From the IMG/VR virus record IMGVR_UViG_3300027704_000008, positions 74,623 through 138,622 of that record: 64,000 bases of DNA; one strand, given 5' to 3'. A program made the translations under genes and the position numbers. The notes below the pieces were generated by a model. The model had not been told where the DNA came from. It worked only from the letters and a program-made list of their open reading frames with translations, and ran no database searches. Positions 1 through 64,000 of the stretch are shown here, piece by piece. The stretch's first letter is position 1; every line of letters starts with the position of its first letter. Origin of the DNA: a virus.

Positions 1-1006
1 CGAGACCGGGGATATTCTTATAGTCGTTCCCACTACAGGTCTTGTTGAGCAAATGCAGGGTGACTTCGAGGACTATGGATTCAGTAGAGATAACATCCAT
101 ACGATATACTCCGGTAAAGATAAAAATACAGATAAACGAATTATCCTGTCAACATGGCAAAGCATATACAAGCTAAGCCCCGTTTGGTTCAAAAGGTTTG
201 GGTGTATCTTTGGTGATGAGTGTCACGGATTTGCAGCTAAGTCTCTATCGAGCATAATGAATAAAAGCCACAACGCTCAATATCGTATCGGTACCACCGG
301 AACGTTGGATGGTACCAAGACTCACGAGATGGTGCTCAAAGCACTATATGGTCCGGTTATGAATGTGACCACAACTAAGAAACTGCAAGATCAAGGCACC
401 TTGGCGGCTCTAGACATTGATATCATCCAGCTACACTATCCCAAGCATGTGCGGGAGAGTTGGGGCAAAAAGAAGTATCAGGATGAGATCAAGTTTATTA
501 CTCAATATGACCCCCGCAACAAGTTTATATCTAACTTATCGGTTGGACTAAAAGGAAACACCCTTGTACTGTTTCGACTGGTTGATCATGGTAAGGTTTT
601 GTTTGACCTCACTAAGCCCCTAATTGATCCTAACCGCAAAATGTATTACATCCATGGTGGTGTAGGAACAAGCGATAGAGATGCTGTGCGACACATTGTT
701 GAGAAGCAGGACGACGCGATCATATATGCATCCATGGGCACCTTTAGTACAGGTATAAATATACGCAACATACATAACATTGTCTTTGCTTCTCCATCCA
801 AGGGACAAATTAAGGTACTGCAATCAATTGGGAGGGGACTGAGATTAGCCGATAACGGTACAACCACCAAGTTGTACGATATTGTTGACGATGCCCGCCA
901 TATGGGGTATAATAACTTTGCAGTTAAGCATAGCGGAGTTAGAATAAAGATTTATGAGAATCAACTGTTCAAATTCAAATTACATGGAGTAGATCTGTAT
1001 GAATAA
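1..1006 (+). CDS. uvsW: UvsW SF2 DNA helicase (5' end outside window)
   Basis: DECH, TTGT, STGINI, QSIGRGLR helicase motifs; frame is open back to window start; T4 synteny. Confidence 0.95.
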   Translation, partial: ETGDILIVVPTTGLVEQMQGDFEDYGFSRDNIHTIYSGKDKNTDKRIILSTWQSIYKLSPVWFKRFGCIFGDECHGFAAKSLSSIMNKSHNAQYRIGTTGTLDGTKTHEMVLKALYGPVMNVTTTKKLQDQGTLAALDIDIIQLHYPKHVRESWGKKKYQDEIKFITQYDPRNKFISNLSVGLKGNTLVLFRLVDHGKVLFDLTKPLIDPNRKMYYIHGGVGTSDRDAVRHIVEKQDDAIIYASMGTFSTGINIRNIHNIVFASPSKGQIKVLQSIGRGLRLADNGTTTKLYDIVDDARHMGYNNFAVKHSGVRIKIYENQLFKFKLHGVDLYE

Positions 1007-1460
1007 GCTAAAGCAGTACAAACTATCATCCGGTGATGAGATCATATGTGATGTGGTAGATTTCACGGACGATGGTATTGTTGCTAGGAGGGTGATACAG
1101 ATTGATACAATGATACTGGAGGATGGTGTCAGGGCATATGTCATGCGCCCCTGGATGCTATATCAAGACGGAATTGATCAATATACTATTATTAATAACG
1201 ATTGCGTAGCAGCTAGCGCAGTTCCCACCGGTGGTATAATACATCAATACTATACCACCCTGCTGACCACTCTCGAGACCTATCACGATCGCGAGACTCA
1301 CGGGGATATTACGGATAGTGAGTTGCAGGACCTATTGACTGATATAGAATACAACAATCATCACTATGAGACATATGCGCCACACGATGAACCCCTCGAG
1401 GCAGACTCCGATCAACCGAAACGCGGAAACGTACTGTACCTAGATCCAATTATACATTAA
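999..1460 (+). CDS. conserved T4-like hypothetical protein between uvsW and gp55
   Basis: KLSSGDEIIC Sm-like N-terminus; synteny. Confidence 0.6.
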   Translation: MNKLKQYKLSSGDEIICDVVDFTDDGIVARRVIQIDTMILEDGVRAYVMRPWMLYQDGIDQYTIINNDCVAASAVPTGGIIHQYYTTLLTTLETYHDRETHGDITDSELQDLLTDIEYNNHHYETYAPHDEPLEADSDQPKRGNVLYLDPIIH

Positions 1461-1542
1461 TCATACCTCTACGGAGCTTCCCAAACTGCAGGTTTATTAT
1501 ACACTATTTTCAAATAATGTCAACATCAAACAGGAATATATT

Positions 1543-2148
1543 ATGAGCACGCCCAAAGTAAAACCTAAAGACAAGCCACACTATGTCAACAATGCACAGT
1601 TCAGTGCGGCAGTTGTTGAGTATGTGGCTTCAGCGAATGAGCAGATAGATCAAGATCTCCCAGCTCCTATGATCCCAAATTATATCGCTGAATGTTTTCT
1701 TAAAATAGCCGAGGGGCTTTCGCATAAGTCTAACTTTGTTCGTTACACATATCGAGAAGAGATGGTGATGGATGCCGTTGAGAACTGCTTAAAGGCTATC
1801 AAGAATTACAACATTGAAGCCGCTACACGAACAGGCAAGCCAAACGCGTTCTCATACTTCACACAGATATCTTGGTTTGCTTTCCTTCGTCGCATTAAAA
1901 AAGAGAAGGATCAGCAAGAAATCAAGCTGAAGTATATGGCTAGCACAGGTTATGAGGAATACATTAGTGATGGAGGTGAACTTGCCAACGGCCATGTTGC
2001 AACCGCCGCATTCGTTGATCAGCTCAAGGATCGTATAGATCAAATCAAGGCTGTTGATATAGGTGTTAAGCACACACCTCATCCAGCCCCAAGGAAACGC
2101 CGAGCAAGAAAAGTAGACAGTGATTTATCTGATTTTATTGTTGACTAA
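1543..2148 (+). CDS. gp55: late-transcription sigma factor gp55
   Basis: HYVNN, IAEGLSHKSNF.RYTY.EEMVMDAVENC, NAFSYFTQI motifs. Confidence 0.95.
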   Translation: MSTPKVKPKDKPHYVNNAQFSAAVVEYVASANEQIDQDLPAPMIPNYIAECFLKIAEGLSHKSNFVRYTYREEMVMDAVENCLKAIKNYNIEAATRTGKPNAFSYFTQISWFAFLRRIKKEKDQQEIKLKYMASTGYEEYISDGGELANGHVATAAFVDQLKDRIDQIKAVDIGVKHTPHPAPRKRRARKVDSDLSDFIVD

Positions 2149-2169
2149 ATCCCCATATACAAGTATAAT
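2141..2169 (+). promoter_or_regulatory. sigma70-type promoter upstream of gp47
   Basis: TTGACT-17-TATAAT. Confidence 0.8.
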
Positions 2170-2241
2170 ATCTTATTAATTGAACTACCTGATCACACAC
2201 TGATCAGGTACTACCCTTTATTATATTGAGAGGATAAGATC

Positions 2242-3318
2242 ATACGTATAGCAATCTTAAACGATACACATGCCGGAGTAAGAAACTCTTCCGAAATCTT
2301 TATCGAGTACCAGCGCCGCTTCTATGAAGAGGTATTCTTCCCATACTGTAACGATAATGGAATCAAGCAGATTATTCATCTGGGCGACTATTATGAAAAC
2401 CGCAAGTTTATAAACTTCAAAGCCTTAAAAGCCAATCGCATGATGTTCCTTGAAAGGTTAAGGGAGTATGGTATCACGATGGATATCATTGCGGGAAACC
2501 ATGACTTATTCTGGAAAAACTCTTCTGAGTTGTGTGCTCTCAATGAGCTGCTTGGGCATTATATGAATGAGGTTAACATTATCCATAAACCTACCATAAT
2601 GGATTACGATGGGATGAAGATGGGTCTTGTTCCATGGATCAACGCCAACAACCAAGAAACTTCTTTTAACTTCTTAGATAATTGTAAAGCTGATATCATA
2701 GGAGCTCATCTTGAGCTAGCTGGCTTTGATGTTACTCCTGGTAGGCCAATGGCTCATGGTATGGGAATAGAGCACTTTCAAAGGTTTGAAATGGTACTGT
2801 CGGGCCACTATCACACAAAAAGTTCTCAGAATGGTATTTATTATCTCGGAAGCCAGATGGAGTTTTTTTGGAATGATGCCCATGATCCTAAGTACTTTCA
2901 TGTATTAGATACTGCTACTCGTAAACTGGAACACGTTCTTAATCCTATAACACTGTTTGAGAAGATATATTACGATGATAGTCAACTGGCGCTAGAACCA
3001 GCAAAGTATTTCAACTGTCCACTCGATCATCTTGACCAAAAATTCGTAAAGATTATTGTTACCAAGAAAACAAATCCATATATGTTCGACCAGTTCATTG
3101 ATCGCATTCAAAACCGATCTATATATGAGTTGAAAATTGCTGAGGACTTCGCTGAGTTTAGAGGAACGGCTGTAGATGACGACGACGTCTTGATAGAAGA
3201 TACATCCTCACTATTAAATAGCTACATCGATTCAGTTGATACCAAACTGGATAAAGAACACATCAAACAACAAGTGCACGAACTAATGATTGAAGCCCAG
3301 AGCTTAGAAGTATCATAG
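2242..3318 (+). CDS. gp47: recombination endonuclease subunit gp47 (Mre11/SbcD-like); probable ATA start at 2242
   Basis: DTH, LGD, GNHD, SGHYH metallophosphoesterase motifs; the first two lie upstream of the ATG at 2440 in the same open frame. Confidence 0.92.
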   Translation: MRIAILNDTHAGVRNSSEIFIEYQRRFYEEVFFPYCNDNGIKQIIHLGDYYENRKFINFKALKANRMMFLERLREYGITMDIIAGNHDLFWKNSSELCALNELLGHYMNEVNIIHKPTIMDYDGMKMGLVPWINANNQETSFNFLDNCKADIIGAHLELAGFDVTPGRPMAHGMGIEHFQRFEMVLSGHYHTKSSQNGIYYLGSQMEFFWNDAHDPKYFHVLDTATRKLEHVLNPITLFEKIYYDDSQLALEPAKYFNCPLDHLDQKFVKIIVTKKTNPYMFDQFIDRIQNRSIYELKIAEDFAEFRGTAVDDDDVLIEDTSSLLNSYIDSVDTKLDKEHIKQQVHELMIEAQSLEVS

Positions 3319-5034
3319 ATGATAACATTTGAAAAATTAAGATATCGAAATTTCTTGTCGACAGGTGACGCTTGGAACGAGATTAATTTTACTGCCCATA
3401 AGACCACGCTGGTGGTTGGTCATAATGGGTCTGGCAAGTCTACAATGCTGGACGCTTTATCGTTTGCTTTATTTGGTAAGGCACACCGCAATATCAAAAA
3501 GGCCCAGCTGGTTAATAGTATCAATAAGAAGGGCACTGTAGTAGAAGTCGAGTTTAAAGTGCATGGGTCTCACTTTCGAATTCATAGGTCTATTAAACCT
3601 AATGCATTTGAGATTTGGAAAGATGATACAATGATCAATCAGGATTCACACGCAAAAGAATATCAAAAAATTCTTGAGCAAAATATTATTAAGCTCAACC
3701 ACAAGAGCTTCCACCAGATCGTTGTATTGGGGTCATCCTCATTTGTTCCATTCATGCAGCTAAACAGCTCTAACCGGAGCGAGGTGATACAAGAGCTGTT
3801 GGACATTGGTGTGTTTAGTTCAATGTACCTTATCTTGCGGGAAAAGACCGGCCTTCTAAAAGAAAAGATAAGACAAAATGATTATAACATTGATATACTT
3901 GAAACAAAGATCGACGCGGCAGTGGATAACATTAGTAAGATCAAACTGATTGGACAAGAGCAGAAGCAATCTAAACAAGTTCAGATAGATGATTGGAAAG
4001 TTAAGATCGATGACCTGCAAGTAGAAAACAATTCATTGCAGGTGGCTGTTGCCTCTGTGCAGGGAGCTGCAACAATGAGCCAAATTAAGTTTCAGGATCA
4101 AATGGCTGGTTATAAGAAGTTCCAGCAACAGTTCTCGCTGGAGATTGCAACTCTCGAAAAGAGCTCTCTATTTTATGAAGAACATGATGAGTGTCCGACG
4201 TGCTCTCAATCAATTGGACCGAAGCTTAAAGAAAAGAAACAACTAGCGGCTTTGGAACGCGATGCTGATCTAAATCGGGGTATAGTAGAGTTGGATGAAG
4301 CTATGAATGTGGCCGGCGCATCACTCATAGAGGCCCAATTATTACTCAAGACGGTTACTGATAACCTGGGAACTATACAGCAGAATAACGCAAGTATAGG
4401 TCATCTAAACACCAATGTTGCTTCAGCTATGACAGAAATATCTAACATCGGTAAGGGAGCCGGAGATCTCACTGCTGCCAATAATAATAGGAACGCGCTA
4501 ACAGAAGAGTTATCTACACTAGAGACAGCCCGCGGGGAGATGAGCTATCAGGCTTTATATAATCGTGTTATAGCCGAGTTACTAAAGGACACTGGTATCC
4601 GCACCAAGATAATTAAGCAATATCTTCCGGTCATTAATCAAGTTGTTAATCAGTACCTACAGACTCTCGACTTCTTCGTTAGCTTCAACCTTGACGAGAA
4701 TTTCCAAGAAACTATTCGATCTCGCCACAGGGATGATTTCACATATGACTCGTTTTCAGAAGGGGAGAAGCAACGAATCGATTTGGCGTTGTTGTTCACA
4801 TGGAGGATGATTGCCAAGATGAAGAACAGTGTTAGCACAAACCTTTTGTTATTGGACGAGACATTCGATTCATCTTTAGACGACGATGGTGTTGACAATC
4901 TAATGAAGATACTGTATACTTTTGACACAGATACGAATGTGTTCGTCATAAGTCATAAGGGCGAACTACTTGATGGCAAGTTCGATAGCAAGATAGAGTT
5001 CCATAAACACAAAAACTTTAGTAAAATGAAATAG
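3319..5034 (+). CDS. gp46: recombination ATPase subunit gp46 (Rad50/SbcC-like)
   Basis: GHNGSGKST Walker A, CPTC zinc hook, FSEGE signature, LLLDE. Confidence 0.97.
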   Translation: MITFEKLRYRNFLSTGDAWNEINFTAHKTTLVVGHNGSGKSTMLDALSFALFGKAHRNIKKAQLVNSINKKGTVVEVEFKVHGSHFRIHRSIKPNAFEIWKDDTMINQDSHAKEYQKILEQNIIKLNHKSFHQIVVLGSSSFVPFMQLNSSNRSEVIQELLDIGVFSSMYLILREKTGLLKEKIRQNDYNIDILETKIDAAVDNISKIKLIGQEQKQSKQVQIDDWKVKIDDLQVENNSLQVAVASVQGAATMSQIKFQDQMAGYKKFQQQFSLEIATLEKSSLFYEEHDECPTCSQSIGPKLKEKKQLAALERDADLNRGIVELDEAMNVAGASLIEAQLLLKTVTDNLGTIQQNNASIGHLNTNVASAMTEISNIGKGAGDLTAANNNRNALTEELSTLETARGEMSYQALYNRVIAELLKDTGIRTKIIKQYLPVINQVVNQYLQTLDFFVSFNLDENFQETIRSRHRDDFTYDSFSEGEKQRIDLALLFTWRMIAKMKNSVSTNLLLLDETFDSSLDDDGVDNLMKILYTFDTDTNVFVISHKGELLDGKFDSKIEFHKHKNFSKMK

Positions 5035-5041
5035 GTATATT

Positions 5042-5716
5042 ATGCAATTATCATCTGAAACAATTACAGTGCTAAAAAACATGGCCAATATTAATCCTAA
5101 TATTGTTATTCAACCTGGATCTAAACTAACCACAATAGGTGAGTCTCGAACAGTGTTCGCTACCGCCACCGTTCAGGAAGCATTTCCCATTCAAATGGGC
5201 ATCTACGATCTCGATGAATTTCTTCGGGCAGTTGCTTTGGTTGATAAGGCAGATCTAACATTTAATGATAAGTATGTTCAGATAAGTGACCAGAGTAACA
5301 GAGCCTCTATTAAGTATTTCTATAGCAGTCCTGATATTTTAACTAGTCCAAAGAAAGACATTGTTATGCCACATGCGGAAGTTACATTCACTGTCGATAA
5401 CGACACCATGAATAATGTAATCAAAGCTGCCGGAGTATTTGGACATGATATGTTCACTGTCACTGCAAATAATGGTACGTTGAGTCTAGGCGTTGTCGAT
5501 CCTGAAGACAGCACCTCAAATGCATACTCCATCGACATCGATGGAGAATTCGAAACAGAGGACTTTAAGTTCATTATACGTATATCAAACCTTAAAATGT
5601 TGCCAGGCACATATGAGGTCAAGTTGTCATCCAAGGAAATATCTCAGTTCACCAACGTTGAAAAAGATATTACTTACTGGGTGGCTTTAGAAAAGAATTC
5701 ACAGTATGGTGGATAA
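5042..5716 (+). CDS. gp45: sliding clamp gp45
   Basis: MQLS..T..VLKN.A.IN, IYDL.EFL, NLKMLPG.Y, YWVALE. Confidence 0.93.
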   Translation: MQLSSETITVLKNMANINPNIVIQPGSKLTTIGESRTVFATATVQEAFPIQMGIYDLDEFLRAVALVDKADLTFNDKYVQISDQSNRASIKYFYSSPDILTSPKKDIVMPHAEVTFTVDNDTMNNVIKAAGVFGHDMFTVTANNGTLSLGVVDPEDSTSNAYSIDIDGEFETEDFKFIIRISNLKMLPGTYEVKLSSKEISQFTNVEKDITYWVALEKNSQYGG

Positions 5717-5745
5717 ATTAACCAACAATATTATGGAGGCATATT

Positions 5746-5967
5746 ATGTCTAAAGAAGAAGCATTGCAAAAACAAGAAGCCAACGACACAACTCACGATG
5801 CGGTATATGAGTTGTCTAATCGTTCTGGACGCAGCATGATTGCTGTAATTGATACTATCACAGCCCGTGGCGGATTCCGTGGAGAAGAGTTATCAACCAT
5901 CGGTCAGTTACGTGACCAGGCATCACAGTTGGTGCAGATGTCTGAGGAATACCATAGCAAAGGTTGA
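5746..5967 (+). CDS. small conserved hypothetical protein
   Basis: GGAGG RBS; located between gp45 and gp44. Confidence 0.7.
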   Translation: MSKEEALQKQEANDTTHDAVYELSNRSGRSMIAVIDTITARGGFRGEELSTIGQLRDQASQLVQMSEEYHSKG

Positions 5968-5996
5968 TTGAGAATACATATATTATGGAGAAGTGA

Positions 5997-6932
5997 ATGT
6001 CAAAAGACTTTTTATGGACGGAAAAATTTAGACCGCACACAATTGAGGATACGATACTTCCGGATAATCTTAAACAGGTTTTTCAGAAGATAGTTGACTC
6101 AGGGGAAATTCCTAACATGCTGTTATCCGGAACAGCTGGGCTAGGTAAGACAACCGTTGCTAGGGCTCTATGTGATCAACTCGACTTAGACTACATCGTG
6201 GTCAACGGATCAGAGGAGGGAAACATAGAGACCTTGCGGGGCAAGATCAAGCAGTTTGCATCGTCAGTTAGCTTGCATGGGGGGTACAAGGTTGTTATTC
6301 TCGATGAGGCCGACTATCTTAATCCTCAATCGACTCAACCAGCACTCCGTGGGTTCATAGAGCAGTTCAGCGACAACTGTAGATTTATCTTAACTTGCAA
6401 CCTCAAAAACAGAATCATTGAACCTCTACACTCCCGGTGTGGGGTATATGAGTTTAATACTCCCCGTAAGGACATGGGACAGTTGTGCGCTCAGTTTATG
6501 AGACGGTTAGAGTGGATCCTGGGGGAAGAAGGAGTTTCCTACGACCGATCTGTTGTTGCTAATATGATCCAGACACATGCCCCCGACTGGAGGCGAATTG
6601 TGGTTGAGTGTCAACGTCATAGTACTGTTGGTCTTAGTGACGATAGGGTTGTTATAAGCAACAATACAACCTATGACGTTTTGTTTGATCACCTTAAAGA
6701 TAAGCAGTTCGCTAAGATGAGACAGTGGGTGGTTAATAACATCGATGTCGATACATCCACCATCTTTCGTGGCATATATGACCGAATGATGGATAGCGTT
6801 GAGCCGAATAGCGTTCCTCAGGTAGTTCTTATTCTAGCAGACTACCAATACAAGGCTGCATTCGTGGCTGATGCTGAACTCAATACCGTTGCTTGTTTAA
6901 CTGAGCTGATGGTTAATGTGGAGTTCAAATGA
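5997..6932 (+). CDS. gp44: clamp loader large subunit gp44
   Basis: LW.EKFRP, GLGKTT, ILDEADYL, SRC. Confidence 0.96.
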   Translation: MSKDFLWTEKFRPHTIEDTILPDNLKQVFQKIVDSGEIPNMLLSGTAGLGKTTVARALCDQLDLDYIVVNGSEEGNIETLRGKIKQFASSVSLHGGYKVVILDEADYLNPQSTQPALRGFIEQFSDNCRFILTCNLKNRIIEPLHSRCGVYEFNTPRKDMGQLCAQFMRRLEWILGEEGVSYDRSVVANMIQTHAPDWRRIVVECQRHSTVGLSDDRVVISNNTTYDVLFDHLKDKQFAKMRQWVVNNIDVDTSTIFRGIYDRMMDSVEPNSVPQVVLILADYQYKAAFVADAELNTVACLTELMVNVEFK

Positions 6933-7318
6933 CCGGTAAATTATCTCCGTTTGCCTTCCTCAATGAGATTAACACTGGCAAGAAGGATATAATGGTCGAC
7001 GATATTGCAGAGGGACAGTATGTTCCCTTTGTGGTTAATCGAACCTTATCGTACTTCAAAGAGTGTGTTCTAATCGCAAATGAGATGAACATTCACCACC
7101 ACCTAGATCACAAACTCCAGTTTGGCTTTTTGATAAATATAACTCGTAAACGCAAGCGTTTTACGAAGTGGTCCAAGCCCGAAGTGGATAGTGATTTGAG
7201 TGTAGTAAAAGAGTATTATGGATACAGCAATACAGATGCTAGTCAAGCTCTTTCTCTATTATCACCTGACCAAATAAAAACATTAAAAGATAAGGTGAAT
7301 AAAGGTGGCAGAAGATAA
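6929..7318 (+). CDS. gp62: clamp loader small subunit gp62
   Basis: Y.PFVVNR.LS, KRKRF.KW.K, KEYYGYS. Confidence 0.92.
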   Translation: MTGKLSPFAFLNEINTGKKDIMVDDIAEGQYVPFVVNRTLSYFKECVLIANEMNIHHHLDHKLQFGFLINITRKRKRFTKWSKPEVDSDLSVVKEYYGYSNTDASQALSLLSPDQIKTLKDKVNKGGRR

Positions 7319-7715
7319 TCTTGTACAGTGGACTCCGGCACTCATGCTGGAAATTATACTAAGTGAACCAGACGATTTCCTCAAGGTGAAGGAGACCCTA
7401 ACTAGGATAGGAGTAGCTTCCCGCAAGGACAATAAGCTGTTCCAGTCGTGTCATATCCTACACAAACAGGGTAGATACTTTATTGTTCACTTTAAAGAGC
7501 TATTCATCCTTGACGGGAAGAAGGCTAATCTGGAGCAGTCTGATTTAGACAGACGCAATACAATAGCGCAGTTGTTGGCCGATTGGGGCCTCGTGGACAT
7601 ATCTGCACCATCCCAGCTAGAAACATTTGCGCCGCTCCGACAGATTAAAATTATTTCCTTTAAGGAGAAGGATCAGTGGGAGCTGTGTCCTAAATATAAT
7701 ATTGGAAATAAATGA
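7305..7715 (+). CDS. regA: translational repressor RegA
   Basis: DDFLKVKETLTRIG, QSCHILHKQGRYFIVHFKELF. Confidence 0.97.
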   Translation: MAEDNLVQWTPALMLEIILSEPDDFLKVKETLTRIGVASRKDNKLFQSCHILHKQGRYFIVHFKELFILDGKKANLEQSDLDRRNTIAQLLADWGLVDISAPSQLETFAPLRQIKIISFKEKDQWELCPKYNIGNK

Positions 7716-7867
7716 CCCCAGAAGAACACTATAACAGAATGATGGAGATGTTTGGAGAAGGTATTCCTAACCCCGAACACCACCCAACGAAATTTCAGTA
7801 CTATGTTAGATTGTATAAACATCTATACCATGGTACTGAAATTCAGGATGCGGATAACCGGTCCTGA
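7712..7867 (+). CDS. small hypothetical protein (51 aa, not in ORF track)
   Basis: MTPEEHYNRMMEMFGEGIPNPEHHP...; start overlaps regA stop. Confidence 0.5.
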   Translation: MTPEEHYNRMMEMFGEGIPNPEHHPTKFQYYVRLYKHLYHGTEIQDADNRS

Positions 7868-7900
7868 TAACCTTGCTTTTAATTAAGGAGGTAGATAATG
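7843..7900 (+). promoter_or_regulatory. ROSE-like RNA thermometer in hsp20 leader
   Basis: hairpin TCAGGA..TCCTGA then CCTTGCTT-loop-AAGGAGG pairing over the SD with a bulged G. Confidence 0.6.
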
Positions 7901-8308
7901 TCTACAGCAAAAGCAATACCACAATTCCCACACCTTGTGGGTTTCGAGCAACTGTTCGAGCAAATAACTCGCCCGTCGAGGAAAGTGTGTTATCCACCAC
8001 ACAACATTGTTAAGGTCAACGATACCCAATATGCTATAGAACTAGCTGTGGCTGGTTTTGTTATGAAAGACCTAAACATTGAACTACACGATCACGTATT
8101 AATTATTACGGGAACTCCTAACGTAGAAAAATCTGTTGAATATATCTACAAGGGATTATCAACTCGCGCGTTCGTTAAGAAATTTGATATGGCCGACAAC
8201 GTTGAAGTTGAAGGAGCTACCATTGCACACGGCATCTTAACCATAAACCTGAACGTGGTTAGTCCAAATACTAAATCGGTACAAATTAATATCAAGGAGG
8301 AGATATGA
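7898..8308 (+). CDS. hsp20: small heat shock protein (Hsp20/IbpA-like)
   Basis: YPPHNI, IELAVAGF, Y..KGLS.R.F, GILTI. Confidence 0.92.
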   Translation: MSTAKAIPQFPHLVGFEQLFEQITRPSRKVCYPPHNIVKVNDTQYAIELAVAGFVMKDLNIELHDHVLIITGTPNVEKSVEYIYKGLSTRAFVKKFDMADNVEVEGATIAHGILTINLNVVSPNTKSVQINIKEEI

Positions 8309-8446
8309 TTAGGTATATTAAAAACGCTAGAAAACGTGACCTAGGATGGGACATCTTTTCCATAGCAATATTCGTAAGTATTCCATTCGCTATATCATAT
8401 AGTCTTGGAGTCGGTATATACTGAGGTGGTAAATATCGAACACAAT

Positions 8447-8470
8447 AAGGGGCCAATGAGCCCCTTTTCT
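8447..8470 (+). terminator. intrinsic terminator
   Basis: AAGGGGC-caatga-GCCCCTT followed by T-rich tract. Confidence 0.7.
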
Positions 8471-8472
8471 TG

Positions 8473-8501
8473 TTGACATATCCTTAATAGACGCGTATAA
8501 T
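8473..8501 (+). promoter_or_regulatory. sigma70 promoter of gp43
   Basis: perfect TTGACA-17-TATAAT. Confidence 0.85.
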
Positions 8502-8538
8502 ATATTATTCACCCGTGAACTAAATTAATAGGCTCAAA

Positions 8539-11031
8539 TTGGATTTTTACACTAGCGTTTCTCGTTACGGCAACAACTTACTATACAGAGGATATAAAGG
8601 AGGTCGGAAGGTATCCAAGCGGATAGCGTTCGAGCCTACTCTGTGGGTCAAGAATACAGAAGGTCGATTTAAAAATAGTGGTTGGACAACACTGGACAAC
8701 GAGCCAGTGTCTCCCATGAAGTTTGACTCAATGCGAGAAGCTGGAGACTTCACTAAGACTTACAAGGATGTTGGAGGCTTCAAGATATATGGTACAACCA
8801 ACTTCGTTGACCAATACATAGCTAATCGTTTCCCAATAGACCTGAAGTTCGATAGGAATCTGATCAACGTGTCCACCATCGATATTGAGGTTTACTCTGA
8901 CGAAGGTTTCCCACACCCCGAGCAGGCAGCTCATCCTGTAACGGCGATCTGTTTACATAACAATGTAGACAATCGATACTATGTGTGGGCTTTTGGAGAA
9001 TATACAGTACACGATGATGATGTTAAGTTTTTCAAGCACGATACGGAGCTTGAAATGCTATTAGACTTCTTACGCTTCTGGAATGTGCCCGAGCATACGC
9101 CAGACGTCATAACAGGGTGGAACAGTAAAATATTTGATATGCCATACCTGATCAATAGAATGGTTAACCTGATGGGTGGCGACACTTTCAAGAGATTCTC
9201 TCCGTGGTTATCGGTTCAGCCTCGCTCGATTAAAATGATGATGAAAGAAGTGCAAGTGTATGAGATAGGCGGTATTGAGCAATTAGACTATCTTGATCTA
9301 TTTAAGAAATTTGGTCTATCGTATGGCCAACAAGAGTCCTATCGACTAGATCATATAGCTCATGTGGTGCTCGGAGAGAATAAACTGTCATATGAAGAAC
9401 AGGGAACTCTTCAAAATCTGTATAAAAATGATCACCAAAAATACATTGACTATAATATCCAGGACGTTAGGTTGGTCCAGCGCTTAGAAGAGAAGATGGG
9501 ACTGATTACATTAGCCATGACCATGGCTTACCGCGGTGGTGTAAACTACTCACAAACATTTGGCACAACAGCTATATGGGATGCCATCATTCATAGACAA
9601 CTACAAGAACGCAACATAGTTGTACCTCCTAGGAAGGAATCCATCAAGGTAAAATATCCTGGAGCATATGTAAAGGATCCACAGATTGGTATGCATAATT
9701 GGGTAGCATCGTTTGACCTAGCTTCCTTGTATCCCAACCTCATTATTCAATACAATATGAGTCCCGAAACACTACACGACGTGTTACCTGGAGTGAATGT
9801 TGATACGTTCTTGAATAATAGAGTAATTCCACCTGAGCTGTATAGAGAGGATTTGACTTTATCGGCTTCTGGGTTACGGTTTACCAACTCTAAGCAGGGA
9901 GTTATTCCAGCAATCGTCGAACAGTATTTTAATGAGCGAAAAGAAATTAAAGGAAGGATGATCAAGTGTAAGCAGGATTATGAAGAAGCGCCTTCTAAAC
10001 GACTTGAGAACGAAATCAACTCTCTTGAGAACCAACAGATGTCTTTGAAGATTCTGATGAACAGTTTATACGGTGCTATGGGTAATGCTTATTTTAGATA
10101 CTTTGATAGTAGAGTAGCGGAAGCTATTACTACATCTGGACAGCTATCTATTCGTTACGCTGAGAAAGCTATCAATAAAGAAATGAATAAGATCCTTCAG
10201 AGCGACAAAGACTATGTCATAGCTATCGACACCGATTCATTATACATTGACTTCAGTGGTTTGGTTAAACACATAAAGCCTCCAGATCCCGTTAAGTTTC
10301 TTGATAAGATCTGCCGCGAGCACTTTGAGGGAATACTCAAGAGCAATTATACTCACCTAGCGAAAGTTACTAGCTCTAGGACTAATCGTATGGAAATGGA
10401 ACGAGAGGTTATAGCAGATAAGGCTATATGGGTCGCTAAAAAGCGATACATTCTTAATGTTCATAATAATGAGGGTGTCCAGTATGACGAGCCTAAGCTA
10501 AAGATTATGGGCATTGAGGCTATTAAGTCATCCACTCCGCAAGTGTGCCGCAGCAAGTTTAAGGAAGTGTTCAAGGTTATAATGAGCGGAAGCGAAAAGG
10601 AAACGCAGACATTTATTGCAGGTTTTAAGGCTGAACATAAACACCTGTCGGCCGAAGAAGTTTCGTTCCCTCGAGGTGTATCAGATGTGTCTAAGTGGTC
10701 GAATCAAGTTACCATATACAGTAAGGGTTGCCCAATCCATGTCAGAGGCGCATTGATATATAATCATGCTATCAAAGAGGCAAAGCTAGATAATCAATAT
10801 GAGATTATTCATAATGGAGAGAAGATCAAGTTTGTTTATTTGAAGACGCCAAATCCAACTAAAGAGAATGTAATATCTTATCCGTTGAATCTCCCGAAAG
10901 AGCTTGACCTATGCAAATTTATAGACTATAATAAGATGTTTGCTAAGACCTTTGGTGATCCATTGGACAACATACTTAATGCTATCGGTTGGACATCTGA
11001 GCCGGTATCGAATCTGGACGCTTTCATGTAA
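8539..11031 (+). CDS. gp43: family B DNA polymerase gp43 (TTG start)
   Basis: DIE exo I, DLASLYP, K...NSLYG, IDTDS, KKRY; no intein or intron evident. Confidence 0.98.
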   Translation: MDFYTSVSRYGNNLLYRGYKGGRKVSKRIAFEPTLWVKNTEGRFKNSGWTTLDNEPVSPMKFDSMREAGDFTKTYKDVGGFKIYGTTNFVDQYIANRFPIDLKFDRNLINVSTIDIEVYSDEGFPHPEQAAHPVTAICLHNNVDNRYYVWAFGEYTVHDDDVKFFKHDTELEMLLDFLRFWNVPEHTPDVITGWNSKIFDMPYLINRMVNLMGGDTFKRFSPWLSVQPRSIKMMMKEVQVYEIGGIEQLDYLDLFKKFGLSYGQQESYRLDHIAHVVLGENKLSYEEQGTLQNLYKNDHQKYIDYNIQDVRLVQRLEEKMGLITLAMTMAYRGGVNYSQTFGTTAIWDAIIHRQLQERNIVVPPRKESIKVKYPGAYVKDPQIGMHNWVASFDLASLYPNLIIQYNMSPETLHDVLPGVNVDTFLNNRVIPPELYREDLTLSASGLRFTNSKQGVIPAIVEQYFNERKEIKGRMIKCKQDYEEAPSKRLENEINSLENQQMSLKILMNSLYGAMGNAYFRYFDSRVAEAITTSGQLSIRYAEKAINKEMNKILQSDKDYVIAIDTDSLYIDFSGLVKHIKPPDPVKFLDKICREHFEGILKSNYTHLAKVTSSRTNRMEMEREVIADKAIWVAKKRYILNVHNNEGVQYDEPKLKIMGIEAIKSSTPQVCRSKFKEVFKVIMSGSEKETQTFIAGFKAEHKHLSAEEVSFPRGVSDVSKWSNQVTIYSKGCPIHVRGALIYNHAIKEAKLDNQYEIIHNGEKIKFVYLKTPNPTKENVISYPLNLPKELDLCKFIDYNKMFAKTFGDPLDNILNAIGWTSEPVSNLDAFM

Positions 11032-11984
11032 TGTATACACTGACTATATTTAAAAACCAATACGACAATCAAACTCATAGACAAATGGAACTTGAGTCAT
11101 GGTCTCAGTTCGAGAAGATGTTATGTGGTCTGTCTCAAGAGCCTGGTCAGAAGGGTGGCAAGAACTCTTCACCTCTAATCAGCCCAGCTGCATATAATAG
11201 AGGTGATACTAGAGGCAATCGTTTTGTTACTAAATGGGGCGGGTGGGCAGCGATCGACGTTGACGAGTTCGTGTTTCATAATCCTTCCGGAGGGATTGCT
11301 ATTGGAGATGATTTACAGAATGCTATTATCGATAAGGTGGGTGACCATTACTTCGTATGTTACAGCACAGCAAGTAGCACAATAGAGCATCCAAAGTTCC
11401 GCCTTGTGTTTCCTCTCCAGTGCGATGTAGATAAAGACGACATCCAACACTTATGGTTTGCTATGAATAGTGAGATAGAGGGGTTAGCTGACAAGCAGAC
11501 TAAAGATTTGGCGAGGATGTTTTATGTGCCCGCGCAATACCCTGATGCTTATAACTTTTTCTTTAACCACATAGCCCCCGTTATTGATCCCGATGAGTTG
11601 ATGCAGAAGTGGCCACACTCTGTTCAAACGGGAAACACTTTCATGGACCGACTGCCCGAATCTGTCCGCGGTCAAATGATTGAGTACCGCAAGGCTCAGA
11701 TGCAGAATACAAACATATCGTGGACAACTTATAGTGACTGTCCGTTCTGGCCTCGCGCCTTAGCTAATCAATATAAGACCATCAGTGGGACTGGATGGTA
11801 TCATGCTATGTACAAGATCATGGTGGCCATATCGTTCAATGCAATAGAACGCAATTACCCTATAACCGCTCGTGAGGTGGCCGAGATGTGTAAACAATTC
11901 GATCAAGACACAGGTAGGTGGTATCAAGATCGTCCCCTCGACTTAGAGGCAGACAGAGCAATAGAGTACGCTTACAAAAACTAA
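11031..11984 (+). CDS. AEP/PrimPol-like primase with helical C-terminal domain
   Basis: AAIDVD motif I, YSTASS..KFRLVFPL motif II region, D..TKD..R.FYVP motif III; coupled to gp43 stop. Confidence 0.65.
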   Translation: MYTLTIFKNQYDNQTHRQMELESWSQFEKMLCGLSQEPGQKGGKNSSPLISPAAYNRGDTRGNRFVTKWGGWAAIDVDEFVFHNPSGGIAIGDDLQNAIIDKVGDHYFVCYSTASSTIEHPKFRLVFPLQCDVDKDDIQHLWFAMNSEIEGLADKQTKDLARMFYVPAQYPDAYNFFFNHIAPVIDPDELMQKWPHSVQTGNTFMDRLPESVRGQMIEYRKAQMQNTNISWTTYSDCPFWPRALANQYKTISGTGWYHAMYKIMVAISFNAIERNYPITAREVAEMCKQFDQDTGRWYQDRPLDLEADRAIEYAYKN

Positions 11985-12005
11985 TCCTAAACATAATGGA
12001 GTATA

Positions 12006-12491
12006 TTGATGGGTGCAAAGGCTAGTATTATGACACTACAAAAAAGAGATAGTTGGGATCTAAGGTATATGGATCTGGCTACACATATAGCCGGCTGGTC
12101 TAAGGACCCTCGCAAGAAGGTCGGCGCTGTTGTCATTGGAGAATATGGACAAATACTGGCGCAAGGATATAATGGCTTCCCTCGAGGAATGTTTGATGAC
12201 CCCAACCTTATGACCCCAGAAACTAAGCTGCTATATACTGTCCATGCCGAAGCCAACTGCATTTTTAATGCCTCCCTGTCAGGAGTATCTCTGGCGGGGG
12301 CTACGATGTATGTTAGTGGATTCCCTCCGTGTTCGTCATGCGCTGGTGGCATTATTCAATCAGGTATAAAGGTGGTATATTGTAATAGTAAAGATAAAAA
12401 GGAAATGGAACAGAACGGGGATTGGGCCGAAAGTCTAAAGGCTACGGAACGGATGTTCCTTAGCACAGGGGTACGATTGAGAACCATATGA
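12006..12491 (+). CDS. cd: dCMP deaminase
   Basis: WSKDP, KVGAV, GYNG, HAE, PC..C. Confidence 0.93.
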   Translation: MMGAKASIMTLQKRDSWDLRYMDLATHIAGWSKDPRKKVGAVVIGEYGQILAQGYNGFPRGMFDDPNLMTPETKLLYTVHAEANCIFNASLSGVSLAGATMYVSGFPPCSSCAGGIIQSGIKVVYCNSKDKKEMEQNGDWAESLKATERMFLSTGVRLRTI

Positions 12492-12493
12492 GG

Positions 12494-12522
12494 TTGACTA
12501 TACTTGTTTTATACTGTATAAT
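12494..12522 (+). promoter_or_regulatory. sigma70 promoter of uvsX
   Basis: TTGACT-17-TATAAT. Confidence 0.8.
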
Positions 12523-12558
12523 AGCAGGTCAAATGATGGACAAACACTGAGACAAAAT

Positions 12559-13611
12559 ATGAGCATAATGGATAAACTAAAACAGAACTCGCGGAGTAAG
12601 CATACCGCTATTCTAAATGAATCGCAACTGTTATCGGGGGACACTACGACGACATCTGTCCCCATGATTAATGTTGCGCTTTCAGGACGGCTAGATGGAG
12701 GATTGATTGGAGGTTTAGGAGTTTTAGCTGGACCATCGAAACACTTCAAGACGTCATTCGCGTTATTAATGGTGGGGGAATATCTCAGATCTAATAAAGA
12801 TGCTGTGGTCTTATTCTACGACAGCGAGTTTGGTTCACCTCAAGCATACTTCGAAACTTTTGGCGTCGATACTTCTCGTGTATTGCATACACCGGTAACC
12901 AACATTGAAGAGCTCAAGTTTGATATATCCAATCAGCTAGAGAATATGGATCGTAAGGATAAAGTTATTATTCTGATCGACTCTATAGGTAATCTGGCAT
13001 CAAAGAAAGAAGTCGAGGATGCTAAGGACGAGAAGAGCGTTGCTGATATGAGCCGCGCTAAGTCTCTCAAGAGCTTATTTCGTATGGTAACTCCCCACCT
13101 ATCAATGAAAGATATACCGCTACTCGCTATCAACCACACCTATAAGGAAATAGGACTATACCCTAAAGATATAGTTGGCGGTGGAACGGGAATATATTAT
13201 AGCGCTGACTGGATTTGGATTATTGGCCGCCGCCAAAATAAGAAAGGTACGGAGGTTACTGGTTATGATTTTATCATTAAAGAAGAAAAATCTAGATTCG
13301 TTAAAGAGCAGTCTAAAATCCCTATTACAGTTTCTTGGGACGGTGGTGTTGAGCGCTTTTCTGGCCTGCTTGATGTTGCTCTTGCTGGCGGGTTTGTTGT
13401 TAAGCCGAGTAATGGTTGGTATCAACGAGTTGATCTGGAAACAGGGGAGCTAATTGATCCCAAACAACGTGAAGCTGATACGTTGAAAGCTCCCTTTTGG
13501 ATAGATCTATTAGCATCCAAGAAGTTCCAGGATTTTGTCACGAGTATGTATTGCATAGGTGAGATGGGAGAAGTTAGCCCCGAATCATTTCTTGAAGGAG
13601 AATTAGAATGA
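12559..13611 (+). CDS. uvsX: RecA-like recombinase UvsX
   Basis: AGPSKHFKT, YDSEFG, DSIGNLAS, GGGTG. Confidence 0.97.
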   Translation: MSIMDKLKQNSRSKHTAILNESQLLSGDTTTTSVPMINVALSGRLDGGLIGGLGVLAGPSKHFKTSFALLMVGEYLRSNKDAVVLFYDSEFGSPQAYFETFGVDTSRVLHTPVTNIEELKFDISNQLENMDRKDKVIILIDSIGNLASKKEVEDAKDEKSVADMSRAKSLKSLFRMVTPHLSMKDIPLLAINHTYKEIGLYPKDIVGGGTGIYYSADWIWIIGRRQNKKGTEVTGYDFIIKEEKSRFVKEQSKIPITVSWDGGVERFSGLLDVALAGGFVVKPSNGWYQRVDLETGELIDPKQREADTLKAPFWIDLLASKKFQDFVTSMYCIGEMGEVSPESFLEGELE

Positions 13612-13925
13612 CCATGGTAGAAAATACAGATTACGCATTAGTGCCAACCGATGAGACTCAAGAGGAGTCTCATTGGAATGTGAGATTTATTACAGGACAG
13701 TTCTCAGAAACAGTAATAACTTATGGTGCAGTATCTATAAGCGAGGACACGGAATCATTAAATTTTAACTTCTCCATAATTTATTCACCAACATCTGACC
13801 TATCCGTTGATGATGTAGACCTACAGTTGGCGGCCGGAGATATGTTGTCATCAATTTTAACGGATGCTGTTAGTGCCAAAGCTCCTGTTTTGAAAGGATC
13901 GCGGAAGTCGGAACAAACAAATTGA
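13608..13925 (+). CDS. gp40/Sp-like head vertex assembly chaperone
   Basis: position between uvsX and gp41 as in T4; acidic ~100 aa. Confidence 0.55.
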   Translation: MTMVENTDYALVPTDETQEESHWNVRFITGQFSETVITYGAVSISEDTESLNFNFSIIYSPTSDLSVDDVDLQLAAGDMLSSILTDAVSAKAPVLKGSRKSEQTN

Positions 13926-15307
13926 ATACGGATGATCAAATGCAGGTAGTAATCCTCCGCAGCATTATTAATAATGATGACTATATGCGCAAGGTTATAC
14001 CGTTTGTGGATCCTTCTTACTTTGAAGGAGTGTATCGACCATTATATCTAACTCTGGTTAAATATGTTGCGAAGTACAACAAGATTCCAACTCAAGAAAC
14101 TTTTGGTATATACCTTCCTGAAGCCGGAACCTTTGTTGGCGACATATCGGAAGGTGTATCCGTGATGCCTTCATTGTTCGAAAACACAATAGTTGACGAT
14201 GATTGGTTACTGGATGCTACAGAGAAGTGGTGTCAGGACAGGGCACTATTCAACGCTATCATGCAATCAATCCAGATCATAGATGGCAAAGATTCTGAGC
14301 TAACTAAAAATGCCCTACCAGATATTTTACAGAAAGCTCTATCCGTAACATTCGATACCAACGTTGGTCACGATTATTTAGAAAACGCTGAACAACGGTA
14401 TGAGTTTTATCACGAGCAGCAAGAGCGGATACCTTTCGACCTTGACATGTTCAACAAAATAACTAAAGGTGGATTGATTCGTAAGACACTCAACATTATC
14501 CTTGCTGGAACGGGTGTCGGTAAATCTCTAGCTATGTGCCATATGGCAGCTGGCCATCTAGCGTCAGGTAATAATGTATTATACATCACGGCGGAGATGG
14601 CCGAGGAGCGGATAGCCGAGAGGATTGATGCTAATATGCTAAATGTTCCAATAGATGAACTGGAGGCGTTATCTAAGAAAATGTTTAAGGACCGGGTGGG
14701 TGATGTTGCCACCCGAACTAACGGCAAGTTGATTATCAAGGAATATCCTACTGGGCAGGCGAACTCTGGACACTTTAGAGCATTGATACAAGAGCTAAAA
14801 CTCAAGAAGAATTTTACCCCAGATGTCATCTATATTGACTACCTAAATATATGTTCGAGTAGTCGCATGAAAGCTATGGGCGGATCTATTAACTCATACA
14901 CTTATATCAAAGCTATCGCTGAGGAGCTTAGAGGATTAGCTGTAGAGTTTAACGTTCCTATTGTGTCGGCCACTCAGACAACTCGTTCGGGATTCACTAA
15001 CAGTGACCCAGGTTTAGATGATACGTCAGAGTCATTCGGACTCCCCGCTACAGCTGATCTGATGTTTGCCTTGGTCGTTAATGATGAGCTCGAACAGATG
15101 GGACGTATTATGGTTAAGCAGCTAAAGAACAGATATGCTGATCCAAATAAATACAAAAGATTCACTGTTGGCGTTGACCGATCGCGCATGAAGCTGTATG
15201 ATGTAGATCAAGATCAAGAAGAATTGGTCGATGACAGCATTCCGGTATTTGACCGCACTGATGCGTCCCGAGGGCAAGAAACAGCACACTTGAGATTCGA
15301 GGAGTAA
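13922..15307 (+). CDS. gp41: replicative DnaB-like helicase gp41 (TTG start)
   Basis: AGTGVGKS, IIKEYPT, IDYL, SATQ, ESFGLPATAD, KNRY. Confidence 0.97.
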   Translation: MNTDDQMQVVILRSIINNDDYMRKVIPFVDPSYFEGVYRPLYLTLVKYVAKYNKIPTQETFGIYLPEAGTFVGDISEGVSVMPSLFENTIVDDDWLLDATEKWCQDRALFNAIMQSIQIIDGKDSELTKNALPDILQKALSVTFDTNVGHDYLENAEQRYEFYHEQQERIPFDLDMFNKITKGGLIRKTLNIILAGTGVGKSLAMCHMAAGHLASGNNVLYITAEMAEERIAERIDANMLNVPIDELEALSKKMFKDRVGDVATRTNGKLIIKEYPTGQANSGHFRALIQELKLKKNFTPDVIYIDYLNICSSSRMKAMGGSINSYTYIKAIAEELRGLAVEFNVPIVSATQTTRSGFTNSDPGLDDTSESFGLPATADLMFALVVNDELEQMGRIMVKQLKNRYADPNKYKRFTVGVDRSRMKLYDVDQDQEELVDDSIPVFDRTDASRGQETAHLRFEE

Positions 15308-15308
15308 T

Positions 15309-15693
15309 ATGGATCCAATACTTCATACATTTGCAACTCTGGCTATCATGTATGTAACATGGAAAGCCGGGTACTGGTACGGTTCATACGTAGAACGAAT
15401 ATATGCATTACAGAGTTTCTTCGATATGTTTAACCGATCTCTGCTGGACCAGGTGGGAGAAGAGAAACGAAAACGAAAAGATGAGGAGGTAGATGATGTC
15501 TAGTGTGAATATTGGCACATACTATAGAAACACCGGAAGCTTATGCGAACTAACTTACATAGGTTCAGGAGTATATAATTTTACATTCATTGATAAAGAT
15601 GATATGGTATACGAGCAATGGAACCTACACGACTTCACCCAACAACGGTGTGAAGATTGGTGTGATGATTGGGCTTTAGAGGAAGAGATATAA
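15309..15693 (+). CDS. two small hypothetical ORFs (15309-15503, 15493-15693)
   Basis: RBS and coupled start/stop codons. Confidence 0.55.
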
Positions 15694-16169
15694 TGAGTAA
15701 GAAGAAATATACATCAACCAAAACATACACGAACATCGCTCCTTGTGCATATCGCCAATGGCGAGCTGAGTCCCACTGTAACGATATACATGGATATGCT
15801 TTTTCGTTCCACTTCGAGTTCGAGTCCGATAGTTTGGATGTGCGCAATTGGGTTATGGATTATGGTGGTTTGCGACCCCTCAAAGAGCAACTAGAAGATT
15901 GGTTCGATCACACTCTTCTGCTGGCAGTCGATGACCCACAATATGATGAAATTAAACGCCTTGGAGATATTGGATTAGCTAAGATTACAGAAGTCGAGGC
16001 CACGGGATGCGAAGCTTTGGCGGCGTTCCTGTATGAGTGGGTGAACACAATATTTATTCCAAACTATGGTGAAGCTGATCGCGTGTGGTGCTCGAGGGTA
16101 GAAGTTAGAGAGACTCCCAGTAACATGGCTTACGTATCTGGTCATAAAGAAGATGGGGAGTTCGAGTGA
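15693..16169 (+). CDS. queD: QueD 6-carboxytetrahydropterin synthase
   Basis: SHC..IHGY, DYG.L, FDH, E.LA, V.ET. Confidence 0.88.
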   Translation: MSKKKYTSTKTYTNIAPCAYRQWRAESHCNDIHGYAFSFHFEFESDSLDVRNWVMDYGGLRPLKEQLEDWFDHTLLLAVDDPQYDEIKRLGDIGLAKITEVEATGCEALAAFLYEWVNTIFIPNYGEADRVWCSRVEVRETPSNMAYVSGHKEDGEFE

Positions 16170-16362
16170 TAGTAGCTATTTTTATATGCTTGCTATTACT
16201 GCCTGCAGGGTGGGTAGCAATAATCGATATACTTCGAAGAGTTGAAATGACAACGCAAGTGGGTCCTAAAATGATGGCTCTATATTGTACAACGTTTGGG
16301 ACCGCGTGGGCGTTATTAATATTGATCGCTATAGAAGTTTTATTAGAAATTAACATATGATG

Positions 16363-16391
16363 TTGACTATATTGGTATATGCCTGTATAAT
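16363..16391 (+). promoter_or_regulatory. sigma70 promoter of the queE-PRTase-folE operon
   Basis: TTGACT-17-TATAAT. Confidence 0.75.
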
Positions 16392-16591
16392 AGCACCATA
16401 TCAAACAATTCAAGCCAGGAGTTCATTATGTTTACAATAAGTGAGGAAGTATTAAATCAGGTGCTGAGTATATTAGTTCAGCTTCCTTATAACCAATCAC
16501 ACGACGCTATCGAAGCACTACAACGAGATGTCAAGAGGATAGAAACCGAAACCCCGCAAAAGGTTGACCCTCAGTAATTTGGATAATTGCA

Positions 16592-17494
16592 ATGATGAAA
16601 ACTTTTAAGTATAGCGAAACATTCTTTTCAGCTCAAGGGGAGGGTCAGTTTACTGGCCGGCCATCTCTGTGGATTAGGTTCTATCTATGCAACTTACAGT
16701 GTGATGGGTTTGGTCAGGACGATCCGACTAACCCCGACAGCTGGGAATTGCCTTATAACGACCTCGACCTCAAGGATATTACGACTGTCGAGGAGTTGCC
16801 TGTATTTTCTAAAGGCTGCGATAGCTCATATACCTGGTCAAAGAAGTACCGGCATCTAATGAAAGATAAGACGGCATCAGACATTGTGGATGAGCTAGAA
16901 GCTCTTCTTCCCCATGGACTGTTTGTCAATCCCGATACCAAGCAAGATGTTCATATGGTATTCACGGGTGGCGAGCCAATGATGAAACATAATCAGGAAG
17001 CTATGTGCGCCATTATCAAGGAGTTTGCCAAGCGCAAGAATCTACCCAGCAACGTGACGGTTGAGACCAATGGAACGCAGAACATTGAAGTGTCGGGTAA
17101 ACTAGCTGTATCGTGTGTTCAAAGAAATCTTAAGAATGGTAGTTGGGGAAAATGGTTCTGGAGTGTGTCACCTAAGTTGTGGAGCACTGCCGGAGAAAAG
17201 GTGGCGCGCGCTATTAAGCCTGGAGTAGTAGCAGGGTATGCGGCCGAGTCAAAATTAGGTCAACTAAAGTATGTTGTGAACGGATCGTCTGCTAGTTGGG
17301 ACGAGGTGAAGGAACACACAGCTTTGTACAGGTTAAATGGAGTTGGATGGGATGTGTGGATAATGGGCGTTGGTGGTACGGTTGAAGGTCTCAAATTAAC
17401 CGAAGCTGATATAGCGGACGAGTCCATTCAACTAGGATATAGTTATACAACACGAGCTCACTGTCACATATATGGGAATGCTATAGGAAAATGA
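16592..17494 (+). CDS. queE: QueE radical-SAM 7-carboxy-7-deazaguanine synthase
   Basis: SETFFS.QGEG, CNL.C...CDS, FTGGEP, VETNGT, SVSPK. Confidence 0.92.
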   Translation: MMKTFKYSETFFSAQGEGQFTGRPSLWIRFYLCNLQCDGFGQDDPTNPDSWELPYNDLDLKDITTVEELPVFSKGCDSSYTWSKKYRHLMKDKTASDIVDELEALLPHGLFVNPDTKQDVHMVFTGGEPMMKHNQEAMCAIIKEFAKRKNLPSNVTVETNGTQNIEVSGKLAVSCVQRNLKNGSWGKWFWSVSPKLWSTAGEKVARAIKPGVVAGYAAESKLGQLKYVVNGSSASWDEVKEHTALYRLNGVGWDVWIMGVGGTVEGLKLTEADIADESIQLGYSYTTRAHCHIYGNAIGK

Positions 17495-17967
17495 TATTCA
17501 CTAAAGATAAAATAACTTTGTCCTGGGATTGCGTTGATTCATTATGCTTAACCTTGACTGATAATCTAGTGACGTGTCCTGATACTGGTCTGCCCAGAGA
17601 CGATGTTCATATTGTTGGAATCGCCCGCGGTGGATTGATTCCAGCAACTATATTGAGCCATCTAACTGGATTCCGCATGACTCCAGTGCACCATAGTAAT
17701 CGGGATGATGACATCTCTGGCGTGTTTCCTAAGGAGCTGGAAGAGATGTTGCTTCATGGCGATACAACCATTGTATTTGTTGATGATATATGTGATACTG
17801 GTAAGACAAATTTAGAAGTGATTGACCTTGTTACTAAGTTTCGACCCTCATTAGAGAGCGTTGAGTTTGTATGTTTGGTTGAGAAGTATCTGTCACATTT
17901 CACTTGCAATGCTGCAGGATTGACGGTATGTGATAATAGATGGGTTGTGTTCCCATGGGAGGTTTAA
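17491..17967 (+). CDS. type I phosphoribosyltransferase (xanthine/guanine PRT-like)
   Basis: GIARGGL, VFVDDICDTGKT PRPP-binding loop, WVVFPWE. Confidence 0.88.
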   Translation: MIFTKDKITLSWDCVDSLCLTLTDNLVTCPDTGLPRDDVHIVGIARGGLIPATILSHLTGFRMTPVHHSNRDDDISGVFPKELEEMLLHGDTTIVFVDDICDTGKTNLEVIDLVTKFRPSLESVEFVCLVEKYLSHFTCNAAGLTVCDNRWVVFPWEV

Positions 17968-18662
17968 TGAAGAAAAAAAATATGACTAAAGTGAGAGAGA
18001 TAACCGAACGTCTTGAGGATCGTGGGGTTAGGTATTGGGCTGGCGATAATATCAGCTCTGTGTTAGAAGATGGAGACATCGACGATCTTATTAGTGAAAC
18101 GGCTATAGCTTTCGAGGATGTCCTCAAGAGCCTGCTGATTGATACAAATAACGATCCCAATAGCATGGACACTGCCAAGCGATTGGCTAAGATGTACTAC
18201 AACGAGATCATGGTGGGGCGTTATACTCCAGCGCCCCGAGTAGCAGCGTTCCCAAATGTAGACAAGAAGACTGCTTATCATGGTATGATTACTGTTCGAG
18301 CAGAGCTCAAGTCTGTCTGTTCACATCACCACCAGCCAGTAACAGGTGTAGCGTATATTGGTCTGATTCCAAAGGCAGAAGTGATTGGCTTGAGCAAGTA
18401 TGCCCGCATTGCTCAACATTGCGCTCGGCGAGGAACATTACAAGAAGAGCTATGTCGCCAGATTGCTGAAGAGATTATGGAGGCAACTGGATCAGAGGAC
18501 GTTGGCGTTTATATTCAAGCAACTCATGGATGTATGGAAAACAGAGGGGTTTGTGCGCACAGCTCATTAACTCAGACCACGGTCCTCCATGGACAGTTTT
18601 ACTCGGCTGCTATTAAGGAGGAGTTCTACAACAACATAAAGTTACAGACCATGGGATCCTAA
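17967..18662 (+). CDS. folE: GTP cyclohydrolase I
   Basis: T..R.AKM, SVCSHH, IGLSK, LQE, HGCM..RG. Confidence 0.95.
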   Translation: MKKKNMTKVREITERLEDRGVRYWAGDNISSVLEDGDIDDLISETAIAFEDVLKSLLIDTNNDPNSMDTAKRLAKMYYNEIMVGRYTPAPRVAAFPNVDKKTAYHGMITVRAELKSVCSHHHQPVTGVAYIGLIPKAEVIGLSKYARIAQHCARRGTLQEELCRQIAEEIMEATGSEDVGVYIQATHGCMENRGVCAHSSLTQTTVLHGQFYSAAIKEEFYNNIKLQTMGS

Positions 18663-18701
18663 TGAATATGTTCACCTTGATATGGCGTACCCCACTCCTA
18701 T

Positions 18702-18725
18702 CCCGCTGATTTTAGCGGGTTTTTT
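18702..18725 (+). terminator. intrinsic terminator after folE
   Basis: CCCGCT-gatttt-AGCGGG + T6. Confidence 0.8.
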
Positions 18726-18968
18726 ATAGCTGTTGACTTCATCTCGTAATAGCTCTATAATGTCTCCATTGAATGAAGAAACAGAGGAGAACCGTATGAT
18801 GATATCTGCTTATGGTGGAATGACAGAGTGGGAGGTGTTTGCCGCGGGGTCACAGTACTTGGAATATGATCCACCCAACTGGGATGGTTTGATAAAATAT
18901 CTACGAGAAGTGGGTTGTACATCAAGTGAAATATTTGAGATATGTACAAAGTTTCGCAATGGCGAGCT

Positions 18969-19523
18969 ATGAAAAAGATTAATTACATACGTGAGCACGA
19001 GCTTGGATTTTTCAATATATATAATCCTGACTACGAATGTTTAGGTATGATGACAGATGGCCTCGCGGTGTTTGTGTATAAGGAGGAGGATAGCTATCAG
19101 CAGTTCGAAGTTATAGATGTCGCCCGCCCGTTTAAAAATGACCTCACTCAAATGCGCAGAGTATTCGAGCTTGAGGTAACACTGTCTGAGTGCAACGCTT
19201 GGATTGTAACGATGTCTCGCATCGATAGGGAATATAGAGGCCACGGACTGGCTCCTCACATATATAGATGGTTGCTGCAGAAGACTGATATGATATTGCA
19301 GGCAGGAGATGAGCAGTCAGCTGGAGGGCGTTCTATATGGCACGGGCTAGCCGGAATGGATGACGTGTTGGTATACGGCAAGACTCATGCTATCGAACTA
19401 ACTCGTTGTGAGCAAGACGATATTGAAAAAGAAATAGTTGCATGTGATGGGACCGATGTATACAATGGTGTAGATTACTTTACAGCTTTTGCGTGTTACA
19501 GTCCTCAGAGGAAGCGAGCATGA
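18969..19523 (+). CDS. GNAT-fold acetyltransferase-like protein
   Basis: I..EYRG.GLA..IY acetyl-CoA motif; QS.GG..IW. Confidence 0.6.
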   Translation: MKKINYIREHELGFFNIYNPDYECLGMMTDGLAVFVYKEEDSYQQFEVIDVARPFKNDLTQMRRVFELEVTLSECNAWIVTMSRIDREYRGHGLAPHIYRWLLQKTDMILQAGDEQSAGGRSIWHGLAGMDDVLVYGKTHAIELTRCEQDDIEKEIVACDGTDVYNGVDYFTAFACYSPQRKRA

Positions 19524-19887
19524 AGACAAAAGAGTATCAACCAGGATCCAGGGTTCAGATTAAGATCAATGATGAGTGGGTAACAGGAATAGTTGACGAT
19601 AACTTATCAATACAATATTTTATTACCCTCGATAACTCTCGTGGATCGGCATATATATTTAAACATCAAACCGATATTATTAGGGAAGTTCAATAATGAA
19701 AGGTCTACTGATAACAAGTTGTGGCGACAGCATGCGTTGGTATGCTGACAAAGTCGGCGAAGTGGTTCCGTTGCTAGGTGTAGAGCGCACAGAATACAAG
19801 TCTCGTGAAGATGCCGGATACATTAACTTTGTGCAAGTGACCGATGCTGAGATAGTTGAAATCCCTCCCCCCGAGCATTAAAAAGTT

Positions 19888-20184
19888 GTGAAAAGAGAAA
19901 TACATACAATGGAAGATTGGGACAACCTTATTATGGAAAAGGCTGATGAACGTATAATGATAGCTAAAAAATTAATTGAAGAAATATTAGATCAGTCATT
20001 ATTGGATGATGGAATTGATAGTTTCGACGAAATGGATTCATTATCTAGGTTGACAACTATTATGGACCTGGAGGATGCCCTCGACATTAGTATCCCAATC
20101 AATGACGTTGATACCATAACATGCCGGGACGAGTTTGTTTCCAAAGTAATTGTGATGTCTGGTTTGTCTGGATCCGCGGCATGA
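19888..20184 (+). CDS. acyl carrier protein-like
   Basis: MDSL..L..IMDLED...ISIP phosphopantetheine-site pattern; acidic. Confidence 0.65.
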   Translation: MKREIHTMEDWDNLIMEKADERIMIAKKLIEEILDQSLLDDGIDSFDEMDSLSRLTTIMDLEDALDISIPINDVDTITCRDEFVSKVIVMSGLSGSAA

Positions 20185-20331
20185 CACTGGAGGACGCTAT
20201 TCGTGTCGTACTGGAGCAAGGTATATATGGTGCCAATACCATCTTCCCCCGAACACAGAGAGATGATAATTTATCACTTGAACAAATGCGGCTGATTGAA
20301 GCAATCGGTGTATTGAAGGAGCATGTAAATA

Positions 20332-21120
20332 ATGAAAACGATGACCGCAGGGATGATGATGTCCGCGGGGGAGCCTATCGCGGCACCGTCGTTCTTGGTG
20401 CTGAGCGACATCCACAATGAGCACAAGCAGTTTGCTGCAGCGCACTCATACGCATCAGCCAACAACCTACATATTATTAGCGTGGGCGATGTGGTTGACT
20501 ACGGCACAAATGCTGCCTCTACCATTACCCTCTCCAACATGCTACTACAACGTAGGGAAGCAACGTTCATAGAAGGTAACCACGACAATAAAATATACAG
20601 ATATCTTAAAGGGAACGATATTAAAGTGTCGTATGGTATGGCCCCTACAGTTGAGGCGCTTCGTGATGACACTATCAAGAATTCCTTTATCAACTTATAC
20701 GACCATATGATGACTCATGTTGTTATAGGAAATACCCATATAACTCATGGAGCTTTCACGTCCTCATACTGGACAGATGGTCCTGTTGGTAAAAAGTTTA
20801 ACAGGTCGAGGTTATATGGAGAAGTGGATCCTGATAAGCCCACCATCCAATATAATGGTTTCAACTATCCGGCAAGGACATACGATTGGGTTAACGATAT
20901 ACCTAAAGGTAAGACGGTTATTGTCGGACACGACATGAGTCCATTCAGTAGCGGCCACGACAACATAGATGGTGTGTTAACCACAGTGAACGCTCAAGGC
21001 GGCACGTCCATATTCACAGACACTGGGAGCGGTAAAGGTGGTTTTATCAGTGGTGTTGTAATCAATCGGAATGGGGACGTGTTGGAAACTGTTAAGTTTA
21101 AAGATTGGAGCGATGGTTGA
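20332..21120 (+). CDS. calcineurin-like metallophosphoesterase (PNKP/Ser-Thr phosphatase-like)
   Basis: DIH, GDVVDYG, GNHD, HG, VGH, DTG. Confidence 0.85.
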   Translation: MKTMTAGMMMSAGEPIAAPSFLVLSDIHNEHKQFAAAHSYASANNLHIISVGDVVDYGTNAASTITLSNMLLQRREATFIEGNHDNKIYRYLKGNDIKVSYGMAPTVEALRDDTIKNSFINLYDHMMTHVVIGNTHITHGAFTSSYWTDGPVGKKFNRSRLYGEVDPDKPTIQYNGFNYPARTYDWVNDIPKGKTVIVGHDMSPFSSGHDNIDGVLTTVNAQGGTSIFTDTGSGKGGFISGVVINRNGDVLETVKFKDWSDG

Positions 21121-21583
21121 ATGGATAGATTTATGATTACCTTTGGGGTTGGCCATAAAAGTAATTCTGGGGAAAACTTACAGCACGCCTATGTGATAAT
21201 AGAGGCTAAGGATGACGAAGGTGCCCGCAGGCAAGCGTTCAATCTTAGGGGAGACCGTTGGTCAAACATCTACGCACTTCACTCATTGCAGTTTCTGGCT
21301 AAGAAGTGGAACCTAACTCAACTACAGCTGGACCAGGTGCAGCTAAGCGATAAGGAGCTGCAACGATGAGCGGTTGGTTGGTAGCTTTGACCGGAGTGAT
21401 ATATTTTTACATATGTGCTGAGCAAGTGTACAAGGATAATGTTCCCATGGCAATATGTTACGCGGGATATGCTTTTGCTAATATAGGTTTATATCTTGCG
21501 GTCAGTAAATGATATGTTGTCTTATTGCTATACTAGTGTATAATACATAGTATAGATTTAATAAAATGTGCAAGTGAGTAATT

Positions 21584-22288
21584 ATGACATTTAATCACGT
21601 CCAGAAAGTTGAACTGAAACCTCTCGAGCGGGTTGAGGTTCATGGCGTTCGCCACTACTTGTCGGAAGGAACAGATCTCCAGCTGGCTGTTCCTTCCGTC
21701 ACCACTGTTCTATCGTCACTGAATACTAGGTGGCTAGAACAATGGAAGAGTCGAGTCGGACATAAAGAAGCCGAACGAGTATCTCATCACGCGAGTACGC
21801 AAGGTACTTTGGTACACGAGGCCATAGAAGCTCATTGTGGTAATCAACCGCTACCTTCCATGATGCCTCTTGTGCAACTTATGTTTAAGTCATTGCGGCA
21901 AATAGCAGACTCACATATTAATAATATTCACATGATCGAGGGGCAGATGTTGTCCCGCCATCTGAGGGTAGCCGGAACAGTTGACATGATTGCCGAGTGG
22001 GATGGGATCTTGTCTGTAATCGATTGGAAGACCTCGGGCAAACCGAAGAAAGAAGAATGGGTGCACGATTACTTCAAGCAAGAAGCCGCCTACGCTGTTA
22101 TGTATGAAGAAAATGGTGGACCTCCTGTTAGCCAATTAGTCACCGCTATAACTTGTAGTGACGGCAGCTCTCAGGTGTTCATCCAAAAGAGAGATGATTG
22201 GATTGGCGGTTTCATCGAAGCTAGAGACGCGTTTGAACAGCACATCTCGAATACAAATTTAAACACTGAAGCGGGTATTATACTATGA
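21584..22288 (+). CDS. PD-(D/E)XK exonuclease
   Basis: PSVTTVL, GT.VH, AGTVD, IDWKT, Q..AY. Confidence 0.85.
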   Translation: MTFNHVQKVELKPLERVEVHGVRHYLSEGTDLQLAVPSVTTVLSSLNTRWLEQWKSRVGHKEAERVSHHASTQGTLVHEAIEAHCGNQPLPSMMPLVQLMFKSLRQIADSHINNIHMIEGQMLSRHLRVAGTVDMIAEWDGILSVIDWKTSGKPKKEEWVHDYFKQEAAYAVMYEENGGPPVSQLVTAITCSDGSSQVFIQKRDDWIGGFIEARDAFEQHISNTNLNTEAGIIL

Positions 22289-22672
22289 GTAGAACATTTA
22301 TCAAGAACGGATATGTATTTGTATATAGAAGCGATGATTATAGAGTCGAGGCTCTTGCCTCCGCAAGAAGTGGTAGTGGGTTTGAACTGGTTACAATGGC
22401 TGACACTGTTATTGATTTACAGACAGGCAACGTTATCAAAGATATCACTGGCGCCACCGCAGATGATTATCCAGAATCATGGATAGATGATATGGAAAAG
22501 ATACGATATGACGTTGTATCTGCCGCTATACAACAAAGGTTAAGCTCCCTCTGAACAAGCCACCTCTGATCGACGATGTAATCCATTGATTCTATTGGAA
22601 TATATCAACTGTTGACTCCCCCAAGGAATTCCTCTATAATAGCCCTATTGAATCAATATATGGAGGTGCATT

Positions 22673-23020
22673 ATGGAAGTCATTCGTGAGATTACAAAGT
22701 GGGAAACGGACCAACCGAATCACACTTACCTGGTTGATGGTAATAAGATGTTAGGTTATATCAAGGTTGATACGACCGAGCCCATAATGATGAAAGCTCC
22801 TATCATGTTCGATAAAGCACGTCGTAAGTTCGAGGTCCTAATCACAGCAAAGGGATGTCGTAACAGTATGGCACCGTTCCCTATGATTAAACAAGAACCG
22901 GTGTCAGCCTCTATCAAAGAAGTAATAGGATCAAAGGGTCACACTTATTATGTCGACACTGTGAAAGGAACCTGTACCTGCCTAGGTAATAAGTTCAAAG
23001 GAACATGCAAGCATGTTTGA
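22673..23020 (+). CDS. hypothetical protein with C-terminal SWIM-like zinc finger
   Basis: GSKG..Y.V...CTC......CKH. Confidence 0.65.
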   Translation: MEVIREITKWETDQPNHTYLVDGNKMLGYIKVDTTEPIMMKAPIMFDKARRKFEVLITAKGCRNSMAPFPMIKQEPVSASIKEVIGSKGHTYYVDTVKGTCTCLGNKFKGTCKHV

Positions 23021-23028
23021 GGAGTAAT

Positions 23029-23706
23029 ATGATAGTAAGTTTAGTAAGCTATTCCCAGCCACCAAAGTCAACCGCCACTCACAATATAGATCATAAGTCT
23101 CTCAAAGAGATGATCATATATTGTGCTAGAGTGAGCAATCCATCTAACCAGTCCTCCGCAGATACGGATGATCGTCTGTTAAAATATCTGGCAAATAATT
23201 CCCACTGGAGTCCATTCGAAATGGTCAATGTGTGCCTATACATTGAAACCACCAGGGACATAGCTCGACAGGTATTGCGGCATAGATCATTCTCATTTCA
23301 AGAGTTTTCTCAGCGTTACGCCAATCCCGTTTCCGAGTTTAAGTTTACATATAGGGACGCTAGGTTCCAGGACAAGACCAATAGACAGAATAGCATCGAG
23401 ATGGATCCTTCAGACCCTATTCAAAGAGCGTTGAACGAAACTTTCCGTATGAAACAAGCTGAGCATATTCGTAATGCCAAAGACATATACAAATGGGCAT
23501 TGGACAATGGCATAGCTAAGGAACAGGCTCGAGTTGTGCTACCTGAAGGTAATACGACTAGTAGAATGTATATGAATGGAACATTGCGAAGTTGGCTTCA
23601 TTACATTGAGCTACGGGAAGGTAATGGTACTCAATTAGAGCACATGATGATAGCGAAACAGTGCGCCAAGGTAATCCATGATGTATTTCCGGTTGACTTT
23701 ATATAA
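23029..23706 (+). CDS. thyX: FAD-dependent thymidylate synthase
   Basis: HWSPFE, RHRSFSFQEFSQRY, EQAR.VLP. Confidence 0.96.
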   Translation: MIVSLVSYSQPPKSTATHNIDHKSLKEMIIYCARVSNPSNQSSADTDDRLLKYLANNSHWSPFEMVNVCLYIETTRDIARQVLRHRSFSFQEFSQRYANPVSEFKFTYRDARFQDKTNRQNSIEMDPSDPIQRALNETFRMKQAEHIRNAKDIYKWALDNGIAKEQARVVLPEGNTTSRMYMNGTLRSWLHYIELREGNGTQLEHMMIAKQCAKVIHDVFPVDFI

Positions 23707-23748
23707 TAGCTCATGTATAATATACCATTATTAAGGGATAATTTAGTT

Positions 23749-24120
23749 ATGGAAAAGTCTATTTGGGTTACCTTTCAAAAAGAAGGCATACATTGCTATC
23801 CGGATGCTCCCACTGGAGTGGAGTTCTTGAAGCACCCACACCGTCATATGTTTCACTTCCGTGTTGAAGTTGAGGTATTCCATGACGATAGAGATATTGA
23901 GTTCATCTTATTCAAGAGAGAACTTGAACAGCAATTCGATGGAGGACAGATGGATCATAAAAGCTGTGAGATGTTGGCAGTGGATGTGATCAATTATGTC
24001 AACCGCGAATATCCATACCGATGGATCACCGCAACGGTATCCGAGGATGGGGAAAATGGAGGAACAGTACGATTCGTTCCAAAATCACATTATGTAGAAA
24101 CGAAAGGAAACATTGAATGA
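23749..24120 (+). CDS. second QueD-like T-fold protein (candidate DpdL-type CDG decarboxylase)
   Basis: H.YP, LKHPHRHMF (LxxxHRHxF), DRDIEF, SCE.LA, VSEDGENG. Confidence 0.65.
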   Translation: MEKSIWVTFQKEGIHCYPDAPTGVEFLKHPHRHMFHFRVEVEVFHDDRDIEFILFKRELEQQFDGGQMDHKSCEMLAVDVINYVNREYPYRWITATVSEDGENGGTVRFVPKSHYVETKGNIE

Positions 24121-24314
24121 ATATGAAAGATAATATACTCAGCATGCTGAGTCGAGGTACCCTGCGTACAAACTATGATATGGCAATCGAGCTGGGAACA
24201 ACTGAAGCAACCATCCGCGCTCGGATCAGTGATCTTCGTTTAGAAGGCGAGCCGCTACAAGCTGCGAAGATTCGCGACGTCACATATCGCAAAGCTTGGA
24301 TGCTGGCTGCATGA
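24117..24314 (+). CDS. small winged-HTH protein
   Basis: MA.ELG....IRARISDLR..G. Confidence 0.6.
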   Translation: MNMKDNILSMLSRGTLRTNYDMAIELGTTEATIRARISDLRLEGEPLQAAKIRDVTYRKAWMLAA

Positions 24315-25135
24315 CAGCTTTTTGTCATATTAGCCCAACGGAATTCCTTCCTCTGTTTAGCAGAGGGAGGAAGTCTCATCTAATATTAGCGCATCTGGTT
24401 GAGCAGGATGATGCATATGCCACTTTCTTTAAAAATGAGACGGGGCTAAAGATTTTAGATAACAGCGCATTTGAAATGTATAAGCAGGGTCGAGAGATGT
24501 ACGATCCTTCCAAGCTATTGGAAATGGCTAAACGTGTTGAAGCCAACTACATTGTGATGACGGACTATCCTGGCAAGCCTTCATCAAAGGGTATCAAGAT
24601 AGCTCAACAGCAAGCCAGTATCTTCAAGGATGCGGGATTTGGGACATTCTTTGTTCCACAATCGAAGGTCGGTGACCTCGACGACTTGATATCAGCTTAT
24701 ATGTGGGCAGCTCAAGCACCAGAAGTAGGATACATAGGGTTTAGTATCCTGGGTATCCCTAATGCCTATGGCGTCGAAAAGAAGAACAAACTACAAAGAT
24801 TCAATGCCCGCTGGAAGTTCTTGCAAGAGTTGGACAAGACGGAATTCTGGAGATTGGCTAAGGGTAAGAAAATGCATCTGTTGGGAATGGTAGACGGCCC
24901 CAACGAGATTGCTCTATTGCGCCCATGGTTATCCAAATTCCTGACATGGGATAGTAGCGCAGCAATTTGGGCTGGATTGAACGGTGTATCGTTTGACGAA
25001 TCCCCAACAGGATTAATCAACGGAAAGTTTGAGACTGAAGTTGACTTCGGGTATAATGTGTGGGATAGTAACATCTCAACAGCAATGGATAATGTTAAGG
25101 TCATAGATAAATTATGTCGAGAGAACACCGAATAA
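24311..25135 (+). CDS. TGT-fold deazaguanine transglycosylase-like (DpdA family candidate)
   Basis: ILDNSAFE, V..D, FFVPQ, HLLG, TWDSS motifs resembling TGT/DpdA barrel; que-gene context. Confidence 0.6.
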   Translation: MTAFCHISPTEFLPLFSRGRKSHLILAHLVEQDDAYATFFKNETGLKILDNSAFEMYKQGREMYDPSKLLEMAKRVEANYIVMTDYPGKPSSKGIKIAQQQASIFKDAGFGTFFVPQSKVGDLDDLISAYMWAAQAPEVGYIGFSILGIPNAYGVEKKNKLQRFNARWKFLQELDKTEFWRLAKGKKMHLLGMVDGPNEIALLRPWLSKFLTWDSSAAIWAGLNGVSFDESPTGLINGKFETEVDFGYNVWDSNISTAMDNVKVIDKLCRENTE

Positions 25136-25203
25136 GCAAAGAGCACTTTCTTCAGGGTCCCGATAGTACCATGAAACAAAAGTCCTACAGAGTGACCACT
25201 AAG

Positions 25204-25476
25204 ATGAAGTACAAGTATAATGAGGATAAGTATATAGCTGAAGCTCTCGAGTACATATCGTCTACGTATGGGGAGCATTATGTCGGAGAGGATCAGAGTA
25301 AAACTCAGGTCGTCGATCTGTGGGAGTCTCTAGGAAGTCTTGACACCACAGCACGAGATACTGGAATCAAATACTTAGCTCGTTACGGGCGCAAGGGTGG
25401 CCATAACAAAAAGGACTTAATGAAGGCAATCCATTACACAATATTATTGTGGCATGCAACCGCGGACAAAGAATGA
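25204..25476 (+). CDS. DUF3310-like (T7 gp1.7-type nucleotide kinase-like) protein
   Basis: HY, IKYLARYG.K, DL.KA.HY. Confidence 0.7.
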   Translation: MKYKYNEDKYIAEALEYISSTYGEHYVGEDQSKTQVVDLWESLGSLDTTARDTGIKYLARYGRKGGHNKKDLMKAIHYTILLWHATADKE

Positions 25477-25518
25477 GTATAAAATCCAACCCGAAAGGGT
25501 TCATAAAGGAATGAAGTA

Positions 25519-25812
25519 ATGAAAAAAGGTGATGTGGTAACATTAGTGACAATGGCGGGCGAGATTATAGGACGAGTAGCCGAGTCTGATTACGAGACAA
25601 TTACTCTGACGAGCCCACGTCTATTCGTGCAAAAAGCAGAGGGTTCAGGTTTTGCAGCAGGCATTTGCATGACCGGTGTTGGCTATCCGGCAGAGTTGGT
25701 CTTTCGCCAGAACCAAATATTGTCTGTAGTACCTACGGATGATGTCCTGATCGAAGATTGGGCGGCGGCGACATCTGATGCGGGGCCAGCGATATCAGAG
25801 ATTGCACTATAA
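25519..25812 (+). CDS. Sm-like fold conserved phage protein
   Basis: GDVVT.....GEIIGR...ITL..PR. Confidence 0.5.
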   Translation: MKKGDVVTLVTMAGEIIGRVAESDYETITLTSPRLFVQKAEGSGFAAGICMTGVGYPAELVFRQNQILSVVPTDDVLIEDWAAATSDAGPAISEIAL

Positions 25813-26330
25813 TGAGCATGAAACATATAATGGGACCAAACTCAGAATCGTCCTTGACGAATGTTCAAGACGGGGACATTCAACCTAACGCATGCGACCT
25901 AAGGATTGCTGATGTGTTCAAGATTAATCATCAGGTAACTTTTGTGCTTGATGAAGATGGCAAGCAGCATAGAGGGTCAGAGAGGGTGTTGGCTGACGAC
26001 GAAGGATACTATGTGTTCGAGGCCGGACAGTCTTACGAAGTGATTATGGAAAATGTTATCTATGTTGCTCAGGGCGAAGCCGGATGGGTTATTACTCGAA
26101 GCACTCTGAACCGCAATGGTTTATTCTTGACGAGCGGCCTATACGATTCTGGTTATAATGGAATGATGGCTGGCGTGTTGCACAACACAAGCGGTAAGGC
26201 TCGTATCAAGAAGGGAACCCGCATTGGTCAGTATCTGTCGTTTGATGCCGAAGCGTTGCACAACTATGACGGAGATTATGGTTTAGCCAAGGACCACGAT
26301 ACCAAATACAAATCAGGGGGTACAATATAG
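25812..26330 (+). CDS. trimeric dUTPase/dCTP deaminase-fold protein
   Basis: QPNA.DLR, RSTL.R.G, DSGY.G, RIGQ. Confidence 0.85.
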   Translation: MSMKHIMGPNSESSLTNVQDGDIQPNACDLRIADVFKINHQVTFVLDEDGKQHRGSERVLADDEGYYVFEAGQSYEVIMENVIYVAQGEAGWVITRSTLNRNGLFLTSGLYDSGYNGMMAGVLHNTSGKARIKKGTRIGQYLSFDAEALHNYDGDYGLAKDHDTKYKSGGTI

Positions 26331-26875
26331 TGTGAGATGAAATAACGTTGACTCCCAACTTGATGTATGTGATAATGGTATCTGAAATTAATAGGAGTGT
26401 TCATAGTGATATATACCAGCCAATCTCACGACTTCCATGGCCGCAAGCGTAAAAAACCTAAAGTAAAAGGTACATTATACAAGCGGATGGCAACCCCAAG
26501 TTTTAATCCGATGACGAAGCCCCTATATAATTATCGTAACGACGACAAACAGTTTCCTTCTGCTCCGGATGGGATTGGAGCTGTTGCTTCTGCTCCCGAG
26601 GCTAAACGGGTGGAAGGATATACCGTTGCTATTGGATATAATAAAGGAGGTTATCAGGTTATCCCTGATAACGAAATAAAATACATCGGAAAATAGATAG
26701 GCGTATGGAGACGCCGGCAAAATGGAAACACCATTCAGGGAAGAATCGATTGATGGCGGCAGTGATTCAGATTGTATGTTACTACTGTATTCTGTGGTTA
26801 GACAAATAACCGATGAATTATTAGACAAGTGCAACACAAGTGTTACTGACGAGCTTGCTAGAGATAAGGAGCGTC

Positions 26876-27457
26876 ATGAAAATTAGTGTTGTGGGGAACG
26901 CCGCGAGTCTATTTGATAAATTTAACGGTCATATCATTGACTCAGCTGACATGGTAGTTAGATTTAATGGAGGTGTTATTGATCATCCCCAGTGTCAGGG
27001 ATCCAAAACCACCCACCTGGCGTTTTCTATGGAGATGTTTCGGAATAAAGCGAATTTCGGTAAGGTGGTTTACTGGAATACAAACGATCCAGACCTAGGC
27101 TTCCATGATGTGCGGGAAAAGCTACGTGATAAACTTAAAGCAGACCCATCCATTGGTATACTGGTATTGGAAAGAATCAAAGATGTATATCCCGATGCCA
27201 TCGTACAACTTTTTGGTTTTGATTGGAAGCAAACTCACAGCTGGTATCCCCACGCCATAAAGATTGAAGAGCGAGGACAGCTTCGTATCAGCCAACATAC
27301 ACGGAAGCCAATTCACCGCGACCGGTACGGTAAGGCAATTCCTGGACCATTGGAAAACGATTCCGCCTCTGAGAGGCACAGAGGTCACAACTTTATAAGT
27401 GAAAAGCGATATTGTTTGGAACTTATCGACACTCATGGGTGGGTGATATATAAATGA
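26876..27457 (+). CDS. GT29 (sialyltransferase L-motif)-like glycosyltransferase
   Basis: VVGN..SL......ID..D.VVRFN, G.KT, PS.G, L.GFD, H....E. Confidence 0.7.
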   Translation: MKISVVGNAASLFDKFNGHIIDSADMVVRFNGGVIDHPQCQGSKTTHLAFSMEMFRNKANFGKVVYWNTNDPDLGFHDVREKLRDKLKADPSIGILVLERIKDVYPDAIVQLFGFDWKQTHSWYPHAIKIEERGQLRISQHTRKPIHRDRYGKAIPGPLENDSASERHRGHNFISEKRYCLELIDTHGWVIYK

Positions 27458-27548
27458 CAAGATAATTCCCTGTAAAATCAATAAGTTACTCTGTTGACTT
27501 CATCCCGCAATTATAGTATAATATACATTCAAATGACGGGAGGTTACA

Positions 27549-28124
27549 GTGAAGATTGGTTATTTACATGGGTATGCTAGTTACTATGATAGTGAAAACA
27601 TCAAGGTCAAGTCCCTTTCTAAGTTAGGTGAAGTCGTAGGATTAAACATTAATTATAATGCCGGTAATAATGTTATCGACATGGTTTGTAAGTGGTCGAT
27701 CGAACAACGCCTTGATCTAATAGTCGGATGCTCGATGGGAGGTTGGTTAGCTTCTCATGTTGGTGCCGCTTTGGGTGTTCCGAGCGTCATGCTCAACCCA
27801 GCTTTGTCTCCAAGCGCATGTTTGAGAAAATACCTCGATATTCCTGATGGTCAATTTGACTACGGTGGATATCCCATGGAATCGATTGATCCTAACGGAC
27901 TCAGTTCCTACCTGGATATTAATAAAAGTGGTTTCGGACTTGTATTGCTTGAAACTGGTGATCAAGTGTTTTGGTATGAGGACTCTAAATCAGAACTAGA
28001 TAAATACTATGAAGTAATTGTGATACCTGGAGGATCTCATAGGTTTGAGAGCCTTGACGATCAACTGGATCACATAAGCAAACACGTAGAATTATCGGAG
28101 CTTATATACGGTGTTGACCCTTAA
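27549..28124 (+). CDS. YqiA/UPF0227-like alpha/beta hydrolase
   Basis: YLHG, GCSMGG, LNP, D, GGSH.F. Confidence 0.85.
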   Translation: MKIGYLHGYASYYDSENIKVKSLSKLGEVVGLNINYNAGNNVIDMVCKWSIEQRLDLIVGCSMGGWLASHVGAALGVPSVMLNPALSPSACLRKYLDIPDGQFDYGGYPMESIDPNGLSSYLDINKSGFGLVLLETGDQVFWYEDSKSELDKYYEVIVIPGGSHRFESLDDQLDHISKHVELSELIYGVDP

Positions 28125-28734
28125 AGGATTTATCAGTGAACAACGCCTCGACGAGCGATATGTTAATGCCATTGGTGATAGAGACATTGATCTCAAGAAT
28201 CAATACAAACAGCAGGTGTGGGATCTATTGCAATCATCTTATGCTAAGAACGGTGGGTTGATCGGAAACGGTTTCCAGTCTATGGAAACCATGGTACAGA
28301 AGATTCCCATGTGGAAGATGGTCATCAATAATGGCAAAGTTGAAGCGGTGGTGTTATATAAGGATAAGGGCGGTCGCAAGTCAGTAGCAATGGGCAGCAC
28401 TCAAACGCCTTATGCTAGAAAAGCCATATCGAATTTATTCCCAGCAGAACTCCAACGGTCATATGGCGAGAAGTCCAAGAGTGCGCTTGGAGCGTTAATG
28501 AAGATAGTGCCTTGGAGCGTCTTAGAACCATATGTACAGACTCCAGCGCAGGTGAAGAAAGTGTCCAAGGATAGTATTACCTCGTTAAAAGATTTTAAAG
28601 GAACGTTGCCCGATGATGCCAAGGCAACGATATCTAAGTTTCCAGTACTCCTCCCTTATGGATATTTTAGGGAGATTGGTGGCAAGCTATCGTTTAAAGT
28701 AATGATCGGTACACCAGGCAAGACAATTAAATAA
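28111..28734 (+). CDS. hypothetical, probable head-internal protein
   Basis: N-terminus MLTLKGFISEQRLDE resembles the T4 capsid-targeting sequence. Confidence 0.55.
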   Translation: MLTLKGFISEQRLDERYVNAIGDRDIDLKNQYKQQVWDLLQSSYAKNGGLIGNGFQSMETMVQKIPMWKMVINNGKVEAVVLYKDKGGRKSVAMGSTQTPYARKAISNLFPAELQRSYGEKSKSALGALMKIVPWSVLEPYVQTPAQVKKVSKDSITSLKDFKGTLPDDAKATISKFPVLLPYGYFREIGGKLSFKVMIGTPGKTIK

Positions 28735-28903
28735 TGGGAGAATGTGTGATGAGTGATATTTTTACAATAATAGTGTTGGCTATATGGATATCCGGCATTG
28801 TAATAGCGCAAGGATTCCTAAGTACGTTCTTTGCTGTTATAATTCCATTCTGGGCGTGGTACCTAGTTGCCGAGAGGGTACTAACCACATACGGGTTGAT
28901 ATA

Positions 28904-29317
28904 ATGACTAGAATCAATATAATACCAACCCAAGAGTTAGCTGACCAACACCTCGTGGCGGAGTATAGAGAGATGTTTATGGTTGGGTCATCTCTGCAAC
29001 GATCTTTGAAGTCTCCTAATTGGGAAAAGAATAAGAAGACGTGGCCAGAAATGTTTACCCTAAATAGAGGGCACGTTAAGTTCTTCTATAATAAGGGAAT
29101 GTATCTACACAAGAGATATGAACAACTTATTACAGAAATGAAGAGCAGGGGAATGAACCCAGACCCCACCAGAGTGTTTAAAAGACACCAGTGGCCAGAC
29201 GACTTATATAATGATTGGACGCCCACCGCACCAGAGCAAGATATTGTGCGAGAAAGAATAAGGGAACGAATAGCCATCAAGCCCACGTGGTATAGATGGA
29301 CATCTCCTGTCACGTAA
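28904..29317 (+). CDS. denV: pyrimidine dimer DNA glycosylase / endonuclease V
   Basis: MTRIN, L.DQHL.AEYRE, GHVKFFY, KP.WY. Confidence 0.94.
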   Translation: MTRINIIPTQELADQHLVAEYREMFMVGSSLQRSLKSPNWEKNKKTWPEMFTLNRGHVKFFYNKGMYLHKRYEQLITEMKSRGMNPDPTRVFKRHQWPDDLYNDWTPTAPEQDIVRERIRERIAIKPTWYRWTSPVT

Positions 29318-29340
29318 CAGATAATTAAAGGAATACCAAA

Positions 29341-30321
29341 ATGGCCTGGCTGTTAATACCAAACAACCGCGGTTGGCAGTATGATAATGCTCCTGCTGAT
29401 CCTGGTGCAAACAGTCCATACCGACCACTGTGGGAAAAACAAACTGCGGGAGTGCGAACTAACAGTGACGGAACTCAAGTTTACACTAAAGTCCGCAAGT
29501 ACGGAAGCACCGTCGATACTGCAGGCGAGATAGCTAGGACATTCTGGAATGTTAAGGGAAACGACCAAAAGTTTCAGATGGAGGTGTTGATACCATCTGG
29601 CGGAGCAACCTTCACAATACCTTGTCAGGATGTCGGGGTATTTGATGCCACAATTGATTGGGGTGATGGCACAACAACAACCACTACTACCTATAACGGG
29701 GCTGGACTAGCTCATGCCTATGCTGCTGGCACTTATAAGATAATGATCAGTGGCATTTTCCCGAATATACATTTTAATAACGCTGGTGATAAACTCCGTG
29801 TAACAAAGGTGCTGAACTTAGGTCATGTTGGTTGGACAAGTTTTTTATCTGCCTTTTATGGATGCGTCAATTTAACTCAATTTTCAGCTGGTTCTTCAGA
29901 TACATCAAATGTTACAACATTCGCAGCTGCCTTAGCCGGGTGTACTGGATTTACCACAGGTCATGATGTGGGATTCGATACATCATCAGCACAAAGGTTT
30001 GATAATTTCTTTTTGTCAAGCACATTTACCGATCTCGATGGAATACAGAATTGGGACATTACTAGTCTAACTACGAGTCCAGCAAATAATCTGAAAGCAT
30101 TTATGACCAACGGTGCCAAACTGTCGACATCAACATACGATGAGCTGCTAGTCAATTGGGAAGGGCAAGACCCCACAAATACAAACAACATGGGTAATGT
30201 TAAGTTTGGTTTGAGTACGTTTACTTCAGGTAGCGCAGCAGAAACTGCTAAAGGTGTTCTTACCACCTCAGTCGCAGAGGGCGGATATGGTTGGGTTATC
30301 ACCGATGGGGGTGCAGTATGA
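29341..30321 (+). CDS. PKD-like + BspA/DUF285 repeat protein, copy 1
   Basis: IDWGDG, H.Y..GTY, F.GC.NL, DTSNVT, NWD; shares N-terminal domain with 30636. Confidence 0.7.
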   Translation: MAWLLIPNNRGWQYDNAPADPGANSPYRPLWEKQTAGVRTNSDGTQVYTKVRKYGSTVDTAGEIARTFWNVKGNDQKFQMEVLIPSGGATFTIPCQDVGVFDATIDWGDGTTTTTTTYNGAGLAHAYAAGTYKIMISGIFPNIHFNNAGDKLRVTKVLNLGHVGWTSFLSAFYGCVNLTQFSAGSSDTSNVTTFAAALAGCTGFTTGHDVGFDTSSAQRFDNFFLSSTFTDLDGIQNWDITSLTTSPANNLKAFMTNGAKLSTSTYDELLVNWEGQDPTNTNNMGNVKFGLSTFTSGSAAETAKGVLTTSVAEGGYGWVITDGGAV

Positions 30322-30512
30322 TAACAAGAACTTCAGGATTTGGAATTATAGGAAAATGGGCATATTTTGCAGATAGTGATACTCCTGCGGGTATGTGCGT
30401 TTCCTATGCTGACGATACATATGTCCAAGAGTTTGCTAGTAAAGAACTTTTGATGGATGCTCACAAAGAGCAGTTTCCAGACGAACACAGAGAACAGTTT
30501 CCAGAAGAGTAG
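30318..30512 (+). CDS. small partner protein, copy 1
   Basis: paralog of 31679 (VQEFAS.EL...AHKEQFPDEHR). Confidence 0.65.
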   Translation: MITRTSGFGIIGKWAYFADSDTPAGMCVSYADDTYVQEFASKELLMDAHKEQFPDEHREQFPEE

Positions 30513-30635
30513 ACTGATTAAAGGAATATATAATTTTTAAAATAGCTACAGCAGAACTTATAGGAAAGCATCTATCTCAGGTTGAATCTTGGTTAGATAG
30601 TATTTCCCCCGAAGATTACACAGGATATAAATCAA

Positions 30636-31682
30636 ATGGCATGGAAAGGTATTCCTAACAATCCCCATTGGCAGTACGATGATGCTCCAGCAGACCCTGG
30701 AGCAAACAGTCCATATAGACCTCTGTGGTTAAAACAAACTGAGGGAATTCGAACGAACAGTGGCGGAAACGAAGTTTACACGAAAGTTCGCAAGGTTGGA
30801 ATCACCGTCGATACTATGGGTGAGCTGAGTAAAACATTCTGGGACGCTCAAGGTGATGAGGTGTTAGGCACAGACGCATTTGAACTGCTAATAGAAACCA
30901 ATGCTGGTAACAAGTCCATGGTGCTGGGCGGCCGCAGTGGATACACTTACAACGCAGTAGTTGATTGGGGCGATGGTACCAGTACAACATCTGTAACTCA
31001 CCATGCTGATGCCGTTCACACTTATGTTACCGCAGGTGAGTATACTATTTCTGTCACAGGTACTTTCCCTGCTATTAAAATGTACAATGAACCATCAGCA
31101 GCATACATCAGGAAAGTATCGAATCTTGGAAAGGTTGGATGGAAAAGTTTTAGGAACGGTTTCTATGCGTGTACTGGTATGACCGAATTTACCATGGGAA
31201 ATACTGATACATCTGGTGTTACAGAAACACAAAATATGTTTCGTGGGTGCTCGGGACTCGTAGGCACCCTCGACCTGACCAGTATGATAGGTTCGAATTG
31301 TGTCAACACTACCGCTATGATTAGAGAGTGTTCTTCTGTAACGTCCGTGGTTTTTACTGGATGGGACACATCTTCACTTCCGAGATTTAAAGATATGATG
31401 CACAACTGTACTGCGCTAGTGAACGTAACAGGAATAGAAGATTGGAATATTACGGGGGTGAACGTGGCAGATGCCTTTAGTCAGATACTCACAAACGGTA
31501 GAATGACAACAGCACAGTACGATGCCCTGTTGGTTAATTGGGATGCCCAGAGTCCCCTTCCGCAAACCGGAGGGACATCGCGATTCGGAAACTCAACATA
31601 TACATCCGGTAGTGCAGCAGAGACTTCTAGGACCAATCTAATAAATGAGGGTTGGACAATCTCGGATGGGGGTAGTGTATGA
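30636..31682 (+). CDS. PKD-like + BspA/DUF285 repeat protein, copy 2
   Basis: VDWGDG, MF.GC, WDTS, DW; paralog of 29341. Confidence 0.7.
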   Translation: MAWKGIPNNPHWQYDDAPADPGANSPYRPLWLKQTEGIRTNSGGNEVYTKVRKVGITVDTMGELSKTFWDAQGDEVLGTDAFELLIETNAGNKSMVLGGRSGYTYNAVVDWGDGTSTTSVTHHADAVHTYVTAGEYTISVTGTFPAIKMYNEPSAAYIRKVSNLGKVGWKSFRNGFYACTGMTEFTMGNTDTSGVTETQNMFRGCSGLVGTLDLTSMIGSNCVNTTAMIRECSSVTSVVFTGWDTSSLPRFKDMMHNCTALVNVTGIEDWNITGVNVADAFSQILTNGRMTTAQYDALLVNWDAQSPLPQTGGTSRFGNSTYTSGSAAETSRTNLINEGWTISDGGSV

Positions 31683-31873
31683 TAATCACACAGGAGAACG
31701 GGTACTGGATTATAAACAGCGGAACAATTGCGTTAGACGAAAATATAGTTGTTTCCTACCGTGACGATGCTATTGTGCAAGAGTTTGCCAGTGAGGAACT
31801 TATGCTGGCTGCTCACAAAGAGCAGTTTCCAGACGAACACAGAAAACAGTTTCCCGAAGAGTACACCGATTAA
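31679..31873 (+). CDS. small partner protein, copy 2
   Basis: paralog of 30318. Confidence 0.65.
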   Translation: MIITQENGYWIINSGTIALDENIVVSYRDDAIVQEFASEELMLAAHKEQFPDEHRKQFPEEYTD

Positions 31874-31885
31874 AAGGAAGATAGG

Positions 31886-32278
31886 ATTTTTATAATACCT
31901 ACAGCAGAACTCATAGGAAGGCATCTCTCTCAGGTTGAATCTTGGTTGGATAGTATTTCCCCAGAATATTATACAGGATTAGAAATAGCATTACATCTGA
32001 AATCTAAAAAAGTTGAAATGTATTTTGTATATTCAGACTCAGACAATAGTCTGATGGGAATAGTAATAGTCTCCAATGAATATGATAATACTCTAGTCGT
32101 CGTAGGTGCTGCCGGAAATGTTGATAATGAATGGGAAATGTTAGATAAAGACTACACACAACTAGCGAAGTCGAAAGGATGTACATCTTACGAGTTTCGA
32201 GCACGTAGAGGATTTTTGCGAACATTTAAAAAATATGGAATAGTTGAGAAGTACACGGTCATGCGTAAAACATTTTGA
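31886..32278 (+). CDS. hypothetical GNAT-like protein; start uncertain (ATT/ATA near 31886 or TTG 31946)
   Basis: A...GC......R.GF C-terminal pattern; frame open from 31874. Confidence 0.5.
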   Translation: MFIIPTAELIGRHLSQVESWLDSISPEYYTGLEIALHLKSKKVEMYFVYSDSDNSLMGIVIVSNEYDNTLVVVGAAGNVDNEWEMLDKDYTQLAKSKGCTSYEFRARRGFLRTFKKYGIVEKYTVMRKTF

Positions 32279-32364
32279 CGCGCAACCAACATCTCACCAA
32301 ATTGGTGCGAGCACGTATACAAACAGTAATAACGGCGGTATCACATATGGAGGCACCGCATAAA

Positions 32365-32628
32365 GAATTCGTTGACGTAACATTGAGGCTAGGCAAACAC
32401 TGGGGTTCGAAACCCCACGCTTCCACCTATAATCATTCCTAGAGTGTTTATAGGGGGAGCGATTTGGATTCGACTTGCTAGTAATAGGTGTTGCTAGAAT
32501 AGGTGATGTAAGCTACCTTAAACGCGAACAAACAATATAAATGCAAATGATGCGTTTTATGGTGAGCAAGCTATAGCAGCTTAACCCACCTGAGGTTGTG
32601 GCCCTTCCTTATAATCCAATAGGGCTCC
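32365..32628 (+). ncRNA. ssrA: circularly permuted (two-piece) tmRNA gene
   Basis: T-arm TGGGG-TTCGAAA-CCCCA + CGCTTCC-A-CC (32401-32427) precedes GGGAGCG..GGATTCGAC (32455-32474); G3:U70; tag ORF ANDAFYGEQAIAA* at 32543-32584; outer ends approximate. Confidence 0.9.
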
Positions 32629-32651
32629 TGTCAAATTAAACCCAGGAGCAT

Positions 32652-33104
32652 ATGATGAAAGTTAAAATAGGCAACTATCCTAAGCATAGATTTTACCACA
32701 ATTGGTTATATGCACTTGGCTGGACTAATGATGCTAAGGTCAGTGTCCGTATTGACCCTTGGGATACATGGTCAATGGACTCCACCCTGGCGTACATCGT
32801 TGTGCCTATGCTACAACAACTTCGAGATACTACGCACGGAGCGCCTGTAGTATCTGACGATGACCGCCCCGAACATTTGATTGGTACTGTAGTGGATGCC
32901 AGCAAGGGAGATATTGATGAGTTTCACTTTGAAGCGTGGGACTGGGTACTAACCGAAATGTTGTTTGCTTTTGAGAGTAAGCACAGTGGTTGGGAAGGCG
33001 AGGACTGGGAAAGCGATGATTGGAGAAGAAGTGAAGCGTGGCAGCCGCGTATCACCAATGGCTTTCGTTTGTTTGGAAAGTATTACGAGAATTTATGGGA
33101 TTAA
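32652..33104 (+). CDS. conserved phage hypothetical protein
   Basis: WDTWSMD.TLA, WDWVL.EM, LFGKYY..LWD; GGAG RBS. Confidence 0.7.
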   Translation: MMKVKIGNYPKHRFYHNWLYALGWTNDAKVSVRIDPWDTWSMDSTLAYIVVPMLQQLRDTTHGAPVVSDDDRPEHLIGTVVDASKGDIDEFHFEAWDWVLTEMLFAFESKHSGWEGEDWESDDWRRSEAWQPRITNGFRLFGKYYENLWD

Positions 33105-33109
33105 ATATT

Positions 33110-34324
33110 ATGAATATCAGCAATGCAATGCTGGTTAGTATTATAGTTTTGTTAGGACTGTTAACAGGTTGCGGCGGTGGAGGAGGTGGTTCTGAGTCAC
33201 CTCCATTAGAGGTAATACAACCTCCATTGGAGGTAATACAACCTCCTGTAGTTGTAGAACCTCCAGTGATCGTAGAGCCTCCAGTAGTTGTAGAACCTCC
33301 TGTAGTTGTAGAGCCTCCAGTGATAGAGATATCGCAGATGAGCAAACCTGAAGATTGTTTGACTGAAGCAACTGACACAGGCAATGACATTTACGAGTAC
33401 ATGACGTGTGATGGCATCCTTGTGCGATCAGACATCGACTTTCCGTATGATCAATTCAATACCGAAATAGCTTTGATTGATATACTCGCAGTGGTAGACA
33501 CTAAACTAGATGAAGAGCTCGATGGTGGAACTTACGAACAGTTCGCCCAGAGAGAAGTAGACCTTGCCAATAAGCTATTTGAGGACTCGCAAGTATACAT
33601 AATGCTTCGCTTGGTACACGTGCAGCTTGTCGAGGTCGCCGAGGGAGACCTGTATAAACAGATAAACAATTTTACTCAAAGCAAACGTGAATTCTCCGAC
33701 CTAGATCAATGGCAGAAAGACGCAGGCGCAGATATAGCATTCTTGTTCAAGAAGATAGAACAAGAACCAATTGCATGTGGTGTAGCAATATACAACGATC
33801 TCACTCAACAATATAGGTATCGTAGAGGAGTGTCACAGTGTCACATCAACACAGTCTTTCAGCAAACTACGGTCACTCGATATTACGAACGTGCCCATGA
33901 AACATTTACTCACGAAATCGGTCACATCCTTGGCATGGACCACAACATCGAAGCAGCGGGTGCACCAAGCACATTATTTCCGTTCTCATATGGATACCTG
34001 ATTCCTGGGTATGACCGAGACCTGAGCGATGAGTATAACGGATATGGTACAGTTATGAGTTATTCTGATTTAGCGACAGGACGATTCTCTGACCGCTCTG
34101 AACGATTTATCATACCAGAGACGGGAACATCTCAACGATTAGGAACAGATCGACAAAACTCTAACTATGTTGGGGGTGATGCGATTCCAGCAACAGATGC
34201 AGTTGATCATCTCAATCGTGTGCGATACTACATGAGTCAACTACATGAGAACTTCAATGAACAGCAAGACGCCGCGGTTATGTTCAATGGCCTCCCACAT
34301 ACCTCCGCGCGCTGCTACTTCTAG
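33110..34324 (+). CDS. lipoprotein metzincin (reprolysin-like) metallopeptidase
   Basis: lipobox LLTGC, Pro/Val linker, HEIGHILGMDH zinc motif, TVMSY Met-turn. Confidence 0.85.
   Translation: MNISNAMLVSIIVLLGLLTGCGGGGGGSESPPLEVIQPPLEVIQPPVVVEPPVIVEPPVVVEPPVVVEPPVIEISQMSKPEDCLTEATDTGNDIYEYMTCDGILVRSDIDFPYDQFNTEIALIDILAVVDTKLDEELDGGTYEQFAQREVDLANKLFEDSQVYIMLRLVHVQLVEVAEGDLYKQINNFTQSKREFSDLDQWQKDAGADIAFLFKKIEQEPIACGVAIYNDLTQQYRYRRGVSQCHINTVFQQTTVTRYYERAHETFTHEIGHILGMDHNIEAAGAPSTLFPFSYGYLIPGYDRDLSDEYNGYGTVMSYSDLATGRFSDRSERFIIPETGTSQRLGTDRQNSNYVGGDAIPATDAVDHLNRVRYYMSQLHENFNEQQDAAVMFNGLPHTSARCYF
33200..33325 (+). repeat. coding tandem repeats (PPLEVIQ)x2 and (EPPVVV)-like x4
   Basis: 21-nt and 18-nt near-identical units. 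Confidence 0.85.
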
Positions 34325-34387
34325 CCGCACGACGTCTATAAACACAGATAGTACAATCCCTCATAAAAAAGTAATTCCGGCTCTCCA

Positions 34388-35164
34388 TTGGTTGAACCGC
34401 AATATTGCATATATAATGGTATACTTTATCGGAATCACATTAGTATGCAACCCAAACTATGTCTATCAGCAACAGAACCATTGCGCGCCGTTAAAGATGT
34501 CGCAAACCTGGCAACCAGAGCAAACCATCTATTAAATCAGCCAAACGGAAAAGGTGGAGTAATGGTGCTACCAGGTTTCTGTGGTGACGATCATTATAAT
34601 ATTCTATTCAGAGAGTATCTAATACATCTCGGGTATGATGTTATAGGATGGGGACAAGGACGTAACAGAGGCCACACACATCTTAATCGCGAAGCACTAT
34701 ACGAACGAGTCACCGACCACTGCCACAAGACGGGATCCAGTATTACGTTAGTGGGACATTCCCTGGGAGGAATCTTTGCCAGGCACATCGCTCACATAAT
34801 GCCAGACACTGTTAACCAGGTTATCACATTGGGATCTCCTTTTATGGTTCCAGTACATGATGATGGATTCAGTCCAGCTTCTCCAGTACGTGATGTATAC
34901 CTCAAGCTCAATCCTGTAGCCGATGACGAAGAGATGTTATCCCTGGTTAGAGTACCACCACCTTGTCCTACGACAGCCATCTATAGTAAGGGAGATGGAG
35001 TAGTGCGTTGGGACTTGACACTACAGCCAGGTGATGATCATAACGTACACAACATAGAGGTTGATGGAAGCCATATGGCGATGACACTCAATGCTGAGGT
35101 ATGGCAACTGTGTGCGTCTAAGCTGCGTCAACATATGCCTCAGGCTTCCGTACAGGCGATCTAA
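34388..35164 (+). CDS. alpha/beta hydrolase (lipase/PGAP1-like); start may be 34445
   Basis: VLPGF, GHSLGG, TLGSP, DGVV, SH. Confidence 0.85.
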   Translation: MVEPQYCIYNGILYRNHISMQPKLCLSATEPLRAVKDVANLATRANHLLNQPNGKGGVMVLPGFCGDDHYNILFREYLIHLGYDVIGWGQGRNRGHTHLNREALYERVTDHCHKTGSSITLVGHSLGGIFARHIAHIMPDTVNQVITLGSPFMVPVHDDGFSPASPVRDVYLKLNPVADDEEMLSLVRVPPPCPTTAIYSKGDGVVRWDLTLQPGDDHNVHNIEVDGSHMAMTLNAEVWQLCASKLRQHMPQASVQAI

Positions 35165-35236
35165 CGCCGGTAACTGCACTACCCCTCATCCTTACCCCCC
35201 CAACCGTATTCCGCGTAGTAAATGCGCCGTATACGG

Positions 35237-35367
35237 TAACCCATTGATTTATAACGCAAACTGAGATAGTTACCGAACTATGCGGGCTCCGTATAATGAC
35301 CTGTTGTCTTCAGCCTGACAATCGTGGATAATGGCTACATTGAATGAAGAAATGGGGAAAGATTATG
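35237..35367 (+). promoter_or_regulatory. early promoter cassette copy 1
   Basis: TAACCCATTGATT; imperfect ATAGTTACCGAACTAT; ATGCGGG; TTGTCT-17-GATAAT; CATTGAAT. Confidence 0.85.
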
Positions 35368-35754
35368 AGTGATAACTGGTTAGTGAAGCAACAGCATGAG
35401 GATATCAAACTACTCACGGCTGAGAACAAGAGACTCGAAGCGAAAGTCAAACGGATGGAGAACTTCGTCAACGAGCTGATCGAGATGATTGGAAAGCAAT
35501 CGCAGAGATGAATTCAGATATCATTGACAATCTCCGTAAAGAAACCAAAGGAATATGATTATGACAAACGAACAGATAGTGATAGAGCTCAAAGCAGTAT
35601 GCGCCCTGATAACGCACGGTAAGGCAACCGGCCAGGATAAGGGCCGCTGGATGGAGAACCTTGTCAAAGAGCGACTCGCATTGCTTGATGCGTATAACCT
35701 CGAAGACACCGCTGCTGTTGATGCCTGGTGTGCAGAGCTGCTGAAGTAATAACG

Positions 35755-35850
35755 CAACTATGCGGGATCCGTATAATGACCTGTTGTCTTCAGCCTGACA
35801 ATCATGGATAATGGGTACATTGAATAGGGAAAGCGGGGAAGAAAGTTATG
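35755..35850 (+). promoter_or_regulatory. early promoter cassette copy 2 (lacks the IHF-like half)
   Basis: near-identical to 35276-35345 at a 480-nt offset. Confidence 0.85.
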
Positions 35851-36898
35851 AAATGGTTTGAATGTTCTGGCGAGAAGGTTGAGATGATTTACCAACCCAT
35901 TAAAGCAAAGAACGCTGAGTCTGCTGAGAAAAAGTTTCGCAAGATGTACTCCGGTGTTCTCAATGTAAGAGTCAAAGAATTCGACAAAAGTTAAAATAGA
36001 AACCACCGTGGATAGATGATTATGAATTTATTTGAATTGTATGCACTGATCAGAGAGTTTGCTTCTGACGATGAGAATCAGCGACCCGAGGACGATTCAG
36101 TTATCTGGGACTTTGTTGCCGCTGACGTCCATATGGATGAGAGGTTCAAGGCGTCACAGTTTAATGCGAAAGATGTTGACCTTGCTATGGATGACATATC
36201 TTCCAGATGGGGATACTAGTAACATGAATACAGAACAGTTATTAGACTTAGCATTAGACTTCGCCAAAGATCCAGTGAACATCGAGAATGGTCTCGTGAA
36301 CTGGGACTTCGTCGGTGCAGACATCTTCCTGTACACTCAAAGCAAAACAGACCCAGAGATGGTGGAGATAGCACTCGCTGCTGCTGCGTCACTCGTTGAA
36401 CCCACACGTGGAATGGTGCAAATATAATGTGGGTAACATTACCCTGTGGAGACATCCTCGAGATGGGCATCTCCAAAACACCTCCCCGTAGCAATCAGAT
36501 AGTCTATGTGACTGTTCGAAAGGGTGGACACATCCAGAAAATCAGCAACACTGCATGTGCTTCGAAGGTGCTTGCCCATGAGTTGCTGAACGATGTTGCT
36601 GAGGAACTTCGTGCTGGTCTCTGGGTCATCGGTACATCGAATGGACAACCTATCCTGGTGTCTAAGTGGGGAGAGATCATTGACAATGAAGACTAATCCC
36701 CAAGTGACTTCCGAAGAGAAATGGCAGGAACTCGATCTGTTGTGGTACAGGTATCGTGAAAGATTGGAGAAGAGACAGATGGAACTTATGGAGGCAACGA
36801 GGCAGTTTGATCGCGAGTTAGCACGAGGTGCGAAGATCGAAGAGGAGATGCGAGTACTGAACAACATCGATGTCTATGGGTCCATAGACCTGTCCTTG

Positions 36899-36958
36899 TA
36901 ACTTATTGATTTGTATAGAGTTTCAGGGGTTGTATTTGACCCAATTGTACGCTATAAT
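36899..36958 (+). promoter_or_regulatory. IHF-consensus site + sigma70 promoter (short variant)
   Basis: TAACTTATTGATT; TTGTAT-17-TATAAT. Confidence 0.7.
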
Positions 36959-36989
36959 AGTTGTAAGAATTAAGTAAAGGAAGAAAGTT

Positions 36990-37241
36990 ATGTCAAACGA
37001 AGAATTCGAAATTTTAGCAGCAAAAGCGGTCAAAGCAGACCAAGCAGCGATGGCAAAGATCGAAATGCACGAGTCTAATATCGACTCACTGTACAACAGT
37101 CTGGTTGCCAACCAAACAATTCAAGCAGTGAGCATCGACCTGAAAGCAGAGATGGCAAAGATCAAAATGCACGAGTCTAATATCGACTCACTGTACAACA
37201 GTCTGGTCGCAGAACTGTCACCACTAATCAAGGGAGAATGA
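36990..37241 (+). CDS. small protein with internal ~59-nt direct duplication
   Basis: MAKI.MHESNIDSLYNSLVA twice, 102-nt period (37050 and 37152). Confidence 0.75.
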   Translation: MSNEEFEILAAKAVKADQAAMAKIEMHESNIDSLYNSLVANQTIQAVSIDLKAEMAKIKMHESNIDSLYNSLVAELSPLIKGE

Positions 37242-37348
37242 CATGCCAATGAGAAACGAAGTAACCACATACGGTGGCAGCTATCAGATCCCGCAGGATC
37301 TGCGGATAGAGGCAGACTACTTAAACGTGGAGATAAAGATGCTATCTG

Positions 37349-37490
37349 TAACTGCTTGATTTACCTGGAGAACTCAGAAAGTTACGTAACTATGCGGGAT
37401 GGGGTTAAACTAGTTGTTGTCTTCACTCCGACAATCCTGGATAATGGCTACATTGAATAGGGAAACAGAGAAGGCGAGGAGAAGCATATG
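37349..37490 (+). promoter_or_regulatory. early promoter cassette copy 3
   Basis: TAACTGCTTGATT; AGTTACGTAACT 37380-37391; TTGTCT-17-GATAAT. Confidence 0.85.
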
Positions 37491-38653
37491 AAGAAGATTA
37501 AAGAACTGTGGTGGGACTTGAAATACCACGTGGTTATCGCTGTTGTGTTAGCACCAGTCCTTCTCCTCCTGTGGGCAGGGTATGTAAGTTAAGGGAGCGT
37601 AATGAAAGTATATATTGTACATGGTGTGTGGGACTACGACGGATCTGAGATCGTTGGAGCGTTTACCACTCGCGAGAAGGCAGACGCAGGTATCGCTGAT
37701 GACCAGTTGACTAGTGGACAGGAGATCCAAGGTGAGTGGTATCCTCGGTTCGATTCATATAGTGTTATAATGGAAGAGGTACAGTAAGATGCATCCTTTA
37801 AAGTATAAAGTTGTGTTCCAAGATTTTTGTAGCGTCCTCCATTTTGTAAACATTTCTGCTTGGGGACAAGAGGATGCAGAGAATAGTGTATACCGGAAGT
37901 TCGATGAGTGTGCTATTGTCCTGAGTGTTAGGAGTGTTGCATGACTTTTAAGGAAAGTGAAGTATTAAGAAAACGAGAGAAGCATGCCGGCGCTGACTCG
38001 TTGGAAGCAATGCGAATTGAAGCCATTGAACGTCTCGCGGCTGCCAACTTGGCAGAAGCAGACAGGCATGCCCGAGTGATTCATACCATTGTCCTTGTGT
38101 GCGTGCTGGTATTCATCGCAGCGGTTGTTTCGTAATGGCATCGCCACGCGTAGGACAAGAGAAGGCATCGTATCTGATGGACGAGGGTATAGTGTCGGCA
38201 GAGCAGATGGTGTCGATGGCTTTGAAATATATGAGCAACCAAGATATCCTGGATATGCTTGAACACAATGAGTTAGTTGATCTTGTATGGGTTAGTTGTG
38301 ATTGGGAGTATGTTGATCGATGTTGAAAGTTGAAGATGTAATGAAGTCGTACACCGGTGGGTTAGGATGTATGTGTGGATGTCAAGGATCGTATCGCGTT
38401 GCGGCAGATCATTTCCAGGCTGCATGCCGAGAGCGAGGATACGATTACGATCCGGAAGACGTTAGTGATCGATCAGTGAAGATGGCTGTCAACAAACTCA
38501 ATAAGATGATCGATTGGGATGATGCCGAGTGCGTTGAGAAGCATGTCCGTGATGACTACGCATACTATGAGACGGACACCCGCCAGACCGTGGTGTACTT
38601 CGTCAAGTCGCCCCAGATTGACTTGTTCAGCCACACGAATCGTGTGGATTCTG

Positions 38654-38788
38654 TAACCCCTTGATTTATAACGGGAAGTGAGAAAGTTACGTAACTATGC
38701 GGGAACCGTATAATGACCTGTTGTCTTTAGGACAACAAAGCCGTATAATATCTTCATTGAATCGAGAAACCAAAGAGAGAGTGATATG
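38654..38788 (+). promoter_or_regulatory. early promoter cassette copy 4
   Basis: TAACCCCTTGATT; AGTTACGTAACT 38685-38696; TTGTCT-17-TATAAT. Confidence 0.88.
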
Positions 38789-40691
38789 AACATAGTAAGA
38801 ATTATCAAAGATGCAGACGCTGCCCCTTTCGAGAAGTTGATGTTGATCGTGATTAGCGTAAACGCTGTTGCCCTTGTCGCCTGTGTTGCCCTTATGCTCT
38901 CGTGGGTGATATAATGGAAAAGCAAAAAGTATCTAAAGTCTACATTGTCATGGGTCGCGATGAATATGGTTCATACCAGTCTTCTGTTGGGGAGTGGAGT
39001 ATCGTTGAAGTCGCTGACAACGAAGTAGCAGGAATGCTGTTGGTTAAAAAATTGAAGGAAGACGATGAATACAGTAGTTATAAACTGGTCGAGAAGGTCG
39101 TCGCAATTGTATTGGGAGCATCATAATGGACACAATCGAGAAGTGCTTTGTAGGCGCGTTTGCCTGTATCTTCGCCCTGATCATCGCTGTGGTATGTAAT
39201 GCCCTGATGGATGGTCCAGACCCCTCTCTTCCTCCAGCGGACGTCCTCGAGTCGGTAGTCGTCGAGGGAAGTAGTGGAGCAGGGGATGTCACGGTCCAGT
39301 TAGTCGAGATGTCTGATGGCACGACCTGTGCTGTCCTGATCGGATACAAGAAGTCTGGCATCGACTGTAACTTTCGATAGGGGAATAGGGAATATGGGAA
39401 ACCGATACGGCAGCAAGAAGAGCACCATGATACTGGTTCCGTTACATAGCGCAGGATGCTTTGTTGACATCTTGACCAACATCACCTATCCTATGATGGG
39501 AAACGGCAAACCTGACCTCTGCTATCACGCGAGCTTACACGTTGATGACTGTTGCTCAGAGTGGGTTGAAGATCTTGAAGATGGTGAGAAAATGACCATC
39601 GGAATATACTAAGAACAACTGTCCCACTAATCAATGTGAGGGAAAGGATAGATGATTATGGAAAGCGATATGACACAACAAGACGAAGCCAACAAGCTGT
39701 TTGACACCCTGCGGGAGAATGGGGAGCATAATATGTTTGGCGTTGCACCGATAGCCGAACAAGTGTTTGGTGTATCAGCCCGCCAGGCAAGAGGATTGCT
39801 TGCTGAATGGATGGAGACCTTTGAAGCTAGGAATAGCGCATGAACCAGAGAATAGAGGATCTCACGTTGGGTGTGGAGTTGTCGAAGGAACGTCTCTCGA
39901 AGAGGAATGAGGAACTTATCTTGGCACAGAAAGAGGTCGATCTCGAGATGGAACGACTCGAGGCAATCGAAGAGTCCTTGAAGTGGATGGAGAATAAGCG
40001 ATGGCATCACCCAGCGAGAATGGAATTCTCGCCTCGATGATGTACCTGATCCCAAATGAGCAATGAGAAACAGAAGGAGTGTGTATAATGGACGGATTAT
40101 CTGATCAGATGTTTCGAAACATGCGTATGGCATCTCTGGTGGACTCCATAGAGAAGTCACTCAGTGAGGAAGTAGATCTCTTGGAAGAGATCGAGGCACT
40201 GGAGAAGAAGAACTACTCTGTGATGGAACTCGAGCGTGGGAAGAGAGAAGCGTTCAAGGAAGAGTTGAGTCGCTTGGCATGGGAGAGTGATAAGGGGTGT
40301 TGACTTTACTTGAACCAGGCTGTATAATATCCCCATTGAATTGAGGAGAAAGATATGAAGAAGATTAAAGAACTGTGGTTTGACTTGAAATACCACGTGT
40401 TTACCGCTGCTATGTTAGCACTATTCCTTCTGTTCCTGTGGGCAGGGTATGTGAGTTATTGAGGAGAAATATATGAAAGTATCCAACGTCAGATCTATTA
40501 AAGAACTGCAAGCAATGAAGGCGAATGCTCTTGCTGCATATCATGCATATGCTGGCCAGTGCGATGAACGTATCGAAGAAATTCGAAATGATCGAGGACA
40601 GGAACTCAAAGCACCCGAATACAGTCCGTATTATGAACAGGGTCGAACCCGCGCACGTAGCAACCCCTACACACTCGAAGGAGATATGCAG

Positions 40692-40827
40692 TAACCCATT
40701 GATTCTACAGGGGAAGTGAGATAGTTACGTAACTATGCGGGTGCCTGGAAATGACCTGTTGTCTTTAGGACAACAAAGCCGTATAATATCTTCATTGAAT
40801 CGATAAACCAAGAGAGAAGATATTATG
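40692..40827 (+). promoter_or_regulatory. early promoter cassette copy 5
   Basis: TAACCCATTGATT; 16-bp palindrome ATAGTTACGTAACTAT 40721-40736; TTGTCT-17-TATAAT. Confidence 0.88.
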
Positions 40828-42124
40828 AAAGAGTCAACCGCAGACAAGATGAGCCGAGCATACCGGCTGGGCGCTGACGACGCTAACGCCGTATCCGCAA
40901 AAGAGATTGCAGCCCTGAAACAACAGGTCAAAGACCTGGAACAGATGGTCAAGCGCGGAGGTAAGTTATAATGGACATGCTACAAAAGACCAAGTATGAT
41001 ATCGGAGATGAGTTGTACCTCATCGAGTATGATACGTATGCATTTGTCACTGACATTGCTCTTGCCCGTAACAAAAACGAAAAGGCAGAGTATGCTGTTA
41101 TGCAGAGTCGTAAACAGAAAGTGTTGAACGATGATGTTAACCGTCCGAAAAGTGCATGGTACTCAGAGAGTGAAGTGCAGCCTGTATCAAAGCAACGTCT
41201 ATTGGATAATCATTTCGCTCGGATGTATGATGCTGAGTTGAAAACGGAATTTGGTTACTACTCCCGCAACCGGCCTCAGGAAAAGATAGGAGAAGTATAA
41301 TGGCTGAACAATTATATAAACTGCTTGAAGGAGAATCCAACGGAGACTATGGTTCGCGATGCGAATTCTCTGTAGTTGGATATGTCAATGTCAAGGACTT
41401 TGATGCTGAAGATTGGAAGAAGAATGTTCCAAACGGATTCGTGGAACGCAAGTATAGCATGGTGGAGAAAGTTGCCGTTGAAGGTATCCCCGGTGCTTGG
41501 AACTATGAAGAGGAACTCATTGAAAGCGCGAGCTTCCTTGAGTTGTTCGAAGAGAATCCCTTCAGATGAGTATTTCTTCGAGGAGGAATTATAATGGAAT
41601 GGAATGACATTGAAGACATCAAACCACCAGAAGGACAGAAGGTGGTGTTCTATTACAAAGAGAGCGAATATTCTCGCAATTGGATCTCTTTCCATGGTGT
41701 GTATGAAGGAAATAGATGGAAGCGCGAGATCCAACACCACGATGGTTGTTTGTGGGCAATGCCCCCAGTCTTTGAGAAGATGTCTGATGAGGGTGCAGCA
41801 GATCAAAAGCGAAGACTTGCGAAAGAGATTAACGCGCAAGAGAACGAAGTCAAGCAGCAGCGTCAGGAACTCGAAGAACTGAAGCAAGAGAATGAAGAGC
41901 TTCAATCCCTTTTACTGCAATCGCGGGAAATGCAGCATGCATACAAAAACATTGCTGCGATAAACGCCGAAGTAATTGACTCCCTAACAAGTAATCCTCG
42001 GAGGTAATGATGATGGATCAAGTTGCGATTAACGTCACCATTATACTCGGCGCAATCTGTTTGTGGATGTTGGTATTACCAACGTTGCATACGTGGGGAT
42101 TATAGTGATGATGCGCCGCGCGCG

Positions 42125-42261
42125 TAACCTGTTGATATCTAAGGGAAACTGAGAAAGTTACGTAACTATGCGGGATCGGGTGAAATCAGTCGTTGTCATA
42201 TATACAAACATAGTGGATAATGTCCCTATCAAATCGAGAAATGAGAAGGAAGTACATAATG
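42125..42261 (+). promoter_or_regulatory. early promoter cassette copy 6
   Basis: TAACCTGTTGATA; AGTTACGTAACT 42156-42167; TTGTCA-17-GATAAT. Confidence 0.85.
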
Positions 42262-42606
42262 GAACGTGAATATAAAATGATCAACACTATCGATGACGGC
42301 GCTGCTGTTGTAGCGAAAGACTTCATCAGCAAGTATCGCTCTAGCAAGAAGCCTGCATTGTCTGATGATGCGATTGCTGAGATTGGTACTCAGATCGTTA
42401 AGAGGGCCAGGATCCAAAAGCCTGCTGTTGCCAAGAAGAGTCCTACTGCTTCTAAGAAGTCACAGGCTCGTGCGTTGTTCGTTGCTAAGCATACTGCTGC
42501 TGAGGTTGCTAGCATCCTTGAGATTACTTACGCTAATGCTCATTATCACTTACGAGCTTTTCGTAAGGCTGGTGGTGATATTGGCTTTCCGATTGGAGGA
42601 ATATAA
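42259..42606 (+). CDS. basic protein with C-terminal HTH
   Basis: AAEVASILEITYANAHYH. Confidence 0.7.
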   Translation: MEREYKMINTIDDGAAVVAKDFISKYRSSKKPALSDDAIAEIGTQIVKRARIQKPAVAKKSPTASKKSQARALFVAKHTAAEVASILEITYANAHYHLRAFRKAGGDIGFPIGGI

Positions 42607-43049
42607 TGATTGAATATTTTGTGTGTGAGAATCGCGTACGTGGTGGCAAGGTGGTTCAAGTGTGTGTGCCTGAGGCTAAGTATAACTCTACCATGGATGT
42701 GTTTCGAAACTGCGTGACAATGGATGAATCGGCGTGGGTGCGCAAGCAGATCGAGGAACATAAGATTGATGCTCAGACAGCAGCTGATAGTGTTATCTAT
42801 ATGGAGAAGCCGTTTCCTGTAAAGACGGTTGGTGATGTTATCGAGGCTAAAGTAAAAGCTAAGTCATCCAAGGCTGCTAAGAAGAAAGCGAAGTCTTCTC
42901 TCAAGAAAGATGTGTTAGCGTACTTGGACAAGTTGGATTATCTCGCTGTTAATAATAACGCGGCGATGGTTAATATGGTATCGGATGAGTTCAGCATTAC
43001 TAAGGCTAATGCACGTTACTATATTACGAGGGTGTGGAAAGGAGTATAG
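42606..43049 (+). CDS. basic protein with C-terminal HTH-like motif
   Basis: SDEFSITKANARYY. Confidence 0.6.
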   Translation: MIEYFVCENRVRGGKVVQVCVPEAKYNSTMDVFRNCVTMDESAWVRKQIEEHKIDAQTAADSVIYMEKPFPVKTVGDVIEAKVKAKSSKAAKKKAKSSLKKDVLAYLDKLDYLAVNNNAAMVNMVSDEFSITKANARYYITRVWKGV

Positions 43050-43245
43050 AGATGAATATGGAAGAAGCGATTGCGTTGGGTGTAGATCTGGACTGTGTCA
43101 AGACTCCAACAGAAGAAGAGAATGCGTTACGTGAATTCCTTCAGCTACGTAAGAAGTATGGTGCGTTTGAGGATGACCGCAGAGTGGTTAACCGTATCGC
43201 TGAAATCGTAGACAGGTTGTAACGTACCAGAGAATGGAGGTTGCT

Positions 43246-43719
43246 ATGGAAACATTTAAAATTGGTATAACAGGAACGCGGAATGGTATGAATGTCGATC
43301 AACTCGAATCATTCCAAGAACGTATGAAGACCATATACGACATCAGCAGCGAGCGACATCCAGGCGTACGCCGCCGACCAATAGAATTACATCATGGTGA
43401 TTGTGTTGGTGTTGACGTAGAGACAGCACAGATAGCAACAGGGTTGGGCATCAAAACGGTATGTCATCCTCCAGTTGACCAGAGACTCCGCGCACACCAC
43501 AAGAGTGATGTTATACTGGAACAGAAAACCCACTTTGCCCGTAACAGGGACATCGTAGACAGTGTTGATATTCTTTTTGTTTTGCCTTTGCAAGACAAGT
43601 GGCAGAGTCGTGGCGGCACATGGTACACGCATGACTACGCCAAGAAGAAAGGTGTGCCATTCGAAATATTCTTCCCAATGTCGAGCATTATAGAACAATT
43701 AATGAAGCAAGGTAGATAA
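43246..43719 (+). CDS. SLOG/YspA-like Rossmann-fold protein
   Basis: IGITGTR, HHGDC.GVD, RN..IVD, GGTW.T..YA. Confidence 0.75.
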   Translation: METFKIGITGTRNGMNVDQLESFQERMKTIYDISSERHPGVRRRPIELHHGDCVGVDVETAQIATGLGIKTVCHPPVDQRLRAHHKSDVILEQKTHFARNRDIVDSVDILFVLPLQDKWQSRGGTWYTHDYAKKKGVPFEIFFPMSSIIEQLMKQGR

Positions 43720-44207
43720 ATGATCAAGAAGCAGTTTGTGCGAGTGTTCGGCGGAATCAATGGAGATGTTGATGCTGAAGGTCATCTGGTTGATAATGGC
43801 GCACACGATACATGGGTGTTTTGGTCATACGCCGGGGTTGCTGTATACACGTTTGTGGAAGCAGTGCCTAACACCAACGGCAAGTACACATCATTCTTCT
43901 TTGATCTGGACTTGTTGCAGTTTGAAGCATTGGACAATGCACCATCCGCGCCCCATGGATACAGGCGACCCAGGCAATTTGAATCCACTACGTTGTAGTT
44001 GTAATAAATAGACCGGAGTATTATAATTATGTCTGCTACTTTGCTATGCGCTATGTTAATTAATCAAGTGCTGTTCGGACCATTGCAACATATACCAATG
44101 GATTCAATATCTACTTGCTCTAGTACCCAATGCGTAATATACTGGGTGGAAAAGGATGAGTGTGAGACTGTAGCGGTCAATAAACAAACTAGAATTAGGA
44201 GAGATTA

Positions 44208-45278
44208 ATGAGTATATTTGACAGCGGAGGCTTGAAATATGAAACGGTTAACGGACAAGAAGTAACTGCATTGGGATTGGCTACAGGCAGTAGTGCCACT
44301 ACCGTATCCATGCCTGCCACAGCGCCGCGGGATGGAACGACATATAGCGTCACACGCATTGCTGATGGCGCTTTCCGTTATAAAGGAATCACTAGTGTGA
44401 ATATCGGCAGCCGAGTTACCACCATTGGCAATTCAGCTTTTGCTTATAACGCCATCACTAGCGTTACAATTGACAATAGCGTTACTACGATTGGAGATGA
44501 GGCTTTTAGACATAACGCCATCACCAGCTTGACTATAGGAACTGGTGTGAAAACTATCGGGGGTAATGCTTTCGGTAACAACCTCCTTACCAACGTAACC
44601 ATTCCAGGCAACGTTACAACCATTGGAGCAGTTGCTTTTCGATACAACTTACTGACCGCCGCGACTATACAAAACGGTGTTACAACTATTGGTGTGGGTG
44701 CTTTTCAAAACAATCTGCTGACCAGCGTTAGTATTCCAAGTAGCGTTACCAGTATTGGGGGTGAGGCTTTCCGCTCCAACCGCCTCACCAGTGTGTCTAT
44801 TCCAAGTAGCGTGACAGACATTGGAGTGGGTGCTTTTCGAAGCAACCTGCTCACTAGTGTTTCTATTCCAAACAGCGTGACGACCATTGGAGGGTCTGCT
44901 TTTGCTGACAACATCACCGACAGTGACATCAACACCCTCATCAGTGTAACTATTGGAAACGGCGTGACAACCATTGGGTCTGGTGCCTTTGCGCGCAACG
45001 CGATCACCGGCGTGACAATTCCAAACAGCGTTACTGCGATTGAGTTTGGTGCTTTCAGTAATAACCGCCTGTCTAGTGTGACCATTGGAAATAGCGTCAC
45101 AACAATTGGTGGGGGTGCTTTCCGACGTAACTTACTGACCGGCGTGACTATTCCTACCAGCGTCACTAGTATTGGAGAGGGTGCTTTCCGAGACAATCAG
45201 ATCGGTGGCACCGGCGTTAATATTCCAAGTAGCGTTACGTCTCTTGGTGAGTATGCTTTTGCTGATAGCGACGAGTAG
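44208..45278 (+). CDS. BspA-type leucine-rich repeat (LRR_5) protein
   Basis: about 13 22-aa repeats N.LTSVTIP.SVT.IG..AF. Confidence 0.93.
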   Translation: MSIFDSGGLKYETVNGQEVTALGLATGSSATTVSMPATAPRDGTTYSVTRIADGAFRYKGITSVNIGSRVTTIGNSAFAYNAITSVTIDNSVTTIGDEAFRHNAITSLTIGTGVKTIGGNAFGNNLLTNVTIPGNVTTIGAVAFRYNLLTAATIQNGVTTIGVGAFQNNLLTSVSIPSSVTSIGGEAFRSNRLTSVSIPSSVTDIGVGAFRSNLLTSVSIPNSVTTIGGSAFADNITDSDINTLISVTIGNGVTTIGSGAFARNAITGVTIPNSVTAIEFGAFSNNRLSSVTIGNSVTTIGGGAFRRNLLTGVTIPTSVTSIGEGAFRDNQIGGTGVNIPSSVTSLGEYAFADSDE

Positions 45279-46482
45279 GTTTTGTACCTATGATGTTTTG
45301 GAAAATGTGGGCAAAAGCCCTTGGCGAAAAGGTTGGCGGATCTGATCACGAGGCAGATAAGATAGCGTGGATCAGAACCTTCTTAATCACCCAGGCTATA
45401 GTAACCAATATGTTTATCATAGCTAACTGCATACGTCATTGGGGGTATATATGAAGCTGGTTTTGAACTTGAACTTACAGCAGATAAACGACTTGTCTGA
45501 GTGCTTGCTAGCACATGAATTTATGATAGCCGATGACCGTGACACATACGGTGCATTGTATCCTATATTTGTGGCGTTACACGATCGTGACCCGATGCTG
45601 TTTTCTGAAGATGATTTGGCCAGGAACATGGTGCCGGCAGAAATATGGAAAAAATAATGAAGTATAATTTTGAGGGGGAGAATATAGATGAATGATTTAA
45701 ACAATGGAATATGGATTCTTCAAGAGCGATTTCAATCGCTGAGTGCCTGGGAGACATATGGAGTGATGGATGGAAAGGATATATCCGAAGGCGGCGCTTC
45801 ACATTGGATAGACGAACGACCCAATGCCCGTAGGATAGCGTGGGTTCCATTAATACAGAGCCCAGCGTGTCCTCGGCATACACAGGCTTCTAGAGACCGC
45901 GGAATGTTATCAGCATCACAATATTACGCTAACTTATAAGGGGAAATATAATGGTATTATTGAGCGTTGGATTGCTTATTATTGCTGTGATCATCATAGC
46001 GGTTGCTGTATCATTCAGGAACGTTAATACCCACCATGATCGGTGTTGAGCCGATGAAGTATCCTACCAACAATGCCCAGAGGCTTGAGGCAATGATGAG
46101 TGAGTCCCCTGAACCGGCCCCACAAATAATTGTTGAGGTCAAGGTTACCTCAATACGGAAACACAAGCTGCACACCGATGAGGAATGTATTACATTCGAT
46201 GGTCAATGGGCAGCACACAACGCTCATAGCTGGTTGGACAATAAAAAGTGTGTATGGGGCCACGAGATTGTGGCGTATGAAATATTCACCCAATCCCAAG
46301 CAGGGCACTTGAACCAGATCAATTACTTTGAATTGTGCTGGGAGATGCGATACGCCAAAGAGGCGCAATTGAGGCGTATCGGCACCTGATCAAGGTGTAT
46401 CAAAAAAAGTTATAAGAATCCCATGTCTTATGCCAAAATACTCTAAGAAAGATCAATTATTTCACCATATTGCCCCTTGCAA

Positions 46483-46552
46483 ATCAAGGGGTTACAAACC
46501 CGCGCGTCCCGTGGTCTTCAAGCTAGCACATTTCCAGGATCTGGTGTATAAT
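46483..46552 (+). repeat. 70-bp promoter repeat type II, copy 1
   Basis: 68/70 identical to 51600-51669; inverted IHF-like site, ends in TATAAT. Confidence 0.9.
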
Positions 46553-47010
46553 ACCCTCATTGAATAGAGAAACCAAGAGAGATCGGATGAAGAATGTGAT
46601 TGAGTTGAAGAGAGAGTTTGAAGCATGTGTGGTCAAGCAGCAGGCAGATATGCAAGTACAAGTTGATGCAATTGACCAGTGGTGGCTGTTACAAGAGTCG
46701 CAACAAGACATGCTAGCTGACGCTATGTTACGTAAGCAGGTTAAACTCGATCAGCTGATCGATATGTCACAGCAGATGGTCGATGAAGGGATCTCGGCCT
46801 TCCCAGAGTTCGAGAAGGAGATCGCGGAGTTGGAGATTGAGATTGAAATGATAGGAAACCGAATTATATGATGTATTTTTGCCAAGAGTGTGATACTCGC
46901 AAGAACAGCGATTTTGATGTCGCTACTTTCACCCCAGACGATAAGCCGGTGTGTTCCGAATGCTGGTACGAGAATCTGGAGTCTGAACAGGAACAGGAGC
47001 AGTCTGCTTA

Positions 47011-47592
47011 ATGGAACAGTTTACACAACAAGTGGCTTTAATGCCCAACAATGATAGACGATACTGTGTTCCAGTGGCCCTCGCCATCGTGTCTGACAAG
47101 TCGGCAGCCGACATCAGCGCTGATATGATTGGCAAGGGTATCCGTAAACCTCGCCAGGGAGTGTATGAAAGCAATTGGGCCGCATACGCCAAACAGACAT
47201 TGGGTCTGACCCTCAATCCTGTCACACAGGAAGTTAGACGAGCTGGTGGCAAGACTGTCCGCTCAGTCGAGAGGGTGCTCAACCCCAGTTACAAATACTT
47301 GATCGTTGTCCGTGGACACGTTTTGGCATATAGCGATGGCAAGATACAAGATTGGAGTGCCATGCGTAAGAATAGGCTACAGACAGTTTACCAGGTTATG
47401 TGTGGATCCGAAGTAGACTCGAGTGAACCGATAATTCCCAAGGTAAAAAATGTGCGGGGCACCCTCAAGCAAGATTGCTTTATTCGGTTCTCATCAAACA
47501 CATCTGTAGCCGATGTAGCAAAACGAGTTGGTATCACATACGCTAATGCACATTATTATTACCGGTGCTGGAAAAAGGAGAACGATCAATGA
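47011..47592 (+). CDS. papain-like Cys/His domain + C-terminal HTH
   Basis: D..YC.P.ALA, GH......G...DW; VADVAKRVGITYANAHYY. Confidence 0.55.
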   Translation: MEQFTQQVALMPNNDRRYCVPVALAIVSDKSAADISADMIGKGIRKPRQGVYESNWAAYAKQTLGLTLNPVTQEVRRAGGKTVRSVERVLNPSYKYLIVVRGHVLAYSDGKIQDWSAMRKNRLQTVYQVMCGSEVDSSEPIIPKVKNVRGTLKQDCFIRFSSNTSVADVAKRVGITYANAHYYYRCWKKENDQ

Positions 47593-48182
47593 GCAGCAAT
47601 GAAGATGTGTCCAAGCGAGTGGGATACGGCCTGAGAGAAGTAGACCCAAAGAATACTCCCGACATGCTGAAATGGTTAGAGAAGGCAGCCGGTACTATGA
47701 TGAGTGTTGGGCAGGGGCCCGAGGCATCAATACTTCTGGCGTGTTATAAACATATCGAACGGCAGCAGAAAGAAATCGACGAATTAACGAGGGGAAATAA
47801 TGATTAGGTGTACATTTATATTGATGGGGTACACCATACTTGCATATGTATCATGCGATCCATTTGCACCGATACAGATGATTGCGAATAATATATCTGA
47901 TCCTGCGGCGCTGTTTGTTATGTTACTCATTATTGTAGCATATTTAATAATCCCGTTGATCGTAGCATACGGTTTGGTGGCTTTGTTCCTAGGAAGGTTC
48001 ACACCGCATTTCTGGTTGATCTTCTCAGCGGCCACGTTGGTATATACCGCTGCAGGACAGTGTGGATGAAAATAACGAAATGGTTTGTTGCCTTCTACAT
48101 CGAATGTAGGGATAATGGGCCCATAAGTGAGCGAAGAAGTGTTCACTTCAACATTAACTAAAACTGAAAGAGTATTTTGATT

Positions 48183-49133
48183 ATGGCACATGAAGTAGAA
48201 ACAATGGCTTACGCAGGACAGGTCCCTTGGCATGGTTTGGGAGTATCTGTTGCTAACGATCTTTCCCCAGCTCAGATGATGGATAAGGCTGGCTTAGATT
48301 GGTCTGTCGATGAAGTAGAATCATTTATTGACTACAAGGGCGAAGTTATTCCAACAGGCCAGAAGTCGCTGGTCCGTTCTTCGGATAACAAGATCCTCAC
48401 CAATGTGGGTGAAGGTTGGAATCCTGTACAGAACCATGAAGCGTTCGAGTTCTTCCATGAGTACTGCCTCGCTGGTGACATGGAAATGCATACAGCTGGT
48501 TCTCTGGACGGTGGTAGGCGTGTATGGGCTCTTGCCAAGGTCAACGAGTCGTTTGACATCCTGGATGGCGATCAGGTGGACAGCTATCTATTGTTCTCCA
48601 ATCCTCACAAGTATGGCTGCGCCATTGACGTTCGGTTCACTCCGATCCGAGTTGTGTGTAACAACACCTTGACCTTATCTTTGGCATCTAACAGCAAGAA
48701 CCAGGTCAAGTTGAATCACCGCACTAAGTTCGATGCGGATACGGTCAAGACTACGTTGGGTATTGCTCACGACAAGTTTGCCCAGTATAAAGACATGGCC
48801 GACTTCCTTGGTGGCAAGCGATTCACTCAGGATACATTGGTTGAGTATTACAACACTGTATTTCCTCATACTTACCGCAAGGACGTCGAGGTTAAGTCTG
48901 CTGACGATTTGACCAAGAATGGTAAGGCCGCAATGGCTGTCCTAAACACTCAGCCTGGCGCCCACTTCGGCGAAGGTTCATGGTGGCAGGCGCTTAACAG
49001 CATCACCTACCTCACGGATCACCAGATGGGTCGTTCTCAAGACTCTCGCCTCAACAGCGCCTGGTTCGGACAGAACCAAGCTCGTAAGGTGAAAGCAATC
49101 AACAGCGCCGTTGTATTCGCTAACGCCGCTTAA
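48183..49133 (+). CDS. DUF932/DUF945 family phage protein
   Basis: PWHGLG, AGLDW.V, VQN.EAF, TAGSL.GG, TPIRVVC.NT, H. Confidence 0.88.
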   Translation: MAHEVETMAYAGQVPWHGLGVSVANDLSPAQMMDKAGLDWSVDEVESFIDYKGEVIPTGQKSLVRSSDNKILTNVGEGWNPVQNHEAFEFFHEYCLAGDMEMHTAGSLDGGRRVWALAKVNESFDILDGDQVDSYLLFSNPHKYGCAIDVRFTPIRVVCNNTLTLSLASNSKNQVKLNHRTKFDADTVKTTLGIAHDKFAQYKDMADFLGGKRFTQDTLVEYYNTVFPHTYRKDVEVKSADDLTKNGKAAMAVLNTQPGAHFGEGSWWQALNSITYLTDHQMGRSQDSRLNSAWFGQNQARKVKAINSAVVFANAA

Positions 49134-49148
49134 TAATACATCCAGGTT

Positions 49149-49170
49149 GCCCCTACGGGGGCTTTTTTTT
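49149..49170 (+). terminator. intrinsic terminator
   Basis: GCCCC-TACG-GGGGC + T8. Confidence 0.92.
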
Positions 49171-49327
49171 GGTGAGATTGGAGAATGAAGATATATGATG
49201 TATGATGATTTTTGGAGCCTGACATACCTGGCTTCTTTACACTCAGGTAAGCCTGTATCGGAAGCACGTAAGATTGCTGATGCTGCTTTGCGGGATTTCA
49301 AGAAGAGGGTAGCAGCTGGAGATTTCA

Positions 49328-50491
49328 ATGAACAGGTTTGAGACGCTATACAAATATGATAGTAAGCAGCGCCAACGTGAGTGGGGGGTGTTTACTGAGG
49401 GTCCAAGAGTTACGGTTATACATGGTTTGGTCCTTGGCAAGAAAACTGTTAAGCGTACTATCAGCAAAGCTAAGAACACAGGTAAGGCAAACGCTACCAC
49501 AGCTGAAGAGCAGGCCATTAAGGATGCTCAGTCAAAGTGGAACGCTCAGGTTCTTCGCGACGATTATAACGTTGACATAGAGAAGTCAGGCCGCCAGATG
49601 CGCCCAATGCTTGCTCTCGATTATAAGAATGTTCCCCATCGAGTTGAATGGAGCATGCCGACATTGCTTCAGGCAAAGCTGGACGGTTTGCGTTTGACTA
49701 CCGGACAACGTGATGTGGGTGATAGAGAATATGATCCATCGCAGCCTATCGAGATGTTGAGCCGCAAGGGTGAGACATATGAGTTACCTCATCTAACAAA
49801 GCACTGTGGTGAGCTGCTTGCACACATCAACGATAAGTATGCCAACTGTCTTGCCCTGGATGGTGAGGTTTATATCCACGGCATGCCACTTGGACAGATA
49901 GTATCCAGGGCCCGTAAGTATCAACAAGGGGTGACAGAGGAGCTGGAGTATTACATATTTGACTTGGTGATACCTGGTATGGGATTTGGTGAACGATCAG
50001 AGATACTTTTGAAGGCAATGCAGGATTTGAATTCTCAGTACCCATTCACTCTTGTTACCACTTGCCCTTGCACCTCCGAACAGGACATGAAGGAATACCA
50101 CGCCCAATATATTGGGGAGGGTTACGAAGGTGTTATGATCCGGCCGGCCGATGGTCCATATACGATAGGCAATCGAAGCGATTATCTGTTTAAGTATAAA
50201 GAGTTCTTTGACAAGGAATGTAAGATTGTTGGCATGCAAGAGGACGCTAACGGTAACGCAGTGCTGACGTGCTTGTGGAATTCAACGGATCCAACTTCTG
50301 AGTTCCGCTGCACACCCAAGCGTACTCATAGTGAACGAGCGGCGATGTTACTGGACTCTACCTTGGTCGGAAAGTGGATCACAGTCAAGTACCAAGATGT
50401 ATCATACGCAACTCACTCTGGTGGTCTTCCGACTTTTAACACTGGCCTGGATATCAGGGAATGTGATGATAACGGAGAGCCTATTGTATGA
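49328..50491 (+). CDS. ATP-dependent DNA ligase with N-terminal extension
   Basis: PMLA, KLDG.R, LDGE, FD, EG.M.R, K.K, OB-fold C-terminus. Confidence 0.9.
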   Translation: MNRFETLYKYDSKQRQREWGVFTEGPRVTVIHGLVLGKKTVKRTISKAKNTGKANATTAEEQAIKDAQSKWNAQVLRDDYNVDIEKSGRQMRPMLALDYKNVPHRVEWSMPTLLQAKLDGLRLTTGQRDVGDREYDPSQPIEMLSRKGETYELPHLTKHCGELLAHINDKYANCLALDGEVYIHGMPLGQIVSRARKYQQGVTEELEYYIFDLVIPGMGFGERSEILLKAMQDLNSQYPFTLVTTCPCTSEQDMKEYHAQYIGEGYEGVMIRPADGPYTIGNRSDYLFKYKEFFDKECKIVGMQEDANGNAVLTCLWNSTDPTSEFRCTPKRTHSERAAMLLDSTLVGKWITVKYQDVSYATHSGGLPTFNTGLDIRECDDNGEPIV

Positions 50492-50826
50492 GCCCCAAGG
50501 AACATTATGTGAATCACTTATATGGTGTGCTGCAAGAGGAATGCGCTGAGTTGATTATGGCAATCAGTAAGCGCAAACGGTTTGGAGGCAACGATGAAAA
50601 TATTAACCACGAGATAAACGACATCATGGCGGTGGTCGAGATGCTGACCCAGGAAGGAGAGAAAGTGTACGACGACTTTAGCTTGCAGATAGCTAAAGTC
50701 GACAAGGTAAACAAATACTACATTGATACTTTTAACAAGGATTTTCCTATTCCCCCTGACAGGCCATTACGATACTTGCCCAGCAAAATGGGATACGAAT
50801 TTAACCCGGAGGAAGATGAACAATGA
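50488..50826 (+). CDS. MazG-like NTP pyrophosphohydrolase fold
   Basis: LQEEC.EL...ISK..R, E..D. Confidence 0.6.
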   Translation: MSPKEHYVNHLYGVLQEECAELIMAISKRKRFGGNDENINHEINDIMAVVEMLTQEGEKVYDDFSLQIAKVDKVNKYYIDTFNKDFPIPPDRPLRYLPSKMGYEFNPEEDEQ

Positions 50827-51013
50827 ATTTATGGATACTGTTAATACTGCTGGACGGCGGCCATGGCCGAGCAGTGGCTATTGAAACAATAGAATTCTAT
50901 AGCGAATCGAGTTGCTCAATGGCCCGCACGCAGATTGCATATATGGAGAAGACCAATACCCCTGGATCAAGCATGCGGACAAGCTCCGTGTGTATACGTA
51001 AAGGACAAAAGCA

Positions 51014-51439
51014 TTGAAACTTATTGATGGTTTGTTAGACTATCAGACAGCTTGGAGCTTGCCTGATGTGAAATTGTTCACGGGCAACAAAACAATAACC
51101 AAGGACGGTAGGTTGGTCATGGGCCGCGGTGCAGCAAAAGCTGTCCGCGATTTCTATCCTGGGATTGATAAGAGGATAGATACAGGCTGTCCAGTCTCAT
51201 TCACTCAAATTACCGGCAATCAGTTTGTAGGATACTTTTGTGTTAAGGATCACTTTGCTGAATCAGCTGATTTGTCGTTAATCGCCGAGTCCGTTGCTGA
51301 GTTATCAATCGTAGCAAGAGATGTGCAAGCAGTAACCTTTCACCTCAATTATCCTGGAATCGGTGCGGGCGGGTTAGATGTGGAGTCTGTATCCCACATT
51401 ATTAGCGCTCTGCCAGACAACGTGTGGGTATACCAGTGA
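51014..51439 (+). CDS. macro domain (ADP-ribose processing)-like protein
   Basis: N......G.LVMGRG.A, K.H....A...LI, PGIG.GGL. Confidence 0.7.
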   Translation: MKLIDGLLDYQTAWSLPDVKLFTGNKTITKDGRLVMGRGAAKAVRDFYPGIDKRIDTGCPVSFTQITGNQFVGYFCVKDHFAESADLSLIAESVAELSIVARDVQAVTFHLNYPGIGAGGLDVESVSHIISALPDNVWVYQ

Positions 51440-51449
51440 ATCAGAGCGT

Positions 51450-51553
51450 GTAGAATCGCTTCTAAGGCATTTTACACGTCAGGCGGCACCTGGACATCAA
51501 ATGGGGCAGCAATTGCCTTAGAAGCGATTCTACTTATGCCTTTTTGGCATAAG
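51450..51553. repeat. 20-bp perfect inverted repeat (44-nt loop) plus adjacent 8-bp hairpin
   Basis: GTAGAATCGCTTCTAAGGCA 51450-51469 / TGCCTTAGAAGCGATTCTAC 51514-51533; CTTATGCC-T5-GGCATAAG. Confidence 0.9.
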
Positions 51554-51599
51554 AAATGTCATTTATATAACAAATCAATCTAAGAATAACCCTTTATGG

Positions 51600-51669
51600 A
51601 TCAAGGGGTTACAAACCCGCGCGTCCCGTGGTCTTCAAGCTAGCATATTTCCAGGATCTGCTGTATAAT
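51600..51669 (+). repeat. 70-bp promoter repeat type II, copy 2
   Basis: 68/70 identical to 46483-46552. Confidence 0.9.
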
Positions 51670-51703
51670 GACCCCATCAACTAGAGAAATGGACGGACAT
51701 AAT

Positions 51704-52111
51704 ATGTACAAGACCTCTGACGAAGCACTAGACGCCTACCGCGAAGAGCTGTACAGCTACTATAGCGACATCTCTAAGGAAGCGTATGGCTTTCGCTGTC
51801 GTCTCGACTTGAGTGGCATGAGCTGCCACGACATTGATCTCGCTATCGAGCAGATGGAGTTCATGGCAAACGTTGCTCGCGAAGAACAGGAGCAGTATCA
51901 CGATGTTTGTGATGAACGGTTCGAGCGTAACATCGAGAGCATAATTAATCTTGGTGCTAAAGATCGGGCCACCGCGATCCGATGGATCGTTGACGCTAAT
52001 GACCTGGGTGAGGAATGGGATGCTGGATACATCGAGTATTCCTTTGGTCTCACTTATGGTAAGTACAACGAAGAGCTGACACGTTCCATGTTGGAGGTGG
52101 CACATCCGTAA
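51704..52111 (+). CDS. conserved hypothetical early protein
   Basis: YSD..KEAYGFR.R, GA.DR.TAIRW. Confidence 0.65.
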   Translation: MYKTSDEALDAYREELYSYYSDISKEAYGFRCRLDLSGMSCHDIDLAIEQMEFMANVAREEQEQYHDVCDERFERNIESIINLGAKDRATAIRWIVDANDLGEEWDAGYIEYSFGLTYGKYNEELTRSMLEVAHP

Positions 52112-52160
52112 TAATGAACTTAGTGGAGATGTTAATATTATAACAGATACTGATTATCGT

Positions 52161-52532
52161 ATGGTACGCAATGCAATGAGAACACCAGACGGCACATTAT
52201 TGCAAAGCCGACACCGACATGATTATGTTACCCACACTGATGCCAATGGCAAGCAATATGTGCTTGATGGTGGATTAAGTTATGTTCGTTCCAGTGTTAA
52301 TGGCGACGAAGAATGGTTAACTGTTACACTTGCAGATTCCCATGAACAAATTAGAGAAGCATGTGATTGGGGAACATATGGCATTGCCGGCGATCAACCG
52401 CTGTCATATATTACCTTGTGTGATATGACCACTGACCACATTGAAGTAGTCTTAAAGAATGGGCTGTCAATCAATCCAGCAATTAAAATTGCTATGGAAC
52501 ATGAATTGGTGTATCGAAATGGCGAAGAATAA
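52161..52532 (+). CDS. conserved hypothetical phage protein
   Basis: TPDGT.L.S.HRHD, DGG..Y.R, WGTYG. Confidence 0.7.
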   Translation: MVRNAMRTPDGTLLQSRHRHDYVTHTDANGKQYVLDGGLSYVRSSVNGDEEWLTVTLADSHEQIREACDWGTYGIAGDQPLSYITLCDMTTDHIEVVLKNGLSINPAIKIAMEHELVYRNGEE

Positions 52533-52987
52533 ACCGTTGAGTCCCTTGACTTATTGGCATTCAGGATGTATAATAAACCCGGAGTTTGGGAAGCCCCGTA
52601 GGGACATTAAAGGAGAAGTGTATGAGCAATCGCGATAGTGTGATATGTCCTGTGAACTCAATTCAGAGTGAGAACGAAATGGCAGCGCACATAGAGAAAC
52701 TAATAACGGCAGGACAGACGATTGTCCAGTATTGGTGTGACCATGAGTATCTGGTTCCGTCTAAGGTAATCGAAGCTCAAAAATTATTTGGATACGAAAC
52801 TTTTAATGAGGAGAACATCGATGAGTAATCAAAAGCACGCAAACATTTTATTTGACCGCCTCCGCGAACAAGGTGAACACAACATGTTTGGGGTTGCACC
52901 ATTCGCCGAGCAGTTGTTGGGTGTGAGTAAAAGGGAAGCTCGCGAGTTACTGATGAACTGGATGGAGACGTTCGAAGAGCGTCATGC

Positions 52988-53491
52988 ATGAGTGGTCGAT
53001 TTGTAGCTGGGGTGGCACTGATGTGTTTCGGATCCTTATCCTATGCGGATGCGACATATAATCAGGAAGTCAATTGCCTGGCTGAGAACATATACCACGA
53101 ATCGCGAGGTCAAGGGTCAGACGGTAAGAGGGCTGTGGCTGATGTTACCATTAACAGAGTAATCAGCTCACGGTTTCCTAATACAGTGTGCGGAGTGGTA
53201 AGACAGGCACATATGAAGCCATCATGGAAGACGGGCAAACCAACCCCTATCAAAAACAAGTGCCAATTCTCATGGTACTGTGATGGTAAAGATGACACTA
53301 TGAAAAATGTTACTGCCTGGAAGGATAGTCTCAATGTAGCTCATCGAGCTTACTTCTTCCGAATGGAGGCTGATGTTCATAACGATACGGTCGTCGGCGC
53401 GATGTGGTATCATGCAACCCGCGTGACACCATATTGGGCTAGCAGCATGAACAAGGTCACCCAGATACGTAAACACATCTTCTATAAGTGA
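52988..53491 (+). CDS. SleB-like cell wall hydrolase (Hydrolase_2)
   Basis: signal peptide; CLA.NIYHESRG, V.NRV, QFSWYCDG, P.WA, H.FY. Confidence 0.93.
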   Translation: MSGRFVAGVALMCFGSLSYADATYNQEVNCLAENIYHESRGQGSDGKRAVADVTINRVISSRFPNTVCGVVRQAHMKPSWKTGKPTPIKNKCQFSWYCDGKDDTMKNVTAWKDSLNVAHRAYFFRMEADVHNDTVVGAMWYHATRVTPYWASSMNKVTQIRKHIFYK

Positions 53492-53565
53492 GGTGTTGAC
53501 TTGATAACTAGAACGTGTATAATAGACCTATAAATTCATTAATCGTTCCAATTGGAGATGTGTAC

Positions 53566-54216
53566 ATGAACTATGCTGAGATATACAATCAAGTAGATGA
53601 TCTTCTAAGTTCGCGCGATGGTCTCAACAACCCAAAGCACAATAAATCGTACAACGTGTTTGTGAGAGAGCTGACGGGATTGTTGTGTGGTGTTGCTCAT
53701 CAAAACTTTCTCACCGAACGTGATGTGTTACTGTTCATTGCAATGGTTCGCCATAGCAGGATGATGAGTTTTGTTGATGATGGTCGTTCGCATAACGTGA
53801 ACGATTTGATCCATCCGGACATTGTATCCAGCTCAGTGTACCAGGCAGCAGAGTTTGCTCTAATGAACTATAAGCCTGGTAAGACTCAAGTCGGGCCAGG
53901 GGAATTATTCTTTTGTTTATTCGACCGTGATAGCACGTTTGGTATTGATAACCAAGCCGGATACGATATACGAGTTAATGGCATAACACTGGAATTGAAA
54001 AAGTATGGAACCAACTTAACAACTCCAGATCTGTTCGACAAGTATCATAGTAGCGATAAGGTGCGACAGCTGCTGGTTGTCCAGCCAGTGAGTGACGCTA
54101 CAACTCCTAAGTTTAGGTCGCGATACAGCTGCATCACCTTTGATAAGACGCCATGGAGAGATGTATACGAGCATCGAGGCGAAAATGGTAGTCTCATGTT
54201 TCGCGCCGCAGCATAA
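53566..54216 (+). CDS. hypothetical, PD-(D/E)XK-like nuclease fold possible
   Basis: GPGE, D..VNG..LELK; own sigma70 promoter at 53496-53523. Confidence 0.45.
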   Translation: MNYAEIYNQVDDLLSSRDGLNNPKHNKSYNVFVRELTGLLCGVAHQNFLTERDVLLFIAMVRHSRMMSFVDDGRSHNVNDLIHPDIVSSSVYQAAEFALMNYKPGKTQVGPGELFFCLFDRDSTFGIDNQAGYDIRVNGITLELKKYGTNLTTPDLFDKYHSSDKVRQLLVVQPVSDATTPKFRSRYSCITFDKTPWRDVYEHRGENGSLMFRAAA

Positions 54217-54222
54217 TTGAGT

Positions 54223-54230
54223 TATAAATA
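54223..54230 (+). promoter_or_regulatory. T4-type late promoter
   Basis: intergenic TATAAATA; gp55 is encoded in the window. Confidence 0.8.
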
Positions 54231-54272
54231 CACGGAAGCTAATACTACTATGCCTCGGATAAGGATTCAAAA

Positions 54273-55091
54273 ATGGCGTTAAAGGGAGCTTTTGCGGATG
54301 AAGATGCCGCTTACGTTAAGATCAAGAGCAAGCTGGGCAAGTCGGCTAAAGTTTTTCAGAAGCCAGCTGGATCAGATGCTGGATTTCCTGATTACGGGTT
54401 CACCGTCACTTTAGACAATGACGACAAGATAGACCTCCACATCGAGTTTAAGAATTCTCATACTGCACAAATGGGTAGTATGAGAGACTGGAAATTTAAT
54501 GGTAAGGAATTCTACAGCCCCGATAAAAGTAACGAGCAAAAAGCTGAGCTGATAGATTTAATGAACGATACTCCAAAAGCTGTGGCTAACGGCAAACGCA
54601 TCCTTAAAGACCTAAAACAATATTTCTCGAAGGACGTGAAGGAGATATCTTCAGGTTCCCTATCCACAATTAAAGATAAAAAAGCTAGGTATAATGCAAC
54701 ACTGCAATTTGCTGACAACACCCGCGACTACCAAATTGCTGCAATAATTTCATCATCCATGGGCGATAAAATTATTAATCACTATAAGAAAAAATTTGCT
54801 AAGAGTCGAGTCACGTCGAGGGCTAGCGGTCACGTATTAATGATGCAAATAAAAAATGAGATATGGGTTGTTCATAAGTCGGGTAGTGTCAATAAAGCAC
54901 AGCTGATGGAGATAGCCGAGAAGATGGGAGCAACGGGCCCATTTGGTGTACTCAAGGGTCTCACAGCTCAGCTAGAAGTCAGGATTCAACCTCGCGGGTT
55001 GTCGAGTAAAGGATCAAAACCAACCTCTATTGATGTCATGGCATCCTTCAGACTGAAAGGCGCTCCCAAAGGTGGAACCAAGCTCCCGTGA
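54273..55091 (+). CDS. basic protein, PD-(D/E)XK restriction-like fold possible
   Basis: GFPD......HIEFK. Confidence 0.5.
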   Translation: MALKGAFADEDAAYVKIKSKLGKSAKVFQKPAGSDAGFPDYGFTVTLDNDDKIDLHIEFKNSHTAQMGSMRDWKFNGKEFYSPDKSNEQKAELIDLMNDTPKAVANGKRILKDLKQYFSKDVKEISSGSLSTIKDKKARYNATLQFADNTRDYQIAAIISSSMGDKIINHYKKKFAKSRVTSRASGHVLMMQIKNEIWVVHKSGSVNKAQLMEIAEKMGATGPFGVLKGLTAQLEVRIQPRGLSSKGSKPTSIDVMASFRLKGAPKGGTKLP

Positions 55092-56314
55092 AATCATTCA
55101 AGGGTTTTGTTACTGAACAAAAGAACACCCACATGACCCACGTGGAAGATGCTGTGATATACGGGGGCGTCAACGGTACTCGCCAAGCAATTAATGCACT
55201 CCGCGACATGAGAGATATGCTATCAGGATATAACGAAGGATCTGTATCCGTTAAGTGGGATGGCGCACCAGCAATATTTGCTGGCACTGACCCATCCGAT
55301 GGAAAGTTCTTTGTGGCCAAGAAAGGAATCTTCAATAAGAACCCAAAAGTATATAAAACTAAAGCTGACATCGACGCTGATACATCAGGTGACCTAAACG
55401 TCAAGCTTCAGCAGGCTCTCAAGTATCTGCCTGAACTTGGTATCAAGGGTGTCGTCCAGGGCGACTTCTTATACAGTAAATCTGACCTTAGCTTCAAAAC
55501 CATTAATGGAATAAAGTACACCACATTCCATCCTAACACAATCGTGTATGCAGTACCAAACCGCGCCAGTGATCAGAGTAAAGATATACTCAATTCTAAG
55601 ATTGGTGTAGTGTGGCACACTACATATAAAGGTAAATCCTTTGATACTATGACTGCTTCATACGGTGTCAACGTTAAGGCATTCAAAAAGTCCAAAAACG
55701 TGTGGAGTCAGGATGCTATGTTACGAGATCTAACATCCGCAACAATGAGTTCATCTGACACGGACAAAGTTAACGAGTACTTAGACCAGGCCTGGTCATT
55801 GTTTAAACAGATATCAGGATCTGTTATAAAAGAGTTGCATAATAATACCGAGCTAACTAAATTAATTGAAATGTATAATAACTCAATGGTCCGCGACCAA
55901 GTTGTTGTTACTAATACCAAGCGCCACGTTGACGGTTTAATATCGTGGATAGAGAAGAGATACTCAAAAGAGATGGACACTCGCAAGACGCAGAAAGGTA
56001 AAGATGCTGTTGCTGGCCGACTGAAGGAAATTATACAGTTTTTCTCTCCGGGCAACAAAGTTGCACTAAAGAAGTTGTTCGATCTGCAGAAGTTAATTGT
56101 ATTGGCCAAATTAAAACTTATAAATAAACTCAACAACTTATCGAGTGTTGATACTTTCGTTAAGACCAGGAAGGGATATAAAACCACTGGCGCGGAAGGT
56201 TATGTAGCAATAGATAAGATAGGTGGTGGGGCCTTGAAGTTAGTTGATCGAATGGAATTTTCGTTTAACAACTTCTCGCCAAATGTCATCAAGGGTTGGG
56301 ACAAATCCAGCTGA
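55088..56314 (+). CDS. conserved T4-like protein with ligase-type nucleotidyltransferase motifs (DUF6267-like)
   Basis: KNTH.TH.ED, VKWDGAPA, QGD, EGYV, KLVDR; CTS-like MKSFKGFVTE. Confidence 0.75.
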   Translation: MKSFKGFVTEQKNTHMTHVEDAVIYGGVNGTRQAINALRDMRDMLSGYNEGSVSVKWDGAPAIFAGTDPSDGKFFVAKKGIFNKNPKVYKTKADIDADTSGDLNVKLQQALKYLPELGIKGVVQGDFLYSKSDLSFKTINGIKYTTFHPNTIVYAVPNRASDQSKDILNSKIGVVWHTTYKGKSFDTMTASYGVNVKAFKKSKNVWSQDAMLRDLTSATMSSSDTDKVNEYLDQAWSLFKQISGSVIKELHNNTELTKLIEMYNNSMVRDQVVVTNTKRHVDGLISWIEKRYSKEMDTRKTQKGKDAVAGRLKEIIQFFSPGNKVALKKLFDLQKLIVLAKLKLINKLNNLSSVDTFVKTRKGYKTTGAEGYVAIDKIGGGALKLVDRMEFSFNNFSPNVIKGWDKSS

Positions 56315-56356
56315 CATTTAAACATATATTACATGGGACGAACCAGAGGAATTAAA

Positions 56357-57103
56357 ATGGCTAACAAAGAAGCCAAGAAATTAGTATCGCTCAAAACTTT
56401 TCTAAATGTGGATACCAACCCAGGAGAAGATGAGTTCACCGCCGCCAATGCCAAAAAGCGCAAGCAAAACGAAGATGCCTCATCTGAAGAGTTCACTTCT
56501 CACGATATGTGGGATCCTAAGACCGGCGAGAAGAAAACAGCAAAGACTAAAGCTCAGCACTTAGCCCTCAAAGCTAAAGGGTGGGATCACGAACGACCCA
56601 CCAAAGAGCAAGGTGTTGATGAAGAGTTGGGAGACCCTAACTCTGCCGCCAAGAGACCACAAAAATTCAAGAAACCTGATGGTTCAGTGGGTATCAAGAT
56701 GGTCCCCGCGAAACAAAACATTCAGACTGAAGCTCATAGGTACCTCGAATCATTCATAAATGAAACCGAACACTTGGATGAAGTTCTATCAATTTCAGGC
56801 CGCCGCAAGAAAGCTCGCTCTCTAAAGAAGAATAAAGCTAAGATTAAAATGGGCCGCAGAAAGGCTTCCAAGAAGATGGCCGACATTCCCCGATTGAAAA
56901 ACCGAGCTAATAAGCAAGCCCGCTCCGGGATGTTTAAGAAGCTAGCTAAGGGAAAATCTCGAGAGGATATGGGCCCAGCACAACGAGCTCAAATAGAGAA
57001 ACGCCTAGATAAGATGAAGGGCCGAATACAACGCATTGCTAAGAAGTCTATGCCAGCTGTCCGCAAAATGGCTCAAGCCCGTCTCCGACCCGCAAAGAAA
57101 TAA
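56357..57103 (+). CDS. highly basic probable head-internal protein
   Basis: K/R-rich segments separated by VDEE/LDE sites. Confidence 0.6.
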   Translation: MANKEAKKLVSLKTFLNVDTNPGEDEFTAANAKKRKQNEDASSEEFTSHDMWDPKTGEKKTAKTKAQHLALKAKGWDHERPTKEQGVDEELGDPNSAAKRPQKFKKPDGSVGIKMVPAKQNIQTEAHRYLESFINETEHLDEVLSISGRRKKARSLKKNKAKIKMGRRKASKKMADIPRLKNRANKQARSGMFKKLAKGKSREDMGPAQRAQIEKRLDKMKGRIQRIAKKSMPAVRKMAQARLRPAKK

Positions 57104-57109
57104 TATATT

Positions 57110-58096
57110 ATGGCAATTGGATCGTTTAAGCAGTATGTAACAGAAGAAGCCAACGAGGTTTACTTTACCTTCGGCCGCATGAACCCTCCAACAGTGGGTC
57201 ACGGTAAAGTAATGGATATGCTCGCCAAGAAGTCGGGTACCAATCCCTATAAAGTATTTGTCAGTCAAACCCAGGACGCTAAGAAGAATCCTTTATCGTA
57301 TAGCGATAAAGTTAGACACACCCGCAAGATGTTTCCAAAACACGCCCGCAACGTAATGATCAATAAGAAGGTCCGTACAGCAATCGATGCGATCACTTCT
57401 CTGTACGATGAAGGTCACGTAAACGTTGTCCTCGTCGTCGGGTCCGACCGCGTACGCGAGTTTGATGCTCTGCTTAATAAGTACAACGGTGTCAAGGCTC
57501 GACACGGATTCTATAACTTTAAATCTATCAAAGTAATTAGTGCTGGTGAACGTGATCCAGACGCATCCGGTGTTGAAGGTATGTCCGCCAGCAAGCAGAG
57601 ATCCAATGCACAAAATAACGACTTTGCGGCATTTAGTCAGGGAGTACCAACAGCCCTTTCCAATAAAGACACCCGCAAGCTATTCAACGATGTGCGTAAA
57701 GGGTTGGGTCTTAAAGAAGAGATCGTATTCAAAAATCACATTGAACTAGATAAGGTGTCTGATACCCGAGAGCAGTATATTAGGGGCGACTTATACTCCC
57801 TAGGGGACAGGGTACGGGTTAAAGAGAGTGGATCAGACGGAACCGTCAGCTGGCTGGGAACAAACTATTTAATGATAGATCTTGATGAAGGTGGCAGATC
57901 CCGTAAGTGGGTTGACGCTGTACAGCACATTGATGAAGTAATGGTCGGTAAACCCGACGCGCTTTCGAAGGCTAAAGATAAAATTGCTGCCGAGAAAGCC
58001 GTCGATAAAGAGAAGCATAAGAAGATTATGGCCCGCGCTCGTATTGCCCGCGCCCACAATAAAAATAGAATATCGAAACCAGGAGAAAAGGGTTGA
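57110..58096 (+). CDS. cytidylyltransferase-like (HIGH superfamily) protein
   Basis: FGRMNPPTVGH, KNPL, VVGSDR, SAG.RDPD, MSAS; CTS-like SFKQYVTE. Confidence 0.88.
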   Translation: MAIGSFKQYVTEEANEVYFTFGRMNPPTVGHGKVMDMLAKKSGTNPYKVFVSQTQDAKKNPLSYSDKVRHTRKMFPKHARNVMINKKVRTAIDAITSLYDEGHVNVVLVVGSDRVREFDALLNKYNGVKARHGFYNFKSIKVISAGERDPDASGVEGMSASKQRSNAQNNDFAAFSQGVPTALSNKDTRKLFNDVRKGLGLKEEIVFKNHIELDKVSDTREQYIRGDLYSLGDRVRVKESGSDGTVSWLGTNYLMIDLDEGGRSRKWVDAVQHIDEVMVGKPDALSKAKDKIAAEKAVDKEKHKKIMARARIARAHNKNRISKPGEKG

Positions 58097-61000
58097 AAAC
58101 TTTACATGAGATTCGGGGGATAGATCGTGCGGGCGAAGATGGCGATGCCAAAGATTGCGACAGCAGCAACCCAGGTAAAACCAAAAAGATGGCAATGCTT
58201 GATAAAGAAATGTATAAAATGACAAACCGCATTAGTGGGCAAGATCGTGATGATGAGTCACAAAAATTAAGTACCGAATCTGTTGAGCAGGTTCTAAATA
58301 GACGAGCGCTGGATTTTGATGAAGCAAACCGCGGCAGTTCATCGAAGCACCCGCCGGTAAAGGTTGGTGACAAGTTTACCCACGCTAATGTCACTCGTGT
58401 TGTTACTAAGGTAACACCCAATGGCATCCAGGCTACTCACACAAACGGCACCAGCCGAAGTGTACATGATCATGGTTATGTTCAGAAGCAAATGGTTGAA
58501 CAGGTTGAGCATGAAGCATTCAACGAATTGATGGAAGCAAATTTACCCATAAACATGCTCGTAGGTCCAAATGGTGTTGGTGGTGGACAATCTCTTAAAT
58601 CAGCAGCAAAAAGTTTGATGAAAGATGCTTGGAGATCACTTACTGGTAAGCAGAAGAAAGTAATCGCCAAGGTTCATAAACTCACTCAAACAGATGACGA
58701 ACTCGGAAAGTTGTATCGTGATGGTTGGAAGGGTGGCGGTAACTCAATGAAACCTGGAGCGCGAAAAGCATTCGATGCCAGAGTAAAAGAGTTGGTGCCA
58801 AATGAAGAGGTGAGGGATTACGATGCTGCTTGGAAAAGCGTTAGAGATAAAGTTAAATCTGCCATGAAAGACCAGAACGAATCCGTTGAGCAGGTCGATG
58901 AGTTATCCGGTGACAAGCTTCACGATTATTTAAGCAAGTCAATGCGGGCATCAGATAACCACAACAACCGAATGAAGGATGCTCTCAAAGTAACTGGTAC
59001 AGCTAAAACAGCTAGCACGGTACGCAGAGCTCAGAGAGTGGCAAACAATCAAGCAAACAAGCGAACCAAACGAGAGCTTGGTATCCAGCAGGCATTGTGG
59101 AAACAAACCGGTAAAGCTAAAGTTAACGCAACAGAGGAAGTTGAAGTAATGAAAGAAGCTGCGGGCCAACCAACCGGGGTTCATATACATATGAAAGCTC
59201 CAAACGGCAAAATAACAAAAACTACATTTTTAGGAACCCATAGCGCCGTTGGTGGGGCTAAGAAACACATTGCTGGTCTTGAGAAGAAGGGACACACTGT
59301 ACACAAGAAAGAGCTTGCATTTGCAGAAGGGATGGATATGGAATATCCTAATGCAGCATCGCAGAAAACTCGTGCAGCAAAGAATGCAAAACTCATAGCA
59401 CGAAACAAACGCAACATGGCAACAGCAAAGCGCAAGGGTGTTAAATACGACGACAAAGAATATCGTCCAAGGTTCAACGAAGATGCCGAGCAGGTTGATG
59501 AAAGTGTGTTGAATGACATCCGTGACTTTATTGTTGCTGTTGGTGCCGCAATACCAACCAAGAAAAATAAAAGAAATGCTGAAAACCAGAAACTAGAAAA
59601 TGAAATTCGCATGGCAATGCAAGCAGACCCAGAGTTTGATGAGATAGTTAGGACTGTTGTCATGGTCAGGAAAGATGGCGTCCCTGCATTTAAAGCAAAT
59701 GGCCAAACAAAACTTTCTGCATATGTCAGGAAGACTGTTGATGCAAAGGTGGCAGCGAAACTCGGAACTCTACAGAAAGGTCACATAAGAACAATGGCCA
59801 GCGGAGAGAAGAGAGCTGTTAGTACACCATTTAACAAGAAAGAAAGAGAAGCGAGAGATGCTGGAAAGATAAAGTACGGGGACGATATGGAGCAGACCCA
59901 CCGTGTCACCGCACATAAAATTGGCAAGATAATCAAACAGGTAGCACAACGAGCACACGCTGCGCAGAAAAACGAATCTGTCGAGCGGGTTGACGAGAGT
60001 AGCAAGATGTATTGGCCAAAAAGAGACACAATCCTCCGTATCAATAAACAAAACAAAGATAGAAAGGCGCAAGCGTTTGCAGAAAAAGACCCAGAAATAC
60101 TTGATGATGCAGTTAGAGACATAAACCGCTACCTCAAGAAATCAAAGGGAAACCCAAAAACGCTCAGTGCATATGATACTAAATTCTACCAAAGTTCAAT
60201 AGGAAAAATTGAGAGGATCTCTGGTAAAACCGCTGCAAAGAAACAAGTGGCGCAGATAAAGAAGAAATATAAGGGCGTGAAGGAATCTGTTGAGCAGGTT
60301 GATGAAGCAGTAGACGTTGCAAAAGAAATTGAAACATACGCTCGCAGGGCAGGTGGTATTGATAAGAAGGATATGTTGAAAGTTGCCTCTCTGTTGAAAC
60401 GGGGCGACAAGAAAGCGGCAATCAAGTTTGCAAAGAGATTGGACTCAGACCCTCGTGACTTCCTGTTAAGTAAGATGAACGAAGATGCCGAGCAGGTTGA
60501 TGAACTCAGCGTAGACACTCTGTCTCGATACAACAGCAAAGCATCCAAAGACCCAAAACGTGCCAAGATGAACAACAAGGCAGTGGGTAAGATTGTCAAG
60601 AAGACAATGCAAGGCGCTGCGCAAGGAAAGCCCGCTTTTTTCTCGCAGCGCCTTCAAGGCGAATCTGTCGAGCAGGTTGATGAGTTGAGCAACAAACTCT
60701 TGAAGCGATATGACCGTAAGGCAGCAACCAGTGCAGCGAACCTGCGCAGGAAAATGGACAAAACTGTCGCCACTGTTCGTAAGAGCGCAAGTGGGTATGC
60801 AACTCAAAAGCAAGCATCGCGATTCACAAAGGCAATGGATAAGCATAGTAACCGTATGGACGGTCAAGATCGCTCACAGCAGATCAAACTCAAAAGGGCG
60901 CAGAAAGAATCTGTCGAGCAGGTTGATGAAGGATCGACAAAAAAGATCGGCAAAGAAATTGAAGATTATGCCAACAAACAAAAACGCATCGATCCAGAGG

Positions 61001-61200
61001 AAAAGAGGGACATATTGAAAGTTGCTGCTATGATGAAAAAGGGCGATAGCAAGGGTGCTATCAAGTTCGCAAAAAGTTATGCATCAATCCTTCCCGATTT
61101 TGTGGTTGCTAAAGTCAACCCAACGCAACTCGAACAGGTTGATGCTGTAAGAGAAGCTAGGATGAGACTCAAACAATTTATAAATAATAACAACAAATAG
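58093..61200 (+). CDS. 1035-aa modular basic protein with repeated ESVEQVDE linkers (candidate head-packaged polyprotein)
   Basis: linkers at 58276, 58879, 59479, 59974, 60283, 60481, 60661, 60907 plus degenerate copies. Confidence 0.8.
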   Translation: MKTLHEIRGIDRAGEDGDAKDCDSSNPGKTKKMAMLDKEMYKMTNRISGQDRDDESQKLSTESVEQVLNRRALDFDEANRGSSSKHPPVKVGDKFTHANVTRVVTKVTPNGIQATHTNGTSRSVHDHGYVQKQMVEQVEHEAFNELMEANLPINMLVGPNGVGGGQSLKSAAKSLMKDAWRSLTGKQKKVIAKVHKLTQTDDELGKLYRDGWKGGGNSMKPGARKAFDARVKELVPNEEVRDYDAAWKSVRDKVKSAMKDQNESVEQVDELSGDKLHDYLSKSMRASDNHNNRMKDALKVTGTAKTASTVRRAQRVANNQANKRTKRELGIQQALWKQTGKAKVNATEEVEVMKEAAGQPTGVHIHMKAPNGKITKTTFLGTHSAVGGAKKHIAGLEKKGHTVHKKELAFAEGMDMEYPNAASQKTRAAKNAKLIARNKRNMATAKRKGVKYDDKEYRPRFNEDAEQVDESVLNDIRDFIVAVGAAIPTKKNKRNAENQKLENEIRMAMQADPEFDEIVRTVVMVRKDGVPAFKANGQTKLSAYVRKTVDAKVAAKLGTLQKGHIRTMASGEKRAVSTPFNKKEREARDAGKIKYGDDMEQTHRVTAHKIGKIIKQVAQRAHAAQKNESVERVDESSKMYWPKRDTILRINKQNKDRKAQAFAEKDPEILDDAVRDINRYLKKSKGNPKTLSAYDTKFYQSSIGKIERISGKTAAKKQVAQIKKKYKGVKESVEQVDEAVDVAKEIETYARRAGGIDKKDMLKVASLLKRGDKKAAIKFAKRLDSDPRDFLLSKMNEDAEQVDELSVDTLSRYNSKASKDPKRAKMNNKAVGKIVKKTMQGAAQGKPAFFSQRLQGESVEQVDELSNKLLKRYDRKAATSAANLRRKMDKTVATVRKSASGYATQKQASRFTKAMDKHSNRMDGQDRSQQIKLKRAQKESVEQVDEGSTKKIGKEIEDYANKQKRIDPEEKRDILKVAAMMKKGDSKGAIKFAKSYASILPDFVVAKVNPTQLEQVDAVREARMRLKQFINNNNK
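61179..61186 (+). promoter_or_regulatory. T4-type late promoter
   Basis: TATAAATA 25 nt upstream of ATG 61211. Confidence 0.7.
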
Positions 61201-61210
61201 GATCAATCTC

Positions 61211-61555
61211 ATGGACGACTCTCCCGAACGACGAAGAGGTCACGCTGCCGAAATGGCCCGCCTCGATCGCATCGAATCTAAGATCGATCGTATGGCAGAA
61301 GCCCTAATTTCCTTAGCGAGGGCTGAGGAAAAGATAGCGGCTATTGAAGAGGATAGAGCCGATCAACGAAAAAGGGAATTATTTTATGAGCAGAAAATTG
61401 AATCCTTATCAGAAGATATACACACAATGAGTCAGAGACTCAACAAAAGCCAGAATACGTTTGATGTAATAGGTAAATTGTTCTGGGTAACTATAGTGGC
61501 TGTGGCTGGAGTAATGGCCGCCCGAATTATACCAGGACTAGGAATTGGAGCATAA
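61211..61555 (+). CDS. coiled-coil protein with C-terminal transmembrane helix
   Basis: RLDRIE.KID heptads; FWVTIVAVAGV. Confidence 0.7.
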   Translation: MDDSPERRRGHAAEMARLDRIESKIDRMAEALISLARAEEKIAAIEEDRADQRKRELFYEQKIESLSEDIHTMSQRLNKSQNTFDVIGKLFWVTIVAVAGVMAARIIPGLGIGA

Positions 61556-61556
61556 C

Positions 61557-62753
61557 ATGAACAGAGACGACATAGTAAAAATGGGACAGGTTTGGCAGTC
61601 TGTGATCGAGAAAAAGAAGCCTGCTGATGACAAGGTCGAAATGGACCCCGTTGGTCAGGGCGACGACGACATCGACAACGATGGCGATACAGACGCTTCA
61701 GATAGTTATCTGAAGAATCGTCGTAAAGCTATCAAGAAAAGTAAGATGGACGAAGCTAAGACTGACGGTGTAGCTCCAGGATCTCTTGAAAAAGATGGTC
61801 ACTTGTGCGCTAGCCGAATCTTTAAAGCTGGTGTCGGTGAAGGAACTCCTGTTATGGGAGAGCATGCTGAGCCAGACGAAGATGGTTTCATATCTTGGTA
61901 CAACGTTGATTTTGATAACGGCGTTTCTGGATCAGTGGAAATGGTTGATGAGGATGTTGTGGTACTTGACGAGATGTCTCATGGCAGCCACAAGAAAAAG
62001 AAAATGAAGAAAGAATCTGTCGAGCAGGTTGATGAAATCTCTCAGGGTATGAAGAATCGATACATCCAACGGGCAGCAATGTCGACAGCAAGTAATGCAC
62101 ATTCAGACGGTGTCAGCAAAACTGGCCGCGATAAGTTGAAGCATAAAGATAAAGTTTTGAACAGGTTGAGAGGAATCAACAGAGCAACCAAAGAAGAAGT
62201 CGAGCAGGATGATGAGATGATCGCCGATGGCCGTCAGTTCAAAATCCCGAGCAACTACACTCAGATGATGGCCAATAAAAAGAAAAAGGCGGCGAAGGCG
62301 GCGAGGTTGGCTACTACTGACACTCAAGAGAAAGAGCGTCAAAGAGCTGCTCATATGAAAGGTGAACGATCAGATGGCGGATACAAAGAGTCGACTGACC
62401 AAGAGTTCATTGATGACATAGCAAAAGCTATCGTAGCTGAAGGTATTAAGAAGCACCACTCAACCGCCTCCGCTTACGTTGCAATGGTAGAAGCAGCTGC
62501 AAACGACCGCGTCAAGCACTATAAGGGCGCCGCTAAGCCCGAAGGTCATCTTGACGCACTTCCGCAGAGCCAGAAGGACTTTATTAAGTCTCTCGAAAAG
62601 AAGGCTGATGTTACCGATGAGGAAGAAGAGATAGACAAGGACTCCAAAGATCAAAAGAAGGGTCTATCACAGTCCCCAACTCGTCGTGGCGAAAAGCGCA
62701 ATAGTGAAAAGATGGATCAACCTAAAGACACAACCAAGGCTAACACACCATGA
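61557..62753 (+). CDS. modular charged protein (scaffold/internal-like) with ESVEQVDE linkers
   Basis: DIDNDGD..D.YL.NRRKAI; linkers at 62013 and 62193. Confidence 0.7.
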   Translation: MNRDDIVKMGQVWQSVIEKKKPADDKVEMDPVGQGDDDIDNDGDTDASDSYLKNRRKAIKKSKMDEAKTDGVAPGSLEKDGHLCASRIFKAGVGEGTPVMGEHAEPDEDGFISWYNVDFDNGVSGSVEMVDEDVVVLDEMSHGSHKKKKMKKESVEQVDEISQGMKNRYIQRAAMSTASNAHSDGVSKTGRDKLKHKDKVLNRLRGINRATKEEVEQDDEMIADGRQFKIPSNYTQMMANKKKKAAKAARLATTDTQEKERQRAAHMKGERSDGGYKESTDQEFIDDIAKAIVAEGIKKHHSTASAYVAMVEAAANDRVKHYKGAAKPEGHLDALPQSQKDFIKSLEKKADVTDEEEEIDKDSKDQKKGLSQSPTRRGEKRNSEKMDQPKDTTKANTP

Positions 62754-63040
62754 TCAAAGCACCCAACTGGCAACCAAATGCAACACCCACTACTAGTGGG
62801 TGGGTGTATAAGGGTGAGCTAATAAAATCGCAGAGAATATCTGAATCAGACATCAATGCTTATAATGGAGTCGCTCCTACGCTATTACAAGAAGCTCCTT
62901 CCAATAATAAGTCTATGGAAGATATGTCTAAGAGAGAGATTAACGAGTTATCCTCTCACCACGACGTCGCTGTCCCTAAGAAGAAAAAAAGCCTCTTTGG
63001 CCGGAAGAAGAAAACTACTAAGAAAACTTTGTCAGAATAA
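62750..63040 (+). CDS. hypothetical protein
   Basis: coupled to upstream stop; IKAP.W...A.PT..GW. Confidence 0.65.
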   Translation: MIKAPNWQPNATPTTSGWVYKGELIKSQRISESDINAYNGVAPTLLQEAPSNNKSMEDMSKREINELSSHHDVAVPKKKKSLFGRKKKTTKKTLSE

Positions 63041-63057
63041 TAAGGTAATATTATATT

Positions 63058-63417
63058 ATGGTTGGCAACAACAAGCTCACGCGCGATAACTTTTTGTTGT
63101 ATGCTGCTCAAAATTACTATAGTTTAGATAAAGACGAATTTGATACAGACCTGAAGAGATTCAAGTACATCAAGCGATTGTTTAATCGATATAGTGAAAC
63201 CGGTAAGTTATCAGAGAGATTGATTCTTAACCACCTGATTGTATTATTTAACGTATTCACTGTGCCAGCAGCACTAAAAATGTTGGAGCTTAGAATAGAA
63301 CCTCAGCATTGGTCTGCTTTAAAACCGTACCTCATTTTTTTGCAGACAATTGACAATAATCAATACACCGGCATACCACAAGACATGAATGTCGTAAACG
63401 CTCTTAGGAAGATATAA
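63058..63417 (+). CDS. conserved T4-like hypothetical protein
   Basis: NF.LYA...Y, DLKRFKYIKRL, ERLILNH. Confidence 0.8.
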   Translation: MVGNNKLTRDNFLLYAAQNYYSLDKDEFDTDLKRFKYIKRLFNRYSETGKLSERLILNHLIVLFNVFTVPAALKMLELRIEPQHWSALKPYLIFLQTIDNNQYTGIPQDMNVVNALRKI

Positions 63418-64000
63418 TGGGAATTTTAACACGCGCAGGAGATCTAGTATACACCTTTAGGTTTCTACGGCTCCTGACCACTTCATTTAAAGATACTACG
63501 GCGTTTAAGCTGGGTATCATTGATGACTCCGGTAAGAGAGACAAGTCTATTAAGCTCGATAATGATGAGAAAAGGTCCGCGTATAATTTATTCCACAGAC
63601 TTGTTTTTAACTTAAAGAAGCTCATGTCTAAAGTGCCTGGTGGCGGTTCTAAGATTGCCTCATACGCGGCTGCTCTAATGTTGATAAAAGAACATGGTGA
63701 GCTATCTGACGAAACCATGGACGATCTGATAGAGAAGATGGAAATTGACACTCGTGTAATGTTTGAGGAAAATAACAATTGGTTAATCACTGAAGATGAG
63801 ATGTTGTCGCCAGGCGTATATCGTGTCACGTGTCCCAAAGTTGTGAACTCAACATGCGAGCAGTTAGTCAACGCCCGTGATCAAGTCCGCATAACACAAG
63901 ATTGTTATCCAGCCGATCATATCGGAGGTGTTCCGGTGTATAATGCTGTACACCTGACTTCCGGACAAGGCATATATGTAACTGCTGGAGAGCTCACTAA
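63417..64000 (+). CDS. conserved T4-like hypothetical protein (runs off window; not in ORF track)
   Basis: MGILTRAGDLVYTFRFLRLL...LGIID..G...FHRLVFNLK...ASYAAAL. Confidence 0.75.
   Translation, partial: MGILTRAGDLVYTFRFLRLLTTSFKDTTAFKLGIIDDSGKRDKSIKLDNDEKRSAYNLFHRLVFNLKKLMSKVPGGGSKIASYAAALMLIKEHGELSDETMDDLIEKMEIDTRVMFEENNNWLITEDEMLSPGVYRVTCPKVVNSTCEQLVNARDQVRITQDCYPADHIGGVPVYNAVHLTSGQGIYVTAGELT

What the first reader, a model, noticed from the sequence alone, without database searches (positions are those of the whole stretch)
58093..61200. Repeat-delimited coding cassette array: a candidate shuffleable, protease-cleaved polyprotein of head-packaged cargo
Seen: the 1035-aa ORF has a repeat-spacer layout. 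A 23-24 nt repeat (consensus GAATCTGTCGAGCAGGTTGATGA, peptide ESVEQVDE or EDAEQVDE) starts at 58276, 58879, 59479, 59974, 60283, 60481, 60661 and 60907, with degenerate copies near 58495, 59135 and 61130. Between repeats are unequal (180-600 nt), mostly unrelated, strongly Lys/Arg-rich modules. The repeat is largely conserved at synonymous positions, more than a peptide motif would need. Known: T4 prohead protease gp21 cleaves after Glu in hydrophobic-X-Glu sites, and T4 internal proteins are injected with the DNA (IPI* is an anti-restriction factor). Inference: the linker may serve twice, as a maturation cleavage site (SVE, VDE) releasing about 10-12 small basic proteins inside the capsid and as a microhomology for gaining, losing and duplicating modules, giving an expandable payload of injected DNA-binding or anti-defence peptides.
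Basis: partly seen in the sequence, partly recalled or inferred. Interest (0 to 1): 0.85.

Follow-up and report, generated by a model that had tools for sequence, protein, structure and literature searches.

The report
Shuffled cassette polyprotein in marine phage
A marine T4-like phage gene strings about eleven small basic protein cassettes together, separated by one conserved eight-residue motif at which cassettes are demonstrably swapped, lost and gained in nature and at which the phage's head protease probably cuts.

Summary
The 1035-aa ORF (58093-61200) carries 8 clear and 3 degenerate copies of a 24-nt repeat encoding ESVEQVDE. The copies are more alike in DNA than codon usage predicts: 0.865 against 0.72, 0 of 5000 simulations.

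The genome is a complete 138.6-kb T4-like myophage from marine metagenomes.

- 84 metagenomic relatives carry the same motif between cassettes that occur in different orders and partners.
- Homology breakpoints fall on the repeats: 18 of 21 blastn ends, 17% expected.
- Near-identical contigs from other samples differ by in-frame cassette deletion, replacement and insertion joined inside the repeats.

The cleaved, head-packaged half is plausible but untested.
- A T4-type prohead protease is present, and the capsid protein's FLTE cleavage site is conserved with T4.
- VDE fits the hydrophobic-X-Glu rule.
- N-terminal leaders resemble the T4 capsid-targeting sequence.
- The same cassette follows either the internal motif or a short N-terminal leader.
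- Late-promoter-like sites flank the cluster.

No virion or RNA data exist. Verdict: a new variant of T4-type internal proteins. Interest 0.8.

The parts
58093..61200 (+). 1035-aa cassette-array ORF. TTG start. Leader MKTLHEIRG. Net basic, pI 9.86.
   Evidence: Gene callers in the public collection use the same start (P0001). Pfam and PHROGs give no hit.
58276..58299 (+). Repeat copy 1, ESVEQVLN. The 3' half is degenerate.
   Evidence: PSSM score 10.5.
58492..58515 (+). Degenerate copy, MVEQVEHE.
   Evidence: blastn blocks to L027, L033 and L022 begin at 58511-58513.
58879..58902 (+). Repeat copy, ESVEQVDE.
   Evidence: Homology blocks end at 58889-58902.
59134..59157 (+). Degenerate copy, EEVEVMKE.
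   Evidence: BLASTP ends cluster at residue 350.
59479..59502 (+). Repeat copy, EDAEQVDE.
   Evidence: Joints 59502>60283 and 59475>60478 in other samples' contigs.
59974..59997 (+). Repeat copy, ESVERVDE.
   Evidence: A block 98.2% identical to L033 starts at 59971. Joint 59982>60490.
60283..60306 (+). Repeat copy, ESVEQVDE.
   Evidence: The 98.2% block ends at 60296. Joint at 60283.
60481..60504 (+). Repeat copy, EDAEQVDE.
   Evidence: Joint 60488>60669 skips 180 nt in X3 and X4.
60661..60684 (+). Repeat copy, ESVEQVDE.
   Evidence: A block to L007 runs 60660-60911.
60907..60930 (+). Repeat copy, ESVEQVDE.
   Evidence: In X3 and X4 a different cassette follows at 60930.
61126..61149 (+). Degenerate copy, QLEQVDAV.
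   Evidence: The block to L033 ends at 61142.
61545..62753 (+). Second motif-bearing ORF (402 aa). It has ESVEQVDE at 62013-62036 and EEVEQDDE at 62193-62216, and shares cassettes with relatives' arrays.
   Evidence: Its cassette at 62037 sits inside the big ORF in the X3 and X4 variants.
56333..57103 (+). 256-aa basic ORF made of cassettes that sit inside relatives' arrays. It has degenerate motifs EQGVDEE and ETEHLDE.
   Evidence: BLASTP to P0003, P0006, P0008, P0011, P0033 and others.
57110..58096 (+). Cytidylyltransferase-like ORF. It has the leader MAIGSFKQYVTEE, a motif-like AVQHIDE at about 57918-57947, and a basic tail. In the relative P0037 it is fused to cassettes.
   Evidence: (family D3).
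55088..56314 (+). DUF6267 ORF with the leader MKSFKGFVTE. It is syntenic with the arrays in 11 IMG/VR loci.
54223..54230 (+). TATAAATA, late-promoter-like, 42 nt before ORF 54273, which is the first gene of the cluster.
61179..61186 (+). TATAAATA, late-promoter-like, 24 nt before ORF 61211.

Best explanation
The ORF is an in-frame array of about eleven independent protein cassettes (52-193 aa, mostly basic). It belongs to a complete marine T4-like myophage.

Each cassette is preceded by the 24-nt, 8-residue separator ESVEQVDE. The separator does two jobs.

(1) Shown. It is the site of homologous exchange at which cassettes are deleted, replaced, inserted and moved between genes and genomes. 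Related phages, and even near-identical strains, therefore carry different cassette sets.

(2) Inferred. It is a cleavage site for the phage's T4-type prohead protease: hydrophobic-X-Glu, most likely V-D-E followed by a small or hydrophobic residue.

On this reading the polyprotein is made late and carried into the prohead core by its N-terminal leader, which resembles the T4 capsid-targeting sequence. It is then cut into 6.6-18 kDa basic proteins that stay with the DNA and are ejected with it. These would be a polyprotein equivalent of the T4 internal proteins.

What the individual cassettes do after ejection is not known. DNA charge neutralisation or anti-defence roles like those of T4 Ip1-3 are possible.
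For: Exchange at the separator
- 40 of 45 long and 28 of 39 short relatives carry strict motifs.
- With a PSSM, 72 of the 85 proteins scanned (the window's own among them) carry 308 sites, against 0.009 per shuffled protein.
- Window cassettes recur in 4-21 other proteins each. Cassettes 3, 4, 6, 7 and 8 start 0-1 residue after a motif in most of their hits, and sit at different positions with different neighbours.
- 383 modules fall into 155 families, with varying order.
- BLASTP ends lie within 5 aa of a motif in 107 of 201 cases (47 of 101 distinct ends), against 13.9% expected.
- blastn ends lie within 12 nt of a repeat in 18 of 21 cases, against 17% expected.
- One cassette (59971-60296) is 98.2% identical in DNA to contig L033, with 100% protein identity over the 95-aa cassette. 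Its neighbours there are 80-90% identical or absent.
- Contigs of runs X3 and X4 (another study) and X6 show five in-frame skip joints: 180, 507, 1002, 291, and 780 nt replaced by 264 other letters. Four have both ends in or within 4 nt of repeats; the fifth (291) has one end at a repeat. 15-27 nt fit either side of two of them.
- In X3 and X4 the cassette that follows the repeat at 60930 is the one found at 62037 in the neighbouring gene of this window.
- Repeat DNA identity within this genome exceeds codon expectation.
- Across genomes synonymous sites vary (CAG 40, CAA 33), so it is the peptide that is conserved.

Cleavage and packaging
- The protease (phrog_207), scaffold and major head protein lie in T4 order.
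- T4 gp23 residues F62-L63-T64-E65 align with FLTE of this phage. T4 removes a 65-residue propeptide and cuts after L/I-X-E (PMC9026906, section 2.5 read).
- The residue after VDE is Ala, Gly or Ser in 79 of 155 sites.
- 9 of 247 ORFs begin M[KL][ST][FLY]xx[FI], against 0.15 expected. These include this ORF, DUF6267 and a 62-aa ORF directly upstream of the protease. 7 of the 9 have Glu at position 9 or 10.
- The T4 CTS is MKTYQEFIAE (passage read). Its residues 4 and 7 serve targeting and 8 and 10 serve processing (passages read).
- 9 of 84 relatives start MK[KS]F..F.E and then run into motif arrays.
- The same cassette (AKNPHPMG...) follows the internal ESVEQVDE in P0008, P0011 and P0033. It follows the N-terminal MKYDIDE in P0015 and P0030, and MLKFNKFKSVEQVDE in P0016.
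- The repeat holds no in-frame start codon (read directly from the sequences), so cassettes cannot be translated separately.
- TATAAATA occurs 17 times in the genome. 11 copies lie within 60 nt upstream of an ORF start, mostly before structural genes. Two of them flank this cluster.
- 6 of 23 motif-bearing ORFs in other loci have TATAAATA within 150 nt upstream, against 0.039 expected per ORF.
- Predicted fragments are 6.6-18.4 kDa with pI 8.2-10.5. T4 IPs are about 8, 10 and 20 kDa and basic.
Against: - No virion proteome, N-terminal data or RNA data exist for this phage or any relative. Cleavage and packaging are inference only.
- The window ORF's leader (MKTLHEIRGI) has hydrophobic residues at positions 4 and 7 but no Glu at 9 or 10.
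- 21 of 45 long relatives begin instead with DUF7230, which does not look like a CTS.
- Eight conserved residues are far more than an L/I-X-E site needs, so the motif may have another or an additional role.
- P3 is Val, not the Leu or Ile of T4.
- There is no sequence similarity to any protein of 50,697 phage records, T4 included.
- The closest cultured phage by capsid protein (C48C1, 66%) has no EQVDE-coding site.
- The first copy (ESVEQVLN) lacks the terminal Asp-Glu.
- One of six joints (goes back 120 nt) and 3 of 21 blastn ends do not lie on repeats.
- The higher within-genome than between-genome repeat identity (0.932 against 0.846) could partly reflect differences in codon usage between genomes.
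Confidence: 0.55

Rival explanations
1. The same recombining cassette array, but the protein is never cut. It acts as one large basic, beads-on-a-string protein. Examples would be a DNA-condensing core component or a cytoplasmic nucleic-acid binder. The acidic motif would be a flexible spacer or a docking motif for a partner such as the scaffold.
For: - The motif is conserved over 8 residues, more than a protease site needs.
- Many relatives lack a CTS-like leader.
- The scaffold protein itself contains a look-alike, LAEQVEG.
- The AlphaFold model of one cassette is of low confidence (mean pLDDT 55), so a compact fold is not shown.
Against: - The same cassette occurs directly behind a short N-terminal leader that ends in I-D-E. 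This is the arrangement of T4 internal proteins, whose leader is cut off.
- Every separator ends in hydrophobic-X-Glu followed mostly by a small residue.
- A T4-type protease with a conserved capsid-protein site is present.
Confidence: 0.22
2. A polyprotein that is cut, but not in the head. A host protease or another phage protease would process it in the cytoplasm, and the cassettes would act during late infection rather than being packaged and ejected.
For: - The gene lies about 60 kb from the head genes, among non-structural genes: a DNA ligase homologue at 49328-50491 and an endolysin-like ORF at 52988-53491.
- No packaging signal has been proven.
Against: - The CTS-like leader pattern is enriched 60-fold at ORF starts. 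It is shared with the small ORF next to the protease.
- Late-promoter-like sites flank the cluster.
- T4 internal-protein genes also lie away from the head genes, in two loci (PMC12373910, passage read).
Confidence: 0.13
3. The repeat is chiefly a DNA-level element and the peptide is a by-product. The repeat would be the target of a dedicated site-specific recombinase or homing enzyme.
For: - Repeat identity is higher than codon usage predicts within the genome.
- There are position-specific codon preferences across genomes: V3 is GTC in 45 of 72 copies, V6 is GTT in 57 of 66.
Against: - Across 79 copies in other contigs the synonymous sites do vary (CAG 40, CAA 33; last Glu GAA 40, GAG 39) while the peptide is kept.
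- All joints are in frame and share 15-27 nt of homology, as expected from general homologous recombination.
- No recombinase was looked for or seen next to the arrays.
Confidence: 0.07

Closest known systems
T4 / T-even internal proteins (IPI, IPII, IPIII and other Ips) with the capsid-targeting sequence, cleaved by prohead protease gp21
   Same: - Small basic proteins.
- A short N-terminal leader of the type M-K-T/S-aromatic-x-x-F/I that ends in hydrophobic-X-Glu.
- A T4-type protease, with a conserved FLTE site in the capsid protein.
- A highly variable gene content at the locus, sharing only the leader.
Sources: passages read; tests.
   Different: - Here up to eleven units are fused in one reading frame and separated by an internal 8-residue motif. 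T4 encodes each as a separate gene with its own leader.
- There is no sequence similarity to T4 proteins.
- The separator is ESVEQVDE, not the CTS.
- Cleavage and packaging are not shown.
Polyvalent proteins of phages and conjugative elements (Iyer et al. 2017, PMC5512222; passages read)
   Same: - Many unrelated modules in one polypeptide.
- Extensive mosaicism between relatives.
- Predicted packaging into the capsid and delivery with the DNA.
- Processing by proteases is discussed there.
   Different: - None of the hallmark domains (MuF, ParB, ART, peptidase and so on) is detected here.
- Modules are small and basic.
- A fixed repeat delimits every module and marks the exchange points. I did not see this feature in the passages read.
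Multi-site cleavage of prohead core proteins and giant-phage head proteins (T4 gp22, gp67, gp68; phiKZ and SPN3US ejection proteins)
   Same: One protein is cut at several X-X-Glu sites by a gp21-type protease (section read; abstracts of PMC5694885, PMC7411985 and PMC10052503 seen in the listing).
   Different: Those proteins are colinear and conserved between relatives. They are not arrays of exchangeable cassettes.
Modular shuffling through short conserved sequences in T4-type genomes (PMC2839356; title and abstract seen in the listing)
   Same: Short conserved sequences between genes act as recombination points for gain, loss and replacement of modules.
   Different: There the elements are non-coding regulatory cassettes between genes. 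Here the repeat is translated and lies inside one ORF.

Membership tests
T4-type internal (head-packaged, ejected) proteins | N-terminal capsid-targeting leader of about 10 residues, with hydrophobic residues at positions 4 and 7 and a processing site at 8 and 10. | tested here: inconclusive
   The window ORF starts MKTLHEIRGI, with L4 and I7 but no Glu at 9 or 10. The pattern is present in 9 of 247 ORFs against 0.15 expected. 9 of 84 relatives carry a full MK[KS]F..F.E leader. 21 of 45 long relatives start with DUF7230 instead.
T4-type internal (head-packaged, ejected) proteins | Cleaved by a gp21-type prohead protease after hydrophobic-X-Glu. | not testable with these tools
   The protease gene is present (phrog_207, E 7e-76). 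The capsid site FLTE aligns with T4. V-D-E is present at every separator. Cleavage itself needs proteomics.
T4-type internal (head-packaged, ejected) proteins | Mature products are small and basic. | tested here: met
   Ten of the eleven predicted fragments are 6.6-18.4 kDa with pI 8.2-10.5. The N-terminal 69-residue fragment has pI 5.0.
T4-type internal (head-packaged, ejected) proteins | Present in virions and ejected with the DNA. | not testable with these tools
   There is no isolate and no proteome. No RNA holder was listed.
T4-type internal (head-packaged, ejected) proteins | Sequence homology to known Ip proteins. | tested here: not met
   tblastn and blastn of the ORF against 50,697 phage records gave no match. 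T4 is in that collection. Ips are themselves unrelated apart from the leader.
Polyvalent proteins (Iyer et al. 2017) | Two to 15 recognisable conflict-related domains in one polypeptide. | tested here: not met
   Pfam and PHROGs find no domain in the ORF or in three single cassettes.
Polyvalent proteins (Iyer et al. 2017) | Mosaic, rapidly rearranging architecture in a phage. | tested here: met
   155 module families occur in varying order in 85 proteins. Strain-level cassette gain and loss is seen.
Protease-processed viral polyprotein | A recurring cleavage motif between functional units, and no internal translation starts. | tested here: met
   There are 8 strict and 3 degenerate separators. 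The repeat holds no in-frame ATG, GTG or TTG (read directly from the sequences).
Integron- or shufflon-like cassette systems | A dedicated site-specific recombinase acting on the repeated sites. | not tested
   No recombinase search was run. The joints share 15-27 nt of homology, which fits general recombination.

The most novel reading that the evidence does not exclude
The ESVEQVDE word is a translated counterpart of an integron attachment site. One 24-nt element serves as the recombination point for in-frame capture and loss of cassettes. The same element serves as the prohead-protease site that frees each cassette inside the capsid. One targeting leader could then load a strain-specific, combinatorial set of ejected small proteins. 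By analogy with T4 Ip1-3 these are likely counter-defence factors. On this reading the arrays in marine T4-like phages are a large, unexplored and self-indexing library of such factors.
Probability: 0.35. Interest if true: 0.9.

Novelty: new variant of a known kind. Interest (0 to 1): 0.8.

Why it matters
If the separators are cleavage sites, this is a natural one-gene system for packing many different small proteins into a phage head in equal amounts. The protease site itself would be the plug-in point for new cargo.

That would explain how T4-like phages of the open ocean diversify what they inject. It would also give a simple rule for finding injected proteins in uncultured phages: motif plus leader.

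It parallels the engineered use of the T4 capsid-targeting sequence for protein delivery.

Even without cleavage, the data document in-frame cassette exchange at a 24-nt coding repeat. The exchange is visible between strains in different marine samples. I found no description of it: full-text searches (0 papers with the motif, 0 with DUF6267 or DUF7230).

Tried and rejected
- blastn and tblastn of the ORF against the phage collection: no match.
- Pfam and PHROGs on the ORF and on single cassettes: nothing.
- Tandem Repeats Finder: only a 29-nt low-score array, so this is not a tandem repeat protein.
- ESM Atlas on cassette 471-627: best score 0.75, below the tool's useful range, and no model is held.
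- Exhaustive HMMER search with that cassette: only 4 representatives and no stand-alone form. The test for a free-standing version of this cassette with its own leader therefore gave nothing. The leader/motif interchange rests on other cassettes.
- AlphaFold2 of residues 455-643 with an 8-row alignment: mean pLDDT 55.3, pTM 0.46. This is too poor for a fold search, so none was run.
- Complex prediction of the protease with a 40-residue piece around one motif: verdict "no answer", score 0.01. It counts neither for nor against.
- The look-up of sequencing runs: no RNA holder listed, so nothing can be said on expression. Parts of the stretch without contig cover in X3-X6 are not used as evidence.
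- A recalled resemblance of DUF7230 to the ribosome-rescue factor ArfA was not supported by a Pfam scan at E up to 10 and is dropped.
- DUF7230 is absent from this genome.
- PDB sequence search with the DUF6267 neighbour: nothing.
- Pfam on the other leader-bearing ORFs: nothing informative.
- Chance was considered and rejected.
- A non-coding repeat was considered and rejected. Relatives are conserved at the protein level, and the 98.2% DNA match over 59971-60296 keeps the 95-aa cassette 100% identical in protein.
- Internal translation starts at each cassette were considered and rejected. The repeat holds no in-frame start codon.
- The supplements of the papers were closed. The lists of T4, phiKZ and SPN3US cleavage sites that might refine the comparison were not seen.

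Full report
WHAT IS THERE

The window is the last 64 kb of a single-contig virus record of 138,622 bp with direct terminal repeats, rated 100% complete. PHROG matches identify a T4-like myophage: baseplate wedge proteins, tail sheath, large terminase and portal, then head maturation protease (phrog_207, E 7e-76), scaffold and major head protein in the T4 gene order. By capsid protein the nearest cultured phages are Phage C48C1 (66%), Stenotrophomonas phage vB_SmaS-DLP_6 (59%), Methylophilales phage Melnitz and Pelagibacter phage HTVC008M (58%). The runs that hold the DNA are all labelled marine metagenome.

The finding's ORF is 58093-61200, 1035 aa. Its TTG start has a GGAG 7 nt upstream and overlaps the stop of the preceding gene.

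THE OBSERVATION

It is far above chance: 16 matches against 1.36 expected. In the whole genome the peptide occurs only in this ORF and in the ORF 61545-62753. Three degenerate copies (58492, 59134, 61126) are also real, because homology breakpoints fall on them.

The eight strict copies are 86.5% identical in pairs. Drawing codons from the genome's or the ORF's own usage gives 72-73% and never reached 86.5% in 5000 trials.

Two modules (739-796 and 947-1035) are paralogues; the others are unrelated to each other.

RELATIVES AND SHUFFLING

The word-indexed protein search found 45 relatives of 571-1383 aa and 39 shorter ones, all from metagenomes. None is colinear with the window protein. The best local alignments cover 4-45% of it at 31-93% identity.

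40 of 45 long and 28 of 39 short relatives carry the strict motif E[SDNAE][VAI]E[QHKR][VIL][DEQ]E, up to 8 times. A position matrix finds 308 sites in 72 of the 85 proteins scanned, the window's own among them, against 0.009 per shuffled protein.

I searched the window's modules one at a time. Each recurs in its own subset of proteins (4 to 21 of them). Modules 3, 4, 6, 7 and 8 start 0-1 residue after a motif in most of their hits and mostly end 1-10 residues before the next motif, at different positions.

Cutting all proteins at the motif gives 383 modules in 155 families, 58 of them with two or more members, in variable order. For example, family F18 stands before F7 in P0003, after F7 in P0008 and after F0 in the window protein. 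That analysis cuts at the motif by construction, so I tested the breakpoints independently.
- BLASTP ends of the uncut window protein lie within 5 residues of a motif in 107 of 201 cases (47 of 101 distinct ends), against 13.9% expected. The ends are not independent of each other.
- blastn blocks against IMG/VR loci end within 12 nt of a repeat in 18 of 21 cases, against 17% expected. I dropped L005, which is the same contig as L033, and one end at a contig end.
- The three misses are 59453, 60068 and 60613.
- One cassette (59971-60296) is 98.2% identical to contig L033 and encodes a 100% identical 95-aa cassette. The flanking cassettes are absent there, and others are only 80-90% identical.

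STRAIN-LEVEL VARIANTS

I laid Logan contigs of four runs on 57800-61500. The runs come from three other studies; the two runs that may be the source were left out.

Contigs of X3 and X4 follow the window with few differences but differ in three ways:
- they skip 60489-60668, exactly 180 nt from repeat to repeat;
- in X4 they replace 59503-60282 (780 nt) by 264 other letters;
- behind the repeat at 60930 they continue with a sequence identical to window 62037-62066, which is the cassette behind the repeat in the neighbouring ORF.

A short X3 contig skips 1002 nt (59475>60478). X6 contigs skip 507 nt (59982>60490) and 291 nt (60615>60907).

All five skips are multiples of three. Four have both ends in or within 4 nt of repeats; the 291-nt skip has one end at a repeat. 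At the other end of that skip (60616), a loose end in X6 reads the repeat sequence itself.

One further joint (goes back 120 nt, 59489>59370) has only one end on a repeat. The repeats share 24-27 nt. I did not check what word length Logan's assembler uses, so whether they are too short to cause mis-joins needs long-read confirmation.

Repeat copies encoding the identical peptide are more alike within a genome (0.932) than between genomes (0.846; 0 of 2000 label permutations). This fits concerted evolution, although differences in codon usage between genomes may contribute.

Across 79 copies in other contigs the synonymous sites do vary: CAG 40 and CAA 33; last Glu GAA 40 and GAG 39. Selection therefore keeps the peptide.

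WHY A PROTEASE SITE IS THE BEST READING

This step is inferred.

T4 gp21 cuts after Glu in L/I-X-E, and it cuts core proteins at several sites (PMC9026906, section 2.5 read). T4 gp23 loses 65 residues. Its residues 62-65, FLTE, align with FLTE in this phage's capsid protein. So the specificity is probably kept.

Every separator ends in V-D-E. The next residue is Ala, Gly or Ser in 79 of 155 sites and Leu or Ile in 46.

T4 internal proteins are basic, about 8, 10 and 20 kDa, and present in hundreds of copies. They are carried into the core by a 10-residue leader (MKTYQEFIAE), in which residues 4 and 7 serve targeting and 8 and 10 serve processing.

In this genome 9 of 247 ORFs begin M[KL][ST][FLY]xx[FI], against 0.15 expected. 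7 of the 9 have Glu at position 9 or 10. The nine include:
- the target ORF (MKTLHEIRG);
- the DUF6267 neighbour (MKSFKGFVTE);
- four ORFs at the other end of the record, which the terminal repeats reported suggest is contiguous with the window's end in replicating DNA;
- a 62-aa ORF (MKSFQEIREA) directly upstream of the protease and behind a TATAAATA.

Nine relatives start MK[KS]F..F.E and continue into motif arrays. P0080 has MRTLDEIRAL, like the window's leader.

Most telling is that one cassette (AKNPHPMG...) is preceded by different sequences in different proteins:
- by the internal ...ESVEQVDE in P0008, P0011 and P0033;
- by the N-terminal MKYDIDE in P0015 and P0030;
- by MLKFNKFKSVEQVDE in P0016.

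Leader end and separator are therefore interchangeable.

Cutting after each separator would give eleven pieces. Ten of them are 6.6-18.4 kDa with pI 8.2-10.5.

TATAAATA is the T4 late promoter consensus (my own knowledge, not from a call). It occurs 17 times in the genome, and 11 copies lie within 60 nt upstream of an ORF start, mostly before structural genes. Two lie at 54223 and 61179, at the head of this cluster and of the next operon. 6 of 23 motif-bearing ORFs in other contigs have one 14-33 nt upstream.

WHAT SPEAKS AGAINST IT

- Nothing shows the protein in virions or cut.
- The window's own leader lacks the Glu at position 9 or 10.
- 21 of 45 long relatives start with DUF7230 instead of a CTS-like leader.
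- Eight conserved residues exceed what the protease needs.
- P3 is Val, not Leu or Ile.
- No cassette matches any family.
- The one structure model is poor.
- The closest cultured phage by capsid protein, C48C1, lacks the motif altogether, so no laboratory system is at hand.

CONTEXT

The neighbours belong to the same system.
- ORF 56333-57103 consists of cassettes found inside relatives' arrays.
- The cytidylyltransferase-like ORF 57110-58096 has a leader, a motif-like AVQHIDE and a basic tail. In P0037 it is fused to cassettes.
- Eleven IMG/VR loci with motifs also carry DUF6267 and cytidylyltransferase homologues. L031 shows the same gene order.

COMPARISON AND NOVELTY

It works like the T-even internal-protein system. 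It also resembles the polyvalent proteins of Iyer et al.. It is not a sequence member of either.

What is new is the fusion of many units into one frame, with a conserved translated repeat that is also the exchange point.

Full-text searches found no paper with the motif and none naming DUF6267 or DUF7230. The listings showed no paper joining polyprotein, prohead protease and ejection proteins, or the capsid-targeting sequence with marine phages, in this sense. Subscription journals and supplements were not searchable.

VERDICT

- Observation: confirmed.
- Cassette exchange at the repeat: shown, about 0.9.
- Cleaved, head-packaged cargo: the best reading. Its odds are about 0.5, with the confidence field for the whole statement set at 0.55.
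- Novelty: new variant of a known kind.
- Interest: 0.8.

Noticed in passing
window 55088-56314: The DUF6267 protein (Pfam E 1e-97) carries a T4-CTS-like leader (MKSFKGFVTE) and the word VKWDG. VKWDG looks like the KxDG motif of ligase-type nucleotidyltransferases; that resemblance is recalled, not tested. There is no PDB match by sequence. It may be a packaged enzyme.
   Followed up: partly
window 57110-58096: The cytidylyltransferase-like protein has a leader (MAIGSFKQYVTEE) and a C-terminal motif-like AVQHIDE followed by a basic tail. In relative P0037 the same domain is fused to motif-separated cassettes. PHROG 455 joins DUF6267 and this domain in one 764-position profile.
   Followed up: partly
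genome C1:128-2854 (outside the window, other end of the record), C1:62352, C1:68864; window 28111-28734: Further ORFs begin with the CTS-like pattern MK[ST]F..F.E. One of them (C1:2345) shares a 72%-identical module with polyprotein P0037. Together they may define the phage's set of head-packaged proteins.
   Followed up: partly
window 61545-61750: The N-terminal segment DPVGQGDDDIDNDGDTDASDSYLKNRRKAIKKS, rich in Asp-x-Asp-x-Asp-Gly, recurs at the N-terminus of many relatives (P0052-P0056, P0076-P0078) and inside others (P0004, P0005, P0046). Its function is unknown.
   Followed up: no
every repeat copy, e.g. window 60676-60683: The invariant GTTGATGA places two stop codons (TGA TGA) in the +1 reading frame inside each repeat. 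A ribosome that slips there would stop at once. This could be chance.
   Followed up: no
window 61211-61555: A 114-aa ORF with a coiled-coil part and a hydrophobic C-terminus lies 24 nt behind a TATAAATA. It has weak hits to DUF7201 and to a PHROG labelled hemolysin. It is possibly a membrane or lysis protein. An endolysin-like ORF lies at 52988-53491.
   Followed up: no
relatives P0002-P0043 (N-termini); L031:1-1638 (-): 21 of 45 long relatives begin with DUF7230 (NPVAKHMRTFNKATVQRDRKKD) instead of a CTS-like leader. This genome has no DUF7230. A recalled likeness to ArfA was not supported.
   Followed up: partly
genome C1:70801-72156 (outside the window): The T4 gp23 maturation site FLTE (residues 62-65) is conserved letter for letter in this phage's capsid protein, although the rest of the propeptide differs.
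   Followed up: yes
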